NCBI GenBank assembly: GCA_045646785.1
Contig: JAZRLI010000001.1
Location: forward strand, 9,933 to 73,932
Direction: 5' to 3'
DNA length: 64,000 bases
Origin: Candidatus Cryptobacteroides sp.
GTDB lineage: Bacteria; Bacteroidota; Bacteroidia; Bacteroidales; UBA932
Made by a program: the position numbers and the translations under genes. Below the pieces are notes generated by a model that saw only the letters and a list, made by a program, of their open reading frames with translations, did not search any database and had not been told where the DNA came from. The stretch's first letter is position 1. Each line of letters opens with the position of its first letter. Shown piece after piece: positions 1 to 64,000 of the stretch.

Positions 1-638
1 TCGTTAGCCTTGATAGCGTCGATAGCAGCCTGGAAGTCCTTGATAGACTGTGAAGTAAGCTGGTTGTTTCTTACCTGTGAGCTGTTGATGTTATAAAGGA
101 TCTGACCCTCTGCAGTCTGGTTGATGATGTCCTGATAGTTGTCAGCCTTATAGTCAACACGACCTTCCTTGCATACGAGCATGTATGTAGTGTTTGCACC
201 GTCAGCAACCTTCTTTGAAGGGAGGTCAGCAGACTTTGACTTGTACTTTACAGTACCGCGAAGCTCAAGGTAGCTCTTCTCCATACCTGGAACATAGTCG
301 AAGCTTACCTTCTTTGTAACTGTAGCACCGTCAGAAGGAACAACCTGATAGTTGTCTTCTACCTTCTCACCCTGGAATACGAAAGGCTCCATCTTTGACT
401 CGCCACCTTCGTAAACGATTACAGGAGTAACCTCGAGGATAGCCTTTGGATGGAAGTAGTCTGCAGGATAAGTGACTGTCACGTCAGCCTCGATCTTACC
501 GGCTACAACCTCAAGAACTGCAGGGTTGCACTCTACAGCAACGTTTTCTGCCATTTCAGCCATCTTCTCAGGTGAGCTGCAGGCAGCAGCGCCGAGAGCG
601 ATGACAACGGCAAAGAATGATTTGATTACCTTCTTCAT
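1..638 (-). CDS. Conserved Bacteroidales outer-membrane lipoprotein (TPR/OmpA-like family), runs off the window start
   Basis: Not in the ORF track (open at edge). ATG at 638 reads MKKVIKSFFAVVIALGAAAC-SSPEKMAEM (lipobox) and stays open to base 1; -7 promoter element at 674-681 on the minus strand. Confidence 0.75.
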   Translation of the reverse strand, partial: MKKVIKSFFAVVIALGAAACSSPEKMAEMAENVAVECNPAVLEVVAGKIEADVTVTYPADYFHPKAILEVTPVIVYEGGESKMEPFVFQGEKVEDNYQVVPSDGATVTKKVSFDYVPGMEKSYLELRGTVKYKSKSADLPSKKVADGANTTYMLVCKEGRVDYKADNYQDIINQTAEGQILYNINSSQVRNNQLTSQSIKDFQAAIDAIKAN

Positions 639-673
639 AGTTATGAAATTTATTATAAATGTTATATAGTCTG

Positions 674-701
674 CAAATATAATCATATTTTCTTAACTTT
701 G
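674..701. promoter_or_regulatory. Divergent Bacteroidota sigma-A -7 elements
   Basis: TAACTTTG at 694-701 (+), 7 bp before the ATG at 709; TATATTTG at 674-681 (-). Both match TAnnTTTG. Confidence 0.65.
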
Positions 702-708
702 CAGAGTT

Positions 709-1929
709 ATGACGAATCAAGAATTACAGACACTTAAGAATAAGTTCGACATCATAGGTAACGATCCGGCTCTGAACAGGGCCCTTGATATCGCTGTAGC
801 CGTAGCTCCGACCGATATAACAGTCCTTGTTTCCGGCGAGAGCGGTGTGGGAAAAGAGAACATCCCACGCATAATCCACCAGAACAGCCGCAGGAAAAAT
901 GGAAAGTATTTCGCGATAAACTGCGGTGCCATTCCTGAGGGAACCATTGATTCTGAGCTGTTTGGACATGAGAAGGGATCCTTCACAGGTGCAAACGAGA
1001 TGAGAAGGGGATATTTTGAGGAGGCTGACGGGGGCACGTTGTTCCTTGATGAGATCGGAGAGCTTCCGCTTCCTTCGCAGGCCAAGCTCCTGAGAGTCCT
1101 TCAGTCCGGCGAGTTCATCAGGGTGGGTTCATCCAAGGTACTCAAGACCGATGTCAGGGTCATAGCAGCGACAAACGTGAATCTCCTCCATGCAGTGTCG
1201 AAGGGAAAGTTCCGCGCAGATCTCTATTACAGACTGAATGCGGTCTCCATTTCCATGCCGTCCCTGCGTGAAAGAAAGGATGACATAAATCTGCTTTTCA
1301 GGAAGTTCGCTTCCGATTTTTCGGCGAAATACGGAGTGTGCAAGGTCTCGCTGACTGAAGATGCGTCAATCATGCTCCGCAAATACAGATGGCCGGGCAA
1401 CATCCGACAGCTGAAGAATGTCGCCGAGACGGTTTCTGCAATCGAATCCGTCAGGATGACAGGATACTCCGACAAATGTGTCATAGATGTAGACGTGCTG
1501 TCGAGATATATCCCGAAGGAGGAACCGAATCTTCTTCCGGCCCTGTCTCCGTCGTACCAGGAGTCTCCTGAAAATGCAGGTGAGAGGGAGGCGATCATCA
1601 GGATGCTCCTCCAGCTCAAGCAGGACGTGGATTATCTCAAGGATGTCGTTGCCAAGGCGGGACTTGGAAGACCGTCAGCTCCGGCTTTGTCCGCGCCTGA
1701 AGAATTGCCGATCAGTCCGCTACAGGATATGATGGATGTGGATGAAGATCCCGAGGAACAGGAATTCCAGGAGCAGGTTGCAGAGGATATGTCGATAAAG
1801 ACAGCAAATCTCGACCTTATAGACAAGGTTCTTCGCAAGCACGGAGGAAACCGAAAGGCCGCGGCTGCAGAACTTGGAATATCCGAAAGGACGCTTTATC
1901 GTAAAATAAAGCAGATTACAGATAGATAA
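709..1929 (+). CDS. Sigma54-dependent AAA+ transcriptional activator, Fis-type HTH, no N-terminal sensor domain
   Basis: Walker A GESGVGKE, SELFGHEKGSFTGA, Walker B TLFLDEIGE, WPGNIRQL, C-terminal AAAELGISERTLYRK. Confidence 0.93.
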   Translation: MTNQELQTLKNKFDIIGNDPALNRALDIAVAVAPTDITVLVSGESGVGKENIPRIIHQNSRRKNGKYFAINCGAIPEGTIDSELFGHEKGSFTGANEMRRGYFEEADGGTLFLDEIGELPLPSQAKLLRVLQSGEFIRVGSSKVLKTDVRVIAATNVNLLHAVSKGKFRADLYYRLNAVSISMPSLRERKDDINLLFRKFASDFSAKYGVCKVSLTEDASIMLRKYRWPGNIRQLKNVAETVSAIESVRMTGYSDKCVIDVDVLSRYIPKEEPNLLPALSPSYQESPENAGEREAIIRMLLQLKQDVDYLKDVVAKAGLGRPSAPALSAPEELPISPLQDMMDVDEDPEEQEFQEQVAEDMSIKTANLDLIDKVLRKHGGNRKAAAAELGISERTLYRKIKQITDR

Positions 1930-2460
1930 ATGATGAAAGGAAGAACTATATTTTCGACTGCAGGCATTGTCATGGCTCTCGTGGCGACTATGTTCATCGT
2001 ACATTCGTGCGGCATATATTCGTTTACGGGAACGTCAATCCAGCCGGAGGTCAAGACGGTGACAATCAATTACTTCGAGTATCAGGCGCTTAAGGTGAAT
2101 CCTTCGCTCAGCAACGATCTCACCACCGCTCTCCAGGACAAGTTCCTCAAGCTGACCAAGCTGGAGCAGGTCGATATGGACGGAGACATCGAGATCACAG
2201 GTGCCATTACCGGATATGACGTGAAGGCCACTGCGGTGACCGCCAACGAGCAGGCTGCGCAGAACAGGCTTACCGTTACCGTGAGGATCAATTTCACCAA
2301 CAGGCAGTTCCCGACTGACGATTTCCAGGACAAGGCGTTCTCGGCATATGCGGATTTCGATGCAACACAGCAGCTGGATGCGGTCGAGGCATCGTTGTGC
2401 GAGGAGATCATCGAGCAGTTGTGTGACGATATGTTCAATGCTACGGTTGCAAACTGGTAA
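1930..2460 (+). CDS. lptE: LPS-assembly lipoprotein LptE family
   Basis: Lipobox VHSCG, YSFTGTSI, C-terminal FNATVANW; usual Bacteroidota position after the sigma54 activator. Confidence 0.85.
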   Translation: MMKGRTIFSTAGIVMALVATMFIVHSCGIYSFTGTSIQPEVKTVTINYFEYQALKVNPSLSNDLTTALQDKFLKLTKLEQVDMDGDIEITGAITGYDVKATAVTANEQAAQNRLTVTVRINFTNRQFPTDDFQDKAFSAYADFDATQQLDAVEASLCEEIIEQLCDDMFNATVANW

Positions 2461-2463
2461 TAT

Positions 2464-3060
2464 ATGGGATATATAGATATAAGGAAGCTTACTTTGGACG
2501 AACTTGTCGGTGTCGTCAACCTCTATCCTTGGTTCGGAGGAGCCAGGAAGGAGTTGTGCGAGCGTATGCGCAAGATGGGAGACGGAGACTGGGGAGGTTC
2601 CCAGTATGTCGATGCGGCCATGTATGTGCCTTCGCGCACCAAGATGGCAGGTCTCAAGAGGGCTTCCCTCTCACATGACTGGACCGATGCGGATGTGGAG
2701 AAGATCCTCAAGTCCTATATTTCGGAGAAGGAGGTTTCCGAAGCAGGTGCTTCCGAGGCCAGGAAGGTTCATGTGGTGGGCGGAGACTATTTCTCGCAGG
2801 ACGACTATGACCGCGTAAGGAAGTCGGACGACAAGGTGTTCTCGAGATATGCGGCGAAGGCAAAGCAGGAGAAGTCGTACGAGGATGTGAAAGAGGTTGA
2901 GTTTGACCTTTATACAGAGACTCTTGCCCAGATTTATCTGGAACAGGGCTATCCGGAGCAGGCAAAAAGCATTTATTCTAAACTTCTTTTGGCTAATCCA
3001 GAAAAAAATGCTTACTTTGCAACCCTTATTCAAAAAATTGACGAATTAAATAAGTTGTAA
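2464..3060 (+). CDS. Conserved hypothetical protein with C-terminal TPR-like motif
   Basis: YPWF N-terminal motif and TETLAQIYLEQGYPEQAKSIYSKL...PEKNAYFA C-terminus; lies between lptE and secG. Confidence 0.8.
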   Translation: MGYIDIRKLTLDELVGVVNLYPWFGGARKELCERMRKMGDGDWGGSQYVDAAMYVPSRTKMAGLKRASLSHDWTDADVEKILKSYISEKEVSEAGASEARKVHVVGGDYFSQDDYDRVRKSDDKVFSRYAAKAKQEKSYEDVKEVEFDLYTETLAQIYLEQGYPEQAKSIYSKLLLANPEKNAYFATLIQKIDELNKL

Positions 3061-3066
3061 TACAAT

Positions 3067-3408
3067 ATGAACGCACTTTTTACAGTCTTGACAGTGCTTG
3101 TGCTTATTGCAAGCGTACTCATCACTCTCATCGTATTGCTTCAGAACGGAAAGGGTGGCGGACTCGCCAGCAACTTCGTAGCTGGAAACCAGACTTTCGG
3201 TGTACGTCAGACAACTGACATTCTCGAGAAGATCACTTGGGGTCTCGTAGCATTCATCTTCGTAGTGTCTATCATCTCTACTTTCACTCTCAACAACAAC
3301 GGAAAGGCAGTAGACTACACTGAGAAGATCGAGACAGAGGCACCGGCTCCTGAGTTCCCTGCAGCAATTCCTTCAGCAGAGAACCCAGCTGAGACTTCAG
3401 CAGAGTAA
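3067..3408 (+). CDS. secG: Preprotein translocase subunit SecG
   Basis: Two TM helices, VLLQNGKGGGLASNF, LEKITW motif. Confidence 0.93.
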   Translation: MNALFTVLTVLVLIASVLITLIVLLQNGKGGGLASNFVAGNQTFGVRQTTDILEKITWGLVAFIFVVSIISTFTLNNNGKAVDYTEKIETEAPAPEFPAAIPSAENPAETSAE

Positions 3409-3425
3409 TTGAGTTTTTCCGCCTG

Positions 3426-3466
3426 CTGACATTTTGTCAGAAAAAAGGCTTTGGAATATAATTTGA
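3426..3466 (+). promoter_or_regulatory. Palindromic operator CTGACA-N3-TGTCAG plus sigma54-like -24/-12 element upstream of clpB
   Basis: CTGACATTTTGTCAG at 3426-3440; TTGG-N10-GA at 3451-3466 (canonical is GG-N10-GC); no good TAnnTTTG in this interval. Confidence 0.45.
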
Positions 3467-3505
3467 CTTTTAGCCGTTTGTTCGCAAGAACAGACGGCTA
3501 AAAGT
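3466..3505 (+). other. Long GNRA-capped hairpin in the clpB leader
   Basis: ACTTTTAGCCGTTTGTTC-GCAA-GAACAGACGGCTAAAAGT, 18-bp stem with one G-U pair. Confidence 0.7.
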
Positions 3506-3530
3506 GTATATATTATAATTCAATAGCAAT

Positions 3531-5693
3531 ATGGCAGAAAACAAGTTTGAAAATTTGAGCAGGTTCGCTGTCAATCTTAATGAGAGAGCGGCGCAGGGAA
3601 AGCTCGATCCTGTAATCGGCAGGGACGAGGAAATAAGAAGAGTATTGCAGATCCTCAGCAGGAGGACAAAGAACAATCCTATCCTTGTAGGTGAACCGGG
3701 AGTGGGCAAGACAGCGATTTCGGAAGGCATTGCCCAGAAGATCGTTGACGGTGACGTGCCCGAGAACCTCAAGAGCAGGAAGATATATTCCCTCGACCTG
3801 GGTGCCCTCATTGCAGGAGCAAAGTATCAGGGAGAGTTCGAGGAGCGTCTCAAGGGAGTGGTGAAGGAAGTTGTGGACAGTGACGGTGAGGTCATCCTCT
3901 TCATCGATGAAATCCATACCCTTGTCGGTGCAGGCCGTACATCAGGTGCCATGGATGCATCCAATATCCTCAAGCCAGCCCTGGCCCGCGGCGAACTCCG
4001 CACCATAGGTTCGACCACTCTGGATGAGTATCAGAAATATTTCGAGGCGGACAAGGCCCTGGAGCGAAGGTTCCAGATGGTTATGGTGGATGAGCCGTCT
4101 CCGGCTGCTTCCGTTTCCATCATGAGGGGTCTCAAGGAGCGTTATGAAAACCACCACAAGGTACGCATCGAGGACGATGCCCTGATCGCTGCGGTGGAAC
4201 TTTCTCACCGCTACATCACCAACCGTTTCCTGCCTGACAAGGCGATTGACCTTGTGGACGAGGCAGCTTCCAAGCTCCGTCTTGAGATGAATTCGGTGCC
4301 TGAGCCAATCGCAGAACTTGACAGCCGTATCCGTCAGCTGGAGATCGAGAGAGAGGCCATCCGCCGCGAGGGAGTGTCTGTCAAGATGGAAAGGATTAAG
4401 GCGGAACTTGCTGAACTTGAGGAGAATAGAAAGGTTCTTAGAGAGAAGTGGGAGGAGGAGAAGAGCATACTGTCCGAACTTCAGTCGCAGAGGCAGAAGA
4501 TGGAGGATTACAAGATCGAGGCTCATAATGCCGAGAGGGCTGGAGACTACGGAAAGGTTGCGGAAATCCGATATGGAAGGATGACCGAGGCCCAGAAGAA
4601 GATCGATGAACTTACTGCGCGTCAGGCAGAAATCAAGGATCCTATCATAACTGAGGCTGTGACTCCGGAGGATATTGCCGAGGTCGTTGCGAAATGGACC
4701 GGTATTCCAGTCCACAGGATGCTGGAGAGCGAGAGGGAGAAGCTTCTGCGCATGGAAACTGAACTCCACAAGAGAGTAGTGGGTCAGGATCAGGCGATCG
4801 AGGCGGTTGCAGATGCGGTACGTCGTTCGCGTGCCGGTCTCCAGAACGAGAAGAGACCTATCGGATCGTTCCTGTTCATGGGTACGACCGGTGTAGGAAA
4901 GACCGAGCTTGCGAAGGCTCTGGCGGAGTTCCTTTTCAATGACGAGACCATGATGACCCGTATCGACATGAGCGAGTATCAGGAGCGTCATTCGGTGAGC
5001 CGTCTCGTGGGTGCGCCTCCGGGCTATGTGGGTTACGATGAGGGCGGTCAGCTTACGGAGGCAGTGCGTCGCAAGCCGTATTCGGTGATTCTTCTCGATG
5101 AGATCGAAAAGGCCCATCCGGATGTGTTCAACACGCTTCTGCAGGTGCTCGACGACGGCCGTCTGACCGACAACAAGGGCCGTACTGTAGATTTCAAGAA
5201 CACGATCCTCATTATGACCTCGAATGTCGGAGCGGATATCATCCAGGGCTATATGGAACGCCTTCCTCTGCCGGACGGAATGTCATCCGGAGAATGTTCT
5301 GAAAGAGCAAGAATGCTTGCAGAATGCCGTGAGCAGGTTCTGGAAGTGCTGAAGAGGACAGTCCGTCCGGAGTTCCTGAACCGTATCGACGAGGTAATCA
5401 TGTTCGAGCCTCTGTCGCAGACCGACATCCGCGAGATCCTTCATATCCAGATGCGCGACCTGCAGGAGAAACTTGCGGAGAACGGAGTCAGCGTCGAGTT
5501 TACAGACGGGTTCGTGGACTATATGAGCACAAAGGGCTATGAACCTCAGTATGGTGCCCGTCCGATCAAGCGACTCATGCAGAAGGAACTTATAAACCTT
5601 CTCGCCAAGTCCATTCTCGACGGCCATGTCCACCGCGACTCCACCATCCTGGTAGATGTCCGTGACGGCCAGATCGCGGTGAGTGACAGGTAA
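3531..5693 (+). CDS. clpB: ClpB disaggregase lacking the N-terminal Clp domain
   Basis: [13 protein letters not shown], two AAA+ modules ([16 protein letters not shown]), coiled-coil middle domain, GAPPGYVGY pore loop; 720 aa. Confidence 0.95.
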
Positions 5694-5712
5694 ACGGAAT
5701 CTTCCACAGTGG

Positions 5713-7851
5713 TTACAGTCCCAGTTCCTCGATGATGCGGGTCATGCCGGCGTAGCGGTCCAGGGTCCAGAGGATGAAGCGGATGTCTACGCAGACGCAT
5801 TTGTTGTAGTCCGGGGTGAAGGATGCATCGCTGGCGAGGGATTCCTTGTTGCCGTCGAAGGCGAGGCCTATGAGTTCTCCCTTGGCGTTGAGGACCGGGC
5901 TGCCGGAGTTTCCTCCGGTGATATCGTTGTCGGTCAGGAAATTCACGTACATGGTCTTTCCTTCCGGTCCAAAGCCCCATCTGCCCCATTGCTGGGCGCT
6001 GTAGAGAAGGTACTGTCTGTCGTTGAGGTAGAAGTCATAATCGACAGGGTTGAACTTCTCGAGGATTCCCGCAGGGGTTGTCTTCCAGTCACATACCACT
6101 CCGTCACGAGGCTCCAGTCCGCCCACGGTACCATAAGTTATTCTCATGGTTGAATTAGCATCAGGATACTGTACGATACCCTTGTCCAGACGCATCTGAT
6201 ACAGGGCGTGAGTATACTCCCTGTTGAGGGCGGTGATGTTAGGGGTTCCCTCCGCATTTGCCCTTGCCTCTGTGAAGTCGGTGGACTTTATCTCCATCAC
6301 GAATCTGCAGAGTCCGTCAGAGACGATCTCCTCTTCCGGAACTTCCTTCCTTCCGAGACGTGCGATGCCTTCCGGCGAAGTGAATACGCTGCCCTCCCAG
6401 AGGTCGTCGGCAAGCGCCTTGGTGTCGCATACTCCGTCCTTGGTGTACTGGGAAATGATCTCCAGATGCCATGGGCTCATGTATGAACGGTCGAGGTTGT
6501 TCACGAACACATCCACGGCATATTCGAAGAGATCCCTTTCGACGCGGAGATCAATCTCCGCATATTTCTCCAGCATCTTTTCGCCTGTACCTGCCTGATT
6601 CCGAGGGTTATGTGCCCTTCGCATGATGAGTGCAAGCTGCGAACCGCGTATCATGGTCTCACGGTAGTAACTCTGGTCAACCTCTATCCCGCTGACGGCC
6701 TTGTACTTGTCGCGAAGGTCCTGGAGGAGGTTGCCCCATTTTGCCGCACGCTCAGGTGATGCCATGATCCACTCCTGAAGTTCCTTCTCAAGTTCCGCCT
6801 TTTCTTCCACTACGTCAAATCTGTCGAAGCACTCCTGCTCACCGCTGAAGCACTCCTGCATGTTGCTGAGGCTGAAGAAATAGTCGGAATATTTGAGGCG
6901 GATCTCCGGATCCTTGTCCATCCATGACTTGATTATGTCCATCTGTCTGCCTCTGATGGCATTGTTGACAGGGTGCTTTACGGTCTCGGTGAAGTCGGTT
7001 TCGAATGAACTGCTGTATCTGTTGGTGCTTCCCGGATATCCGATGACCATGGTGTAGTCGCCTTCCTTGTAGCCGTCAAGGGAAATGTTCAGTTTGCGCA
7101 CGGGCTTCATCGGAACATTGTCCTTGGAATATTCAGCAGGTGATCCGTCAGGTGCTGTATAGACTCTGTACATCGCGAAGTCGCATTTGTGCTGAGGCCA
7201 TTCCCAGTTGTCGATGTCTCCACCGAATGCGGCCGAAGACACAGGCGGAGCCGCCACAAGACGGACGTCCTTATATACCTCATAAAGAGCGAGATAATAT
7301 TTTGAACCTCTCCACATTGATCCGAGCCATGCGTCGAGGCCGGTCTCCTTGCTGTATTTGGTTTCCATCAGGTGGCTGATTCTCCTGCTTCCGGACGGTT
7401 TGCCCTCTGCAATGAGGTCGGCCTGAAGTTTCAGGACCTCGTCTGTCACGTCAATGACCCTCTTAAGGAAATAGACGCTCTTGCCCTTGATATTAACTTC
7501 TTCATCTGCTCTCATCGCCCAGAATCCCTCTTCGAGGTAGTTGTGTTCAGGGGTGCTGAGGGCGTGTACGTCGCTGTAGGCGCAGTGGTGGTTGGTGATG
7601 AGCAGTCCCTGGTCGGAGATGATGCTTCCTGTGCATGCGAATTCAAGAGATACGACCGCATCGGCTACCGATGAGCCCGGAGCATCAGCATTGTAAACCT
7701 CTCCGGCTGCGAGTTTCAGGCCTCTTTCCTGCATCTTTTTCTCCAATGCGGCATCGATAGCATGGATCATCCACATTCCTTCGTCCGCCTTCGCCTGCTT
7801 TCCCGCAAACGTCAGGACGCATAAAGCAAATATCAGATGTCTTAGTTTCAT
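5713..7851 (-). CDS. S46 family dipeptidyl peptidase (DPP7-like)
   Basis: Signal peptide MKLRHLIFALC (start re-set to 7851), DEGMW, TNHHC, catalytic TGGNSGSPV; AFDGN (Gly rather than the Arg of DPP11). Confidence 0.9.
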   Translation of the reverse strand: MKLRHLIFALCVLTFAGKQAKADEGMWMIHAIDAALEKKMQERGLKLAAGEVYNADAPGSSVADAVVSLEFACTGSIISDQGLLITNHHCAYSDVHALSTPEHNYLEEGFWAMRADEEVNIKGKSVYFLKRVIDVTDEVLKLQADLIAEGKPSGSRRISHLMETKYSKETGLDAWLGSMWRGSKYYLALYEVYKDVRLVAAPPVSSAAFGGDIDNWEWPQHKCDFAMYRVYTAPDGSPAEYSKDNVPMKPVRKLNISLDGYKEGDYTMVIGYPGSTNRYSSSFETDFTETVKHPVNNAIRGRQMDIIKSWMDKDPEIRLKYSDYFFSLSNMQECFSGEQECFDRFDVVEEKAELEKELQEWIMASPERAAKWGNLLQDLRDKYKAVSGIEVDQSYYRETMIRGSQLALIMRRAHNPRNQAGTGEKMLEKYAEIDLRVERDLFEYAVDVFVNNLDRSYMSPWHLEIISQYTKDGVCDTKALADDLWEGSVFTSPEGIARLGRKEVPEEEIVSDGLCRFVMEIKSTDFTEARANAEGTPNITALNREYTHALYQMRLDKGIVQYPDANSTMRITYGTVGGLEPRDGVVCDWKTTPAGILEKFNPVDYDFYLNDRQYLLYSAQQWGRWGFGPEGKTMYVNFLTDNDITGGNSGSPVLNAKGELIGLAFDGNKESLASDASFTPDYNKCVCVDIRFILWTLDRYAGMTRIIEELGL

Positions 7852-7870
7852 AATATCATAATGTATCATT

Positions 7871-7984
7871 GCCAGCAGCAGCCTGCCTTTCCGGACTGAA
7901 TCCCTCCCACACCTTCGGTGCGGGCCCCTCCCGCTCACGACGGCCGCGGGCGGCCACGGTCCTGAAAGACAGACTGCTGCTGTC
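7871..7984. repeat. Palindromic repeat element, copy A (114 bp)
   Basis: 26-bp inverted arms 7871-7896/7959-7984 (22/26 complementary) around a 59-bp core matching 26164-26221 at 53/59. Confidence 0.85.
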
Positions 7985-7986
7985 GT

Positions 7987-10002
7987 TTATTCGTTGTAAG
8001 GATAGACTGTTCCCTGTTTCTTGAAAGTGAACTTTGCAGCCTCTTCACGGACATCGTCAGCCTTGTAGGTGATTGTCCATGTCTCCATAGTCATGAGCTC
8101 CCAAAGCCTTTCCTTTGTCATAGGATCCGCATATCTGATACGGATGCATGGCTGGAGGTCGTCGTTGAGGGTAAGGTAAACTCCGATCACGCCCTCATGC
8201 TTCGAAAGATGGTTGCTCAGATATGGCATGTTGCGAAGGATGATAGGCTTCTCGTAGTTCTTGTCCACGATCTCATAGATGTACTGCTGCTTGTCTCCGG
8301 CAGCCTCGATGCGGCTCTTCCACTGCACGTTGAACGACGAGAACATCGCCTTGATGTGGTCTGCAGTGCTGATCATGGTGTATCCGTCCTCCATCTCGAT
8401 GAACTCGTAATCCACCTCGATCTCGTTCACGCCACCGCCATGTACAGGCATCTCGAGCACTTCCATCTCGACGATTTCCTCGAACCAGTCCTCGTCAAGA
8501 TTCTCCGAAGGATCCATCACGACGCGTACGATGAGCGGGCATGAGAACTCCGACTCGATGCCGTAGATCTTCTTTCCGGTGAGTCTCATCTGCATGCCGA
8601 GGTAGTTGATGTCCATCTTATCGTACATCTTCTCGGTGCGGATGGTGACCACCTTGAGGGAGTCGGTTGCAGTATGGTCAGGGGTGTTGACCCTGAACTT
8701 CACAGGAGTATAGATGGCCTCCTGGATCTTCTCAGGAGTTGTCTTTGCAGGGTCATAAAGAATTTCGACAGAATGTCTGTTGACGAAGGTCTTGACTCCG
8801 TGTACGCCTGCAACCTTCTCTACCTGAGCCTTGAACGTCATCGAACTTCCGTAGCATTTCACTGAACGGAGGCCTTCGATGCTCATGGTCTCGAGGGTCG
8901 AAGGATCCACGAGCTGAGTCACGGTGCCGTCTTCGGCAACCGACTCTATGCCCCATTTCATATCGATGGTAGGAAGCTCGAATCTGTTTCCAACCCACAT
9001 TCCGAATGCGATGAGGATAACCGTAAGGATTGCTGGTACATATTTCCAGCATCCCGCCTGTCTGTTCCTGCATACTCCGACCTTGAGTGCTCCGGTCGAA
9101 CATGCAGCCACGCACTCGCCGCAGAGGGTACAGTCCACAGACTCGACACGTCCGTTTGCGCATGACTTCACGTCGATGTGGTATGGACATTTCCTTGTAC
9201 AGAGGCCGCAGTTGTTGCAGGCTGCGTTGTTCTTCATCACGTACATGAGCTGGAACTTAGGCTTCGAATGGAAGACCTCGAGGAGATATCCTAAGATGCA
9301 GAATCCTCCGAGGAGAACTGCCCATGGAATGTCGGCTCCAAGCACGTCCGCCACCCAGTATGCTCCGAAGAGAACTCCGATCCATACCCAGAACTTGAGT
9401 GAGTTCGAGATGGCTCCGAGCGGACAGAGATAGCGGCACCAGAACATGTCGATGAGGAAGCTTCCTGCTATGACAAGAGTAACGGTAACGATTGACATCC
9501 AGAGGGTTATCTCTCCCTTGAATCCTGTTGCGATCGCATAGTAAGGGTCAAGGTTCTTGCAGAAGAGCTCGCTTGCGTTCACGGTCATGTAGAATATCCA
9601 GAACACGAGGGCGTACTTCACGATACGGAGCGCCTTGTCAAGAGCAGAGCCGTTGCGTACCTTTACGCCCTTGATGTGCAGAGCCTTCCTTGCCTTGCCG
9701 AGGAGGTCCTGCAGGGTTCCTACAGGGCAGATATATGCGCAGAAGAGCTTGCTGAAAAGCACCACGCCAGCCACGAGGGCGATGCCCATCATGACCTGAA
9801 GGGATGACATGCTGCATGGGAGCGATCCCTGAGCAAGGTAGGTTGCGAGGGCCTGAAGGCCTCCCAGAGGACAATATGCCTCAGGGTCTGCCGCTTCCTT
9901 CGAAGGAATGAGTCCTGTCAGGAAGAGCACGAGAGCCGCAAGTACTCCCCACTGGAGGAGGTACTTGGGCCAGTTCTTTATGATGGTAGATTTCTTTGCC
10001 AT
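7987..10002 (-). CDS. Membrane 4Fe-4S binding protein (NapH/CcoG-like) with C-terminal HMA-like domains
   Basis: CxxxCP motifs (FCAYICPVG, WCRYLCPLG), two CxxCxxCxxxC ferredoxin motifs, multiple TM helices, HMA-like VKCYGSS...YDPAKTTPEKI. Confidence 0.8.
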   Translation of the reverse strand: MAKKSTIIKNWPKYLLQWGVLAALVLFLTGLIPSKEAADPEAYCPLGGLQALATYLAQGSLPCSMSSLQVMMGIALVAGVVLFSKLFCAYICPVGTLQDLLGKARKALHIKGVKVRNGSALDKALRIVKYALVFWIFYMTVNASELFCKNLDPYYAIATGFKGEITLWMSIVTVTLVIAGSFLIDMFWCRYLCPLGAISNSLKFWVWIGVLFGAYWVADVLGADIPWAVLLGGFCILGYLLEVFHSKPKFQLMYVMKNNAACNNCGLCTRKCPYHIDVKSCANGRVESVDCTLCGECVAACSTGALKVGVCRNRQAGCWKYVPAILTVILIAFGMWVGNRFELPTIDMKWGIESVAEDGTVTQLVDPSTLETMSIEGLRSVKCYGSSMTFKAQVEKVAGVHGVKTFVNRHSVEILYDPAKTTPEKIQEAIYTPVKFRVNTPDHTATDSLKVVTIRTEKMYDKMDINYLGMQMRLTGKKIYGIESEFSCPLIVRVVMDPSENLDEDWFEEIVEMEVLEMPVHGGGVNEIEVDYEFIEMEDGYTMISTADHIKAMFSSFNVQWKSRIEAAGDKQQYIYEIVDKNYEKPIILRNMPYLSNHLSKHEGVIGVYLTLNDDLQPCIRIRYADPMTKERLWELMTMETWTITYKADDVREEAAKFTFKKQGTVYPYNE

Positions 10003-10008
10003 ATATCT

Positions 10009-11772
10009 TTATCTGATTTCGATTGTCTTGCCATGTTTCTCAGCCACGACAGCCTTCCATACGTCGGTGTAGCCCGGCTGGGTGATGCCGTCAGGAATGC
10101 AGTCTGTATGCTCGTTGGTCACGAAGCTTCCGTCGGCGTTCTGTGCCTTCACGTTTCCGTCGATGTACTTCACGAGGAGGAGCTGCTCGAGTGCCACCCA
10201 CTTGTCGAAGATCTTCTGTGCGTTGTCCACAGAGAATGCTGTAAGGTAGTCGCGTACTCCTGAATATGGATCGACTGTCTTGCGTACCTTGTCGTTGCGG
10301 CGGATCTTCTTGCGTGGCTGGCTGTCGGCTGCCTTGTAGATGGCGAGAGCCTCTTCGTCAGCCTTCTTCACTGCCTCCATCATCGCGTTTTCCCATGCGT
10401 CGATCTCAGCGTCGACTGTAGGGAACATGATGTTGTATGCCTTGTAGCATGCGTTTGCAACGCGGTTTGTCATCCAGAATGCGGATGTAGGAGAGTAGGT
10501 GATCATGTTGCCGTTTCCTACGCGGAAGCACTCAGGAACCTCTTTTGTCGATGTGTAGATAGGGGTGAGGTATGATGTGGCGGCATCGTCGCATCCGAAC
10601 CAGTTCACGCCTCCGATCTCGTCAGGAAGCCATCCGCGAGACTGTCCCACGAACCAGAATCCTGTCTGCTGGGTAGCGATCGCCCTCTCGTTTGTATACT
10701 CCTTGCCCTCATATTCGAAGCTCATAGGTCTCCAGCGGTATGGGAGTGCGTTTCCGCCTGCTCCGATATCCTGAGTCATGTCCATAGGAGTGCCTTCGTA
10801 GTGGTCACGCATCACGTCAGCGACGTTCTTCACGCTGATCTTGCGTGCAGGCTTCACGAAGAGAGGGAATCTCTTGCTCTTGTCCCATCCCATCGCGTAG
10901 TCGATATAGTCGTATGAGTCCTTTGTCACGATGTTTCCGTTCTCGTCCACGAATGTGAACTTGCCGTCGCAGAGGATGTTGAACGCAGCCCATGCTCGTG
11001 CGTCGCAACCTCTCATTCCGCTGAAGTCGAGCGGTGCATATGCGTCGCAGAAGCTGAACTCCTTGTCCTCGCCGCTGAAGTAGCCCTTCTCGCGTGCGAA
11101 TGTGATCACGTCAGGAGCATACATGCAGTTCTCAGGGTCATTGAGAGGGAAGGTGCTGATGCGGGCCTGGTTTGCGTGAGCGCAGATGTATCCGTCAGGA
11201 ACGCGACGTGCTACCCATACGATTCCCTTGTTGTCCGGTCCCTTTCCGATGAGGTCCATTACCCATACTTCCTCTGTGTCGGCGATCGAGAATGACTCGC
11301 CGCTCGAGTAGTAGCCGTATGTGTTTGCGAGGTCCACGATCACATTGATCGCCTCGCGTGCGGTCTTCGCTCTTTCGAGTGCCACGTAGATGAGTGAACC
11401 GTAGTCCATGATTCCCTTAGGGTCCTCGAGTTCAGGACGGCCGCCGTATGTGGTCTCGGCGATGATGAGCTGATGCTCGTTCATGTTGCCCACGCGCTGG
11501 TATGTCCTTGGAACCTGCGGGATATGGCCGAGGAATTTTCCTGTGTCCCATTCGTTTATCTGGCGCATGTCGCCCTCCTGCCATACTCCGGCAGGGCTGA
11601 AATAGAGTTCTCCGTAGAGCTGGTGCGAGTCAGCCGCATATGATATCATGTTGGATCCGTCAGTGCTGGCTCCCTTTGTCACCAGTACGTTTGTACAGGC
11701 CTGGCTTTCTATGCTTGAAAAGCCGATGATGGCCATGAAGGATGATAGGATTGCTGTAGAAAGTCTTCTCAT
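10009..11772 (-). CDS. C69 family dipeptidase (Ntn hydrolase)
   Basis: Signal peptide then CTNVLVTKGASTDGS (N-terminal Cys nucleophile), GNMNEHQLIIAETTYGGR. Confidence 0.92.
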   Translation of the reverse strand: MRRLSTAILSSFMAIIGFSSIESQACTNVLVTKGASTDGSNMISYAADSHQLYGELYFSPAGVWQEGDMRQINEWDTGKFLGHIPQVPRTYQRVGNMNEHQLIIAETTYGGRPELEDPKGIMDYGSLIYVALERAKTAREAINVIVDLANTYGYYSSGESFSIADTEEVWVMDLIGKGPDNKGIVWVARRVPDGYICAHANQARISTFPLNDPENCMYAPDVITFAREKGYFSGEDKEFSFCDAYAPLDFSGMRGCDARAWAAFNILCDGKFTFVDENGNIVTKDSYDYIDYAMGWDKSKRFPLFVKPARKISVKNVADVMRDHYEGTPMDMTQDIGAGGNALPYRWRPMSFEYEGKEYTNERAIATQQTGFWFVGQSRGWLPDEIGGVNWFGCDDAATSYLTPIYTSTKEVPECFRVGNGNMITYSPTSAFWMTNRVANACYKAYNIMFPTVDAEIDAWENAMMEAVKKADEEALAIYKAADSQPRKKIRRNDKVRKTVDPYSGVRDYLTAFSVDNAQKIFDKWVALEQLLLVKYIDGNVKAQNADGSFVTNEHTDCIPDGITQPGYTDVWKAVVAEKHGKTIEIR

Positions 11773-11852
11773 TTTGTACTTTTATTATTATTAATTACTT
11801 TTGTGTTCTGTTTTGCACACTAATATGCAAAACTACAAAAAAAATGAATGTT

Positions 11853-12278
11853 ATGAAAGTGAATCCGATTGTTCTATCGGCGTTTGTACTGCTTTTATCA
11901 GTGATTTTCCCGGCTTCCATGAATGCTCAGCAGCAGAGTGAGCAGGATGTGGCCATGCATGCCCAGGAAGAGGCTGACAGGCTCCAGAGGGTTCTTGACC
12001 TTGACGATTGGCAGGCTTTCTATGTGGACTCGACCCTGCAGCATGACCTCGCTCAGATCGTGACTGAATTCGAGAAGATGCAGGCGTCCAAGGTCGGAAA
12101 CGTATCTCTCTATCAGAGCGTCCAGGATAAATGGAGGGAGCAGATAGATGAGACATACAAGAAGATATTTACTGAAGAGCAGTGGGCCGTCTATCTGAAG
12201 ATGGGTGGCGCAAAGGCCATCAAGGCCCGTGAGAAGCGCAAGGCCAAGGCTCAGGGTGAAACCGGTAAGAAGAAATAA
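11853..12278 (+). CDS. Exported hypothetical helical protein
   Basis: Signal peptide ending ASMNA; helical charged body; co-oriented with nitroreductase and pheS (alternative start 11844). Confidence 0.75.
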   Translation: MKVNPIVLSAFVLLLSVIFPASMNAQQQSEQDVAMHAQEEADRLQRVLDLDDWQAFYVDSTLQHDLAQIVTEFEKMQASKVGNVSLYQSVQDKWREQIDETYKKIFTEEQWAVYLKMGGAKAIKAREKRKAKAQGETGKKK

Positions 12279-12284
12279 CAGATT

Positions 12285-12764
12285 ATGGATTTTTTAGAGG
12301 TAATAGAGAAAAGACGCAGTGTCAGGAAGTATTCTGACAGGCCTGTCGAAAAGGAAATTCTTGACGCGATAGTGAAGGTGGCCCAGACTGCTCCTTCGTC
12401 ACGCAACTGCAAGAGTTCCGCATTCATGATTGTCGAGGACAAGGATACCCTTGTCGCTCTTTCCCAGATGCGTGATTCTGGTGCAGCCCTCCTTTCGGGA
12501 GCCCAGGCGGCTATTGTCGTGATGGGTGATGAGACCAAGACCGACCTTTGGGTGGACAACTGTGCAATTTCTTCGACTTTCGTGCAGCTGGCGGTTACAG
12601 CCATGGACCTTGTAAGCTGCTGGGTACACTGCAACGGCCGTCCGCGCCTCAAGAGCGAGCCGGATGGTGAGAAGGCTGAGGATTATGTGACTGAACTCCT
12701 CGGCATCAAGGATGGCCTCCGTCCATACTGTGTAATCGCTATCGGATATCCGGTAGAGGAATAG
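12285..12764 (+). CDS. Nitroreductase family protein
   Basis: RRSVRKY, APSSRN, LVSCW, IAIGYP motifs. Confidence 0.92.
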   Translation: MDFLEVIEKRRSVRKYSDRPVEKEILDAIVKVAQTAPSSRNCKSSAFMIVEDKDTLVALSQMRDSGAALLSGAQAAIVVMGDETKTDLWVDNCAISSTFVQLAVTAMDLVSCWVHCNGRPRLKSEPDGEKAEDYVTELLGIKDGLRPYCVIAIGYPVEE

Positions 12765-12790
12765 AAGTTTGAAATTTAACAGAACGAAAT

Positions 12791-13816
12791 ATGCGAGAAA
12801 GAATTGAAGCCTTGATGGCTGAAATAGAGGCTTTGTCGTGCAAGACAGAGCAGGAGATCGAGGAAGCTCGTGTCCGCCTTCTCGGCAAGAAGGGAGAGGT
12901 GACAAAGCTTTTCGAGGAATTCAGGACAGTTGCTCCTGAGCAGAAGAGGGAATTCGGACAGAAGCTCAATGTCCTCAAGAATACAGCTGCGGCAAAGATC
13001 GAGGCTCTCAAGGAGGCTGCTGCAGAGTCGCCTGCTGCAGGTGCTGCGGCATACGACTACACAATGCCTGGAGACCCTGTAGGTCTCGGTTCGCGCCACC
13101 CGGTATCGATTGCCCGCGAGGAGATCGTAAGCATCTTCCGCAAGTTCGGATATGATGTGGCTGAAGGTCCGGAGGTAGAGGATGACTGGCATGTGTTCGA
13201 GGCGCTCAACTTCCCGCCTGAGCACCCGGCCCGCGAGATGCAGGATACATTCTTCATCAACGACAGCGACAATCCGGTGCTTCTCCGTACCCACACTTCT
13301 TCAGTACAGGTACGCGCGATGGAGAAGATGCCGCTTCCTATCCGTATCGTATGTCCGGGCCGTGTGTTCCGTAATGAGGCTATCTCTGCACGTGCACACT
13401 GTATCTTCCATCAGGTAGAGGGTCTCTACATCGATGAGAACGTGACTTTCGCTGACATGAAGCAGGCTATCCTCCTCTTCGCACGTGAAATGTTCGGTGC
13501 TCAGTCGCAGATCCGTATGCGTCCTTCATACTTCCCGTTCACCGAGCCTTCTGCAGAGGTGGATGTAAGCTGCAACATCTGCGGTGGAAAGGGCTGCAAC
13601 ATCTGTAAGGGAACCGGCTGGCTCGAGATCATGGGCTGCGGTATGGTAGATCCTAACGTCCTTGAGGCTTCAGGAATCGACAGCAAAAAGTACAGCGGCT
13701 TCGCATTCGGTATGGGTGTAGAGCGTATCGCGATGCTCAAGTGGCAGGTTCGTGACCTCAGAAACTACTTCGAGAACGACCTTCGCTTCCTTAAGGAATT
13801 CGAGACTTCACTGTAA
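12791..13816 (+). CDS. pheS: Phenylalanine--tRNA ligase alpha subunit
   Basis: HPAREMQDTF, LLRTHTSSVQ, FHQVEGL, YFPFTEPS, GFAFGMGVER. Confidence 0.97.
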   Translation: MRERIEALMAEIEALSCKTEQEIEEARVRLLGKKGEVTKLFEEFRTVAPEQKREFGQKLNVLKNTAAAKIEALKEAAAESPAAGAAAYDYTMPGDPVGLGSRHPVSIAREEIVSIFRKFGYDVAEGPEVEDDWHVFEALNFPPEHPAREMQDTFFINDSDNPVLLRTHTSSVQVRAMEKMPLPIRIVCPGRVFRNEAISARAHCIFHQVEGLYIDENVTFADMKQAILLFAREMFGAQSQIRMRPSYFPFTEPSAEVDVSCNICGGKGCNICKGTGWLEIMGCGMVDPNVLEASGIDSKKYSGFAFGMGVERIAMLKWQVRDLRNYFENDLRFLKEFETSL

Positions 13817-13915
13817 TTTTATAGCAAAAAATGATCGGCTCTTCGCTTCTGAAGGGCCGATTTTGGCTAAAAAACACATTTTTTGCAATTTTTTTGAAAA
13901 AAAAGTGCGGAAAAA

Positions 13916-13946
13916 TTTGGAAGTAAAAAAAATCTTCGTACCTTTG
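13916..13946 (+). promoter_or_regulatory. Bacteroidota -33/-7 promoter of tRNA-Gly
   Basis: TTTG 13916-13919, 19-bp spacer, TACCTTTG 13939-13946; A/T tracts upstream. Confidence 0.8.
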
Positions 13947-13966
13947 CAATCCCGTTCGGGAAATAT

Positions 13967-14039
13967 GCGGAAATAGCTCAGTTGGTAGAGCACAACCTTG
14001 CCAAGGTTGGGGTCGCGAGTTCGAGTCTCGTTTTCCGCT
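13967..14039 (+). tRNA. tRNA-Gly (GCC)
   Basis: GCGGAAA/TTTCCGC acceptor stem, CAACC-TT GCC AA-GGTTG anticodon arm, TTCGA T-loop; CCA not encoded. Confidence 0.97.
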
Positions 14040-14050
14040 CTAAAAACAAA

Positions 14051-14072
14051 AAGTCAGCAGAAATGCTGACTT
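14051..14072 (+). terminator. Hairpin downstream of tRNA-Gly
   Basis: AAGTCAGCA-GAAA-TGCTGACTT; a second U-tailed hairpin follows at about 14111-14140. Confidence 0.65.
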
Positions 14073-14181
14073 AACTTTTGAAATCACCCGACGGGGTTCA
14101 ATTATATGCAGGTCGTCCATTACTATGGTCGGCTTTTTTTATTATATTTGCATCATACTTGAAGTGTATTTTTGGGCGAGG

Positions 14182-17037
14182 ATGAGAAAGTTATTGGTGC
14201 ATATTCTGATTGTTTCGGCCGCTCTCATGGCCATGTCGGTAACCTGGTTTGGGTTATCTGCCCAAAACGCACCATCACGTCTTCATGAAATCTCGGGAAA
14301 TGTTGCTGAATATGCAACCGACATCCCTGTCGTAGGTGCAGCTGTGAGACTCGGCGACGATTATCTCTGGACGACTACCGATCTGGACGGCAATTTCTCC
14401 CTTTCGAAGGTTCAGCCTGGTAAATATGTGCTTGAGGTCTCATGCCTCGGCTATGTCAGCGTCTCTATGGAGGTGGATGTCGTGAAGGACATCGATGGAC
14501 TTGAGTTCCGTCTGCATGAAAGTTCCCTTGCCTTGGACGAGGTGGTAGTGACCGCCCAGAAGGCCAAGGACGGCCTGAGTACATCGCATAATCTCGGCCG
14601 AGATGCACTCAACCATCTTCAGATGTCGAACATGACCGATGTGGCATCCCTCCTCCCCGGAGGAAAGACCGTAAATCCTGACCTTACCGTAGAAAACACA
14701 TTCTCCCTCAGGGAAGGAGGCTCGACCCTCGGCAACTCTGCTTTCGGTACCGCAGTGGAGGTGGATGGAGTCAGGATAGGCAACAATGCCTCGTTCGGAA
14801 GCATGCAGGGAGTAGATACGAGAAGCGTAGCAGTCGAGAACATCGAATCCATCGAGGTCATTACCGGCGTTCCTTCTGCGGAATACGGCGACCTCAACAG
14901 CGGTATGGTGAAGATAAACACCCGCAAGGGCCGCACTCCGATCAATGTGACATTCTCCGTGAATCCGCGCACATATCAGACATCGGTGTCGAAGGGTATC
15001 GACCTTCAGAAAAAGAACGGAATCCTTAACGTGAGCGCAGAGTGGGCAAAGGCGGTGAAGAACATAGTTTCTCCTTACCAGTCATACACCCGCAGCGGCA
15101 TAACCCTGAACTACAGCAATACATTCGCGGACGTACTGAAGTTCGAGGCCGGATTTACCGGCAATCTCGGCGGCATGAATTCCAAGGACGACCCGGATGC
15201 ATTTACCGGCGAATACGAGAAGGCAAGGGACAATGTCTTCCGCGGAAACGCATCCCTTACCTGGCTTCTCAACAGATCATGGATAACCAATCTTAGTCTT
15301 GACGCTTCGGTCAGCTTCCACGATGACCTTCATCTCCATCATGGATTCCATACTTATGGATCCCAGCAGCCTGCCGTCCATTCGCAGACTGAAGGATATT
15401 TCCTTGCAGACCGCTTGCCTCTTACCTTCTTCTCGGATCAGGTCACCGATTCGAAGGAACTGGACTATGCCGCCTCCCTCAAATACAACTGGCACAGGAG
15501 CATGAATGAAGTCAGAAGCACTCTCAAGGCCGGTGTGCAGTGGAAGGCGAGCGGAAATGCAGGTCAGGGCGAATACTACAAGGACCCGTCACTTGCGGCA
15601 AACGGCTACAGACCCCGTCCTTATACGGACTATCCGTTCATGCATAACCTTTCTGCGTATGTGGAGGAGCATCTTGTGGTCCCTGTCGCGCAGACAAGAC
15701 TTGACGTGACCGCAGGTCTCCGAATGGAGAATGTGTTCATTCCGGGCTCTCTCTACGGCAACAAGACGACCTTCTCGCCGAGATTCAACGCCAAATGGAA
15801 GCTTTCGGACGGGTTCTCCGTCAGGGGAGGCTGGGGCGTGACCGAGAAGCTCCCGTCCTATCATATCCTCTATCCTAAGCAGGAATACAGGGACATACAG
15901 TCCTTCGGCTTCTCTTACGGGGAGGGTACAAGCTATGTATATTACACCCAGCCGTACACAGTACGATACAATCCTGACCTGAAGTGGCAGAGGAACAGCA
16001 ACGCTGAACTTGGAATCGATGCGGAGTTCCTGGGCACGACCCTTTCGCTTGTGGGATTCTACAATGTGACCAGGAACCCTTATAACTTCCTGGATGTGTA
16101 CGATCCGTTCTCATACAACATCCTTCAGCGTCCGGAAGGCTTCGACATGCCGGGAAATCCTCAGATGAAGATAGACAACCAGACAGGAATGGTTTACCTC
16201 AGGGGCAGTGACGATGAGTACTGGACCCCGATGGACGTCAAGGTTACGGACCGTACATTCGTGAAGTCGAGCCAGCAGAACAACGGTGCGGACATCCGCC
16301 GTGCCGGTGCCGAGATGGTCCTGGAATTTCCGGAGATAAAGCCTTTGCGCACGACCCTCCGCCTCGATGCCTCATATGCATATACCCATTACATCAATGA
16401 TCAGCTGTCATATTACTACCAGAACGGATGGTCGCATACATACCTTCCGGACAGGTCATATCAGTATGTCGGAATCTATGCCAACGGCGGCAGCACGAAT
16501 GCGGTCATAAACGGAAAGGTCACCCATAACCTCGACGCCAATCTTACGGCAATCACCCATATCCCGCAGGTACGTCTGATCATCACATGCCGTCTTGAGA
16601 TGTCGCTTCTGAGAAGGAGCCGAAACCTGTCGAGATATGACGGAAAGGATTATGCGTTTACTGTCAGCGAGGCTGACAAGACACCTACAGGAGGTGACAT
16701 CAGTGACGGAAATTCATATACCGCTGTCTATCCTGTGGCATACATGGACCTTGACGGAAAGGTCCATCCGTTTACGGCGGAGCAGGCGGCGGATCCGGAT
16801 TTCGCCAGCCTTATCCTGAAGTCGGCAAACGTATACACATTCGCCCTGGACGGCTACAGCCCGTACATGTCGGCGAACCTGAGCATAACAAAGGAGATAG
16901 GAGACCATGTCTCGCTGTCGTTCTTTGCAAACAACTTTACTAACTCGAGACCATATGTGAAGTCGATCGCGACCGGAGTCGGTGCGATCTTCACTCCTGC
17001 CTTCTACTATGGTCTTACATGCAGATTGAAGTTCTGA
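14182..17037 (+). CDS. TonB-dependent receptor with N-terminal carboxypeptidase-regulatory-like domain
   Basis: Signal peptide (start re-set to MRKLLVH; promoter TATATTTG 14143-14150), LDEVVVTA, plug IESIEVITGVPSAEYGD, C-terminal Phe. Confidence 0.92.
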   Translation: MRKLLVHILIVSAALMAMSVTWFGLSAQNAPSRLHEISGNVAEYATDIPVVGAAVRLGDDYLWTTTDLDGNFSLSKVQPGKYVLEVSCLGYVSVSMEVDVVKDIDGLEFRLHESSLALDEVVVTAQKAKDGLSTSHNLGRDALNHLQMSNMTDVASLLPGGKTVNPDLTVENTFSLREGGSTLGNSAFGTAVEVDGVRIGNNASFGSMQGVDTRSVAVENIESIEVITGVPSAEYGDLNSGMVKINTRKGRTPINVTFSVNPRTYQTSVSKGIDLQKKNGILNVSAEWAKAVKNIVSPYQSYTRSGITLNYSNTFADVLKFEAGFTGNLGGMNSKDDPDAFTGEYEKARDNVFRGNASLTWLLNRSWITNLSLDASVSFHDDLHLHHGFHTYGSQQPAVHSQTEGYFLADRLPLTFFSDQVTDSKELDYAASLKYNWHRSMNEVRSTLKAGVQWKASGNAGQGEYYKDPSLAANGYRPRPYTDYPFMHNLSAYVEEHLVVPVAQTRLDVTAGLRMENVFIPGSLYGNKTTFSPRFNAKWKLSDGFSVRGGWGVTEKLPSYHILYPKQEYRDIQSFGFSYGEGTSYVYYTQPYTVRYNPDLKWQRNSNAELGIDAEFLGTTLSLVGFYNVTRNPYNFLDVYDPFSYNILQRPEGFDMPGNPQMKIDNQTGMVYLRGSDDEYWTPMDVKVTDRTFVKSSQQNNGADIRRAGAEMVLEFPEIKPLRTTLRLDASYAYTHYINDQLSYYYQNGWSHTYLPDRSYQYVGIYANGGSTNAVINGKVTHNLDANLTAITHIPQVRLIITCRLEMSLLRRSRNLSRYDGKDYAFTVSEADKTPTGGDISDGNSYTAVYPVAYMDLDGKVHPFTAEQAADPDFASLILKSANVYTFALDGYSPYMSANLSITKEIGDHVSLSFFANNFTNSRPYVKSIATGVGAIFTPAFYYGLTCRLKF

Positions 17038-18257
17038 TGAAGAAGTTTATATACATATTGGGCATGGTGCTGCTCGCGGCAGGATGCTTGAACCTCGGGG
17101 ATTCGGATCCATACGAGGGGGGACTTAATGTCCTGACCGTGGCTGCCCAGTGGCCGGAGGGGGATTTTGACCTTGAGGGTGCATCAGTGACTGTTGAAAA
17201 CATCGCCAACGGCAGCAGGTACCTGTCCTCGACCGATGCTTCCGGATGTGCTTCCCTTACCCTTCCGAACGGCATGTACCGCGTGAATCTCAACGGAAAG
17301 GACGGTGACGACATCTTCAACGGTGCAGCCGACAAGGTGGTGCTTTCGGGCAGGGACCTTACCCTGAACCTGCGTGTGTCAGTTTCCAGGTCAGGCGCCC
17401 TTGTCATCAAGGAAATCTACTGCGGAGGCTGCAAGAGGCTTCCTCAGGAGGGCAACTACATGCACGATCAGTACTTCATCATCCACAACAACGACTTCAA
17501 GGTACAATACCTTGATTCCCTCTGTTTCGGAACGCTTTCTCCGTACAATTCCAACGGAAGCAACCCTTGGACGACAAAGGATCCGGCGACGGGCGACCTT
17601 ATCCTTCCTGACTTCCTTCCGATAATCCAGGCTGTATGGCAGTTCCCTGGCGACGGAGACGATTTCCCTCTCCAGCCTGGCGAGGATGCGGTTGTCTGCC
17701 TCAAGGGTGCGGTGGACCATGCGGCTCAGTATCCGCTTTCGGTCAACCTCAACAAGCCCGGCTATTTCGTCTGCTATAACAACACATACTTCCCGAATAC
17801 GACCAGCCATCCTGCGCCGGGCGACCGGATATCCGTCGACAGGTATCTCAAGGTCGTGATAAAGACCGGACAGGCCAATGCATATACGGTTTCCATCAGC
17901 TCTCCGACCTTGGTGATGTTCAGGTCGAAGGAGATGGCCATGGATGAATATGTCCGTCAGGCAGGCACGGTCGTGCCGGTTCCGGGCAGTACCGTGGACA
18001 ATGTCGTGAAGATTCCTTTCGACTGGGTGGTCGATGCGGTAGAGGTGTTCGACGGTACGTCGTCGACAAACGCAAAGAGGCTTCCCGCCGCGATGGATGC
18101 AGGATATGTGGTGCAGACCGACCTTTATCTCGGACGTTCGCTCATGAGAAACGTCGATATGGTTGCAAGTGCTGCTGCAGGATATGAGGTTCTGGAGGAC
18201 ACCAACAACTCCATGAACGATTTTTATGAACGTGAAAGACAGTCATTGCATGAGTAG
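17037..18257 (+). CDS. DUF4876-type surface lipoprotein
   Basis: Lipobox LAAGC, LVIKEIYCGG, DQYFIIHNN, VVDAVE, LEDTNNSMNDF; ATG overlaps the receptor stop (TGATG). Confidence 0.8.
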   Translation: MKKFIYILGMVLLAAGCLNLGDSDPYEGGLNVLTVAAQWPEGDFDLEGASVTVENIANGSRYLSSTDASGCASLTLPNGMYRVNLNGKDGDDIFNGAADKVVLSGRDLTLNLRVSVSRSGALVIKEIYCGGCKRLPQEGNYMHDQYFIIHNNDFKVQYLDSLCFGTLSPYNSNGSNPWTTKDPATGDLILPDFLPIIQAVWQFPGDGDDFPLQPGEDAVVCLKGAVDHAAQYPLSVNLNKPGYFVCYNNTYFPNTTSHPAPGDRISVDRYLKVVIKTGQANAYTVSISSPTLVMFRSKEMAMDEYVRQAGTVVPVPGSTVDNVVKIPFDWVVDAVEVFDGTSSTNAKRLPAAMDAGYVVQTDLYLGRSLMRNVDMVASAAAGYEVLEDTNNSMNDFYERERQSLHE

Positions 18258-19755
18258 GGTAAGATACATATTGCTTCTTTGCCTGCTTGTCTGCAGCATG
18301 GCTGTCTCAGCCCAGACCTTCAGCGAGGTGGAGAGGAACAGCTTCTGGCAGGGTTCGCAGAATGTGGCCGGCATAAGGCTGGACAGCCTCTCACGCTCGT
18401 ATGCTGAGGCCTTCGGCAGATATGAGGAGGGTGGATTCCGTGACACATGGCAGGCGCCAAGGACATGGAGTGCAGGTGCCGTGACAGAGAGCGTCCGTCA
18501 TTTCGAGCGCATGTCGGTGACAGGATCGTTCGCGTTCGAGCAGACCGAAGGCTATGACATGTGCGGTTCCATGTTCATAAAGCCGGGATATTTCCCGATA
18601 GACGTGCTTGAATTCACGCCTGGTCGCAAGACCCTCCAGACATATTCGTTTGACGGCGGAATCGCCTATGACCTTGATGGAAGATGGACCATAGGAGCGA
18701 AGATGGACTTCGAGTCGGCCAACCTGGCAAAGCGCAAGGACCTCCGTCATGCGAACTGGTGGCTTGATTTCACCGTGGCTCCTGGCGTGATGTACCGCAG
18801 CGGTGACTGGGCGGTGGGACTTTCCCCTGTGTTCAGGAAGGTTGCTGAAACCATCGACGCAGAGCAGGTCGGAACTGCTGAATCTTCGTACTATGCCTTC
18901 CTTGACAAGGGCCTGATGTACGGTATCCATCAGGTATGGACCGGAAGCGGCATCCACCTGGAGGAGTCCGGAGTAAACGGGCTTCCGTTGAGGGAATATT
19001 CATACGGAGGTGCAGCTCAGATGCAGTACAGAGGCCTTTTTGCCGAAGTTCAGATGTCAAGGACATACGGTTCTGCGGGAGAAAAGGAATATATGTGGTT
19101 CAAGTTCCCGGGAATGAAGATGGATACGGATCTGAGGTACAGATGGACAGTCGACGACAGGGAAAGCAATGTCCGTCTTCATTATGACATGAAGCGTCAG
19201 CATACAGATGAAACCGTACTTGAAAAGATAAGTGAAAACGGCATCACAACCGTGCTGAACCATGGTTCCAACAGGATCTTCTCCAAGTCCTCATGGCGCA
19301 TTTCGCCGGAATACGAGATGCTTCACAGGATCATGGACATGAGGGCAGGTGCCGATTTTGAAGTGTCGGAAGGTGTAAGTTCGCAAGTTTATCCTTATAT
19401 TTACGCAAGGTCTCTGAAACATCTGTCTGCATATGTGGAAATCATGTTCCATTATGGTCGTCTCGATTTCGGAGCCAAGGGTACATACGGTACCGGATGG
19501 CTGAAGGAGTCGGAGAGGCTTGCTTCGGAAGGTTCGGGAGTGCAGTCGGTGCCGTTCAGGCTCCAGGAATGGTATGAAAGGCAGATGGAATACATGACAG
19601 CACGCCGTTTCCATGCGGACCTTATGCTGAGGTACAACTTCAGCCGCGGCATCTATATTGCAGCGGACATTAGATCGACAAAGGCTTTCGATCTTGACCA
19701 TTCTGACGATCCGAACCGTTTCTCGGCTACCGTGAAGGTCGGATATGATTTTTAG
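18250..19755 (+). CDS. Outer-membrane beta-barrel protein (DUF6850-like)
   Basis: Signal peptide, alternating aromatic strands, AKRKDLRH motif, C-terminal VGYDF; third gene of the TBDR-DUF4876 cassette. Confidence 0.7.
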   Translation: MSRVRYILLLCLLVCSMAVSAQTFSEVERNSFWQGSQNVAGIRLDSLSRSYAEAFGRYEEGGFRDTWQAPRTWSAGAVTESVRHFERMSVTGSFAFEQTEGYDMCGSMFIKPGYFPIDVLEFTPGRKTLQTYSFDGGIAYDLDGRWTIGAKMDFESANLAKRKDLRHANWWLDFTVAPGVMYRSGDWAVGLSPVFRKVAETIDAEQVGTAESSYYAFLDKGLMYGIHQVWTGSGIHLEESGVNGLPLREYSYGGAAQMQYRGLFAEVQMSRTYGSAGEKEYMWFKFPGMKMDTDLRYRWTVDDRESNVRLHYDMKRQHTDETVLEKISENGITTVLNHGSNRIFSKSSWRISPEYEMLHRIMDMRAGADFEVSEGVSSQVYPYIYARSLKHLSAYVEIMFHYGRLDFGAKGTYGTGWLKESERLASEGSGVQSVPFRLQEWYERQMEYMTARRFHADLMLRYNFSRGIYIAADIRSTKAFDLDHSDDPNRFSATVKVGYDF

Positions 19756-19779
19756 AAAATGATATAAAACGATACGATT

Positions 19780-21354
19780 ATGAAAAATTCATTTAGAACA
19801 CTGGCCCTTGCGGTACTAGCCATCGCAGCCTGCCAGCAGAAAGAAACTCCTGAACTCCTTCCTGGAAAGCTTACGGTTGAGCCGATCATCACGAAGGCTA
19901 CTGAAGTCAATTTCGAGGATGGCGACAGAATAGGTCTGACAGTGATTGCGGATGGTTCTGCAGAATATTACGCTGACAATGAGTGTCTTGTTTTTGCTGA
20001 TGAGGTCTTCTCCGGCGACCTTGAATGGTATGCTGACATCTACACAAAGTCTGATCTTCATGCATATTACCCTTATACATCCGCAGGTGTTCCTGACTCG
20101 TATTTCACCTTCTACGACCAGACTGCGGGCATCGGAGAGGCCGATTTCATGGCGGCATCGAAGAAGGGCGTGCTCCCTACCGTGAATTCCGTTGCAATGG
20201 TATTCAAGCACATGATGACGAAGCTTGTAGTCAATGTCGAGAATCAGTCAGGAGCGGAAATCGTAAGCATAGGCATTGAAGGCACTCCAATGGCTACGGG
20301 AGTTGACCTCGTCAATATGACATTGACCGACTTTGAAGGGGTTCTTACTGAGACCCTTCCAGGACCGGTAATGGCTTATGAGGCAGTTGCAGGCAAGACA
20401 TGGCAGGCTATCGTGATTCCTCATTCCGAAGCCATGAGCATTGTCATCACCCTTTCGGACAAGACCGTCCTTACCCAGCCTCTTGCCGCAATGACCCTGA
20501 AGTCTGGCGGACAGTATACAATCAATGCGCGTGTCCTTCCCGGCAAGGTGGTGGTAAGCGCTTCAGGTGAGATCCAGAACTGGACGGACGAGGGCGAGAT
20601 CGGCTTTGAGGGAGGTTCGTCTTCGGAGGAGCTTCCAGTGGATTTCGAGGAGTTCGACGGATATTTCGTATATGATGGAGTAAGGTACAATACGGTGACT
20701 CTCGCTGACGGCAATACCTGGATGGCTCAGAACCTTCGTTTCATCCCACGTGGCCGTACGGTTTCGACTGATCCTGCAGAGGATGCGGGCATATGGTATC
20801 CTGCAGCAAATGAAAGCAAGACTTCAGATCCTGCCCTTGCAGAGTCTCTCGGACTTCTTTATGATGCCGCAACGGCGTTCGGCGTTACGGAAATCACGCT
20901 TGAGAACGCTTCGACCTTTGACGGTGTCCAGGGTATCTGTCCTGAAGGATGGCACATTCCTACGGTACAGGATTTCACAGGTCTTGTAGGTCATTGCCTC
21001 AATTCCGCATATGTGAATACTGACGGAGCATACTATGACCCTGCAATCAAGGGAGCGAGCCTTGCTGCTCTCGCTGAAGCAGGATGGGCATGACAGTTCG
21101 CAAGCATGAGAAACAAGACAAGTACTTCTGCAACAGGAAGTTTTACCGTGACATCCTATAACGACATTTTCGGAGTGATGTCATACATCATAGGTTCGAC
21201 CATGCATCAGACAACCACAAACGCAGACGGAAGTCTTAAGAATGTGCAGTACTATTACCTGATGCCTACATACAATGCTTCCAACGAAAAGGTGGCCGCG
21301 GCTTACGGAGGTTTCCTCAGCGGTTCGTCTGTCCGTTGCGTAAAGAATAAATAA
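19780..21354 (+). pseudogene. Fimbrillin (Mfa-like) lipoprotein with C-terminal FISUMP/CLec-like domain, interrupted by one in-frame TGA at 21091-21093
   Basis: Lipobox IAAC, AYYPY, FKHMMTKL, WMAQNL, GICPEGWHIPT; ORF 21106-21354 is in the same frame and ends GSSVRCVKNK. Confidence 0.8.
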
Positions 21355-21369
21355 AAAGGAGAATCAGAC

Positions 21370-22077
21370 ATGGATAAAGGAAAATTCTATAGCGGTCTTT
21401 TCATAATGGTGGGTCTCGTGGTACTCGGACTGATGATGCCGAGGGCTGTCGACAGATTCCGTTCATTTGACCGCATAGTCAATGTGAAGGGCCTCTGCGA
21501 AAAGGAGGTCAAGGCCGACAAGGTCATCTGGCCGGTAGTCTATAGGGTCATGGCGAATGATATTCAGACGGTTTATGACCAGACCGACAGAAACAATGCG
21601 GAAATCATCGCCTTCCTCAAGGCGGGCGGTATCAATGAGGCTGAGATTACGGTTTCTGTTCCGGAGATATCCGACAAATATGCCACTGAATACGGCAGCA
21701 ACGACAGGGCATACCGTTTCATCGCAAAGAATGTGATAACTGTCTGCACTTCGGATGTCGATGCCGTACTTGCCCTCATGTCAAGGCAGTCAGACCTGTT
21801 GAAGAAGGGTATGGTGATCGGAGGCAGCAACGAGTGGGAGAACCCTGTGGAGTTCAAGTATGAGGGGCTGAATGAGATCAAGCCGGAGATGATCGAGGAG
21901 GCTACACGCAACGCCCGCGAAGCTGCGGAGAAGTTCGCAAAGGACTCCGACAGCAAGCTCGGCAAGATCAAGACAGCCAACCAGGGAACATTTACGATAG
22001 AAAACCGTGACAGCAACACCCCATATATCAAGAAGGTGCGCGTGGTCACATCAGTAACGTATTATCTTAAAAACTAA
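21370..22077 (+). CDS. SIMPL (DUF541) domain protein
   Basis: VNVKGLCEKEVKAD, MIEEATRNAREAAEKFAKDS, KKVRVV. Confidence 0.88.
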   Translation: MDKGKFYSGLFIMVGLVVLGLMMPRAVDRFRSFDRIVNVKGLCEKEVKADKVIWPVVYRVMANDIQTVYDQTDRNNAEIIAFLKAGGINEAEITVSVPEISDKYATEYGSNDRAYRFIAKNVITVCTSDVDAVLALMSRQSDLLKKGMVIGGSNEWENPVEFKYEGLNEIKPEMIEEATRNAREAAEKFAKDSDSKLGKIKTANQGTFTIENRDSNTPYIKKVRVVTSVTYYLKN

Positions 22078-22082
22078 TAACC

Positions 22083-22613
22083 ATGAAAAGGATTTTGACA
22101 ATCATTTTTGCTTCGATGATGGTGCTTGCAGTTTCAGCACCGGTCGAGGCCCAGGACAAGAAGGCGGAGCGTCAGGCACGCAAGGCGGAAAAGAAGCGTG
22201 AGCGTGAGATAAAGGACTCGCTCATGAACGTGATGAGGATGGCAGAGAAAGATTCTGTCAATGTAGGTTACGGATACACCAAGAAGGAGGATCTCAATTC
22301 AGCGGTTACCCGCAAGAAGACGCATAGAACCATTGACAGCTTCAATGATATCGCAGACTATATCCAGGGAACCGTACCGGGTGTCATTGTTCAGAAAAGC
22401 GGTGGTACAGTAAGATATATAATCAGAGGTGTAAGTACCAATTCGGATTTTACCGATCCTCTTCTGATGATAGATGGTGTTGAGGTGGACAACTTCGACA
22501 GTGTGATTCCAAGCCAGGTTGAATCCGTTGAGGTGATCAAGGACGGTTCTGCGTCAATATATGGCATTCGTGGAGGTGGCGGAGTAATCATGCTCACATT
22601 GAAGAAGGAGTAG
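22083..22613 (+). CDS. Exported protein consisting of a TonB-receptor plug domain only
   Basis: Signal peptide; VGYG, VPGV, IRG, DPLLMIDG, VESVEVIKDGSASIYGIRGGGGVIML, then stop with no barrel. Confidence 0.82.
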   Translation: MKRILTIIFASMMVLAVSAPVEAQDKKAERQARKAEKKREREIKDSLMNVMRMAEKDSVNVGYGYTKKEDLNSAVTRKKTHRTIDSFNDIADYIQGTVPGVIVQKSGGTVRYIIRGVSTNSDFTDPLLMIDGVEVDNFDSVIPSQVESVEVIKDGSASIYGIRGGGGVIMLTLKKE

Positions 22614-22614
22614 G

Positions 22615-22851
22615 CTATCTGTCCTTGATGGTGATCCTGTCCTTAGGTACGAAATAATAGCGCACGATGTCCGTTGCTACCTTTGGGTTGTGGGCAATGA
22701 TCCTGTTGGCCTTCTTCAAGGCACGGCGGAGTCGGTGATGGCGATAATGGCGTTTCAGCCAGCCGTATCTGTGATTACGGTCACTCAAGAAACTTAGGTC
22801 GTGGACTTCCACGACCTTTTTTGATGTCCTGTAATCGTTGTTCTTCTGCAT
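22615..22851 (-). CDS. Small basic protein resembling a segment of the GT4 glycosyltransferase N-terminal domain
   Basis: VVEVHDLSF...ANRIIA...DIVRYYFVPKDRI; own -7 element TAAATTTG at 22871-22878 (-). Confidence 0.6.
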   Translation of the reverse strand: MQKNNDYRTSKKVVEVHDLSFLSDRNHRYGWLKRHYRHHRLRRALKKANRIIAHNPKVATDIVRYYFVPKDRITIKDR

Positions 22852-22919
22852 TTGCAAATCTGATTTTCGGCAAATTTAGCGAATAGTTCCGAATTTTGGA
22901 TTATCTTTGCACACGGATT

Positions 22920-23005
22920 GCCTTGGTGGTGGAATAGGTAGACACGCGGGACTTAAAATCCCGTGGCCAGCAATGGCCGTACGGGTTCGATTCCCGTCCG
23001 AGGCA
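22920..23005 (+). tRNA. tRNA-Leu (TAA), intact and intron-less
   Basis: GCCTTGG/CCGAGGC acceptor stem, CGGGA-CT TAA AA-TCCCG anticodon arm, long variable arm TGGCCA-GCAA-TGGCCG; promoter TATCTTTG 22902-22909. Confidence 0.97.
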
Positions 23006-23011
23006 CATCAG

Positions 23012-23039
23012 GAAGCTGACTTTTCGGTCAGCTTCTTTT
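23012..23039 (+). terminator. Intrinsic terminator of tRNA-Leu
   Basis: GAAGCTGAC-TTTTCG-GTCAGCTTC-TTTT; duplicated at 26026-26053. Confidence 0.85.
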
Positions 23040-23175
23040 GTTATGTCCCAATTGTCATGCACTAACATACAGTTACAGGGGTAAGGACAAACACAAATGA
23101 TTTGAACTGACTTGCTTATGAAAAGTAGTAAGATTATATTTGCGTATTATTACGAACGCATTTTACAGGATTATT

Positions 23176-25716
23176 ATGAAAAACATTAACACTCGGACAT
23201 TTTTATCCTTATTCTTTCTTTATCTTTTCCTGATTTCAGGCTGCAAAGGCATGAAGATGGACATAGAAGATTTGAAAGACCGCCTTGATGTCCTTGAAGG
23301 AACTACAATAACTTCAATCAACCAGCAGATTTCCGCTATCAGCACATCCATCTCTGACCTGAAGGATATGGATGAAGCTCTTGATTCCTATATCAGGACA
23401 TTAGAAGAGACAGCGACGAATCTGCAGAGACAGATTGACGAGTCCAATGCAGAGATTGCAAAGCTAGAGGCAGAGTTCGGAGAGGAAATCGATGCTCTTG
23501 AGCAGAACCTGCTGGATGAACTCAATGCGGCTAAAGAATCTATCCTGGCGGAGTTGACGGTGATAAACAAGACCCTCGGCGAACTTAAGGCGGCAGATGA
23601 GGCTCTTGATAAGAAAATATCAGACCTTCAGACCTATGTTGATGTTGAGCTCTCTTCAATAAAGGACTGGGCTAATACGACTTTCTCGACATTGGCTCAG
23701 TACGAGCTGGTACAGACTGAAATCTCTACCATCAAGGCGCTGATAGAACAGATAAATGCAGAAATGATAGCTCTGGAAACCCGCCTTGATGCCAAGATTG
23801 CGGCAGATATTCAGGCTGCGATTGACACACTCCGTTCAGAACTTTCAGACGATTATGTTGCAAGAATTGAAAGCGCAGTCAGTTCAATCACCCAGGCCTA
23901 TAGCACTGCAATTTCCTCCGCAAAGTCTGAGATAACCGCAGCATACACTGAAGCCATAGCGACTGCAATCAGAGAAAGCGAAGCCAACTTAAAGGACTGG
24001 GTCAACGAACAGCTTGTCAAAGGATATTACGATATCGCGACAATAGATGCCATACTTTATGCCCTTACTGTAAGATTGGATAATGCCGATTCGGATCTTC
24101 AGAAACAGATTTCAGACCAGCAGGCTGCTCTGGAAGCCTTGAAGAGCGAATTCACGAAGGCATATATGAGTGCAATAAAGGAGGCGATTGAGGAAAATAA
24201 CGGAGTTATATCTGCAGTCATTGCATCAGCCGTAAAGGAACTTGAGGATAATCTTCAGAAACAGATAGATGAGATTAATCTTCAGATAAGAACCATCGCC
24301 GATTCTCTTTCCGATCTTGAAGATGCGTTCGTCAATAGAATCCAGAGTCTTAGATTCATCCCCGAATTCAGTGACAGGAAAGTGAAGTTTTCCTATCAAT
24401 CCGGTGCTGTTCTGGATTTTATGGTAGCTCCGGAAAAGCAGGCTGCGGTACTTGCAGAAGCGTGGAATGCCGATAAGAATATTGTAAAGGCATACTTGAG
24501 ATATACCTCAGATCCTTCCACCCGCGCTGTTTGTGACCCGATTGAACTTGCGGTGGAGTCTGTGACTTCTAACGGCAAAGGGGATATCAGTGTGCTGATA
24601 AAAGAAAATCCAGACACACCTCTGAGTTCAGACTTTTGGAACGAAAACCAGGATGCAGTGGTTTATCTGCGCATCTCTGATGGTTCAAATGATGTCATTT
24701 CCGAACTGATTGACGTTGTAGGCTATACGTATCCGGCCGTGAATTTGTCCCAGAATGGCACTGCCAACAGCTATGTTGTGTCTGAAGTGGGAAAATATAA
24801 GTTTGCTGCAGTCAAGGGTAACGGTAGTGAATCAGCAGGATCCATTGCATCCGCAGAAGTAATCTGGGAGAGTTTTGGCACATTAGTGACTCCGTCAGTG
24901 GGTGATCTTGTGAAGTCTGTATCCTATAAGGACGGTGACATCACCTTCAATACTGCTGACTCCTTTAAAGAGGGTAATGCAGTCATTTCAGTCAAGGATG
25001 CTTCTGGCAACATCCTGTGGTCATGGCACATATGGTTTACAGATGAGCCTCAGGAGCAGCTTTATTATAACAATGCCGGTACTATGATGGACCGCAACCT
25101 TGGAGCGACATCCGCTGTCCCTGGTGAGGTGGGAGCCATTGGTCTTATATATCAGTGGGGACGTAAGGATCCTTTCTTAAACTCTCCAGGTTTTTCAACA
25201 CCGGCCAACTCCACTATCTTATGGCCGTCAACAGTGTCATCAGATTCCGACCACGGTACCATCGGCTACGTCACGGCAAACCCAACAACTTTCATTGCAT
25301 CTAATAGTATTAATAACGATTGGTATTACACTGGCGATTCTTCAACGGATGATACCCGTTGGACAACTTCTGAAACAACGAAGTCTATATATGATCCATG
25401 TCCTGTAGGTTGGCGTATCCCGGATGATGTCTGGTCAAGAGCTCTAGGTCTGTCAGGAGATTATTACCTATATGGCTCATTTGACAAAGCCAACAAAGGT
25501 ATGGACTTCTCAGCACAGCTCGGTGATGACACCGTCATCTGGTATCCTGCTACAGGCTTAAGACTCAATGGCCTTATATACGGTGTGGGTACTGTCGGTA
25601 CTTATTGGTCTGCCTCTTCTAGGAACAACATGTTTTATTTCAACAACGACAGTTCAGTCAGCCTGTCGAATGGCGATCGTTCAGAAGGTTGCTCAGTCCG
25701 TTGCGTCAAAGAATAA
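23176..25716 (+). CDS. Large surface lipoprotein: long coiled-coil stalk, fimbrial-tip-like domain and CLec/FISUMP-like C-terminus
   Basis: Lipobox LISGC; helical heptad region to about NRIQSLRFIP; TANSYVV, GNAVI, ILWSWHIW, MDRNLGA, YQWGRKDPF, DPCPVGWRIP, GCSVRCVKE; promoter TATATTTG 23135-23142. Confidence 0.85.
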   Translation: MKNINTRTFLSLFFLYLFLISGCKGMKMDIEDLKDRLDVLEGTTITSINQQISAISTSISDLKDMDEALDSYIRTLEETATNLQRQIDESNAEIAKLEAEFGEEIDALEQNLLDELNAAKESILAELTVINKTLGELKAADEALDKKISDLQTYVDVELSSIKDWANTTFSTLAQYELVQTEISTIKALIEQINAEMIALETRLDAKIAADIQAAIDTLRSELSDDYVARIESAVSSITQAYSTAISSAKSEITAAYTEAIATAIRESEANLKDWVNEQLVKGYYDIATIDAILYALTVRLDNADSDLQKQISDQQAALEALKSEFTKAYMSAIKEAIEENNGVISAVIASAVKELEDNLQKQIDEINLQIRTIADSLSDLEDAFVNRIQSLRFIPEFSDRKVKFSYQSGAVLDFMVAPEKQAAVLAEAWNADKNIVKAYLRYTSDPSTRAVCDPIELAVESVTSNGKGDISVLIKENPDTPLSSDFWNENQDAVVYLRISDGSNDVISELIDVVGYTYPAVNLSQNGTANSYVVSEVGKYKFAAVKGNGSESAGSIASAEVIWESFGTLVTPSVGDLVKSVSYKDGDITFNTADSFKEGNAVISVKDASGNILWSWHIWFTDEPQEQLYYNNAGTMMDRNLGATSAVPGEVGAIGLIYQWGRKDPFLNSPGFSTPANSTILWPSTVSSDSDHGTIGYVTANPTTFIASNSINNDWYYTGDSSTDDTRWTTSETTKSIYDPCPVGWRIPDDVWSRALGLSGDYYLYGSFDKANKGMDFSAQLGDDTVIWYPATGLRLNGLIYGVGTVGTYWSASSRNNMFYFNNDSSVSLSNGDRSEGCSVRCVKE

Positions 25717-25730
25717 GCGTACTGCATCAA

Positions 25731-25779
25731 TGTCCCACAAATCCGAGTGTCGCCACGCTGATGCGGACTTCTGGGGGCA
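25731..25779. repeat. Imperfect inverted repeat just downstream of the islet gene
   Basis: TGTCCCACAAATCCG ... CGGACTTCTGGGGGCA. Confidence 0.55.
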
Positions 25780-25780
25780 G

Positions 25781-25967
25781 AACTGACCGCAAGGCGGAAA
25801 AGCAGGCTTTGGCGACGGCTCACTAAATTCGACCTCCAGTCGATAAATGGCGTAGAGACTATACAGGGAGGGCCTAAACGCATAAGCGCATGGTCAAGAA
25901 ATAGTCCAGACTACAACGGCTTAGCATTCAGGATGAAGCCGGCTTGTGTAAAAGCAAGAGTAGCAAG
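25781..25967 (+). ncRNA. Group I intron (IC3-like), 3' part (P5 remnant to omega-G)
   Basis: GG-CGTA-GAGACTA (P7 5', 25855-25861), AAGAA-ATAGTCC (J8/7 and P7 3', 25896-25907), P8 GGCC/GGTC with CCTAA..ATGG receptor-like motif, P6a TCGAC/GTCGA, P9 CGGCTT/AAGCCG, P9.0 CTAC/GTAG, terminal G25967 abutting the tRNA 3' exon. Confidence 0.8.
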
Positions 25968-26018
25968 AAAATCCCGTGGCCAGCAATGGCCGTACGGGTT
26001 CGATTCCCGTCCGAGGCA
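25968..26018 (+). pseudogene. tRNA-Leu 3' exon duplicate (from AA of the anticodon to the discriminator)
   Basis: Identical to 22955-23005; no 5' tRNA half upstream. Confidence 0.9.
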
Positions 26019-26111
26019 CATCAAAGAAGCTGACTTTTCGGTCAGCTTCTTTTTTTGTGTGCGGCCATGTCTTTGTGATAAGATTCATTCAGAACTGTTA
26101 CATGCGTGTCC

Positions 26112-26247
26112 GGAGGAGGGAGGGTAAATACGGCTTGGTTCCGTCGGAACAAGTTCCGACTCCATCCCTCCCACGCCTTCGGCGCGGGCCCCTCCCGCTA
26201 ACGGGGCCGCGGGTGGCCACGCCATCCGTATTTACCCTCCCTCCTCC
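26112..26247. repeat. Palindromic repeat element, copy B (136 bp)
   Basis: Perfect 22-bp arms GGAGGAGGGAGGGTAAATACGG (26112-26133)/26226-26247 around the same core as copy A, plus hairpin GTCGGAAC-AA-GTTCCGAC. Confidence 0.85.
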
Positions 26248-26262
26248 TGCCATTCTTGCCAG

Positions 26263-26450
26263 GTTTCTCCACGAAACCTTTGATTTGGTGGACAAACGCG
26301 TGGTTTGACGAGAGCTTCTCCACGAAACCTTCAGTTTGGTGGACAAACATAGTGTCTTGTCATACTTTCTCCACAAAAACCCTTAAACGGTGGACAAACT
26401 CATGAACGGACAAGGGTTTCTCCACAAAATCCCTCATTTGGTGGAGAAAC
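26263..26450. repeat. Array of four 35-bp palindromic units with 16-bp unique spacers (51-bp period)
   Basis: Units start at 26263, 26314, 26365, 26416: TTCTCCAC(G/A)AAA...GGTGGA(C/G)AAAC. Confidence 0.9.
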
Positions 26451-26468
26451 AGAATGACCGGCAGGAGG

Positions 26469-27215
26469 TTAGGCTCTTCCGACGAAAGCCAAGGTGGCTA
26501 TGCTTATGCGGACTGAGGGGGAGAATACCGATCGCAGGGCGGAGTGGCAGGCGTAGAGGGTGCTGCCGGTAGTGAAGACATCGTCTACTATGAGGATGTG
26601 CCTGATGTTGGATGCGGCGGAGGACTCTGGGGATGCAATGAATGCTCCTGTCACATTGCCGACCTTCTCCTCAACTTCCATCTTGGTCTGGGTACGGGTA
26701 CGTCTGCGGCGTTTCAGCAGGTCGGTCCTGAGGGGTATGCCAATGGACTCCGCTACTCCGGATGCGATGACCTCGGCCTGGTTGTATCCTCTTTTCAGTC
26801 TTCGGGTCCAGTGCAGGGGAACAGGCACGACCATGTCAACATCGGCAAACTGTTCCGATGCGGCAAGGCGGCTGCCCAGCATCCTTCCGAAGAAGCGTCC
26901 GGCATCCGTGTTTCCATGGTATTTGATCTGATAGGGGATGAGCCTGTATTCGGCCTCACTGTGATAGAATATGAGGGAGGCGGCAAAAGCATACCGTTCG
27001 TGAGCCGACGGCCCTCCCTTCTGTATCATTTCATTGAACTTGTCCGCCATAGGATTATGGCTCATCGACCAGTAGAACGTCAGCGGCAGGTCCGCCAGAC
27101 AGTTCAGGCAAAGATGCCTTTCATTCAGCAGAAGCCTTTGCCCGCAGACAAGGCATATCCTGGGAAGCACGATCTCTCCCGCCGCACGCAATCCCCTCAA
27201 AACACTTCCTTTCAT
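26469..27215 (-). CDS. comF: ComF family protein (zinc ribbon + PRTase domain)
   Basis: CLVC/CLNC, VPVPLH, RGYNQA, LIVDDVFTTGST; TACCTTTG promoter immediately upstream. Confidence 0.9.
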   Translation of the reverse strand: MKGSVLRGLRAAGEIVLPRICLVCGQRLLLNERHLCLNCLADLPLTFYWSMSHNPMADKFNEMIQKGGPSAHERYAFAASLIFYHSEAEYRLIPYQIKYHGNTDAGRFFGRMLGSRLAASEQFADVDMVVPVPLHWTRRLKRGYNQAEVIASGVAESIGIPLRTDLLKRRRRTRTQTKMEVEEKVGNVTGAFIASPESSAASNIRHILIVDDVFTTGSTLYACHSALRSVFSPSVRISIATLAFVGRA

Positions 27216-27230
27216 GTCTCAAAGGTAAAT

Positions 27231-27262
27231 AAAAAAGTCCTGAAGATTCACATCTGCAGGAC
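27231..27262 (-). terminator. Intrinsic terminator of fabG
   Basis: Minus strand GTCCTGCAGAT-GTGA-ATCTTCAGGAC-TTTTTT. Confidence 0.7.
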
Positions 27263-27302
27263 CTCAAGTTTAGGTTTTTGTGGTTAAGAATCTATAAGAA
27301 AG

Positions 27303-28049
27303 CTAACAATTCATGCCTCCACAGCAGTTGATGACCTGGCCGGTAACATATCCGGAAAGGTCGCTAGCCAGGAAGACTGCTACGTCTGCCACATCTTCCG
27401 GCTTGCCTGCACGTCTCATAGGAATCTGCTTCTCCCATTCTGTCTTTACATTCTCAGGGAGAGCTCCTGTCATATCTGTCTCAATGAATCCCGGCGCGAT
27501 GCAGTTTGCTCTGATGCCGCGCGGGCCCATTTCTTTGGCGATTGATTTTGCAAGACCGATCAGACCTGCCTTTGAAGCAGAGTAGTTGCACTGTCCTGCA
27601 TTTCCCGATACACCGACAACCGATGACATGTTGATGATGCTTCCGCTTCTCTGTCTTGCCATCACCGGTGTACACGCATGGATGAAATTGAATGCCGACT
27701 TGAGGTTTGTGTCGATCACCGCATCCCACTGAGCCTCGTCCATCCTCATCATAAGGCCGTCCTTGGTAATGCCGGCATTGTTGACGAGAACATCGATTCG
27801 GCCGAATGCAGCCTTGACTTCATCCACAACCTTGTGAGCGTCTTCGTACGATGCCGCGTCAGATGCAAAGGCCATTGCCTTTACTCCTGCGGCTTCAAGC
27901 TCTGAAACGAGAGCCTGAGCTGCCTCGTGCTGTGACCTGTATGTGAAGGCAACGTCTGCACCTTCCGCTGCAAATCTCAGAGCGATCGCTCTTCCGATGC
28001 CTCTTGTAGCTCCTGTCACAAGGGCTGTCTTTCCTGTAAGAAGTCCCAT
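27303..28049 (-). CDS. fabG: 3-oxoacyl-ACP reductase
   Basis: TGATRGIG, NNAGITKD, YSASK; start re-set to MGLLTGK. Confidence 0.93.
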   Translation of the reverse strand: MGLLTGKTALVTGATRGIGRAIALRFAAEGADVAFTYRSQHEAAQALVSELEAAGVKAMAFASDAASYEDAHKVVDEVKAAFGRIDVLVNNAGITKDGLMMRMDEAQWDAVIDTNLKSAFNFIHACTPVMARQRSGSIINMSSVVGVSGNAGQCNYSASKAGLIGLAKSIAKEMGPRGIRANCIAPGFIETDMTGALPENVKTEWEKQIPMRRAGKPEDVADVAVFLASDLSGYVTGQVINCCGGMNC

Positions 28050-28213
28050 TTCCAATCTGGTTTGTAACTGCAAAATTATCCTTATGTTTTTGAAAAGCAA
28101 AAGCAATTCCCCCTTAAAGGGCATAAATACGCTTTAATGTGGCAAAAAGCATATCAGTGTGGTCAAAAAATCCTATCTTTGGGCCGGAAAAATATAAAAC
28201 ACCGACAAAAAAC

Positions 28214-29467
28214 ATGGCAAGCGAAATAAGAAATCCTGAACTTTGGCAGGACGGAAGACTGAAGATCGACTGGGTGAGACAGCACATGCCTCTCCTCAAC
28301 GGACTCGAGGAAGAATTCAAGCAGACCCTTCCTTTCAAGGGCAAGAAAGTGGCCCTTTCGGTACATCTCGAAGCAAAGACAGCTTATCTCTGCGAGGTTC
28401 TCGCAGCAGGTGGAGCTGAGATGTATGTGACCGGAAGCAACCCTCTTTCGACACAGGACGATGTTGCTGCCGCACTCGTGCAGGCAGGTCTGAACGTGTT
28501 CGCATGGTACAATGCGACACCGGAGGAGTATGAAGCACATATCCGCAGGGTACTCGAGGTCGGTCCTCATGTCATCATCGACGACGGCGGTGACCTTGTG
28601 AACCTCATGCACACCGAATATACAGACCTCATCCCTAACGTGATCGGAGGCTGTGAGGAGACTACGACAGGAATCCTTCGTCTCGTTCAGCTCAACAATG
28701 CAAAGGCCCTCAGGTTCCCTATGATGCTTGTGAACAATGCGGACTGCAAGCACCTCTTTGACAACAGATACGGTACAGGCCAGTCTGTATGGGACGGAAT
28801 CAACCGTACCACCAACCTCATCGTGGCGGGCAAGAACGTGGTAGTTGCAGGTTACGGATGGTGCGGCAAGGGAGTAGCCATGCGTGCGAAAGGCCTCGGT
28901 GCCGAGGTCATCGTGACTGAGATCGATCCTATCAAGGCCATGGAGGCGGTAATGGACGGCTTCAAGGTCATGAAGATGGAGCAGGCAGCGGAGATCGGTG
29001 ACTTCTTCGTTACCGTTACAGGCTGCGACGGCGTTATCGTGAAGGAGCATTTCCTAAAGATGAAGGACGGTGCCATCTGCTGCAACGCAGGTCATTTCGA
29101 CTGCGAGGTGGATGTTGCAGGACTTGTAGAGATTGCGGTTGAGGCGAAGCCTGCACGCAAGAACATCGTAGGATACACTCTCGAGAACGGAAACAAGGTA
29201 TATATCATTGCCGAAGGACGTCTTGTGAACCTTGCTGCAGGTGACGGACACCCTGCCGAGATCATGGACATGTCATTCGCAATCCAGGCACTCAGCGCCA
29301 AGTACATCGTGGAGAATGCAGACAAGGTGAGCAGGGAGCCGGGCCAGATGGTCAATGACATCCCTCTCGAGATCGACCAGGAGGTGGCAAGACGCAAACT
29401 CTCATACTGGGGATGCGAAATCGACACCCTCACTCCTGAGCAGCACAGATACCTTTACGGAGAATAA
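28214..29467 (+). CDS. ahcY: Adenosylhomocysteinase, short HxExK type
   Basis: HLEAKT, GSNPLSTQD, DDGGD, EETTTG, KHLFDNRYGTGQS, GYGWCGKG, GRLVNL, GHP; start re-set to MASEIRN. Confidence 0.95.
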   Translation: MASEIRNPELWQDGRLKIDWVRQHMPLLNGLEEEFKQTLPFKGKKVALSVHLEAKTAYLCEVLAAGGAEMYVTGSNPLSTQDDVAAALVQAGLNVFAWYNATPEEYEAHIRRVLEVGPHVIIDDGGDLVNLMHTEYTDLIPNVIGGCEETTTGILRLVQLNNAKALRFPMMLVNNADCKHLFDNRYGTGQSVWDGINRTTNLIVAGKNVVVAGYGWCGKGVAMRAKGLGAEVIVTEIDPIKAMEAVMDGFKVMKMEQAAEIGDFFVTVTGCDGVIVKEHFLKMKDGAICCNAGHFDCEVDVAGLVEIAVEAKPARKNIVGYTLENGNKVYIIAEGRLVNLAAGDGHPAEIMDMSFAIQALSAKYIVENADKVSREPGQMVNDIPLEIDQEVARRKLSYWGCEIDTLTPEQHRYLYGE

Positions 29468-29470
29468 GTC

Positions 29471-30979
29471 TTAGAAATACTTCCTCTCGTTTCGATTGAG
29501 AGCGATGAAAATGAAGAGTAAGGCGGTGAATCCCCACAGGGATGAGCCGCCATAACTTATAAATGGCAGAGGGATACCGATAACCGGCATAAGGCCGATC
29601 GTCATGCCGATGTTGATGAAAAGGTGCATGAATATGCAGCAGGCCACACAGTAGCCGTAAATGCGCGTAAATGCCTCCCTGCTGCGTTCTGCGTCCTTGA
29701 TTATGCGCCACATGAGGAAGACGTACAGAAGGATGACTGCGGCCGATCCCATGAAGCCCCACTCCTCTCCAATGGTACAGAAGATGAAGTCGGTACTCTG
29801 CTCAGGAACGAAACCGTATGTGGTCTGAGTTCCGTTGAGGTAACCCTTTCCCGCAAATCCGCCGGAGCCGATGGCAATCATGGACTGGTTCACGTTGTAT
29901 CCCACTCCGCTAGGGTCCTCCTTCATGCCGAGAAGCACCTCGATACGCTTTCTCTGGTGGTCCTGAAGCACATCGTTGAAGAGGAAGTTCACTGAGAACA
30001 CCAGGGCTATGCCCGCAACTGTCGAGATGAGTGCCAGATGGGTGAAGATGCTCCTCTCCCTGAATGCATGGAACGCGGCGACAGGAATTGCAATTCCGAC
30101 TGCTCCCAGAAGGACGTAAAGCGGCTTGATCTTCGATATGAAGGACGCCTCTTCCACCACTGCCTCCACCACTGCTTCCCCCTCGATGATCTCCTGTCCC
30201 GAAAGGGCTATCGCCTCAAGAATCTGCGGTACGAAAGCAAGCAGGATTATGATAGGAACGCCTATGATGAGCCACCATTTGAACCTTCCTGAATACAGGC
30301 AGATGCATAGCGAAGACACGCCTGTGAGAGTGAGGATCGCGACAAATGGCGAAGCCGTCAGCGTCAGGATGAACAGCAGGATCGCCATTCCCATCATGAA
30401 GATGAACCATCCCGAAAGACCTTCACGGTAGAGCATGAAGATGAATCCGACATATACGAGGGCGGAACCGGTCTCGCTCTGACCCACGATGATGAGCATA
30501 GGGACAAGGATGATCAATGCGGTGACTATGAAGTCCTTCCATCTGCCTATCCTGTATCCCAGCTGGCTCATGACGGCCGCCAGCATCAGTGACGTGGAAA
30601 TCTTGGATATCTCGGCCGGCTGGAACCTGACCGGTCCGAATTCGAACCATGACCTTGAACCTTTGACCTCGATTCCGAGGAAGATCACCGCCACCAGAAG
30701 TCCCAGGACTCCCAGGTATATGGGCAGTGAGGCGCTTTCATATATCCGGGGCGGCACCACAAACAGTATGAACAGGGCAATGCCCAATGCCGTAACCATC
30801 CATACGAACTGCTTGCCGCTTCGGCTTGCAAAGTCGAAGATGGACGATGGTTCAGATGAATGCACGGATGCATAGATGTTTGCCCATCCGATAAGGATGA
30901 GTATGAGCCAGCAGAAGACCAGACTCCAGTCGATGGTCTTCAATATGCCTCTGTTTCTATATCCTCCTGCGCTTCTCAT
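29471..30979 (-). CDS. rodA: Rod shape-determining SEDS glycosyltransferase RodA
   Basis: FQPAEISK, GYNVNQSMIAIGSGG, PEQSTDFIF, GIPLPFISYGGSS. Confidence 0.95.
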   Translation of the reverse strand: MRSAGGYRNRGILKTIDWSLVFCWLILILIGWANIYASVHSSEPSSIFDFASRSGKQFVWMVTALGIALFILFVVPPRIYESASLPIYLGVLGLLVAVIFLGIEVKGSRSWFEFGPVRFQPAEISKISTSLMLAAVMSQLGYRIGRWKDFIVTALIILVPMLIIVGQSETGSALVYVGFIFMLYREGLSGWFIFMMGMAILLFILTLTASPFVAILTLTGVSSLCICLYSGRFKWWLIIGVPIIILLAFVPQILEAIALSGQEIIEGEAVVEAVVEEASFISKIKPLYVLLGAVGIAIPVAAFHAFRERSIFTHLALISTVAGIALVFSVNFLFNDVLQDHQRKRIEVLLGMKEDPSGVGYNVNQSMIAIGSGGFAGKGYLNGTQTTYGFVPEQSTDFIFCTIGEEWGFMGSAAVILLYVFLMWRIIKDAERSREAFTRIYGYCVACCIFMHLFINIGMTIGLMPVIGIPLPFISYGGSSLWGFTALLFIFIALNRNERKYF

Positions 30980-30980
30980 C

Positions 30981-32825
30981 TTATCTTCTTACTCTTACCC
31001 TGTCGAGCAGGTTTCCGCTTAACATTCTTTCTTCAAGTGCCTTTCTGTCCTTGCTGATTTCTCCGTTGAGGTATTTCTCCGTAAGGAGTGATGCGATAGG
31101 TGCTGCCCATGTGGCTCCGAAGCCTCCGTTCTCCACATAAGCCGCAACCGCGATCTTCGGGTTGTCCTTCGGTGCGAAGCAGATGAATACCGAATGGTCA
31201 TTTCCATGCGGGTTCTGCGCCGTACCTGTCTTTCCGCAGATATCAAGTCCTTCGACGGCTGCAACGCTTGCGGTACCGCCCGAACCGTATCCGCTGTTGA
31301 CCGCCTTGTACATACCTCCGATCACCTTGTGGAAATGGGCGGTGTCCACCATGGTGTAGTTCTTCTCCTTGTACTTCTGGTCAATGGTCACGTTGTCGGA
31401 GTCCTTGATGATATGAGGTGTGTAGTAGAATCCGCGGTTTGCGACAGTCGCACAGAGGTTTGCAAGGTGGAGAGGGGTACATCCGATCTCTCCCTGGCCG
31501 ATCGAAAGCGAAATCACGGTGGTCGCCTTCCATCCTCCCTTGCGGTATACCCTGTTGTAATATTTCGAGTCAGGAATGTTTCCTCCCAGTTCGGAAGGGA
31601 AGTCACTTCCAAGCTTCTGACCGAATCCGAAACTCTTCACATACTCGTTCCACTTGTCCATTGCCTCGTCGATCGAGTCATACTTCGGATTTTCCAGGAG
31701 GTTCCTCAATACATAGCAGTAGTATGCGTTGCAGGACATCATGATGGACTCCTCGAATGTGAGCGGCGACTTGTGGGCATGGCAGCCGAGCTTGTTGCGG
31801 CCGAAATGGTATCCCATGTTGCATGGATATTGGGTCTCCGGGGTGAAGACCTCCTCCTGAAGTCCGATCAGACCATTTACCAGCTTGAATACCGATCCCG
31901 GAGGATAGGATGCCTGGACGGCTCTGTTGAACATAGGCTTGTACGGGTCGTTGGATATTTCAGCGTAATGCTGTCCGATGTTTGCCAGCTGGTCCACGTC
32001 GATACCGGGGCTGGAAACAAGTGTAAGTATCTCTCCTGTAGATGGTTCGATTGCCACGAGACTGCCGACCTTGTTGGCCATGAGCATCTGTCCGTAGCGT
32101 TGGAGTTCGGCATCGATGGTGGTGGTGATGTCATCACCAGGCACTGCCTCCTTGTCCATCTCGCCGTCCTTGTAGCGGGATTCGATCCTGTTTCGTGAGT
32201 TCCTAAGCCAGATGTTGTATCCCTTCTCACCCCTGAGTTCCTTCTCGCGGGCAGCCTCGATACCTGTCATGCCGGCATAGTCACCTGCCTTGTATTCTCC
32301 AGGATGGTTTTCTATGTAGTTGGCATTGACCTCGGAAACATATCCGAGAAGGTTTCCACCGGCATTGAACGGATATTCCCTGATGCTTCGTGCCTGGCCT
32401 CTGAATCCCGGGAACTTGTATGCCACTTCCGCGAACTTCATGAAGGTTTCCGGCGGAATCTGCTTCATCATGACCACGGACTGATATCCAATCCTCCTGC
32501 GGTTCCTGTAGAATTCGTCCATCTTCTCCTTCACGAACTCCGGAGTGACGTCCAGGACTTCGCAGAGTGCAAGCGTGTCGAAAGGCTCGACCTCCTTAGG
32601 TGTCACCATGAGGTCGTATGCAACCTTGTTTCCCACAAGGATGTTTCCGTTACGGTCGTGGATGATGCCTCGGGTAGGGTAGATGGTAGCATACACCATC
32701 GTGTTGTTTTCAGCAGAGAGCTTGTACTTGTCTTCAAGAATCTGGATGCTGAAAAGCTTTGCGATGAGTATTGCCGCTGCCGTGCAGAGGCCTATGAGAA
32801 GTTTGTTTTCCCTGTTGAGCTTCAT
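30981..32825 (-). CDS. mrdA: Penicillin-binding protein 2
   Basis: YPPGSVFK (SxxK), SCN, KTG motifs; located in the mre cluster. Confidence 0.95.
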   Translation of the reverse strand: MKLNRENKLLIGLCTAAAILIAKLFSIQILEDKYKLSAENNTMVYATIYPTRGIIHDRNGNILVGNKVAYDLMVTPKEVEPFDTLALCEVLDVTPEFVKEKMDEFYRNRRRIGYQSVVMMKQIPPETFMKFAEVAYKFPGFRGQARSIREYPFNAGGNLLGYVSEVNANYIENHPGEYKAGDYAGMTGIEAAREKELRGEKGYNIWLRNSRNRIESRYKDGEMDKEAVPGDDITTTIDAELQRYGQMLMANKVGSLVAIEPSTGEILTLVSSPGIDVDQLANIGQHYAEISNDPYKPMFNRAVQASYPPGSVFKLVNGLIGLQEEVFTPETQYPCNMGYHFGRNKLGCHAHKSPLTFEESIMMSCNAYYCYVLRNLLENPKYDSIDEAMDKWNEYVKSFGFGQKLGSDFPSELGGNIPDSKYYNRVYRKGGWKATTVISLSIGQGEIGCTPLHLANLCATVANRGFYYTPHIIKDSDNVTIDQKYKEKNYTMVDTAHFHKVIGGMYKAVNSGYGSGGTASVAAVEGLDICGKTGTAQNPHGNDHSVFICFAPKDNPKIAVAAYVENGGFGATWAAPIASLLTEKYLNGEISKDRKALEERMLSGNLLDRVRVRR

Positions 32826-32837
32826 CTGGTCTTTCTT

Positions 32838-33350
32838 CTATTTGCGGTCGTCGACGGTAAGAATGTTTGTCACGATGAGGGCGAGGACATAGTTGCACAG
32901 AAGCGATATTCCCATGCGTGTGAGATTGAACCATGTCGGCCTTGTGCCTGCTCCGTCGAGGAAGATGTAGATTCCGAGGAAGATCAGCAGCGAAGCTATG
33001 ATGACAAGGGAGATCTTTCCGATACCGTTCTTTCTGAATGAGAAGTTGTCCTTTCTTGTTATGAGGTCTTCTCCGAGGAAGAAGCGGATGAGCGGCTTGC
33101 GCATGAGGGCTACCGGTACGAGCGATGCTGCGTTTATGCCGATGAGGCCTTCAGAAAGCCAGTCTACCGAAAGGCCTGTGACAAATGCCAGGGCAAGGCA
33201 GATCGGGGTGCTGACGGTCAGAGGCACGCATACTATCATTGCCGGCAGCATGGTAAGCATGATGTACGGGCTGAAGCCGGCAAAGTTACAGAGTATCATC
33301 TGTCCCAATACCATCAGGAAAAATAGAAGTCCGAAATTCTGTGTCTTCAT
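32838..33350 (-). CDS. mreD: Rod shape-determining protein MreD
   Basis: Polytopic membrane protein between mreC and mrdA; AFVTGLSVD motif. Confidence 0.85.
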   Translation of the reverse strand: MKTQNFGLLFFLMVLGQMILCNFAGFSPYIMLTMLPAMIVCVPLTVSTPICLALAFVTGLSVDWLSEGLIGINAASLVPVALMRKPLIRFFLGEDLITRKDNFSFRKNGIGKISLVIIASLLIFLGIYIFLDGAGTRPTWFNLTRMGISLLCNYVLALIVTNILTVDDRK

Positions 33351-34165
33351 CGTCTCTCCTCCAGTTCCTTCATTTCATCCTTGTCGAGGTTCTCGACAAT
33401 CGTCACATATCTCAATGCTCCGAAATCCTCGAAAAGGGTCACCTTGATCTCGTAGGTGGCTCCATTTACGATCTTCGATTCGCCTACGGTTCCGAGCGGG
33501 ATGTCAGGCGGGAAGATCGAAGAGTAGCCGCTGGTGTATACGGTGTCGCCCATTGCGAACTCCACATGATGAGGAATCTCCCTCAGGATGGCTCCGTCAC
33601 TGTGGATTCCGTCCCATGCGAGCGGACCGACTGCACCTTCGTTGCCGAGTCGTGCGCTTATGTTCATTTCGTGGTTCTTGAACGAACGTGCATACGAATA
33701 CTTTCTGCTTACGGCATCGATGATGCCCACTGCACCTTCGGCGGTAATGACTCCGGCACCTTCAGTGACGCCGTCCTCGAAACCCTTTCCGATGATCATG
33801 TAGTTGTGCTGTGTGCCGTTGCTGATCTTTGAGATCTCAGCAGGAATGTAGCGGTAGTTGCCGATCGTTCCGTTTGCCGGAACAGCCTCCGCACTGCCTT
33901 CGGGAAGCATCTCCTCCAACTGCTGGAGGCGCATCCTCAGTTCGAAGTTCTCCTGGGCCAGGACGTCGTTCCTGCTCTTGAGCGAGAAATATTCGGACAC
34001 GTTCTGCGAACTGCCCCAGATCGCACTCATCACATTCTGTGCGCCGCGGGATATCCAGGCCCCCTGAAGCTCAGAGTTGTTCTTGAGCATATTCAATGCA
34101 GCTACCTCCAGGAAAACGAAGATAGCTGCATTGATCAGGTGGTATATGAAATTGCTTTTGTGCAA
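33347..34165 (-). CDS. mreC: Rod shape-determining protein MreC
   Basis: TM + coiled coil (LAQENFELR), TSGYSSIFPPDIPLG; TTG start. Confidence 0.92.
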   Translation of the reverse strand: MHKSNFIYHLINAAIFVFLEVAALNMLKNNSELQGAWISRGAQNVMSAIWGSSQNVSEYFSLKSRNDVLAQENFELRMRLQQLEEMLPEGSAEAVPANGTIGNYRYIPAEISKISNGTQHNYMIIGKGFEDGVTEGAGVITAEGAVGIIDAVSRKYSYARSFKNHEMNISARLGNEGAVGPLAWDGIHSDGAILREIPHHVEFAMGDTVYTSGYSSIFPPDIPLGTVGESKIVNGATYEIKVTLFEDFGALRYVTIVENLDKDEMKELEERR

Positions 34166-34169
34166 GATC

Positions 34170-35192
34170 TTATCTCATGAGGAATGTATAGTTCTCTGTA
34201 TTCTTGAGTGCAAGGCATGTACCTCTTGCCACTGCACGGAGAGGGTCGTTCGCCACATAGAAAGGAATGTTGATCTTTTCTGTGAGACGCTTTGCGAGTC
34301 CTCTGAGGAGCGATCCGCCACCTGCGAGGTGGATACCGTTCTCCACGATGTCCGAATAGAGCTCCGGCGGAGTCTGCTCGAGCACATGGATGATTCCGCT
34401 CTCGATTCTTGCCACCGACTTGTCGAGGCAGTGAGCGATCTCCTGGTATGTGATTGTCGCATGTACAGGGTGTGCAGTCATGAGGTTAGGACCTGTGATT
34501 GCATATGGCTCCGGTTCCTCATCGAGGTCTGGAATCACCGCTCCGATTGCGATCTTGATCTTCTCGGCAGTGATCTGACCCACTCTGTTGTTGTGCTGCT
34601 GACGGAGGTGCTGCTGGATGTCGCTTGTGAACACGTCACCTGCAACCTTGATGGAATCCTGGACTACGATACCGCCGAGCGAAATCACCGCGATCTCGGT
34701 TGTACCTCCTCCGATGTCAACGACCATGTTTCCCTTAGGTGCCTCCACGTCGAGGCCGATACCGAGGGCCGACGCCATCGGCTCATAGATCAGATACACG
34801 TCGCGTCCTCCGGCATGCTCCGAAGAGTCACGTACCGCACGGATCTCAACCTCTGTCGATCCCGAAGGGATGCCGACCACCATCTTGATGTTCGGGGTGA
34901 AGAGCGACCTGCGCTTGCTGTTGACCTGCTTGATGAATCCGCGGATCATCATCTCTGCAGCGTTGAAGTCGGCGATCACACCATCCTTCATCGGACGTAC
35001 TGTCTTGATGCCCGGATTCTCTCTTTCCTGCATCAGCTTTGCCTTCTGTCCCAATGCGATGGCCTTGCCTGTATTGTTGTCGATCGCCACGATGCTCGGC
35101 TCGTCAAGAACGATCTGGTCGTTCTGGAAGATGACCGTATTGGCAGTACCGAGGTCCATCGCGATCTCCTGTGTCAAAAATGAAAATGCCAT
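34170..35192 (-). CDS. mreB: Cell-shape actin homolog MreB
   Basis: DLGTANT, DGVIADF, VDIGGGTTE, LAGGGSLL. Confidence 0.97.
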   Translation of the reverse strand: MAFSFLTQEIAMDLGTANTVIFQNDQIVLDEPSIVAIDNNTGKAIALGQKAKLMQERENPGIKTVRPMKDGVIADFNAAEMMIRGFIKQVNSKRRSLFTPNIKMVVGIPSGSTEVEIRAVRDSSEHAGGRDVYLIYEPMASALGIGLDVEAPKGNMVVDIGGGTTEIAVISLGGIVVQDSIKVAGDVFTSDIQQHLRQQHNNRVGQITAEKIKIAIGAVIPDLDEEPEPYAITGPNLMTAHPVHATITYQEIAHCLDKSVARIESGIIHVLEQTPPELYSDIVENGIHLAGGGSLLRGLAKRLTEKINIPFYVANDPLRAVARGTCLALKNTENYTFLMR

Positions 35193-35274
35193 ATCTTTTA
35201 TTCTGTTTTTCCTGTTTAAATATGAGGGTGTAAAATTACGAAAATTATTATTTTTGTGAAAACTTTTTTAGCAT

Positions 35275-35979
35275 ATGGACAGAAAGAAATTTGTTGTGGT
35301 GATGGCTGCGGGAAGCGGTACGAGAATGGGAGCGGAAGTTCCGAAGCAGTTTCTCGAAATCGACGGAAAGGCAATCCTTCAGATGACCATCGAAGTCTTC
35401 ATGGAGGCGTGTCCGGACATCACTGTGGTTACGGTACTTTCGGAGTCGCACATGGCCTATTGGAAGAAGTACTGTCTTGAAAGGAACTTCATCTGTCCGC
35501 AGATACTCGTAAAGGGAGGAATCACCCGTTTCCATTCGGTCAAGAATGCATTGTCAAAGATTCCTGACGGAGCTCTGGTTGCTGTCCATGACGGTGTGCG
35601 ACCTCTTGTCTCTCAGGAACTTGTGAGATCCATGTTTGAAAAGGCCGCGAAGGTGCCGGCACTCATTCCGGTGGTGCCATGCGTGGATACGATGAAGGTT
35701 CTGGAAAAGAAGGGTGACGACCTTGTGGCCGTGCCGGGAGCATCGGTTGACCGTTCGAAACTCTTCGGAGCGCAGACCCCGCAGATCTTCCATTCGGAAG
35801 TCATCAAGGATGCATATTCCCTTCCGTACGACACGTCGTTCACTGACGACGCTTCAGTGGTGGAGAAAAACGGAAAGAACCTCTCCTACGTAATGGGGGA
35901 GAGGTTCAATATAAAGATTACCACTAAGGAGGACCTTGTCCTGTCCCGTGCTATTTTGTCTCTTTCTTCTTTTTCTTGA
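35275..35979 (+). CDS. ispD: 2-C-methyl-D-erythritol 4-phosphate cytidylyltransferase
   Basis: AAGSGTRM, PKQF, VHDGVRP, QTPQ, TDDAS, NIKITT. Confidence 0.95.
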   Translation: MDRKKFVVVMAAGSGTRMGAEVPKQFLEIDGKAILQMTIEVFMEACPDITVVTVLSESHMAYWKKYCLERNFICPQILVKGGITRFHSVKNALSKIPDGALVAVHDGVRPLVSQELVRSMFEKAAKVPALIPVVPCVDTMKVLEKKGDDLVAVPGASVDRSKLFGAQTPQIFHSEVIKDAYSLPYDTSFTDDASVVEKNGKNLSYVMGERFNIKITTKEDLVLSRAILSLSSFS

Positions 35980-36469
35980 CGCTTGCAGAGAAACTGGTGT
36001 TCTGATACTCCTTGACCCATACCTGACGCTCGATCGCCTGGTCGAGTGAGATGAGTGTCTCGGTCTGCTGTACATAAGGAATCTTCTGGATGGTGTTCAG
36101 AAGCACCTGCATGAGGTGGTCATGGTCAAAGCAGAAGATCTTTACGAGGAGGTTGTGCTTTCCTGTTACGAAATGACACTCCACCACTTCCGAAATCTTC
36201 TTCAGAGACTCGATTACTTCCGGATACTTGTTAGCCTCAGAAAGGGATACGCTTACATAAGCGCATACGTTGAGTCCGAGAGCCTGTGGCTTCACGAGGA
36301 GTCGTGAGCCGGTGATCACCCCGTTGGACTCGAGTCTTTTCACTCTCTGATGGATTGCTGCACCCGATACATTGCACTCACGTGCGATTTCCAGGAACGG
36401 CATTCTTGCGTTCTTTACCAGGTAGGAAAGGATCTTCTGGTCAATCTGGTCGATCTGATAGTTTGACAT
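35951..36469 (-). CDS. asnC: Lrp/AsnC family regulator
   Basis: NARMPFLEIARECNVSGAAIHQRV HTH; VVECHFVTG. Confidence 0.88.
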   Translation of the reverse strand: MSNYQIDQIDQKILSYLVKNARMPFLEIARECNVSGAAIHQRVKRLESNGVITGSRLLVKPQALGLNVCAYVSVSLSEANKYPEVIESLKKISEVVECHFVTGKHNLLVKIFCFDHDHLMQVLLNTIQKIPYVQQTETLISLDQAIERQVWVKEYQNTSFSASVKKKKKETK

Positions 36470-36489
36470 AGTTATAATGAATTATAATG

Positions 36490-36548
36490 TTTTTCAGCCG
36501 CGAATATAATGACAAATATTAAAATGTCAAATATTCACGGCTGAAAAA
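36490..36548. promoter_or_regulatory. Long inverted repeat overlapping the putative asnC promoter
   Basis: TTTTTCAGCCGCGAATAT...ATATTCACGGCTGAAAAA; the minus strand carries TTTG-N19-TATATTCG. Confidence 0.55.
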
Positions 36549-36562
36549 AACAGTTTGTTATT

Positions 36563-38875
36563 TTACTTGCGTCTTTTCTTACGTCCTGTAGGCTCTGAAG
36601 TCTCGATAATCTCCTTACACTTTTCTTCTGTAAGCGTAGATGGGTCTGTGCCCTTAGGAAGCTTGTAGTTGCTTCCGGCATGCTTCAGATATGGTCCATA
36701 TGTACCATCAATGACCTGTATATCACTGTCTTTGTATTCGGCGATGATTCCTCCGGTCTTCTTGTTGAGGCTGTCCTCTATCAATTTGATGCATGAGTCG
36801 AGGTCGATCTTCAGAGGGTCTGTTCCGCGAGGAAGTGACACATTCTTATCTCCATACTTCATATATGGTCCGAAGCGGCCCTTTGTGCAGATGATGTCGA
36901 TGCCGTTGTACTGACCCACGTTGCGAGGGAGTTCAAAGAGCTTGAGCGCCTCCTCGAGGGTGATGCTCTCGATGAGCTGTCCAGGTGCGAGGCTTGCGTA
37001 CTGCTTGCTGTCGCCGTCACCCTTCTGCACATACGGTCCGTACTGTCCGAAGCGTGCAACGAGCGGCTGACCGTCCTTAGGATCGACTCCGAGCTCGCGG
37101 CTTACATTGCTGTACTCCTTGTTGCTGAGGGTCTCCTGAACCTTGGTATGGAATGGACCGTAGAAGTCTGAAATCAGGCTGTTCCACTCGAGGTCTCCCT
37201 CGGCGATCTTGTCGAAGTCCTCCTCCACGTTGGCTGTGAACTTGTAGTCGAGTACGTCAGGGAAGTTCTTCACGAGGTAGTCGGTCACGATCATTCCGAT
37301 GTCCTGAGGAAGGAGACGTCCCTTCTCCGAACCGACTGTCTCTGACTTGGATGAAGCCTTGATGACTCCGTTCTTGAGGCTGAGGTTGGTGACCTGCTGC
37401 TTCTCTCCTGTCTTGTCGCCCTTTATGATGTATCCGCGACCCTTTGTAAGGGTAGAGATGGTAGGAGCATATGTGGAAGGTCGTCCGATTCCGAGTTCCT
37501 CGAGCTTCTTCACGAGGGTTGCTTCAGAATATCTTGAAGGAGCGGCCGTGAACTTGCACTCTGCTGTGATTCCGTTCTCGAACATCCTGTCTCCGACGTT
37601 CATTTCAGGAAGAATTACCATCTCGTCGTCCTGCTGAGGTTCGTCGGTGCTTTCCATGTAGAGCTTGAGGAATCCGTCGAAGAGTACCTGGCTTGCCTGT
37701 ACGTTGAACTTCTCCTCACCCTTGTCCGATGCGACCTTGATCGCAGTCCTGAGGATGCTGGCGTCGGCCATCTGTGACGCTACGGTGCGCTTCCAGATGA
37801 GTTCATAGAGCTTCTGCTCCTGCGGCGTACCTTCGATCGAAGTGTTCTCGATATATGTAGGACGGATCGCCTCGTGGGCCTCCTGGGCTCCCTTGGCCTT
37901 TGTCCTGTACTGTCTTACCTTTGAATATTCCTCTCCGAAGTTGTTGCAGATGAATGTCTTGGCTGTGTTGATGGCGAGTGATGAAAGGTTTGTGGAGTCT
38001 GTTCTCATGTATGTGATGAGTCCGTGCTCATAGAGCCTCTGCGCCACGCTCATGGTCTGGCTTACAGACATCCTGAGCTTTCTTGCAGCCTCCTGCTGGA
38101 GGGTTGAAGTCGTGAACGGAGCGGCAGGGGTGCGGTTTCCTTCCTTCTTCTCGATGTCGCAGATGGTGAACTCCGCGCCGATGCATCTTTCGAGGAATTC
38201 CTGAGCTGCCTCCATTGTAGGGAACCTTCTGTCGAGGGTCGCCTTCACGAGAGTCTTCTCCGGCGTTCCCTCAGGGTGGAAGATTGCATCTACCTTATAG
38301 TACTGCTCGCTGTTGAATGCGAGGATCTCCCTTTCCTTGTCCACTACGAGACGGAGGGCCACAGACTGCACGCGTCCTGCCGAAAGCTTCGGCTGGATCT
38401 TTCTCCAAAGCACCGGTGAAAGTTCAAATCCCACAAGTCTGTCAAGCACACGTCTTGCCTGCTGCGCATTCACAAGACTCATGTCGATTTCGCGTGGATT
38501 TTCGATTGCGTTAAGGATTGCAGGCTTTGTAATCTCATGGAACACAATTCGTTTCGTGTTCTCTGCCTTCAGTTCGAGAGTCTCGAAAAGGTGCCATGAA
38601 ATGGCCTCTCCCTCACGGTCCTCATCGGATGCGAGCCACACTGTAGAGGCTTCCTTCGCAGCCTTCTTCAACTCAGATACCACCTTCTTCTTGTCTGCCG
38701 GAATCACATATTCCGGAGCAAATCCATTCTTCACGTCAATGCTGAGTTCGTTGTCCTGCAGGTCTCTGATGTGTCCGAAACTGGACTTTACAATATAGTC
38801 GTTGCCGAGATATTTCTGAATTGTTCCAGCCTTTGCCGGAGACTCGACGATAACAAGATTCTTTCCTTCCATCAT
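36563..38875 (-). CDS. topA: DNA topoisomerase I
   Basis: LVIVESPAKA, DEDREGE, SAGRVQS, ITYMRTDS, GRFGPY C-terminal repeats; start re-set to MMEGKNL. Confidence 0.96.
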   Translation of the reverse strand: MMEGKNLVIVESPAKAGTIQKYLGNDYIVKSSFGHIRDLQDNELSIDVKNGFAPEYVIPADKKKVVSELKKAAKEASTVWLASDEDREGEAISWHLFETLELKAENTKRIVFHEITKPAILNAIENPREIDMSLVNAQQARRVLDRLVGFELSPVLWRKIQPKLSAGRVQSVALRLVVDKEREILAFNSEQYYKVDAIFHPEGTPEKTLVKATLDRRFPTMEAAQEFLERCIGAEFTICDIEKKEGNRTPAAPFTTSTLQQEAARKLRMSVSQTMSVAQRLYEHGLITYMRTDSTNLSSLAINTAKTFICNNFGEEYSKVRQYRTKAKGAQEAHEAIRPTYIENTSIEGTPQEQKLYELIWKRTVASQMADASILRTAIKVASDKGEEKFNVQASQVLFDGFLKLYMESTDEPQQDDEMVILPEMNVGDRMFENGITAECKFTAAPSRYSEATLVKKLEELGIGRPSTYAPTISTLTKGRGYIIKGDKTGEKQQVTNLSLKNGVIKASSKSETVGSEKGRLLPQDIGMIVTDYLVKNFPDVLDYKFTANVEEDFDKIAEGDLEWNSLISDFYGPFHTKVQETLSNKEYSNVSRELGVDPKDGQPLVARFGQYGPYVQKGDGDSKQYASLAPGQLIESITLEEALKLFELPRNVGQYNGIDIICTKGRFGPYMKYGDKNVSLPRGTDPLKIDLDSCIKLIEDSLNKKTGGIIAEYKDSDIQVIDGTYGPYLKHAGSNYKLPKGTDPSTLTEEKCKEIIETSEPTGRKKRRK

Positions 38876-39002
38876 GCTCTGTTCCTCCAATTTTTCAAAA
38901 GAAAGTGCAAAGAAAGGTACAAATCGGGCAATTTTCCAAATTTTGTTGTTACTTTTGTCAGTTTGAATACCTCTATATAATAGGTTACCTTTAGGTAAAA
39001 AA

Positions 39003-41348
39003 ATGACGCATATGACAGACGTAACGAGAAAGAAAATCATCAGATGGTTCTGGGTCCTGTTCACGGTTCCGGTAGTGTTTGTACTCGCCCTTATCGGAAT
39101 GGTATGGGCCCTGGCGGACATTCCTTCGTTCGAGGAACTTGAGAACCCGGACAGCAAGCTTGCAACACAGGTCATCGCGGAAGACGGCGAGCTCCTGACC
39201 ACATTCCATATCGAGAACAGATCGTATGTAAGCTACGAGGAACTCTCTCCCAATCTCGTTAACGCTGCAGTAGCGACGGAGGACTCACGATTCTACCGCC
39301 ATTCGGGCATCGACTTCGAGAGTCTCGCACGAGTTCTCGTCAAGACGGTTCTCGGAGGCAGTTCGAGCCAGGGAGGTGGAAGTACCATCACCCAGCAGCT
39401 TGCAAAGACCCTTTATCCACGTGAGGACATGGGCGGATCCATCTTCAAGATGGTATGGACCAAACTGAAGGAGTGGGTGACTGCAGTAAAGCTCGAGAGA
39501 AGCTACACCAAGGACGAAATCATGAACATGTACATGAACCAGGTGTTCTTCGGCAGCAATGCATACGGTATCAAGGCAGCTGCCCAGACATTCTTCGGAA
39601 AGTCGCCTATCGACCTTACTGTCGAGGAGGCTGCGACCCTCGTGGGAATGGTGAACAAGCCTACCAGATACAATCCTGCCCTCAATCCTGAGAGATCCCT
39701 CGAAAGAAGAAACCTCGTGATCTCGCGTATGGAGCAGAACGGCTTCCTCACAAAGGCAGAGCGCGATTCGATCCAGCAGATTCCGATCACCCTTTCATAC
39801 CAGATCCAGGACCATAATGCCGGAGTAGGTCCGTACTTCCGTGACATGCTCCGCCGCACCATGAATGCAAAGGAGCCTAAGCGTTCTTCATACAACCAGT
39901 ACGAGGACTACGTGGTGGACTCTCTCCTCTGGGCGGACGACGCATTTTACGGATGGCTCAACAAGAACACAAAGGCGGACGGAAGCAAGTACAACCTCGA
40001 CAAGGACGGCCTCCGCATATACACTACAATCAACTACAAGATGCAGCAGTATGCTGAAGAGGCGGTTGCAGAGCACCTCGGCAAGGACCTTCAGAAGACT
40101 TTCGACCGTCATGTGAGATGGAACCGCAACAAGCCTTTCGCAAGTGATGTCGAGCCTGAGATGATCGACCAGCTCATGAGGCAGGCCCGCAGATGGAGCG
40201 ACCGCTACCGCATCATGAAGGAGAACGGTGCTTCGGAGAAGGAGATCGTGAAGAGCTTCTCGGAGCCGGTGAAGATGCGTCTGTTCTCATGGAACAAGCA
40301 GGGCTATGTCGATACTGTCATGACTCCGGACGATTCTATCAGATACTACAAGGGCCATCTCCGTGCCGCGTTCATGGCGATCGAGCCTAATACAGGACAT
40401 ATCAAGGCATACGTCGGAGGACCGAACTACCGTTACTTCAAGTATGACAATGTCCGTCAGGGCAAGCGTCAGGTAGGTTCGACAATCAAGCCGTTCCTTT
40501 ACACCCTCGCAATGCAGGAGGGCATGAGTCCATGCGACAAGGTGGTGAACGTTCCTCAGACCTTCATGGTCGGAGATACCACATGGACTCCGAAGAGTAC
40601 GGACAAGGACGAGTGGATCGGCCAGACGGTGACCCTCAAGTGGGGACTTACAAAGAGTTCGAACAACATCTCCGCATACCTCATGAAGCAGTACGGTCCT
40701 GAGGCCATGGTCGAGATGATGAGAAAGATGGGAGTGGGATGCTATCTCGATGCAGTGAACCCTCTCTGCGTGGGTTCGGCAGACATTTCCGTATATGAGA
40801 TGGTTTCGGCATACAACACGTTCCCTTCAAAGGGCGTATATGTGGAGCCTATATTCGTAACAAGAATTGAGGACAGCATGGGCAACGTGCTCGGCGGGTT
40901 CAACAACAAGAAGAAGGAGGCGATCAGTGATTACACCGCATACCTCATGGCGAACCTGATGCAGGGCGTCGTCAACAGCGGTACAGGTGTGCGCCTCAGA
41001 AGTGTGTATGGCCTCAAGGGCGAGATCGCAGGAAAGACCGGTACTACCAACGACCAGTCGGACGGTTGGTTCATCGGCTACACTCCTTCGCTCACAGCCG
41101 GCGTATGGGTGGGTGCGGAGGACCGTCAGGTCCACTTCGAGTCACTCTCCCTCGGTGGCGGTTCCAACATGGCCCTCCCTATCTGGGGACTCTTCATGCA
41201 GAAGGTCATCAAGGACGGTACGCTCGGTGTCTATGAGACAGACAGATTCATCAAGCCTATGGGTATCGAACTGAACCTGGATTGCGACGGAAGCGATGCG
41301 GATGCGATGTTGAGCGCCCAGGAGGAGGAAGATTATTTCTTTGAATAA
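39003..41348 (+). CDS. Class A penicillin-binding protein (PBP1A)
   Basis: TEDSRF, GGSTITQQLAK transglycosylase motifs; GSTIKP, SSN, KTG transpeptidase motifs. Confidence 0.94.
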   Translation: MTHMTDVTRKKIIRWFWVLFTVPVVFVLALIGMVWALADIPSFEELENPDSKLATQVIAEDGELLTTFHIENRSYVSYEELSPNLVNAAVATEDSRFYRHSGIDFESLARVLVKTVLGGSSSQGGGSTITQQLAKTLYPREDMGGSIFKMVWTKLKEWVTAVKLERSYTKDEIMNMYMNQVFFGSNAYGIKAAAQTFFGKSPIDLTVEEAATLVGMVNKPTRYNPALNPERSLERRNLVISRMEQNGFLTKAERDSIQQIPITLSYQIQDHNAGVGPYFRDMLRRTMNAKEPKRSSYNQYEDYVVDSLLWADDAFYGWLNKNTKADGSKYNLDKDGLRIYTTINYKMQQYAEEAVAEHLGKDLQKTFDRHVRWNRNKPFASDVEPEMIDQLMRQARRWSDRYRIMKENGASEKEIVKSFSEPVKMRLFSWNKQGYVDTVMTPDDSIRYYKGHLRAAFMAIEPNTGHIKAYVGGPNYRYFKYDNVRQGKRQVGSTIKPFLYTLAMQEGMSPCDKVVNVPQTFMVGDTTWTPKSTDKDEWIGQTVTLKWGLTKSSNNISAYLMKQYGPEAMVEMMRKMGVGCYLDAVNPLCVGSADISVYEMVSAYNTFPSKGVYVEPIFVTRIEDSMGNVLGGFNNKKKEAISDYTAYLMANLMQGVVNSGTGVRLRSVYGLKGEIAGKTGTTNDQSDGWFIGYTPSLTAGVWVGAEDRQVHFESLSLGGGSNMALPIWGLFMQKVIKDGTLGVYETDRFIKPMGIELNLDCDGSDADAMLSAQEEEDYFFE

Positions 41349-41357
41349 AAACAGAAA

Positions 41358-42368
41358 ATGGCAAAGTCAGTAGTGGTGATATATGGCAGCGACTCTTCCG
41401 AGTGGGAGGTGTCGGTGCGAAGCGGACAGTTTACTGCTTCACAGATAGATGGAACGAAATACGATGTGTATGAGATGTTTGCACGTTTCGGCAAATGGTC
41501 TCTCGTGGCATACCGCAGAGGTGGTGAAGAAAGAGTGGTGATACCTGAAAACGAGCGTCCATTGGTGGACAAGACCGATTTTTCGGTTGTGCTCGACGGT
41601 CAGAAGGTAAAGTTTGACTATGCATACATCATGCAGCACGGTACTCCGGGAGAGAACGGTCTCATGCAGGGCTATCTCGAGATGATCGGTGTGCCGCACA
41701 GCGGTTGCGACGCTTTCGTTGCTGCGATCACTTTCGACAAGTTCTCATGCAAGAGCTATCTCAAGGATGTGGATTTCGTGAAGTGCGCGGATGATATCTT
41801 TGTAAGAAAGGGTGAGGTTGCCGAGGGTCTGGCGCAGAAGGCGGTGGAGAGACTCGGTCTCCCTATGTTCGTGAAGCCGACAGACGGCGGAAGCAGCTTC
41901 GGTGTCACAAAGGTGAAGAAGGTCGAGGATTTCGATGCTGCCGTGGAGGCGGCGTTTGCAGAGGGCAAGACTGTCATGGCAGAGGGCGCGATCGTGGGTC
42001 GTGAGCTTACATGTGCCGTCTATTTCAACGGCAAGGAGAATGTTGCCCTTCCTGTGATCGAGATCATTACAGATAACGAGTTCTTCGATTATGAGGCTAA
42101 GTACAACGGTCACAGCCGTGAGGTATGTCCTGCGCAGATTCCTGATTCTCTTCGTGATGAGATCCAGGAGGTGTCGAAGAAGATCTATGCTCATCTTGGA
42201 TGCGCCGGTCTTGTGCGTGTGGACTACATCGCTTCCGAGGAGGGACTTTACTTCCTTGAGGTCAATACCATTCCGGGCATGACTTCAGCATCCCTCGTTC
42301 CTCAGATGGTCCGTGCTGCAGGCCTCTCGATGACTGATTTTCTTACCACTATCATTGAACAGTCATAA
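41358..42368 (+). CDS. ddl: D-alanine--D-alanine ligase
   Basis: HGTPGENG, FVKP..GSSFG, FDYEAKY, EVNTIPGMT. Confidence 0.95.
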   Translation: MAKSVVVIYGSDSSEWEVSVRSGQFTASQIDGTKYDVYEMFARFGKWSLVAYRRGGEERVVIPENERPLVDKTDFSVVLDGQKVKFDYAYIMQHGTPGENGLMQGYLEMIGVPHSGCDAFVAAITFDKFSCKSYLKDVDFVKCADDIFVRKGEVAEGLAQKAVERLGLPMFVKPTDGGSSFGVTKVKKVEDFDAAVEAAFAEGKTVMAEGAIVGRELTCAVYFNGKENVALPVIEIITDNEFFDYEAKYNGHSREVCPAQIPDSLRDEIQEVSKKIYAHLGCAGLVRVDYIASEEGLYFLEVNTIPGMTSASLVPQMVRAAGLSMTDFLTTIIEQS

Positions 42369-43325
42369 ATGCTGTTGAAGGAACTGATAATAAAAGGAAC
42401 AGAGACCATTTCGTCGTTGTACCCGGAAAGGGAAGCGAAGGAAATGGTCTACGCTTTTCTTGAGCATCATCTGGGCACAAAGCGTCACACCCATATCATA
42501 GAGCCTATGTATGAAGTAGCGGATGACCTGGCAGAGGAGGCCTTGTCGGCATTCCGGCGTATGGCATCAGGTGAGCCGCTGCAGTATGTGACAGGCTTTG
42601 CCGATTTCTACGGCCGTCAGTTCTACGTTACTCCGGATGTCCTCATACCCCGTCCTGAAACCGAAATCCTTTGCCACAACGTGCTGGCAGAAGGAATGGG
42701 CTGCCAAGGATGTGGATATGGCATTTTCGCACCCCCGCGTAGGGGGAGGGGCCCACAAAGTGGGAGTGGGCCATCGGAACATTTGGCAACCATTCCTTCT
42801 GTATTGGATCTATGTACCGGAAGCGGATGCATAGCATGGACTCTGGCTTTGGAGATGCCGGGAGCGGATGTCACTGCTGTGGATATATCCGACGGAGCCT
42901 TGGCCGTTGCTTCTTCGCAGGATTTTTCGGAAGAGATTGCGCGGACTGGAGCCCACGCTCCGAAATTCATCAAGGCAGATGTGCTTGCAGGCCCTTCGGC
43001 GGCAGGAATTGCAGGACAGTACGACATCCTTGTGAGCAATCCTCCGTATGTGATGGACAAGGAAAAGGCTCTGATGCGTACCAATGTGCTTGAGCATGAA
43101 CCTCATCTTGCGCTGTTCGTGTCTGATGACGATCCCCTCATATTCTACAGGGCCATTGCGGACTGGGCACTCGCTGTCCTCAAGCCGGGAGGCTACTGCA
43201 TCGTCGAAATCAATGAGGCCTTGGGTCCTGAGACGGCAGCCATCTATGAAGCCGCAGGATTTACCGAAGTCCGGATCGTCAAGGACCTCTCCGACCGCGA
43301 CCGCTTTGTCTCATTCCGACGCTGA
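42369..43325 (+). CDS. prmC: Release factor glutamine methyltransferase with a 38-aa palindrome-derived insertion
   Basis: EPLQYV, VLIPRPETE, LDLCTGSG, SNPPY, EPHLALF. Confidence 0.95.
   Translation: MLLKELIIKGTETISSLYPEREAKEMVYAFLEHHLGTKRHTHIIEPMYEVADDLAEEALSAFRRMASGEPLQYVTGFADFYGRQFYVTPDVLIPRPETEILCHNVLAEGMGCQGCGYGIFAPPRRGRGPQSGSGPSEHLATIPSVLDLCTGSGCIAWTLALEMPGADVTAVDISDGALAVASSQDFSEEIARTGAHAPKFIKADVLAGPSAAGIAGQYDILVSNPPYVMDKEKALMRTNVLEHEPHLALFVSDDDPLIFYRAIADWALAVLKPGGYCIVEINEALGPETAAIYEAAGFTEVRIVKDLSDRDRFVSFRR
42688..42801. repeat. Palindromic repeat element, copy C (114 bp), in frame within prmC
   Basis: Arms CAGAAGGAATGG(G)CTGCCAA / TTGGCAACCATTCCTTCTG; the minus-strand core GTTCCGA..CTCCCAC-TTT-GTGGG-CCCCTCCC resembles copies A and B. 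Confidence 0.75.
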
Positions 43326-43392
43326 AGCGTAGAACAGACCGTGGAACAATTACTTTGATTTTTCATAAAAATCGAACTAATTTCTGATATAT

Positions 43393-43424
43393 AATCGCCC
43401 TTTGAAGCATCTCAGAGGGCGATT
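43393..43424 (+). terminator. Hairpin downstream of prmC
   Basis: AATCGCCCTTTGA-AGCATC-TCAGAGGGCGATT followed by T-rich sequence. Confidence 0.55.
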
Positions 43425-43498
43425 TCTTCATTTATCCGCATATTTTTTCGGTATGCGGATAATACTCGGGAACTTTGCAGTGCTAAAACATTCAGACT

Positions 43499-44695
43499 AT
43501 GCGAAGGATTTTTTTCATGTGTGTATTGATGCCGGCATTCATGGCCGTATCGTGTGAGAGAGCAGACGTTCCGGCCGAAGGCCAGCAGAACGAAGAGGAG
43601 AAGATTTCCGTTCGTCTTGACGAGGTGGCGGAGATATTGGCCATGATACCTGTCCAGCAGGGGCAGATGGGGGAGGTTCACGATGCAGTGACCGCCTCGT
43701 CAGTCAATGGCTATGACGAGGAATACACGATGAAGAATCTTTTTACGGTTCCCGGCTCGGGAGTAGGTGACAGGGAGGTACGCTCCGGATCTGCATACGA
43801 CAAGCCTCTGAGAGACCTCATAGATGAGACGGTGAGGTCGATGTCTGTCACCAAGGCCATTTCAATGGAGCCGGACCGTTTTCTTGAAGCCCTGACGGAA
43901 TCGGACATACAGATATATTGGCCTTATTCTGACGGATGGGACGGTATGTCGCTGCCGGTCGTGACCTTCGATCCCGAAGATGGGGCGACGGTCAACAAAG
44001 GTTACAGGCTGATGGTTGAGGATGATGGCTCCCGCCGTGTAGAAGAAGTCGTGGTCGATGAGGAGATGGCGAAGGAGACTCCGGTCTGGGTCGTGAACAG
44101 GAACGATGACGCAGGCTACACGTCTCTGGAGATGTTGCGAAGGGATGACCCGCAGTGGGGCGAAGGAGGCGGTGCCATCATTGTCAATCCGGCTGCTGCC
44201 CCTGCAACGAAGGCAGGATTGAAGACGCTGATTCTGAAGGATTTTACAATGAACAGGAATTACGATTCATGGTTTGCGGGGGCTTCCGAGTTCTTCGTCA
44301 AGATCGGCTATCTCGGTGACTTCACAGCCTCGACGGAGGCGGAACTCAGGCTCTACAACCCTTTGGTGACGGATTTTATGGTTGTGGTCAAGCGCAGTCA
44401 GGTCGGCATTCCGCAGAACTTCAATGCCATCCTGATGTCCGACTGGTCTGAATATACCGATGCCTGTGCATTCATGATAACAGAAGACGACGGCGGTACA
44501 CGCACCGAATGGGTGAGCAAGGCAAAGGTCTTCGTAGAAGGAAAGAGCTACGGACTGGAGATCACCCTGCCGTTGAATGTACGCGACGATATCGTATGGA
44601 GGGGCAAGCTGGCCTATGAATGGATCGAGCAGTGCAGTCAGGAGAGGTGGCCGTTCGGAGATGTGGACCTTACCTTCGAGATATTGGAACGCTAG
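43499..44695 (+). CDS. Hypothetical lipoprotein
   Basis: Lipobox AVSC, host-like codon usage; the C-terminal half (WFAGASEF...EDDGG) is loosely reminiscent of DUF3103 proteins (unverified). Confidence 0.75.
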   Translation: MRRIFFMCVLMPAFMAVSCERADVPAEGQQNEEEKISVRLDEVAEILAMIPVQQGQMGEVHDAVTASSVNGYDEEYTMKNLFTVPGSGVGDREVRSGSAYDKPLRDLIDETVRSMSVTKAISMEPDRFLEALTESDIQIYWPYSDGWDGMSLPVVTFDPEDGATVNKGYRLMVEDDGSRRVEEVVVDEEMAKETPVWVVNRNDDAGYTSLEMLRRDDPQWGEGGGAIIVNPAAAPATKAGLKTLILKDFTMNRNYDSWFAGASEFFVKIGYLGDFTASTEAELRLYNPLVTDFMVVVKRSQVGIPQNFNAILMSDWSEYTDACAFMITEDDGGTRTEWVSKAKVFVEGKSYGLEITLPLNVRDDIVWRGKLAYEWIEQCSQERWPFGDVDLTFEILER

Positions 44696-44720
44696 GCTTC
44701 CTTGAAATCAGTATAAGTAT

Positions 44721-45770
44721 ATGAGTGGCATTAAGACTTACATAGAAGCTGTTAGGGTTATCAAGGACGCGATATTGCGTAGCCAGTATCGTGCTGCGTC
44801 CTCTGTCAACAAGGAACAATTATCATTGTATTATGGCATCGGACACTATGTGTCTGAAAACTCCAGGTCAGGCTTTTGGGGTAAGGATGCGATAGAAGTC
44901 ATCAGCCAACAGTTGCAGAAGGAGTTGCCTGGACTTAGAGGTTTCTCTGCTTCCAATATAAAGAATATGCGTACGTTCTATGAAGAGTGGTCGCCTATCA
45001 TAAATCGCCAGCCATCGGCTGACGATTTCAATTGGTCAGATTTCTTTGCTATTGGCTTCACTCATCATATTGAAATTATGGCAAAGGCAAAGACCTTGGA
45101 AGCTCGATTGTTTTATATACACGAATCAGCAACACGATTCTGGAATAAGTATACTTTAAGAGAATATCTGAAATCAGACATATATAACCATAGAGGACGT
45201 CTTCCCAACAACTTTATATCTACAATACCAAGTGCTCGACAGGCATTAAAAGCCGTAAATGCATTCAAAGATGAATATCTGTTAGACTTCATAAATATAG
45301 AGGAACTTGATGAAAAAAACGAAGACATTAATGAGCGAGTGGTCGAAAAGGCTATAGTAGATAATGTCAAGAGGTTTATATTGGCATTTGGCCAAGATTT
45401 TATTTTCGTCGGTAATCAGTTCAGAGTTGAAGTTGCGGATGAAGAGATGTTTGTTGATTTGTTGTTCTTCAATAGAGAACTAAACTCTCTTGTCGCAGTG
45501 GAATTAAAGTCAGGCAAGTTCCGTTCGTCATATTTAGGACAATTAAGCACATATCTTTCAGCTCTTGATGCCTATGTAAAGAAGCCGCACGAAAATCCTG
45601 CGATTGGAATTGTGCTGTGTCGGGACATGAACCAATCCTTTGTAGAATTTGCTGTTCGAGACTATAATAAGCCAATGGGTGTAGCAACATATCGAGCAAC
45701 TAAAGACATGCCCGAACGATTTAGAAATGCTCTCCCAGATACTGAAGAGTTGAGAAAACTGCTGAACTAA
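44721..45770 (+). CDS. YhcG/DUF1016 PD-(D/E)xK nuclease family protein
   Basis: GFSASNIKNMR, KDEYLLDF, FVDLLFFNRELNSLVAVELK, GQLSTY, ENPAIGIVLC; AT-rich. Confidence 0.92.
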   Translation: MSGIKTYIEAVRVIKDAILRSQYRAASSVNKEQLSLYYGIGHYVSENSRSGFWGKDAIEVISQQLQKELPGLRGFSASNIKNMRTFYEEWSPIINRQPSADDFNWSDFFAIGFTHHIEIMAKAKTLEARLFYIHESATRFWNKYTLREYLKSDIYNHRGRLPNNFISTIPSARQALKAVNAFKDEYLLDFINIEELDEKNEDINERVVEKAIVDNVKRFILAFGQDFIFVGNQFRVEVADEEMFVDLLFFNRELNSLVAVELKSGKFRSSYLGQLSTYLSALDAYVKKPHENPAIGIVLCRDMNQSFVEFAVRDYNKPMGVATYRATKDMPERFRNALPDTEELRKLLN

Positions 45771-47638
45771 GCCTCCTTGAGGACCATCTCGCAGTTCCTG
45801 CAATCGAAGCGGAGGACGAATCTCTGCCCGTTGTTGAGGAGATACAGAGGTCCTGTTTCCTTGCATCCGTGGTGCTTCGGGCACATTCCGAGCTCATACC
45901 TTACGCAGTATTTCGTGCGCATGAGTTCCGCGGACGCCTCGTGTGAAAGTTCATATGCTGGAGCGATGGATTCCGCTCCGCATGAGAGATATACGGTTTC
46001 AGAAAACCGGTTTGATATGTTGTTTTTGTAACTGGTCTTCTTCTGAGGGAACATACTGACACTAACATTTCCCAAATCCCTCAGGAGGAGATCTTTCTTG
46101 CCGCAAGGCATGGCTTCAAGCTTTTCCGCCAGGTCTCGCCTTATCGAGTTGAGGAACGATGCGCTCATGAACGGAAGGACATCAGAAGCGATGATGCTGC
46201 CCGGAATGAAGGAATATGAACCGGTGTTCTTGCCTATCTGGCTGCGGATCATCTCCGCCATTCTTTCCTGATTGTTGGCCTCCTGATTGCCGGCGTCATA
46301 TGTGCCTGAAACCCTGCGTCCGTCCTCGCTTTCCGCAATGGCTTCGATGGTCCATCCCTCGGAATCACGTACGGATCTGAATGAAACGGACACGTCGAGC
46401 ATTCTGGTGCATGCATTCCTTTCCAGTTCCTTCTCGAAGGCCGCATTGATGTTCCTGTAGAGCGTTGCCCCTGTGTATAATTCGTTTACAGGCTTGCACT
46501 TGATGTCATGGCCCTGGCATACATCTGCCCTGAATCCGAAGACATCTCCCTTTCTGCCGACAAAGGAGAATCCGTCGCCGTTGTTCAGCACGATCTTGCC
46601 GTTTGCCGGGCGGATGGTGATGATGCTTCTGTCACGGCTTATCTGAGATACGGTTCCGACCTCTTCTCCCATCGATTTCGCGGCGTCCATCGATGCCCAT
46701 TTTCCGCGCTGTCCGTCGATGAACAGTTCGGTATATCCACGGTTGAAAGTCTTTGCGGTGTCGGGGGTAAAACCTCCGACAACCTTTCCGAACGACCCCC
46801 TTTCATAACGGCCTGGGCACCTTCCGACAAGCGTATCCAAGGCCATGGAATAGTCCCTTACGACATTCTTGACATAGGATTCGTTCTTGAGTCGTCCTTC
46901 GATCTTGAAGGATGTGATGCCTGCTTCGGCGAGGTCTTCGATCCTGTTGCGAAGGTTGTAATCCTTGAGGGAGAGCAGAGCCTTGTCGCGTACAAGGACC
47001 TTTCCGGACGAGTCTGTAAGGTCATATCGCGACCTGCAGGCCTGGATGCATGCTCCTCTGTTTGCGCTTCGTCCGGCAATCTTTTCTGAAAGGTAACACT
47101 GACCGCTGTAGCATACGCAGAGGGCTCCGTGTACGAAGAATTCCAGTTCGCATGTCACGGCCTCTCTGATGGCGCGGATCTGCTCGAGCGAAAGTTCCCT
47201 TTCAAGGATGAGTCTCGAGAATCCGAGACTTTCGAGAAATACGGCTTGTTCCGGAGTCCTGATGGCGCACTGTGTCGATGCATGCAGGGGAATACGTATC
47301 TCTTCACGAAGATTTCCGATACCTCTGCGGGCCATTTCCAGCACGGCCATGTCCTGGATGATCAGCGCATCGACTCCGGCGTCCTGCACTGCCAGCATCT
47401 GTCTGTACGCCGCTTCAAGTTCGTCGTCGTACAGTATTGTGTTGAGGGCTACGAATATCCTTGCCCCGAATCTGTGTGCATATTCGCACAGCTGCCTTAT
47501 GTCCTCAATTGAGTTTCCGGCAGCCTGACGGGCTCCGAACTGTGGGCCGGCTATATACACAGCGTCGGCACCGCAGTCAATTGCTGCGATGCCGACCTGT
47601 CTGTCTCTTGCCGGAGCAAGCAGTTCAAGCTGTCTCAT
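45767..47638 (-). CDS. rlhA: U32 family 23S rRNA 5-hydroxycytidine synthase (RlhA-like)
   Basis: LELLAPA, GADAVYIAGPQFGAR, HASTQ, HGALCVCYSGQC, SANRGACIQACR, KIEGRLK, C-terminal LMRTKYC. Confidence 0.85.
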   Translation of the reverse strand: MRQLELLAPARDRQVGIAAIDCGADAVYIAGPQFGARQAAGNSIEDIRQLCEYAHRFGARIFVALNTILYDDELEAAYRQMLAVQDAGVDALIIQDMAVLEMARRGIGNLREEIRIPLHASTQCAIRTPEQAVFLESLGFSRLILERELSLEQIRAIREAVTCELEFFVHGALCVCYSGQCYLSEKIAGRSANRGACIQACRSRYDLTDSSGKVLVRDKALLSLKDYNLRNRIEDLAEAGITSFKIEGRLKNESYVKNVVRDYSMALDTLVGRCPGRYERGSFGKVVGGFTPDTAKTFNRGYTELFIDGQRGKWASMDAAKSMGEEVGTVSQISRDRSIITIRPANGKIVLNNGDGFSFVGRKGDVFGFRADVCQGHDIKCKPVNELYTGATLYRNINAAFEKELERNACTRMLDVSVSFRSVRDSEGWTIEAIAESEDGRRVSGTYDAGNQEANNQERMAEMIRSQIGKNTGSYSFIPGSIIASDVLPFMSASFLNSIRRDLAEKLEAMPCGKKDLLLRDLGNVSVSMFPQKKTSYKNNISNRFSETVYLSCGAESIAPAYELSHEASAELMRTKYCVRYELGMCPKHHGCKETGPLYLLNNGQRFVLRFDCRNCEMVLKEA

Positions 47639-47644
47639 CAGGGA

Positions 47645-48574
47645 TTAGAGAGTCTTAAGCTGCTCCTGTGCTGCTGCGCCGTACTGTGGGTCAGTTGAAA
47701 CTGCCTGGTAGTACTCCTTAGCCTTTACCTTGTCACCAGCCTGCTGGTAGAGAGCTGCGATAGTGAACTTAACTCCACCTGCATCCTTAGCGTTAGGGCT
47801 GAGCTCAAGATACTTCTCGTAGTTAGCGATACAGTCTGCGTTCTTGCCGAGCTGCTGAGCTGCACCTGCTGCGAAACGGTAAGCGTTTGCATTCTCGAGG
47901 TACTGGTTTGACTTAGCTGCGTAGTCGAGAACCTCCTCATACTTCTTAGCCTTGTTAGATGCCTGAGCAAGCTTTACATAGATGTTTGAAAGCTGCTTGA
48001 AAGCGTTCTTCTCCTGACCGTTCTCAGCTGCTACGAGGTAAGCTGCTACAGCCTCGTCAGTCTTGTTCTGAGATGCGAGAGCCTGTCCGAGACGGAACTG
48101 AGCCATACCGTTTGTAGCGTCAAGCTCAACTGCCTGTCTGTAAGCAGCCTCAGCCTCTGGGAAGCTCTTTGCTGAAAGGAAACCGTTACCCTTTGATACG
48201 TATACCTGTGGGATGAGTGCAGTAGCGTCGTCTGCAACCTCTGGAGTCTCGTACTGACCTGCAGCCTCGATAGCCTTGTTGAGCTGTGCGACAGCCTCGT
48301 CGAACATATCAGCCTTGATCATCTCCTTTGCAGAAGAAAGGTAGATGGCAGGGATGATGTTGCGGCAGTTTGTTGCAACCTCTGCACCCTCCTCTCCGAG
48401 AGCCTCTGCCATTTCGAGAGCAGCCTGGAAGTATCCGATAGCAGCGTCGTTGTTGCCCATCTGAAGCTCCATAGCTCCGTTGTTGTAATTCTCAGTTGCC
48501 TGGTTGATGTCCTGAGCGAATGCCATTCCTGCAGAAAGTACTGCAGCAGTGAACAAAAGGAAAATCTTCTTCAT
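47645..48574 (-). CDS. Exported TPR-repeat protein
   Basis: Signal peptide AFA-Q, tandem TPRs, strongly biased codon usage. Confidence 0.88.
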   Translation of the reverse strand: MKKIFLLFTAAVLSAGMAFAQDINQATENYNNGAMELQMGNNDAAIGYFQAALEMAEALGEEGAEVATNCRNIIPAIYLSSAKEMIKADMFDEAVAQLNKAIEAAGQYETPEVADDATALIPQVYVSKGNGFLSAKSFPEAEAAYRQAVELDATNGMAQFRLGQALASQNKTDEAVAAYLVAAENGQEKNAFKQLSNIYVKLAQASNKAKKYEEVLDYAAKSNQYLENANAYRFAAGAAQQLGKNADCIANYEKYLELSPNAKDAGGVKFTIAALYQQAGDKVKAKEYYQAVSTDPQYGAAAQEQLKTL

Positions 48575-48660
48575 ATTGATATTCTGATTTAATTATTGAT
48601 TGCGTATAAGGCCATATAAATGCAAAAGTAGAAAAAAATTGTCGTATTTTTGCAAAAGAT

Positions 48661-51306
48661 ATGGAATTTGTGAACAAATCACGCTGGATACGAGCGCTTT
48701 TAGTTGTGGTCGGTATGTTTTTATCAACAATCATGCCGAGCCAGAATCTTCCTGTGCTTCCTCCTGACGGAGCGGTGAAGACCGGTGTCCTTCCGAACGG
48801 TATGGGCTACTATATCGTGACCAATCCGACGAGGAAGGGAACCGTCGATCTTGCGCTTGTGCAGAGGACAGGACTGGAGAACATCGACGACTCCGCCGCT
48901 TTCAGGGCCATATCTACTGCAAGGGAGGCTCTCTCCGTCCAGCCTCGTACGGACGGAAGGTCTGTCCAGAAGTTCTTTGCTTCGCATGGAGTCACTCCCG
49001 GCAAGGAAGGTTTTGTGAAAGTGTCTGAAAATCACACCGAGTATCGTTTCAATGATGTCCTTCTTTCAAGACCTGAGGTGCTGGATTCGGCTCTGCTTGT
49101 GCTTCTTGACATGACGGACAGGGTTTCCGTATCCGAAGACCCCTTCGTCAGGAAATGGTATTCTCCTTCCGATCAGGCTGTCGTCATTGCCGGTGATGTC
49201 AATGCGTCATCGGTTGCGGAGAAACTCAGGATGCTTTCGTACATGACTCCAAGGGTTCAGCCGTCGCCAAGAAAAGGATATGTGTGGGAGGAAAAGGAGG
49301 TTGTTTATGAGGCTGCCGGCCCGGAACGTCAGGGATTGGCTTCGTTTGCGGCCGTATGGACCTCGGCGAGGACCCCTCGTGAATATATGAACACCATCCA
49401 GCCGGTGATCTATGAGCTGTTCCTGACCGAATTGGGAATGGTGTCGGAAGATTACATGGCTGATGCCTTCCGTTCGCGGAACATTCCATATGCCGAGATC
49501 TCGTGCGTCCATCATTCAAGCATCCAGTCGTCTGGAGATGAGGAGTTTGAGGTGAAGGTGTCGGTGGCCGAAAAGGATTTTGCTGAGGCCGTGCGTGTGG
49601 TTGGTGAGGTGATGTCCAGGATAGATGCCGGAAAGACAGATGTCGATGACCTTCTCAGGATGAAGAGGAAATGCATGGATGCGGCAAGGGCCCAGGCCTT
49701 CGAGTCCGTTCTCAGCAATTCGGAATATGTGGACCAGTGCGTGAACTCCTTCCTTTACAACGGCAGCCTGGCTTCATACAGGACGAAGGTGAACTTCCTT
49801 TCAGGGCGCATGCTTGCAGATTCGACCGAACTCAGGCTTTTCAACAACATATCTTCGGCCCTGCTGGACCCTGAGACCAACCTTTCGGTTTCATACTCGG
49901 CTCTTATGCCGGCGGATTCAGTCAGGACCATCTTCAGCCAGGCATGGATGTCTTCGGCGAAATCAACGGAGTTCCAGCCGGGATACACACCTTCTGATGT
50001 TCCGTATTTCGAGTATGACGGTCCTAAGCTAAAGATCAAGTCGGAAAGGACCGACCATATGTCCGGAGGCCTTGAATGGACCTTCTCGAACGGCTTCAAG
50101 GTGGTGTACAAAAGGATGCCTGCAGACGGTCGTCTCCATTATAACCTTGCTATAAATAGCGGTTTCAGTTCCATCCCGGACTTGAAGAAGGGCGAGGGTG
50201 GATATGTGTCGGATTACTTCCTGCTCAGCAGGATTGACGGCATTCCGGCCGATGACTTCATCGGAACCCTCGAGGCTGAGGGAATGTCCCTTGACGTGCA
50301 GGTCGACCTGAATGTCACCACGATCTGCGGTGCGGCCGACGATGACGACCTTGATTACATGATGAGTGCCCTCCATGCCGCAATCTACGGCAGGGAGACG
50401 GATTACGATGCGGTGAAGTATTACGAGTCGGGCGAGCCTCTCCGTCATGCGATGAGATTGGGTACAGGCGCAGAAATGGTCGCGACCATCAATGACATCA
50501 TGTGTCCGGATTATGAGTATGTATCGTACAGGATGAGCAGTTCCCTTTCCCCAGAACTTGCGGTAAAGGCGGATGCGTTCTTCGGCGAACTTTCCGGAAG
50601 GATGAACGATGGAGTCCTGGTCCTTCTCGGAGACATCGATCCTGCGGTGCTGAAGAAGAAGCTCCTGTCCTATGCAGGAGGCTTCGTGACTACCGGCAGG
50701 GCGTTCAGAAGGCCGGTAGTGCGTTACGTGCCTGCATCGGGATGGTCGACTTATACTGTGCATGGCGACAGGAACAGCGTGGATATTGCCCTGTCATTGC
50801 CTCTCGCCCTGACGGTGGACAACTACATGGCTGCGGAAGTTGCGGCAATGGTGCTCAGGAAGATGGTTTCAGAGTCGTTGGCCGATACCGGAATGTATCC
50901 GTCGATGTCCTATGACCTCAAGATATATCCGAGTGAAAGGGTGGATTTCCATATCGCCCTCAACGAAATCTCCGGCGACGGATTCTCGTCCGATACCGAG
51001 GTCTCGGGACCTATCGAGGCGCTCTCGATAGTGCGTTCGGTGCTTTCGGCTGTGGAGAAGTCGGAAATGGAGATCAGTGCGGCTGATGTCGAGATGTTCA
51101 AGACCCAGCTGAAGGACAGGATGAAGTCGGATATGAAGGATCCGGACTATTGGCTTGATGTCATTTCGAGAAGGCACCTTGCCGGAAAGGACTTCACAAG
51201 CGGCTATGAGGCCAGGATAAACAGTGTAAACGTCGACAAGGTGAGGGCCATCCTTGCCGGACTGAGCGACGGAACCAGAGTTGAATATATTATAAGCGAA
51301 AGATAG
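48661..51306 (+). CDS. M16 (PqqL-like) insulinase-fold protein lacking HXXEH
   Basis: VKTGVLPNGMGYYI, KWYSPSDQAVVIAGD, WTFSNGFKVVYK; no HXXEH at the expected position. Confidence 0.8.
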   Translation: MEFVNKSRWIRALLVVVGMFLSTIMPSQNLPVLPPDGAVKTGVLPNGMGYYIVTNPTRKGTVDLALVQRTGLENIDDSAAFRAISTAREALSVQPRTDGRSVQKFFASHGVTPGKEGFVKVSENHTEYRFNDVLLSRPEVLDSALLVLLDMTDRVSVSEDPFVRKWYSPSDQAVVIAGDVNASSVAEKLRMLSYMTPRVQPSPRKGYVWEEKEVVYEAAGPERQGLASFAAVWTSARTPREYMNTIQPVIYELFLTELGMVSEDYMADAFRSRNIPYAEISCVHHSSIQSSGDEEFEVKVSVAEKDFAEAVRVVGEVMSRIDAGKTDVDDLLRMKRKCMDAARAQAFESVLSNSEYVDQCVNSFLYNGSLASYRTKVNFLSGRMLADSTELRLFNNISSALLDPETNLSVSYSALMPADSVRTIFSQAWMSSAKSTEFQPGYTPSDVPYFEYDGPKLKIKSERTDHMSGGLEWTFSNGFKVVYKRMPADGRLHYNLAINSGFSSIPDLKKGEGGYVSDYFLLSRIDGIPADDFIGTLEAEGMSLDVQVDLNVTTICGAADDDDLDYMMSALHAAIYGRETDYDAVKYYESGEPLRHAMRLGTGAEMVATINDIMCPDYEYVSYRMSSSLSPELAVKADAFFGELSGRMNDGVLVLLGDIDPAVLKKKLLSYAGGFVTTGRAFRRPVVRYVPASGWSTYTVHGDRNSVDIALSLPLALTVDNYMAAEVAAMVLRKMVSESLADTGMYPSMSYDLKIYPSERVDFHIALNEISGDGFSSDTEVSGPIEALSIVRSVLSAVEKSEMEISAADVEMFKTQLKDRMKSDMKDPDYWLDVISRRHLAGKDFTSGYEARINSVNVDKVRAILAGLSDGTRVEYIISER

Positions 51307-51308
51307 AT

Positions 51309-51902
51309 ATGTATCACGGAACAATTATCGAGATTGAAGATTGCCTCGTGTCAGAAGAGGTTCTGACTGAATATTTTGCATGCGATTACGAGAAATGCAA
51401 GGGATGCTGCTGCGTCATCGGCGACAGTGGTGCTCCAATGGAGGAATGTGAGGCGGAAGCCATCGAAAAGAACTACCACATCTTTTCTCCGATCATGTCG
51501 GAGGAGGGACGCGCCGCAGTGGCTCAGAAGGGCTATTACGAGATCGATGTGGACGGCGACATGGTGACACCTCTTGTTCCGGGAAGCGAGGAATGTGCCT
51601 ATACCCTTTTCGATGAGGACGGCAACTGCTTCTGCTCGATGGAGAGATGCTGGTTCCATGGTCAGGGCGATTTCCGCAAGCCTATCTCATGCTGGCTCTA
51701 TCCTATCCGAATCACCCATCTCCGCAATGGAATGAGGGCTCTGAACCTCCACAGATGGCATATCTGCCAGGACGCATTTGCAAAGGGCAAAAAAGAAAAG
51801 GTCCGCGTATATCAGTTTTTACGCGAACCTATCGAGAGGTATTTCGGTGAGGAATTCTATGCTGCCCTCGAGGAGGCTGCAAAGATGCTCAACGGAGAAT
51901 AA
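51309..51902 (+). CDS. DUF3109 family Cys-rich protein
   Basis: FACDYEKCKGCCCVIGDSGAP, KPISCWLYPIR. Confidence 0.88.
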   Translation: MYHGTIIEIEDCLVSEEVLTEYFACDYEKCKGCCCVIGDSGAPMEECEAEAIEKNYHIFSPIMSEEGRAAVAQKGYYEIDVDGDMVTPLVPGSEECAYTLFDEDGNCFCSMERCWFHGQGDFRKPISCWLYPIRITHLRNGMRALNLHRWHICQDAFAKGKKEKVRVYQFLREPIERYFGEEFYAALEEAAKMLNGE

Positions 51903-51905
51903 GTC

Positions 51906-52376
51906 TTATTCCTCGTCTTCCTTAGGCAGGTTGTATTCCAGTCCTGTCGCATAGAGGAAGACATCCTTCCTGAGTCCTTCCATTACGAATCCGTCGTCGG
52001 TGCGGCTGAGTGAGATGCGGTCTTCACCCATCTTTGTCAGTCTGCTGATGATGTCCCTGCGTCTGAATGTGATGCAGTCTGCTGTCTCCGACTCAAGCAC
52101 GAACGGCTTCTCCTGGAAATAGGTCTTTGCCGTAGCCTTGACTGTATCCCAGTCCGCTGTGGTGTTGAGCTTTCTGGTCACGAATCCGAACTTCGGATAG
52201 ACCGCTGCCACGAGGACGAAGAACGCCGCTATCTTCCAGATGGAATTTACGCCGTCGTCGAAAATGCTGTTGATGTCACCCTCGACCGCTCCGATGAATA
52301 CGAGGGCAAGGATGATGAGGGTCGTCAATGCTGCAAAGTAAAAAAAGTATTTTACAGATCTGATAAGGTATTTCAT
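51906..52376 (-). CDS. Hypothetical membrane protein
   Basis: Two N-terminal TM helices; fills the gap with its own promoter-like CAAATATA upstream. Confidence 0.75.
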   Translation of the reverse strand: MKYLIRSVKYFFYFAALTTLIILALVFIGAVEGDINSIFDDGVNSIWKIAAFFVLVAAVYPKFGFVTRKLNTTADWDTVKATAKTYFQEKPFVLESETADCITFRRRDIISRLTKMGEDRISLSRTDDGFVMEGLRKDVFLYATGLEYNLPKEDEE

Positions 52377-52486
52377 GGCTTCAAATTTGCTGTGTCCGAT
52401 ACGTTACTTACCTGTGAACGTCTTACAAATATACGAATAATCCGAGATTTTGCTATCTTTGCAATCATATAAAATCACATACATTT

Positions 52487-53350
52487 ATGGAAAACAACAC
52501 TCTGAAGAAAATCATGTATGCCATGACAGCGGTGGCTGTGCTTCTTGCAGGAGCGCTTGCATACATCTGGTACCAGAAGTCATCTCTTGTAAAGGAACTC
52601 ACAATAGATAAGGAAGAACTCACAGCTCAGATGGTCGAACTCCAGAACGACTATGCGACCCTTTCTTCCGACTATGATACCATCAACTCACAGCTCGATT
52701 CGTCGAGGGAGGAGGTTTCTCAGCTCATCGAGAGAATCAAGCAGACCGAGGCTACGAACAGAAGCAAGATGCGTCAGTACGAGAAGGAACTCGGCACACT
52801 CAGGACAATCATGAGGGGCTATATCGTCCAGATCGACTCGCTCAACACCCTCAACAAGAAGCTTACGGCAGATGCAGCGGCTGCACGTCGCGAGGCTGCC
52901 GAGAGCAAGAAGAGGGAGGAAGCCCTCAATAAGGAAGTCGAAACCCTTTCAGGTCAGGTTGCAGCAGGTTCCGTGATCAAGGCACGTGGCATCAAGATCG
53001 AGGCCTACAACTCATCGGACAAGGTTACTGACCGCAGCAGCAGGGTGGTGAGACTCCTCACTTCACTCAGCCTCGTGGAGAACGACCTCGCACCTAAGGG
53101 TCCGGTAAGAGTATACATCAGGGTAAAGGGTCCGGACGGAATCCTTCTCACCAACAGCACCCAGAGGACATTCGAGGTTGCAGGCGAGCCGATGATCTGC
53201 TCTGCATCGCGTGAGGTTGACTATACCGGCAAGGAGGTTGAACTCGTGATCTACCTCAACGAGATCCCTGAGTATGTAAAGGGTATCTACACAGTCGAGG
53301 CTTACACAGAGCAGTCTCTTCTCGGTTCTGCAGAACTCATGCTCCGCTAA
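52487..53350 (+). CDS. Membrane-anchored coiled-coil protein (conserved Bacteroidota hypothetical)
   Basis: N-terminal TM, long heptad region (QIDSLN), C-terminal beta domain. Confidence 0.8.
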   Translation: MENNTLKKIMYAMTAVAVLLAGALAYIWYQKSSLVKELTIDKEELTAQMVELQNDYATLSSDYDTINSQLDSSREEVSQLIERIKQTEATNRSKMRQYEKELGTLRTIMRGYIVQIDSLNTLNKKLTADAAAARREAAESKKREEALNKEVETLSGQVAAGSVIKARGIKIEAYNSSDKVTDRSSRVVRLLTSLSLVENDLAPKGPVRVYIRVKGPDGILLTNSTQRTFEVAGEPMICSASREVDYTGKEVELVIYLNEIPEYVKGIYTVEAYTEQSLLGSAELMLR

Positions 53351-53352
53351 CC

Positions 53353-54498
53353 GTGATCTATATCCACATACCCTTCTGCAGAAGTTTCTGCACATATTGT
53401 GACTTCTATTCGGAGGTCGCTGCCAGATGCCGCAAGGCAGAGGAGGCGCAGCAGCAGGAGGAGATGTTCGGAAGGTTCGCAGATGCACTGACCGTGGAGG
53501 TCGGTCATCGCAAGGCGGAAATAACAGATGATGTAAATACATTGTACATAGGAGGCGGCACCCCATCGGTGCTGCCCCTTTATGTATATGAGCGGGTCCT
53601 GGATGCCTTGAAGGAGGCGGGACACGGCGGCCCATACGAGGAGTTTACCGTAGAGGTCAATCCGGAGGACATCGTTGACAAGGGCGAGGCCTATGTGAAG
53701 GGACTTCTTGCCTTGGGCGTGAACCGCATCAGCATGGGAGTCCAGTCATTTGATGACGGAATCCTCAAGTTCATGAACCGTCGTCACGACTCGGAAACAG
53801 CCCGCAAGGCCTATAGGATTCTGGAAGATGCGGGAGTGGAGAACATCAGCATAGACCTGATCTTCGGTCTTCCTCAGCTTTCGGACGCGCAGTGGCAGGA
53901 AACTTTGGACCAGGCACTGTCCATTTCGGGCTCCGGTACCCTTCCAAAGCACATTTCGTCATATCAGCTTTCGGTGGAGCCGGGCAGCATGCTGGCGAAA
54001 CTCGTCGAAAGAGGGCGTTGGGAAGAGGCATCCGATGAGCTTTGCATGAAGCAGTACGGAATGCTCTGTGATGCTCTGCAGAAGGCCGGCTACCGTCATT
54101 ATGAAATCTCGAACTTCGCCCTGGAGGGATATGAGGCGAAGCATAATTCAGCATACTGGAGGCATGTCCCATATGTCGGCCTGGGTCCCGGAGCGCATAG
54201 CTTCGTGGGCATGAGGAGGCAATGGAATGAACCCGACCTTAAGAAATATATTGAGAATCCGACAGGCTGCAACGGAGGTGAGGAACTTACGGATGAACAG
54301 TTGGTCATTGAGCGCATAATGCTTGCCCTGCGCACTTCTGAAGGCATTTTAGAGGCATATCTCAGGGAACATTGCGACCGGCATGAACTCTCCCGTGCCC
54401 TCGCTGCAGGCAACCTTGAACCCATTGAAAACGACATGGTCCGCATCCCCGAATCCCATTTCTTCATTTCTGACAACATCATTGCATCTTTGATATAG
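53353..54498 (+). CDS. hemW: Radical SAM heme chaperone HemW
   Basis: YIHIPFCRSFCTYCDF, GGGTPS, YEISNF, HNSAYW; GTG start. Confidence 0.9.
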   Translation: MIYIHIPFCRSFCTYCDFYSEVAARCRKAEEAQQQEEMFGRFADALTVEVGHRKAEITDDVNTLYIGGGTPSVLPLYVYERVLDALKEAGHGGPYEEFTVEVNPEDIVDKGEAYVKGLLALGVNRISMGVQSFDDGILKFMNRRHDSETARKAYRILEDAGVENISIDLIFGLPQLSDAQWQETLDQALSISGSGTLPKHISSYQLSVEPGSMLAKLVERGRWEEASDELCMKQYGMLCDALQKAGYRHYEISNFALEGYEAKHNSAYWRHVPYVGLGPGAHSFVGMRRQWNEPDLKKYIENPTGCNGGEELTDEQLVIERIMLALRTSEGILEAYLREHCDRHELSRALAAGNLEPIENDMVRIPESHFFISDNIIASLI

Positions 54499-54545
54499 TT
54501 TTTTTAATTTTGTAGGGATATCAGACAACTATCAATTTTCGCGAT

Positions 54546-55004
54546 ATGAAAAAACTTGTAATCCTTGCAGCTGCAATGTTGCTTTTCGCTTCCTGCTCTC
54601 TCCATAGAGCCAGCGTAGGTGTGACTTCTGTCTATTCTCCGTCTGTTGAAACCACTACAATGGCTTCTCTCGAAGTTACAGGCAAGAAAATCAATTATGT
54701 GTACTATCCTGAAAAGAAGGACGCAAAGACGCTTTCTCAGGACCAGCTTGTCAGAAATGCTGTGTATCAGGCTCTCCAGGTCAATGGCGGTGCCGATGAA
54801 CTCATTGAGGTAAACTACTATATAACAATCAGGAGGGGATTCATCGGAAAGAGAGTGAAAAGCATAGCAGTAAGCGGTTATCCTGCAAACTACATCAATT
54901 TCAGAGAACCTACCGCTGAAGACCTTGAGGCAGTCGAGACTCTCAGCCGTTCGAAGATGTACAGACAGTCAAAGCTTGACAAGCTCTCATTAGGAACAGA
55001 ATAA
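54546..55004 (+). CDS. Hypothetical lipoprotein
   Basis: Lipobox FASC; AVYQAL..NGGAD, VSGYPA. Confidence 0.75.
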   Translation: MKKLVILAAAMLLFASCSLHRASVGVTSVYSPSVETTTMASLEVTGKKINYVYYPEKKDAKTLSQDQLVRNAVYQALQVNGGADELIEVNYYITIRRGFIGKRVKSIAVSGYPANYINFREPTAEDLEAVETLSRSKMYRQSKLDKLSLGTE

Positions 55005-55028
55005 TTTCCTTTCAGGAAAGATAATATG

Positions 55029-55058
55029 AGGCTGAACGGTAGTACCGCTCAGCCTTTT
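55029..55058 (+). terminator. Intrinsic terminator
   Basis: AGGCTGAACGGT-AGT-ACCGCTCAGCCT-TTT. Confidence 0.65.
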
Positions 55059-55080
55059 GTATAGATAACATTCACAAACC

Positions 55081-56898
55081 ATGGTAAACAAATATTCAGA
55101 GAGGATCGACGCCCTCAGGGCAGTCATGGAAAGAAACGGCTGGGACGCCGTAGTGGTAAGCGGTTCAGACCCGCACAGCAGCGAGTACCCGGCACCTAGA
55201 TGGCAGCAGGTGAAGTGGCTCAGCGGATTTACCGGTGAGGCCGGAGACCTTGTCATAACCCGTGACCATGCCGGACTCTGGACGGATTCACGATATTTCA
55301 TCCAGGCCCTGACCCAACTGGAAGGCACAGGCGTCGAGCTCCACAAGACAAGGGTTCCGGGCGCAGTGGGCATCCCTCAGTGGCTTTCGGACAAGGCGAA
55401 GACAGTCGTAGTTGACGGCCTCTGCTGGAATGTCGATGCCGTAAAGGAGATCGCTGATACTCTTGGTAAAGGCGGTCTCGTGGTGGATGTTCCCGACATG
55501 CTTGAAGACCTTTGGGAAAACCGCCCGCAGATACCTGTGACCCCGATTACGACCCTCGACGTGGACACGTTCGGAGGAACTCCGCGCACGGAAAAGATAT
55601 CATGGCTCAGGAAATGGATGCTCCTGAAGGGAGTTGACCGCGTCCTGCTTTCGTCATTGGATGAGATCGCATGGATGCTGAATGTCAGAGGAAGCGACAT
55701 CGAGTACAACCCTCTGGTGATTTCATATCTGCTCATATCCCAGGACCGCGTGAAATGGTTCGTGAAGAAGGCGGTGGCCGAAGGCTGCGAAGACCCGGAT
55801 ACATTGGATAGCTTCAGTGAACTGGAGATGGAGGGAATCGAGGTCGAGGACTACGATGCAGTATTCTTTGCACTCTCGGACTTCAGCCAGGAACATTCCT
55901 CTGTGACCCTTTTCATCGATCCATCGACCCTGAACCACCATATACACACGTACATCCAGGACGCATACCCTGCAGAACTGGTTGTCTGCGGAACCTCCCC
56001 TGTGATCCTCGAGAAGGCCATAAAGACCCCTTCGGAGATCGAGAGCATGCGCCAGACCTACATCGATGACGGTGTTGCCATGGAATGCTTCCTGCACTGG
56101 CTTGAGACAGAGGTTGCGACAGGCAGGGAAGTCGACGAGTGGGAGGCGTCCGAAAGGCTCACGCAGTTCAGGGCGCAGATCCCGGGATATCGAGGCAACA
56201 GCTTCGAGAATATATCGGCATACGGTCCGGGTGCCGCCCTTCCGCATTATTCGACACCGCGCGAAGGCTCAGCCGTCATCCGTCCGTTCGGCCTGTATCT
56301 TGTTGATTCGGGCGGACAGTACCTCACAGGAACGACCGATATCACCCGAACAGTGCCGATGGGAGATTGCACGGACCTCGAAAAAGAGGACTACACCCTC
56401 GTCCTCAAGGGCATGATCGACCTTTCGATGGCAGTATTTCCGCGTGGAACTGCAGGATGCCAGATAGATTCCATCGCCCGAATGCCTCTATGGAAGAAGA
56501 TGAGGAATTTCGGACATGGCACCGGACATGGCATCGGATACTACCTCTGCGTCCACGAAGGGCCACAGTCCATCCGTTACCAGTACAACCCTCAGCCTCT
56601 GCTTCCGGGCATGGTGACCTCAAACGAACCGGCCCTCTACAGGGAAGGAATGCATGGAGTGAGACATGAGAACATAGTGCTGTGCCGTGAGGCCGGTATT
56701 TCGGAGTTCGGCGACTGGCTCGATTTTGAGACCCTCACCTGCTGCCACTTCGACACTTCTGCCGTAGTGCCGGAAATCCTTGGACCGGAAGCGCTCGAAT
56801 GGCTGAACGACTACAATGCATGGGTTTACAGGACTCTTGCGCCACTGCTCCCTGCAGACACGGCCGCATGGCTCCGCGACAAGACCATGCCTATATAA
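55081..56898 (+). CDS. Xaa-Pro aminopeptidase (M24B)
   Basis: DPHSSEY, DSRYF, DSGGQY..GTTDITRT, HGTGHGIG, HEGP, SNEP. Confidence 0.94.
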   Translation: MVNKYSERIDALRAVMERNGWDAVVVSGSDPHSSEYPAPRWQQVKWLSGFTGEAGDLVITRDHAGLWTDSRYFIQALTQLEGTGVELHKTRVPGAVGIPQWLSDKAKTVVVDGLCWNVDAVKEIADTLGKGGLVVDVPDMLEDLWENRPQIPVTPITTLDVDTFGGTPRTEKISWLRKWMLLKGVDRVLLSSLDEIAWMLNVRGSDIEYNPLVISYLLISQDRVKWFVKKAVAEGCEDPDTLDSFSELEMEGIEVEDYDAVFFALSDFSQEHSSVTLFIDPSTLNHHIHTYIQDAYPAELVVCGTSPVILEKAIKTPSEIESMRQTYIDDGVAMECFLHWLETEVATGREVDEWEASERLTQFRAQIPGYRGNSFENISAYGPGAALPHYSTPREGSAVIRPFGLYLVDSGGQYLTGTTDITRTVPMGDCTDLEKEDYTLVLKGMIDLSMAVFPRGTAGCQIDSIARMPLWKKMRNFGHGTGHGIGYYLCVHEGPQSIRYQYNPQPLLPGMVTSNEPALYREGMHGVRHENIVLCREAGISEFGDWLDFETLTCCHFDTSAVVPEILGPEALEWLNDYNAWVYRTLAPLLPADTAAWLRDKTMPI

Positions 56899-56908
56899 AT
56901 AAGGAAAA

Positions 56909-57889
56909 ATGAAAAGAAATCTTTTGCTGATTATCGGAGTGTTCATCGGAGTGCTGGTGATCCTCCTCCTTGGAAACGTCATCACAGTCGGCGAAAAACT
57001 CGGCGAAATCTGTCATACCGTATATGCCGAGTACGCCTTCTATGCCCTTGTGTCCATCCTGGTGCTGGCTTTTGTGATCGTTCCTATAATAAAGGTCCAT
57101 GCCGCTCCGGAGTTCCCTGCCCTCGGAATGGGGGACGAGACTTCCGACCTCAAGAAACTGAACTCATTCGGCAGGAAGCTCGTTTCGAACTGCGGATACA
57201 TCGAGGATGCGGAACAGCGTGCTAAGCATCAGGAAGCCCTTCGAGCTGAACTGAAGGCATGTGCCGAGGATATGGAAGGACTGAAGGCCATCATCGACAG
57301 GGAGGTGGCTCTCCGCTTCGACGGCAGCAAGGAAATGGGCATACAGGGAGTGAACGCCAAGATGAAGGAATGGGCAAAGTCCGTATTCATGATAACTGCG
57401 GTCTCGCAGAACAACCTCGTCGATACGACCGTGGTGCTCGTGATGAACTACAGGCAGATCGAGGACCTCGTCCTTGCGACCGGTTTCCGTCCTACCAGGG
57501 CCCAGATGTTCCGTATCTATGTAAACATTCTTACCACGACCCTCATTTCATACTGTACTTCCGAGGTGCTTTCCGACCTTGCCGGAGAGACGACCCTTAC
57601 CGGCGCCATGGCAAATCTGAAGATTCCGGGTGTCATAACCGAATCGGCCATCCAGGGTGCCGTAAATGCCCTTCTGACCCTCAGGATCGGCTATGTGACC
57701 AAGACATTCCTGATGGAAGGACCGGATGCACTTGCCGGCAGGACCAGACGTCGTGAGGTTTCGATCAAGGCCTTCAAGGATGCTTTTGTTGCGATTCCGG
57801 GTGTGCTTGCAGGTACTGTCGGTGCAATGGGTAAGGGTATTCTGGGGTTCTTCAAGGGTCGCAGGACTGCTTCAGATATTACAGAATAG
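56909..57889 (+). CDS. YcjF/DUF697 family membrane protein
   Basis: TAVSQN..VD, GFRP, QGAVNALLTLRIG; N-terminal TM helices. Confidence 0.75.
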   Translation: MKRNLLLIIGVFIGVLVILLLGNVITVGEKLGEICHTVYAEYAFYALVSILVLAFVIVPIIKVHAAPEFPALGMGDETSDLKKLNSFGRKLVSNCGYIEDAEQRAKHQEALRAELKACAEDMEGLKAIIDREVALRFDGSKEMGIQGVNAKMKEWAKSVFMITAVSQNNLVDTTVVLVMNYRQIEDLVLATGFRPTRAQMFRIYVNILTTTLISYCTSEVLSDLAGETTLTGAMANLKIPGVITESAIQGAVNALLTLRIGYVTKTFLMEGPDALAGRTRRREVSIKAFKDAFVAIPGVLAGTVGAMGKGILGFFKGRRTASDITE

Positions 57890-57902
57890 ACGTTACATAA
57901 AT

Positions 57903-57979
57903 ACGAAATCCCCCGGATATGGGTCGCTTCGCTGAAGTATGGGAATATGCTTCGCTCGCCCATATCCGGGGGATTCCGT
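57903..57979. repeat. REP-like palindrome between convergent genes
   Basis: Perfect 17-bp arms AATCCCCCGGATATGGG (57907-57923)/57959-57975 enclosing two GCTTCGCT direct repeats. Confidence 0.8.
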
Positions 57980-57996
57980 TTGCTGCCAGACATTGT

Positions 57997-58027
57997 AAAA
58001 AAAAGGCTGACCGGAAGGGTCAGCCTT
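57997..58027 (-). terminator. Intrinsic terminator of sdhC
   Basis: AAGGCTGACC-GGAAG-GGTCAGCCTT with an A8 run on the left (U-tail on the minus strand). Confidence 0.8.
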
Positions 58028-58050
58028 ATGCTTATATGTCAGCAATGTGA

Positions 58051-58734
58051 TTATGCGAGAATGCCGTTTGCGTGGAGGCAAGCGTTGATTGCAACTGCAG
58101 AGAAGCCGAGAACGATCACTGCTACGACAGCGTAGCCGATGTAAAGGAGTCTCTTCTCCCAGTTCTTGTTGCTGAGACCCATGCTCTGGAATGCGCTCCA
58201 GAAGCCGTGGCAGAGGTGAAGGCCGAGGGCTACGAACCATACGAGGTAAACAACCACCCAGATCCAGTTGCCGAATGTTGCGTTGAGGAGGTCATATGGG
58301 CTTGCTGCGTGATGTCCCTGCCACTCAGCGAGCTGCATGTCAGCCCAGAAGTGGTTGAGGTGGAAAGCAACGATACCGAGAACAACTACTCCGAGAACGA
58401 GCATGTTCTTTGCTGCCCATGACTCAGCCTTTGTCTTGTTTGCAACAGCGTAACGCTCAGTACCGCGAGCCTTGAAGTTGCCGTAAGAAAGGATGAATGC
58501 ATAAACGATGTGTACGATGAAGCCTGCAGCGAGTACAGGGACCATGATTGTGATGATAGGGAGTGCCATGAAATCACAACCTGCCTGGAAAAGACCGTCA
58601 GCGGCTCCGTACTTTCCTGTGCATGTGTCAATCACTGAGAAGAAGTTGATTGTCATGTGAAGAAGCATGAAGACGATGAGGAACAGTCCGCTTATACTCA
58701 TGATAAGCTTCTTGGTAATTGATGAAAGTGCCAT
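58051..58734 (-). CDS. sdhC: Succinate dehydrogenase/fumarate reductase cytochrome b subunit
   Basis: SSITKKLIMSISGLFL, heme His ligands (LLHM, VHI, FHL, LHLCHGFWSAFQS); five TM helices. Confidence 0.92.
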   Translation of the reverse strand: MALSSITKKLIMSISGLFLIVFMLLHMTINFFSVIDTCTGKYGAADGLFQAGCDFMALPIITIMVPVLAAGFIVHIVYAFILSYGNFKARGTERYAVANKTKAESWAAKNMLVLGVVVLGIVAFHLNHFWADMQLAEWQGHHAASPYDLLNATFGNWIWVVVYLVWFVALGLHLCHGFWSAFQSMGLSNKNWEKRLLYIGYAVVAVIVLGFSAVAINACLHANGILA

Positions 58735-58867
58735 AATAGTTTTATAATCTGTTTTAGTTAATATCAGTCAGAATAAGCCATAAAGCCATGCAAAGATATA
58801 TTCTTTCTTGGAAGTTTCATAATAATTCGATACTTTTGTTTGTTGTAAAACATGAAACATTACACTT

Positions 58868-59578
58868 ATGGGAGCATATAGACGCGTTCTTTTGAAATTG
58901 AGCGGCGAGAGCCTTGGAGGCCCTGCCGGCAAAGGTATTGACGAGAACTGGCTTGCCGCTTATGCGGAAGAGGTCGCTGAGGCGGTGAAGAACGGCCTTC
59001 AGGTGGCTATCGTCATCGGTGGAGGAAATATTTTCCGTGGTCTTCAGGGCGTAGGAAAAGGTTTTGACAGGGTGAACGGTGACAAGATGGGTATGCTTGC
59101 CACAGTGATCAACTCTCTCGGTCTTGCAATGGCCATCAGAAGCGCAGGCGTCGAGGCGGAGGTCTTCACAGCCACCCCTATGATGCCGGTTGCACGCTAC
59201 TACATGAGGGACGATGCCGTAGCCGTGATGGAGAAGGGCGGAGTTGCCCTTATCGCCGGCGGTACAGGTAACCCTTACTTCACCACAGACTCGGGCGCTG
59301 CTCTCCGTGCTCTTGAAATCGGAGCGGATGCTCTCCTCAAGGGTACTCGAGTTGACGGAGTCTATACGGCGGACCCTGAGAAGGACCCTACAGCCGTGAA
59401 GTACGAGGAACTCTCTTTCGACAAGGCCATCGAAGACCGTCTCAAGGTGATGGACCAGACAGCGTTCGCACTCTGCCGTGAGGGCAACATGCCTATCATC
59501 GTGTTCGACATGAACCAGAAGGGCAACCTTACAAAGCTTGTGAAGGGCGAGAAGGTGGGCACGCTCGTGCATGTTTAA
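58868..59578 (+). CDS. pyrH: UMP kinase
   Basis: VLLKLSGE, GGGNIFRG, DKMGMLAT, GNPYFTTD. Confidence 0.97.
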   Translation: MGAYRRVLLKLSGESLGGPAGKGIDENWLAAYAEEVAEAVKNGLQVAIVIGGGNIFRGLQGVGKGFDRVNGDKMGMLATVINSLGLAMAIRSAGVEAEVFTATPMMPVARYYMRDDAVAVMEKGGVALIAGGTGNPYFTTDSGAALRALEIGADALLKGTRVDGVYTADPEKDPTAVKYEELSFDKAIEDRLKVMDQTAFALCREGNMPIIVFDMNQKGNLTKLVKGEKVGTLVHV

Positions 59579-59606
59579 TGAATGATCAAATAAAGTATAT
59601 ACCACT

Positions 59607-60170
59607 ATGATTACTAGAGCAAAAGAAATTCTGGCAGGTGCAAAGGACAAGATGTCGCATGCTGTCGCACACCTCGACGAGGAACTCAAGACATATCGCG
59701 CGGGTAAGGCTAATCCGCTTGTATTCAACAATGTGATGGTTGACTACTATGGCAGCCCTACACCTGTACCGCAGGTTGCATCTGTAACTACTCCTGATGC
59801 AAAGACACTCATGCTCCAGCCATGGGAGAAGAAGATGATCCCTGTGATCGAGAAGGCTATCCTCGATGCAAACATCGGCCTTACTCCGTCAAACAACGGT
59901 GAGAGCATCCGCTGTACAGTTCCGCCTCTTACTGAGGACCGTCGTAAGGAACTTCTCAAGAAGGCAAAGGGCGCTGGCGAGAACGCAAAGGTAAGCGTAC
60001 GTAACGCACGTCGCGACGCTATCGAGCTTCTCAAGAAGGCAAACAAGGAGGGTATGCCTGAGGATCTCCAGAAGGAGTACGAGCAGCTTATCCAGAAGGA
60101 GACTGACGCTTTCACAAAGAAGGTTGACGAGCTCGTTGTGGCTAAGGAGAAGGAAATGATGACAGTCTAA
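59607..60170 (+). CDS. frr: Ribosome recycling factor
   Basis: RAGKA, VDYYG, PPLTEDRRKEL, VRNARRD. Confidence 0.97.
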   Translation: MITRAKEILAGAKDKMSHAVAHLDEELKTYRAGKANPLVFNNVMVDYYGSPTPVPQVASVTTPDAKTLMLQPWEKKMIPVIEKAILDANIGLTPSNNGESIRCTVPPLTEDRRKELLKKAKGAGENAKVSVRNARRDAIELLKKANKEGMPEDLQKEYEQLIQKETDAFTKKVDELVVAKEKEMMTV

Positions 60171-60197
60171 GGAATATTTTCTATATTTGTGTCCGTT

Positions 60198-60260
60198 ATG
60201 GGAAATTATCGATTTGACAGCTTCGGTTATTATTATTCCTATTTCCAGAAAAGGGGATAG
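60198..60260 (+). CDS. Tyr/Phe-rich attenuator leader peptide MGNYRFDSFGYYYSYFQKRG
   Basis: 20 codons (5 Tyr, 3 Phe), 8 bp after the TATATTTG promoter element (60182-60189), upstream of tyrA. Confidence 0.85.
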   Translation: MGNYRFDSFGYYYSYFQKRG

Positions 60261-60332
60261 GCCGGAAGCTGTGCGTCGAATGATATAGATCTTAATTCGT
60301 GCTGTCCGGTATCTGCCGGACAGCATTTTTTT
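60217..60332 (+). promoter_or_regulatory. Transcription attenuator (1:2, 2:3, 3:4 helices)
   Basis: 1 ACAGCTTCGG 60217-60226; 2 GCCGGAAGCTGT 60261-60272; terminator TGCTGTCCGG 60300-60309/CCGGACAGCA 60316-60325 + T7. Confidence 0.85.
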
Positions 60333-60346
60333 AGGAATATGCAGAT

Positions 60347-61213
60347 ATGAAGAATATTGGAATCATAGGCCTCGGACTCATTGGAGGCTCGATGGCGATT
60401 GACTTGAGGAGAAAGGGGTATGCTTCCAGGATTGTGGGAGTCGAGAGCGATCCTGTGAATGCTTCGGCGGCGGAGCGCATAGGGTTGGTCGATGAGGTTA
60501 CATCCCTTGAGGAGTGTGTAAGACAGAGCGATGTGGTGATAGTTTCGGTCCCTGTAGGTGCGGCGATCAGGATCGTTCCTCAGGTGCTGGATGTGATGGC
60601 TCAGATGTATCCCCAGGGCGGATGCGAGAAGGTACTGATGGACGTGTGTTCGACGAAGGAGAGTCTTGCGGAAGCGGTGAAGTACCATCCTATGCGCAAG
60701 TGCTATGTGGCTTCGCATCCGATGTCCGGTACGGAGTACAGCGGCCCGTGGGCTGCACTGCCGGGCCTTTTTGACGGACGCGCGTGCATCATCTGCGATT
60801 TTCAGGAGTCCCTGCCTTCGGCGGTGAGGACGGTTGAGGAGATCTACGGCGTGCTGAACATGAGGGTGGTGCATATGAATTCATCAAGCCATGATGTCCA
60901 TACCGCGTACGTTTCTCATTTCTCGCATGTGATTTCATTTGCATTGGCTTTGACAGTGCTTGAGAAGGAGAAGGACGAGAAGCATATCTTCGATCTGGCA
61001 TCGGGAGGTTTCTCGTCGACCGTGCGTCTTGCAAAGAGCAGCGCGGACATGTGGACTCCGATCCTCCTGCAGAACAGGAAGAACGTGCTTCATGTGATGG
61101 ATACATACACCGGCATGCTGGAGGCGTTCCGAAAGGCGATCGACGAATCCGACGAGGAATCGCTCAGGAGACTCATCCAGGATGCGAACAAGATCAGAAG
61201 AATAATAAGATAA
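60347..61213 (+). CDS. tyrA: Prephenate dehydrogenase
   Basis: GLGLIGGS, DVCSTK, HPMSGTE, HD..TAYVSHFSH, GGFSSTVRLA. Confidence 0.93.
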   Translation: MKNIGIIGLGLIGGSMAIDLRRKGYASRIVGVESDPVNASAAERIGLVDEVTSLEECVRQSDVVIVSVPVGAAIRIVPQVLDVMAQMYPQGGCEKVLMDVCSTKESLAEAVKYHPMRKCYVASHPMSGTEYSGPWAALPGLFDGRACIICDFQESLPSAVRTVEEIYGVLNMRVVHMNSSSHDVHTAYVSHFSHVISFALALTVLEKEKDEKHIFDLASGGFSSTVRLAKSSADMWTPILLQNRKNVLHVMDTYTGMLEAFRKAIDESDEESLRRLIQDANKIRRIIR

Positions 61214-61225
61214 ATCCAGATATTT

Positions 61226-62326
61226 ATGGCTAACAAGAAGTTGGATATCATACCGTTGTATGATTGGGGAATGTTTACCGACCCTCGTCCGAGCGTGGTT
61301 GCAGGACCATGCAGCGCCGAGTCGGAAGAGCAGCTTATGGAGACGGCAAAAGGTCTCAGGGAATTGGGAATCAATGTGTTCCGCGCTGGTATATGGAAGC
61401 CGAGGACACATCCGGGATGCTTCGAGGGCGTGGGTGTTCCCGGACTCGAGTGGCTCCAGAAGGTGAAGAGGGAGACCGGTCTCAAGGTTGCTACCGAGGT
61501 GGCCAGCGAAAGACATGTGTATGAGTGTCTGAAGTACGGAGTGGACCTGGTGTGGATCGGAGCGAGGACAACTGCCAATCCTTTCCTTGTGCAGGAGATT
61601 GCGGATGCACTCAAGGGAACCGACATCCCGGTGCTGGTAAAGAACCCTGTAAGCCCTGACATCGAACTTTGGATCGGTGCCCTCGAGCGTCTGAACCGTG
61701 CGGGGGTCAGGAAGCTTGGAGTGATCCACAGGGGATTCTCAACATTCGACAAGATCAAGTACCGTAATGACCCTCATTGGGACATTGCGATCGATTTGCG
61801 AAGCAGTTTCCCGGAACTTCCGTTCTTCGTGGACCCAAGCCACATGGGTGGAAGCCGCGACTATCTTCTCGAGATATCGCAGCGTTCGCTCGACCTTGGA
61901 TTCGAAGGCCTCATGATCGAGGCCCACAACAATCCTGAGGTTGCGCTCAGCGACTCGAAGCAGCAGCTTACTCCTGACGGACTGAAAGACCTTCTGCACA
62001 ATCAGATCGTCGTAAGGGATGCGGATTCAGATGCGAAGGAATGGAGGGAGAACATCGACCAGCTCCGTGCGAAGATCGATGTTATCGACGAGAATATCCT
62101 CTATGCCCTCGGTTCCAGAGTGAAGATCAGCAGGCAGATCGGAGAATACAAGAAGAACAACAATATCGCCATCGTACAGGCGTCACGTTGGGATTCCCTC
62201 CTTGCCAAGGTTGTGGAAAGGGGAAAGGAATACGGCCTGTCGGAGAAGCTTCTGACAGACGTGTTCAATGCAATCCACGAGGCATCCGTGGAAATCCAGA
62301 ACGAAATTATTTCAGATAGGAATTAA
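61226..62326 (+). CDS. Bifunctional DAHP synthase-like/chorismate mutase type II
   Basis: AGPCSAES, WKPRT, WIGART, DPSH; C-terminal AroQ domain LRAKIDVID...IHEASV. Confidence 0.93.
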   Translation: MANKKLDIIPLYDWGMFTDPRPSVVAGPCSAESEEQLMETAKGLRELGINVFRAGIWKPRTHPGCFEGVGVPGLEWLQKVKRETGLKVATEVASERHVYECLKYGVDLVWIGARTTANPFLVQEIADALKGTDIPVLVKNPVSPDIELWIGALERLNRAGVRKLGVIHRGFSTFDKIKYRNDPHWDIAIDLRSSFPELPFFVDPSHMGGSRDYLLEISQRSLDLGFEGLMIEAHNNPEVALSDSKQQLTPDGLKDLLHNQIVVRDADSDAKEWRENIDQLRAKIDVIDENILYALGSRVKISRQIGEYKKNNNIAIVQASRWDSLLAKVVERGKEYGLSEKLLTDVFNAIHEASVEIQNEIISDRN

Positions 62327-63395
62327 GTACTGTCGAGAAGGTCTCCTGCTCCTCTTCCGAGAAGAAGTTGACCTTGATCGGAGCATAGAACATACGTTGC
62401 TTAAGGTTGTCAGGGATTATCTTGCAGTCGCGGATTCTCTGGCAATCTTTTTCTGTTGTCATCACCACCGATGTCGGGAAGGCGCGTGAAGCGTTGTAGA
62501 TGGATGTGATGTCCGACTTGCTGAAGCTGTGGTGGTCAGGGAAGTCGAAATGTCTCACGATCTTGTATGTGCCGCTGAGGTAGTTGCGGAGCGGCTTGTC
62601 GTTGGCGATGCCGGAGAAGAGGATGAGCCTCTGGGTGTAGAGGTAGCGTGGGTCACCTTCAGGGAAGACCGCCTGCGACTGGTCGTAGCCGATGGTGGTG
62701 AAGAAAAGGTGCTGGTCCTTCCTTATCTTGAGGGCTTCTGTCCATTTGCTCCTTTCCCATGCATCGAGATATGTCGGGCATTTCGAGACTATGATGATGT
62801 CGGCCTTGGCGATGCGCTCAGGAAGGTCCCTGAGCCTGCCCATAGGCATGAGATGGTCCTTGAATGTAGGGCGGCTGTAGTCCACGAGGACGATGGAAAC
62901 AGAAGGCTTGAGGGCCCTGTGCTGGAATGCGTCGTCGAGGATTATGAGGTCGGCCTTCTGGAAGTCCTTGTGGAGGCACTTCCTTGCCTTCTTGGATGTC
63001 TGTACCTTTTCCGGATTGCAGAGGAAGTCGCATCCCTCCTTCCTTGACTTGTCCACAGCCACGGTCACGAACGGGAACTTCCTCTTTATCTGGAGCGGTT
63101 CGTCTCCGAATTCTCTGGCGGTGCCGTCTGCAACCACCTGCTGGAATCCCCTGGTCCTGCGCTTGTAGCCTCTTGAAAGTACGGCGATATTCCTTGCTCC
63201 CCACTCCACGTCCTTTGTAAGGGTCCTGATCAGCATCTCCGTATGCGGAGTCTTTCCGGTACCGCCCACGGTGAGGTTGCCCACGCAGATGGTAGGAACC
63301 TCCGCGCCTGCGGACTTCTTCATTCCGTGGTCATACATGAAGTGTCTGGCCTTGAGTGCAAGCCAGTATGGAAATAGCAATATCTTATCTATCAT
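62307..63395 (-). CDS. lpxK: Tetraacyldisaccharide 4'-kinase
   Basis: VGNLTVGGTGKTP, LSRGY, GDEP, LDDAFQHR, FPDHH, TTEKD. Confidence 0.95.
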   Translation of the reverse strand: MIDKILLFPYWLALKARHFMYDHGMKKSAGAEVPTICVGNLTVGGTGKTPHTEMLIRTLTKDVEWGARNIAVLSRGYKRRTRGFQQVVADGTAREFGDEPLQIKRKFPFVTVAVDKSRKEGCDFLCNPEKVQTSKKARKCLHKDFQKADLIILDDAFQHRALKPSVSIVLVDYSRPTFKDHLMPMGRLRDLPERIAKADIIIVSKCPTYLDAWERSKWTEALKIRKDQHLFFTTIGYDQSQAVFPEGDPRYLYTQRLILFSGIANDKPLRNYLSGTYKIVRHFDFPDHHSFSKSDITSIYNASRAFPTSVVMTTEKDCQRIRDCKIIPDNLKQRMFYAPIKVNFFSEEEQETFSTVLNSYLK

Positions 63396-64000
63396 ACATT
63401 ATATATATTAGAGGCCTCAGGGGCTTCCTCTCCGCCCCATCTTTCCGAAATCGAATCCAGGGTGCTGAAAAGTTCCTCCGGATCGTTGATCGTAACGAGC
63501 TTCAGTCGGGTCTCCTTGAAGTCGTGGAGTCCCTTGAAGTAACATGAAAGGTGTCTGCGCATCTCGAGGATTCCGACCCTGTCGCCCTTTATCTCGATGG
63601 ATTTCGCGAGATGTCTCTTCGCCAGGGCAACCCTGTCGTTCACGCTCATCTGCGGAAGCAGTTCGCCTGTCTGCAGGTAGTGCTTGATCTCCTTGAATAT
63701 CCATGGGTGGCCGTAGGTGGCACGTCCGATCATGATGGCGTCGACTCCGTAGCGGTCGAAATACTCCTTTGCCTTCTGCGGCGAGTTGATGTCGCCGTTA
63801 CCTATTATAGGAATATGCATGCGCGGGTTTTCCTTGACCTTTCCGATGAGGGTCCAGTCGGCCTCGCCCGAGTACATCTGGCAGCGTGTGCGTCCGTGGA
63901 TGGTAAGGGCCTGGATGCCGACATCCTGCAGCCTTTCCGCGAGTTCCACGATGATCTTCGAGTCTTCGTCCCATCCCAGGCGGGTCTTCACGGTCACCGG
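63392..64000 (-). CDS. dusB: tRNA dihydrouridine synthase (5' end outside window)
   Basis: PVTVKTRLGWD, TIHGRTR, IGNGDI, MIGRA. Confidence 0.92.
   Translation of the reverse strand, partial: PVTVKTRLGWDEDSKIIVELAERLQDVGIQALTIHGRTRCQMYSGEADWTLIGKVKENPRMHIPIIGNGDINSPQKAKEYFDRYGVDAIMIGRATYGHPWIFKEIKHYLQTGELLPQMSVNDRVALAKRHLAKSIEIKGDRVGILEMRRHLSCYFKGLHDFKETRLKLVTINDPEELFSTLDSISERWGGEEAPEASNIYNV

What the first reader, a model, noticed from the sequence alone, without database searches (positions are those of the whole stretch)
25781..26018. Orphan group I intron 3' half fused to a tRNA-Leu(UAA) 3' exon at the far end of a tRNA islet
Seen: the distal tRNA duplicate starts exactly at AAAATCCCG (25968), after the U of the UAA anticodon, and the preceding base is G. 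The ~190 nt upstream contain, in correct order, P6a, GG-CGUA-GAGACUA, P8 with a CCUAA/AUGG receptor-like motif, AAGAA-AUAGUCC, P9.0 and P9. Established: U^AA is the insertion site of IC3 group I introns in tRNA-Leu(UAA), introns end in omega-G, and this core closely parallels the Azoarcus tRNA-Ile intron. Seen: the functional tRNA 3 kb upstream is intron-less, and I find no convincing P1/IGS or 5' strands of P3/P4. Inference, three options: (a) an element integrated at an intron-containing tRNA and supplied an intron-less 3' half, curing the tRNA and displacing the intron; (b) the element's att site lies inside the intron and attP carries intron 3' half plus exon; (c) speculatively, a 5'-exon-less ribozyme plus 3' exon that acts in trans. 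tRNA group I introns are not a feature I associate with Bacteroidales.
Basis: partly seen in the sequence, partly recalled or inferred. Interest (0 to 1): 0.88.

Follow-up and report, generated by a model that had tools for sequence, protein, structure and literature searches.

The report
Broken intron left by recombination
This is the back two-thirds of a real tRNA intron of the self-splicing (group I) type, fused to the tail of a neighbouring gene, likely by a sloppy DNA exchange between two versions of the same chromosome region; it is likely an inert scar, but it comes from an intron lineage of gut Bacteroidales and their phages whose normally well-paired core helix P4 is mostly mismatched.

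Summary
Observation confirmed, interpretation only partly. Bases 25808-25967 are the 3' part of a group I intron ending in omega-G, followed by a tRNA-Leu(UAA) 3' exon. Full-length relatives (up to 95% identical) sit in tRNA-Leu(UAA) genes of this genus, other gut Bacteroidales and phages. The DNA upstream (25727-25807) is not intron: it is the 3' end of a comF gene on the minus strand. The join is a 14-base near-match (6 exact) shared by comF and the intron. Metagenome contigs from three studies show the locus without the 745 extra bases; two runs of a fourth study span the join. No other genome of 400 has this truncation, and the guide sequence and the 5' strands of P3, P4 and P5 are missing. 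Best reading: a likely inert scar of homology-anchored, microhomology-joined recombination between an intron-less and an intron-bearing allele; no att site, no trans-ribozyme. By-product: the parent subfamily is missed by Rfam RF00028 (0 of 22 loci) and pairs only 3 of 7 P4 positions. The scan found Bacteroidales and phage tRNA-Leu introns before on other DNA; my look-ups found no note on the weak P4.

The parts
22920..23006 (+). Intact, intron-less tRNA-Leu(UAA) gene (allele A)
   Evidence: ARAGORN and Rfam
23010..23037 (+). Terminator-like hairpin after the tRNA
23140..25716 (+). 858-aa ORF, coiled-coil N-terminal part and weak FISUMP-like C-terminal domain; likely lipoprotein (inferred); variable cargo of allele A
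   Evidence: TIGR02145 24.3 bits, below its cut-off 41.65
25727..25807 (-). Last 26 codons and stop of a comF gene (3' end of allele A), now a stub
   Evidence: translation and tblastn, 76% identical to residues 222-246 of the full comF; continuous with an intact comF in contigs of X1, X2, X6
25794..25807 (+). Junction microhomology: 12 of 14 bases shared between the comF reverse strand and the intron's P5 extension; last 6 exact and repeated at 26547-26552
   Evidence: only 14-mer with at most 2 mismatches between stub and an intact intron; 6 letters fit both sides of the joint
25808..25967 (+). 3' part of a group I intron: P5 3' strand, J5/4, P4 3' strand (25816-25822), P6/P6a, P7, P3 3' strand, P8, P9, omega-G; lacks P1/IGS, P2 and the 5' strands of P3, P4, P5
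   Evidence: alignment to full introns, pair counts, model score, coordinates
25968..26023 (+). tRNA-Leu(UAA) 3' exon copy, 100% identical to 22955-23010
26023..26052 (+). Second terminator-like hairpin
26053..26468 (.). Spacer of allele B with inverted repeats and a 3 x 51-bp direct repeat
26469..27215 (-). Full-length comF/GntX-like gene with the allele-B 3' end; the inferred homology anchor
   Evidence: ComF and GntX models matched below their cut-offs; strain differences

Best explanation
The segment is a 5'-truncated group I intron with its tRNA 3' exon, joined to a comF 3' end at a short shared sequence, and it is likely an inactive scar left by recombination between two alleles of the tRNA-Leu to comF interval. 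Shown: allele A (intron-less tRNA, 858-aa gene, intact comF) exists in close strains; intron-bearing tRNA, short spacer, convergent comF exists in close relatives; the window is A up to 25807 and then 745 extra bases of the second type. Inferred: donor DNA with the intron-bearing allele crossed over by homology inside comF on the right and joined on the left by microhomology between the recipient's comF tail and the donor's intron (homology-facilitated illegitimate recombination). Both the tRNA and comF stay whole, so the event would be tolerated. Inferred: the fragment may be transcribed as the 3' tail of the 858-aa mRNA but cannot fold an active core.
For: Empty site: joint 25801->26547 skipping 745 bases, 6 letters fitting both sides, in contigs of 3 of 4 runs laid (X1, X2, X6; three studies). 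Join real outside this assembly: X3 contig 25436-25863 with 3 differences and X10 contig of 2895 nt from the tRNA 3' end through the 858-aa gene to 25871 with 5 differences in 25500-25871. The junction is the only 14-mer with at most 2 mismatches between the 91-nt stub region and an intact intron. Donor-type arrangement in G038 and G395; recipient-type in G107. Donor tract: one X6 contig differs from the window at 19 of 331 bases in 26470-26800 but 12 of 796 beyond (Fisher p = 0.0002), while X1 differs by 1.3% left of the join. Unique: of 40 other genomes with a match, all hits reach the IGS, lie in a split tRNA gene or stop at a contig end. No 5' half in the assembly. Best pairing the stub offers to the P3 3' strand is -6.9 against -9.3 kcal/mol native, at the wrong distance. 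X10 carries G25817T at the P4 base that is invariant in 60 of 60 parsed introns.
Against: No contig spans the whole 745 bases. X3 and X10 stop inside the conserved intron core and show no cover of 26072-26115 or 26248-26511 at 90% likeness, so what follows the intron in those strains is not shown. Both runs are of one study. No intact intron-bearing allele of this same species was seen. The two terminators are 94% identical, closer than any relative's, which fits a near donor but not a distant one. The window's own fragment shows no decay (95% to G038 and G091). Direction of transfer rests on one contig's differences. comF is also an integration site in relatives, so a two-step route is possible. 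G25817T is one contig.
Confidence: 0.8

Rival explanations
1. Two steps: an element integrated (at the tRNA, or at the comF DDVFTTG site) and duplicated part of the locus; a later deletion between the two GCAGGC copies removed its left part, the 5' exon and the intron's 5' third. The end product is the same inert scar. This covers the first reader's option (a).
For: comF 3' stubs ending at the DDVFTTG codons in G095, G108 and G395 show a site-specific integration habit at comF. 10 of 179 other genomes with a comF C-terminus match have two or more matches (some may be contamination).
Against: The window's stub ends about 30 bases short of that site. No integrase ORF in 22900-27300. The divergent tract runs about 200 bases into comF beyond that site.
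Confidence: 0.08
2. The left join is real, but the part from the conserved intron core onward is an assembly path through repeats (intron core, tRNA exon) into another strain's allele.
For: Independent contigs break at 25863 and 25871; none spans the 745 bases; X10 lacks cover of the spacer.
Against: The second terminator region has its own variant bases, not a copy of the first. The arrangement intron, exon, terminator, spacer, comF matches G038 and G395. The truncated intron would still be a recombination scar.
Confidence: 0.06
3. The fragment is a maintained half-ribozyme that is completed in trans by a 5' half-intron on another RNA (for example a phage pre-tRNA of the same family) and splices its 3' exon onto a tRNA 5' half.
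For: The 3' core is undecayed; no terminator-like site lies between the 858-aa gene and the fragment; same-family introns occur in phages; the join is in more than one strain.
Against: Seen in one species only; no partner in the assembly; an invariant P4 base is changed in X10; the one RNA run laid had no contig over 25808-25939 (weak, contigs only).
Confidence: 0.03
4. The breakpoint is an att core inside the intron used by a family of islands.
For: Homologues all begin matching at 25794-25797, which looks like a shared breakpoint.
Against: Those homologues are full introns; the shared start is where the window's own intron part begins. No second truncated copy in 400 genomes.
Confidence: 0.02

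Closest known systems
tRNA-Leu(UAA) group I introns, class Leu.3Ug, subgroup IC3 (Williams 2020, bioRxiv 10.1101/2020.01.27.920355; main text read, Table 1 is an image, supplements not seen)
   Same: Same site (after the U of CUU, before AAAA), U at -1, omega-G, P1 guide sequence, P2 with GAAA loop, P3, P6-P9 and the P7 sequence; 9 of 38 distinct full introns of the subfamily are over 400 nt with an HNH ORF in the P1 loop.
   Different: The window copy lacks the 5' third and is outside a tRNA gene. The subfamily pairs only 3 of 7 P4 positions and has CGA or UGA at J5/4, whereas 9 of 9 canonical introns at the same site in the genus have a 6-pair P4. RF00028 hits 4 of 4 canonical loci (45-62 bits) and 0 of 22 subfamily loci.
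Homology-facilitated illegitimate recombination (passages of PMC6382021 read; de Vries and Wackernagel 2002 seen only as a reference-list entry)
   Same: One end in homologous DNA (comF), the other at a short match; those passages give 3 to 10 bp segments and name Streptococcus, Acinetobacter and Pseudomonas.
   Different: Here it is read from a genome and population contigs, not shown by experiment; the uptake route in this bacterium is unknown.
Islands integrated in tRNA genes that leave a displaced tRNA 3' fragment (own knowledge)
   Same: Intact tRNA on one side, 3' fragment plus terminator on the other.
   Different: The fragment carries an intron part, the interval has no integrase, and the empty form keeps the cargo gene but not the fragment.
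Recombination of the whole tRNA-Leu(UAA) locus in cyanobacteria (Rudi et al. 2002; title only, from the reference list of PMC3984707)
   Same: By its title, intron-bearing tRNA-Leu loci move by recombination of the locus as well as by intron transfer.
   Different: Text not seen; no truncated product known to me from it.

Membership tests
Group I intron (parent subfamily, full-length copies) | U at -1 paired to a guide sequence (P1) and omega-G at the 3' end | tested here: met
   38 of 38 distinct full introns have the GAGUGC guide and end in G; 5' exons end in GGACUU
Group I intron (parent subfamily, full-length copies) | P3-P7-P8-P9 catalytic domain with G-binding site | tested here: met
   P3: 4 of 6 pairs change on both sides; P8 and P9.1/9.2 covary; P7 6 of 6 pairs invariant, so no covariation there (44 sequences)
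Group I intron (parent subfamily, full-length copies) | P4 helix formed by P and Q elements (PMC3984707 section 5) | tested here: inconclusive
   Register supported by one perfectly covarying pair (A-U 44, G-C 13, C-G 3 of 60) and two invariant pairs; the other four positions are mostly A.G, A.C, C.C, A.A (47.7% of cells paired)
Group I intron (parent subfamily, full-length copies) | P5 and P6 stacked on P4 | tested here: met
   CC/GG in 60 of 60; P6 three invariant pairs; P6a and P5 extension covary at all 12 pairs
Group I intron (parent subfamily, full-length copies) | Guanosine-initiated self-splicing | not testable with these tools
   Indirect: in 5 of 5 genomes 93-98% complete the only tRNA-Leu(UAA) found is the split one, so removal is inferred to occur
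Rfam RF00028 | Score at or above 50 bits | tested here: not met
   No hit for the window or for 22 subfamily loci at E<=1
Subgroup IC3 | Compact core, P2 tetraloop with P8 receptor, tRNA anticodon site (features recalled; site from Williams 2020) | tested here: inconclusive
   Site, P2 GAAA and CCUAA/AUGG-like motif present; P4 differs; no subgroup model was available to score
Functional intron (the window copy) | P1/IGS and both strands of P3, P4, P5 on one RNA, between two exons | tested here: not met
   5' third replaced by comF reverse strand
tRNA-targeted integrative element | Integrase, att repeats, empty site lacking the cargo | tested here: not met
   No integrase ORF; the empty form lacks the 745-bp piece and keeps the 858-aa gene
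Homology-facilitated illegitimate recombination product | Microhomology at one end | tested here: met
   6 exact, 12 of 14
Homology-facilitated illegitimate recombination product | Homologous crossover at the other end | tested here: inconclusive
   Divergent tract in 26470-26800 falling to background beyond; donor not in hand
Homology-facilitated illegitimate recombination product | RecA dependence during DNA uptake | not testable with these tools
   needs experiment

The most novel reading that the evidence does not exclude
The parent introns are an unrecognised structural subgroup of group I ribozymes, spread between gut Bacteroidales and their phages, in which the P4 scaffold helix is replaced by a conserved run of non-canonical pairs (A.G, A.C, C.C) held by three standard pairs, and which still splice an essential tRNA on their own. 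That would be a natural test case for how much of P4 a group I core needs.
Probability: 0.45. Interest if true: 0.55.

Novelty: new variant of a known kind. Interest (0 to 1): 0.3.

Why it matters
The fragment itself matters little: it is a snapshot of how an intron-bearing tRNA locus is shuffled between strains, and a warning that a displaced tRNA fragment need not mark an island. The parent subfamily matters more. It is invisible to the standard Rfam model, makes ARAGORN mislabel tRNA-Leu as Ser, Phe or Tyr in many genomes, carries HNH endonuclease genes, and keeps a mostly mismatched P4 where group I introns normally have a full helix. If it self-splices unaided, it makes the minimal requirement for the P4-P6 scaffold testable with natural sequences.

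Tried and rejected
Rfam on the window: no group I hit. Folding energy: no signal. First idea that the whole 3013 bases form one intron with cargo: rejected, since no intron 5' part follows the first tRNA and the piece before the core is comF. Idea that 25733-25807 is a new repeated RNA element: rejected, all matches are comF 3' ends. Idea that the subfamily has lost P4 altogether: rejected once phage copies showed the covarying P4 pair. The GAGUG at 25746-25750 resembles the guide sequence but is comF coding sequence, also present in G107's intact comF. Metagenome pattern scans for the junction: 0 hits with 32 bases; 120 hits with 18 bases, none similar to 22000-27600 by blastn, so chance. Order-wide model search: 0 of 150 other genomes, about one per genus, strict filters, so the subfamily is patchy. 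RNA run X15: no contig over the intron part, uninformative. Runs with small word shares (X15-X24) were not used for habitat. Rows dropped before the 60-sequence P4 count: duplicates, one chance phage hit (L172) and five phage introns with long insertions that my pattern did not parse (L170, L174, L188, L196, L200). No protein fold or complex job was needed.

Full report
Observation. The window has an intron-less tRNA-Leu(UAA) at 22920-23006. Rfam finds no group I intron in 25600-26100 even at E<=5 and the folding energy is ordinary, so the call had to rest on homologues.

Homologues. In 150 genomes of the genus, 24 matched 25700-25967. The strong matches all start at 25794-25797 and are full introns of 231-750 nt inside tRNA-Leu(UAA), with the 5' exon ending in GGACUU, a GAGUGC guide, and omega-G (38 of 38 distinct full copies). 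With a full intron as query, 40 of 400 other genomes of the genus match. A motif scan of species genomes stopped at 119 stretches; 28 of the 80 titled ones are this intron and all 28 titles are Bacteroidales (part of that output was cut). A scan of viral contigs gave 31 stretches, all but one intron-like, most inside tRNA genes. A model search over about one genome per genus of the order found 0 of 150, so the family is patchy. Nine of the 38 are long and carry an ORF in the P1 loop; 4 of 4 such ORFs scanned (three of this subfamily, one canonical) match Pfam HNH_3 above its cut-off. A model built from 44 copies without the window scores the window at 170.9 bits and finds no second copy in the assembly.

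What lies upstream. 25727-25807 read on the minus strand gives the last 26 residues of a comF protein and its stop; every weaker match of that part in other genomes is a comF 3' end. A full comF lies 745 bases further on (26469-27215). The intron part therefore begins at 25802-25808, inside the 3' arm of the P5 extension. It keeps J5/4, the P4 3' strand, P6, P7, the P3 3' strand, P8, P9 and omega-G and lacks P1/IGS, P2 and the 5' strands of P3, P4 and P5. The stub offers no good substitute for the P3 5' strand.

The junction. The last 14 bases of the stub match the intron's P5 extension at 12 positions, the last 6 exactly; it is the only such 14-mer between the stub and an intact intron. The same 6 bases stand at the homologous place of the full comF (26547-26552).

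Population evidence. None of the 24 runs listed holds half of the words of 25500-26500. Contigs of X1, X2 and X6 (3 of 4 runs laid, three studies) join 25801 to 26547, which is the locus without the 745 bases and with one intact comF. Contigs of X3 and X10 (one further study) cross the stub/intron join by 56 and 64 bases with 3 and 5 differences from the window; the X10 contig reaches back to the tRNA 3' end. So the join is not peculiar to this assembly. Limits: both contigs end in the conserved intron core, no contig spans the 745 bases, and X3 and X10 show no cover of most of the spacer. An X6 contig has the allele-B comF 3' end, and another has 35 bases of tRNA 3' end followed by the terminator and the start of the spacer. 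Against X6 the window differs at 19 of 331 bases in 26470-26800 and 12 of 796 beyond (p = 0.0002), and against X1 at 1.3% left of the join. I read this as a donor tract from 25808 into comF. In related species, G038 and G395 have intron-bearing tRNA then a convergent comF 3' end within 1 kb; G107 has intron-less tRNA, one gene, comF.

Uniqueness. Of the 40 other genomes with a match, 26 match from the guide sequence on; the rest are diverged or canonical introns in split tRNA genes, or are cut by a contig end. None has a match spanning the join. These are one genome per species and many are incomplete.

Mechanism. Shown: both allele types, the join, the microhomology, the missing strands. Inferred: a crossover in comF plus an illegitimate join at the microhomology, as in homology-facilitated illegitimate recombination (passages of PMC6382021). 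The reverse direction (intron-less DNA entering an intron-bearing chromosome) gives the same map; the divergence pattern favours the intron-bearing DNA as donor. No terminator-like site lies between the 858-aa gene and the fragment and no promoter-like site near it (sigma-70 consensus only), so it may be a 3' tail of that mRNA. In X10 a P4 base invariant in 60 of 60 introns is changed, as expected if selection is relaxed; this is one contig. Confidence 0.8. Rivals: two-step integration and deletion 0.08, mis-assembled right part 0.06, trans-acting half-ribozyme 0.03, att core in the intron 0.02.

The parent subfamily. Two main intron types share this tRNA site in the genus. The canonical type has a 6-pair P4 in 9 of 9 copies and is hit by RF00028 in 4 of 4 loci tested, three above the gathering score. 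The window's type is hit in 0 of 22 loci (two of these are the same place). On 44 distinct copies my structure pairs 91% of cells, with 38 of 67 pairs changing on both sides, above all shuffles and slid controls (the structure was derived from these sequences, and kin are not independent). P2, P3, the P5 extension, P6a, P8, P9.1 and P9.2 covary; P6 and P7 are invariant. P4 is the exception, 47.7% paired: one pair covaries without a miss in 60 distinct bacterial and phage copies (A-U 44, G-C 13, C-G 3), two are invariant, and the others are A.G or A.A, A.C, mostly C.C, mostly A.A. In 5 of 5 near-complete genomes tested, the split gene is the only tRNA-Leu(UAA) found (three exact matches to an 11-base spliced-junction pattern in two of them are not tRNA matches), so these introns are inferred to be removed in vivo. 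Whether they do so unaided is untested.

Comparison with what is known. The site is class Leu.3Ug of Williams 2020 (main text read; its table by phylum is an image and its model files were not seen, so the subfamily may be catalogued there). P4 as a core helix is from PMC3984707 section 5; that review has no occurrence of 'Bacteroid'. Searches for group I introns in Bacteroidales or Prevotella tRNA genes, or with a reduced P4, listed no paper on the point (open-access library only, titles and abstract starts seen). Earlier notes of this scan report Bacteroidales and phage tRNA-Leu introns on other DNA; a look-up for a changed P4 and one for look-alikes of this locus returned nothing.

Verdict. 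Real feature, correct intron call, ordinary cause: a recent recombination scar, likely inert. The new element is the weak-P4 subfamily it came from. Novelty: new variant of a known kind. Interest 0.3.

Noticed in passing
L036:13006-13086 (G095), L360:3985-4110 (G108), L359:6257-6364 (G395): comF 3' stubs that all stop at the DDVFTTG codons and run into similar AT-rich DNA, next to large lipoprotein-like genes; comF looks like the integration site of an island or cassette family in this genus. No integrase was looked for.
   Followed up: partly
L355, L357 (G220, G378): A third intron type at the same tRNA-Leu site with an intermediate P4 (one mismatch) and a different P9; suggests a graded series between canonical and weak P4.
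   Followed up: partly
L008, L053, L070 (weak-P4 type); L015, L016, L021, L024, L025 (canonical type): Related HNH ORFs sit in the P1 loop of both intron types; in the canonical type the ORF runs on through the ribozyme core.
   Followed up: partly
L170-L200 (viral contigs): Weak-P4 introns in phage tRNA genes of several isotypes by ARAGORN (Leu, Lys and others, labels unreliable for split genes), some with a different guide sequence and some with long insertions in P6 and P8.
   Followed up: partly
window 26084-26275: Inverted-repeat element with many copies across the genus and in this assembly, REP-like.
   Followed up: no
window 26264-26456: Three 51-bp direct repeats with internal palindromes; related stretches on contigs C9, C32 and C75 of the assembly.
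   Followed up: no
L364 (G237 C2:137400-140000): A cluster of seven tRNA genes with one split tRNA-Leu and a second intron-like core near the edge; may be a prophage.
   Followed up: no
L031, L034-L037: The order and orientation of fabG, comF and tRNA-Leu differ among close relatives, so the interval is often rearranged.
   Followed up: no
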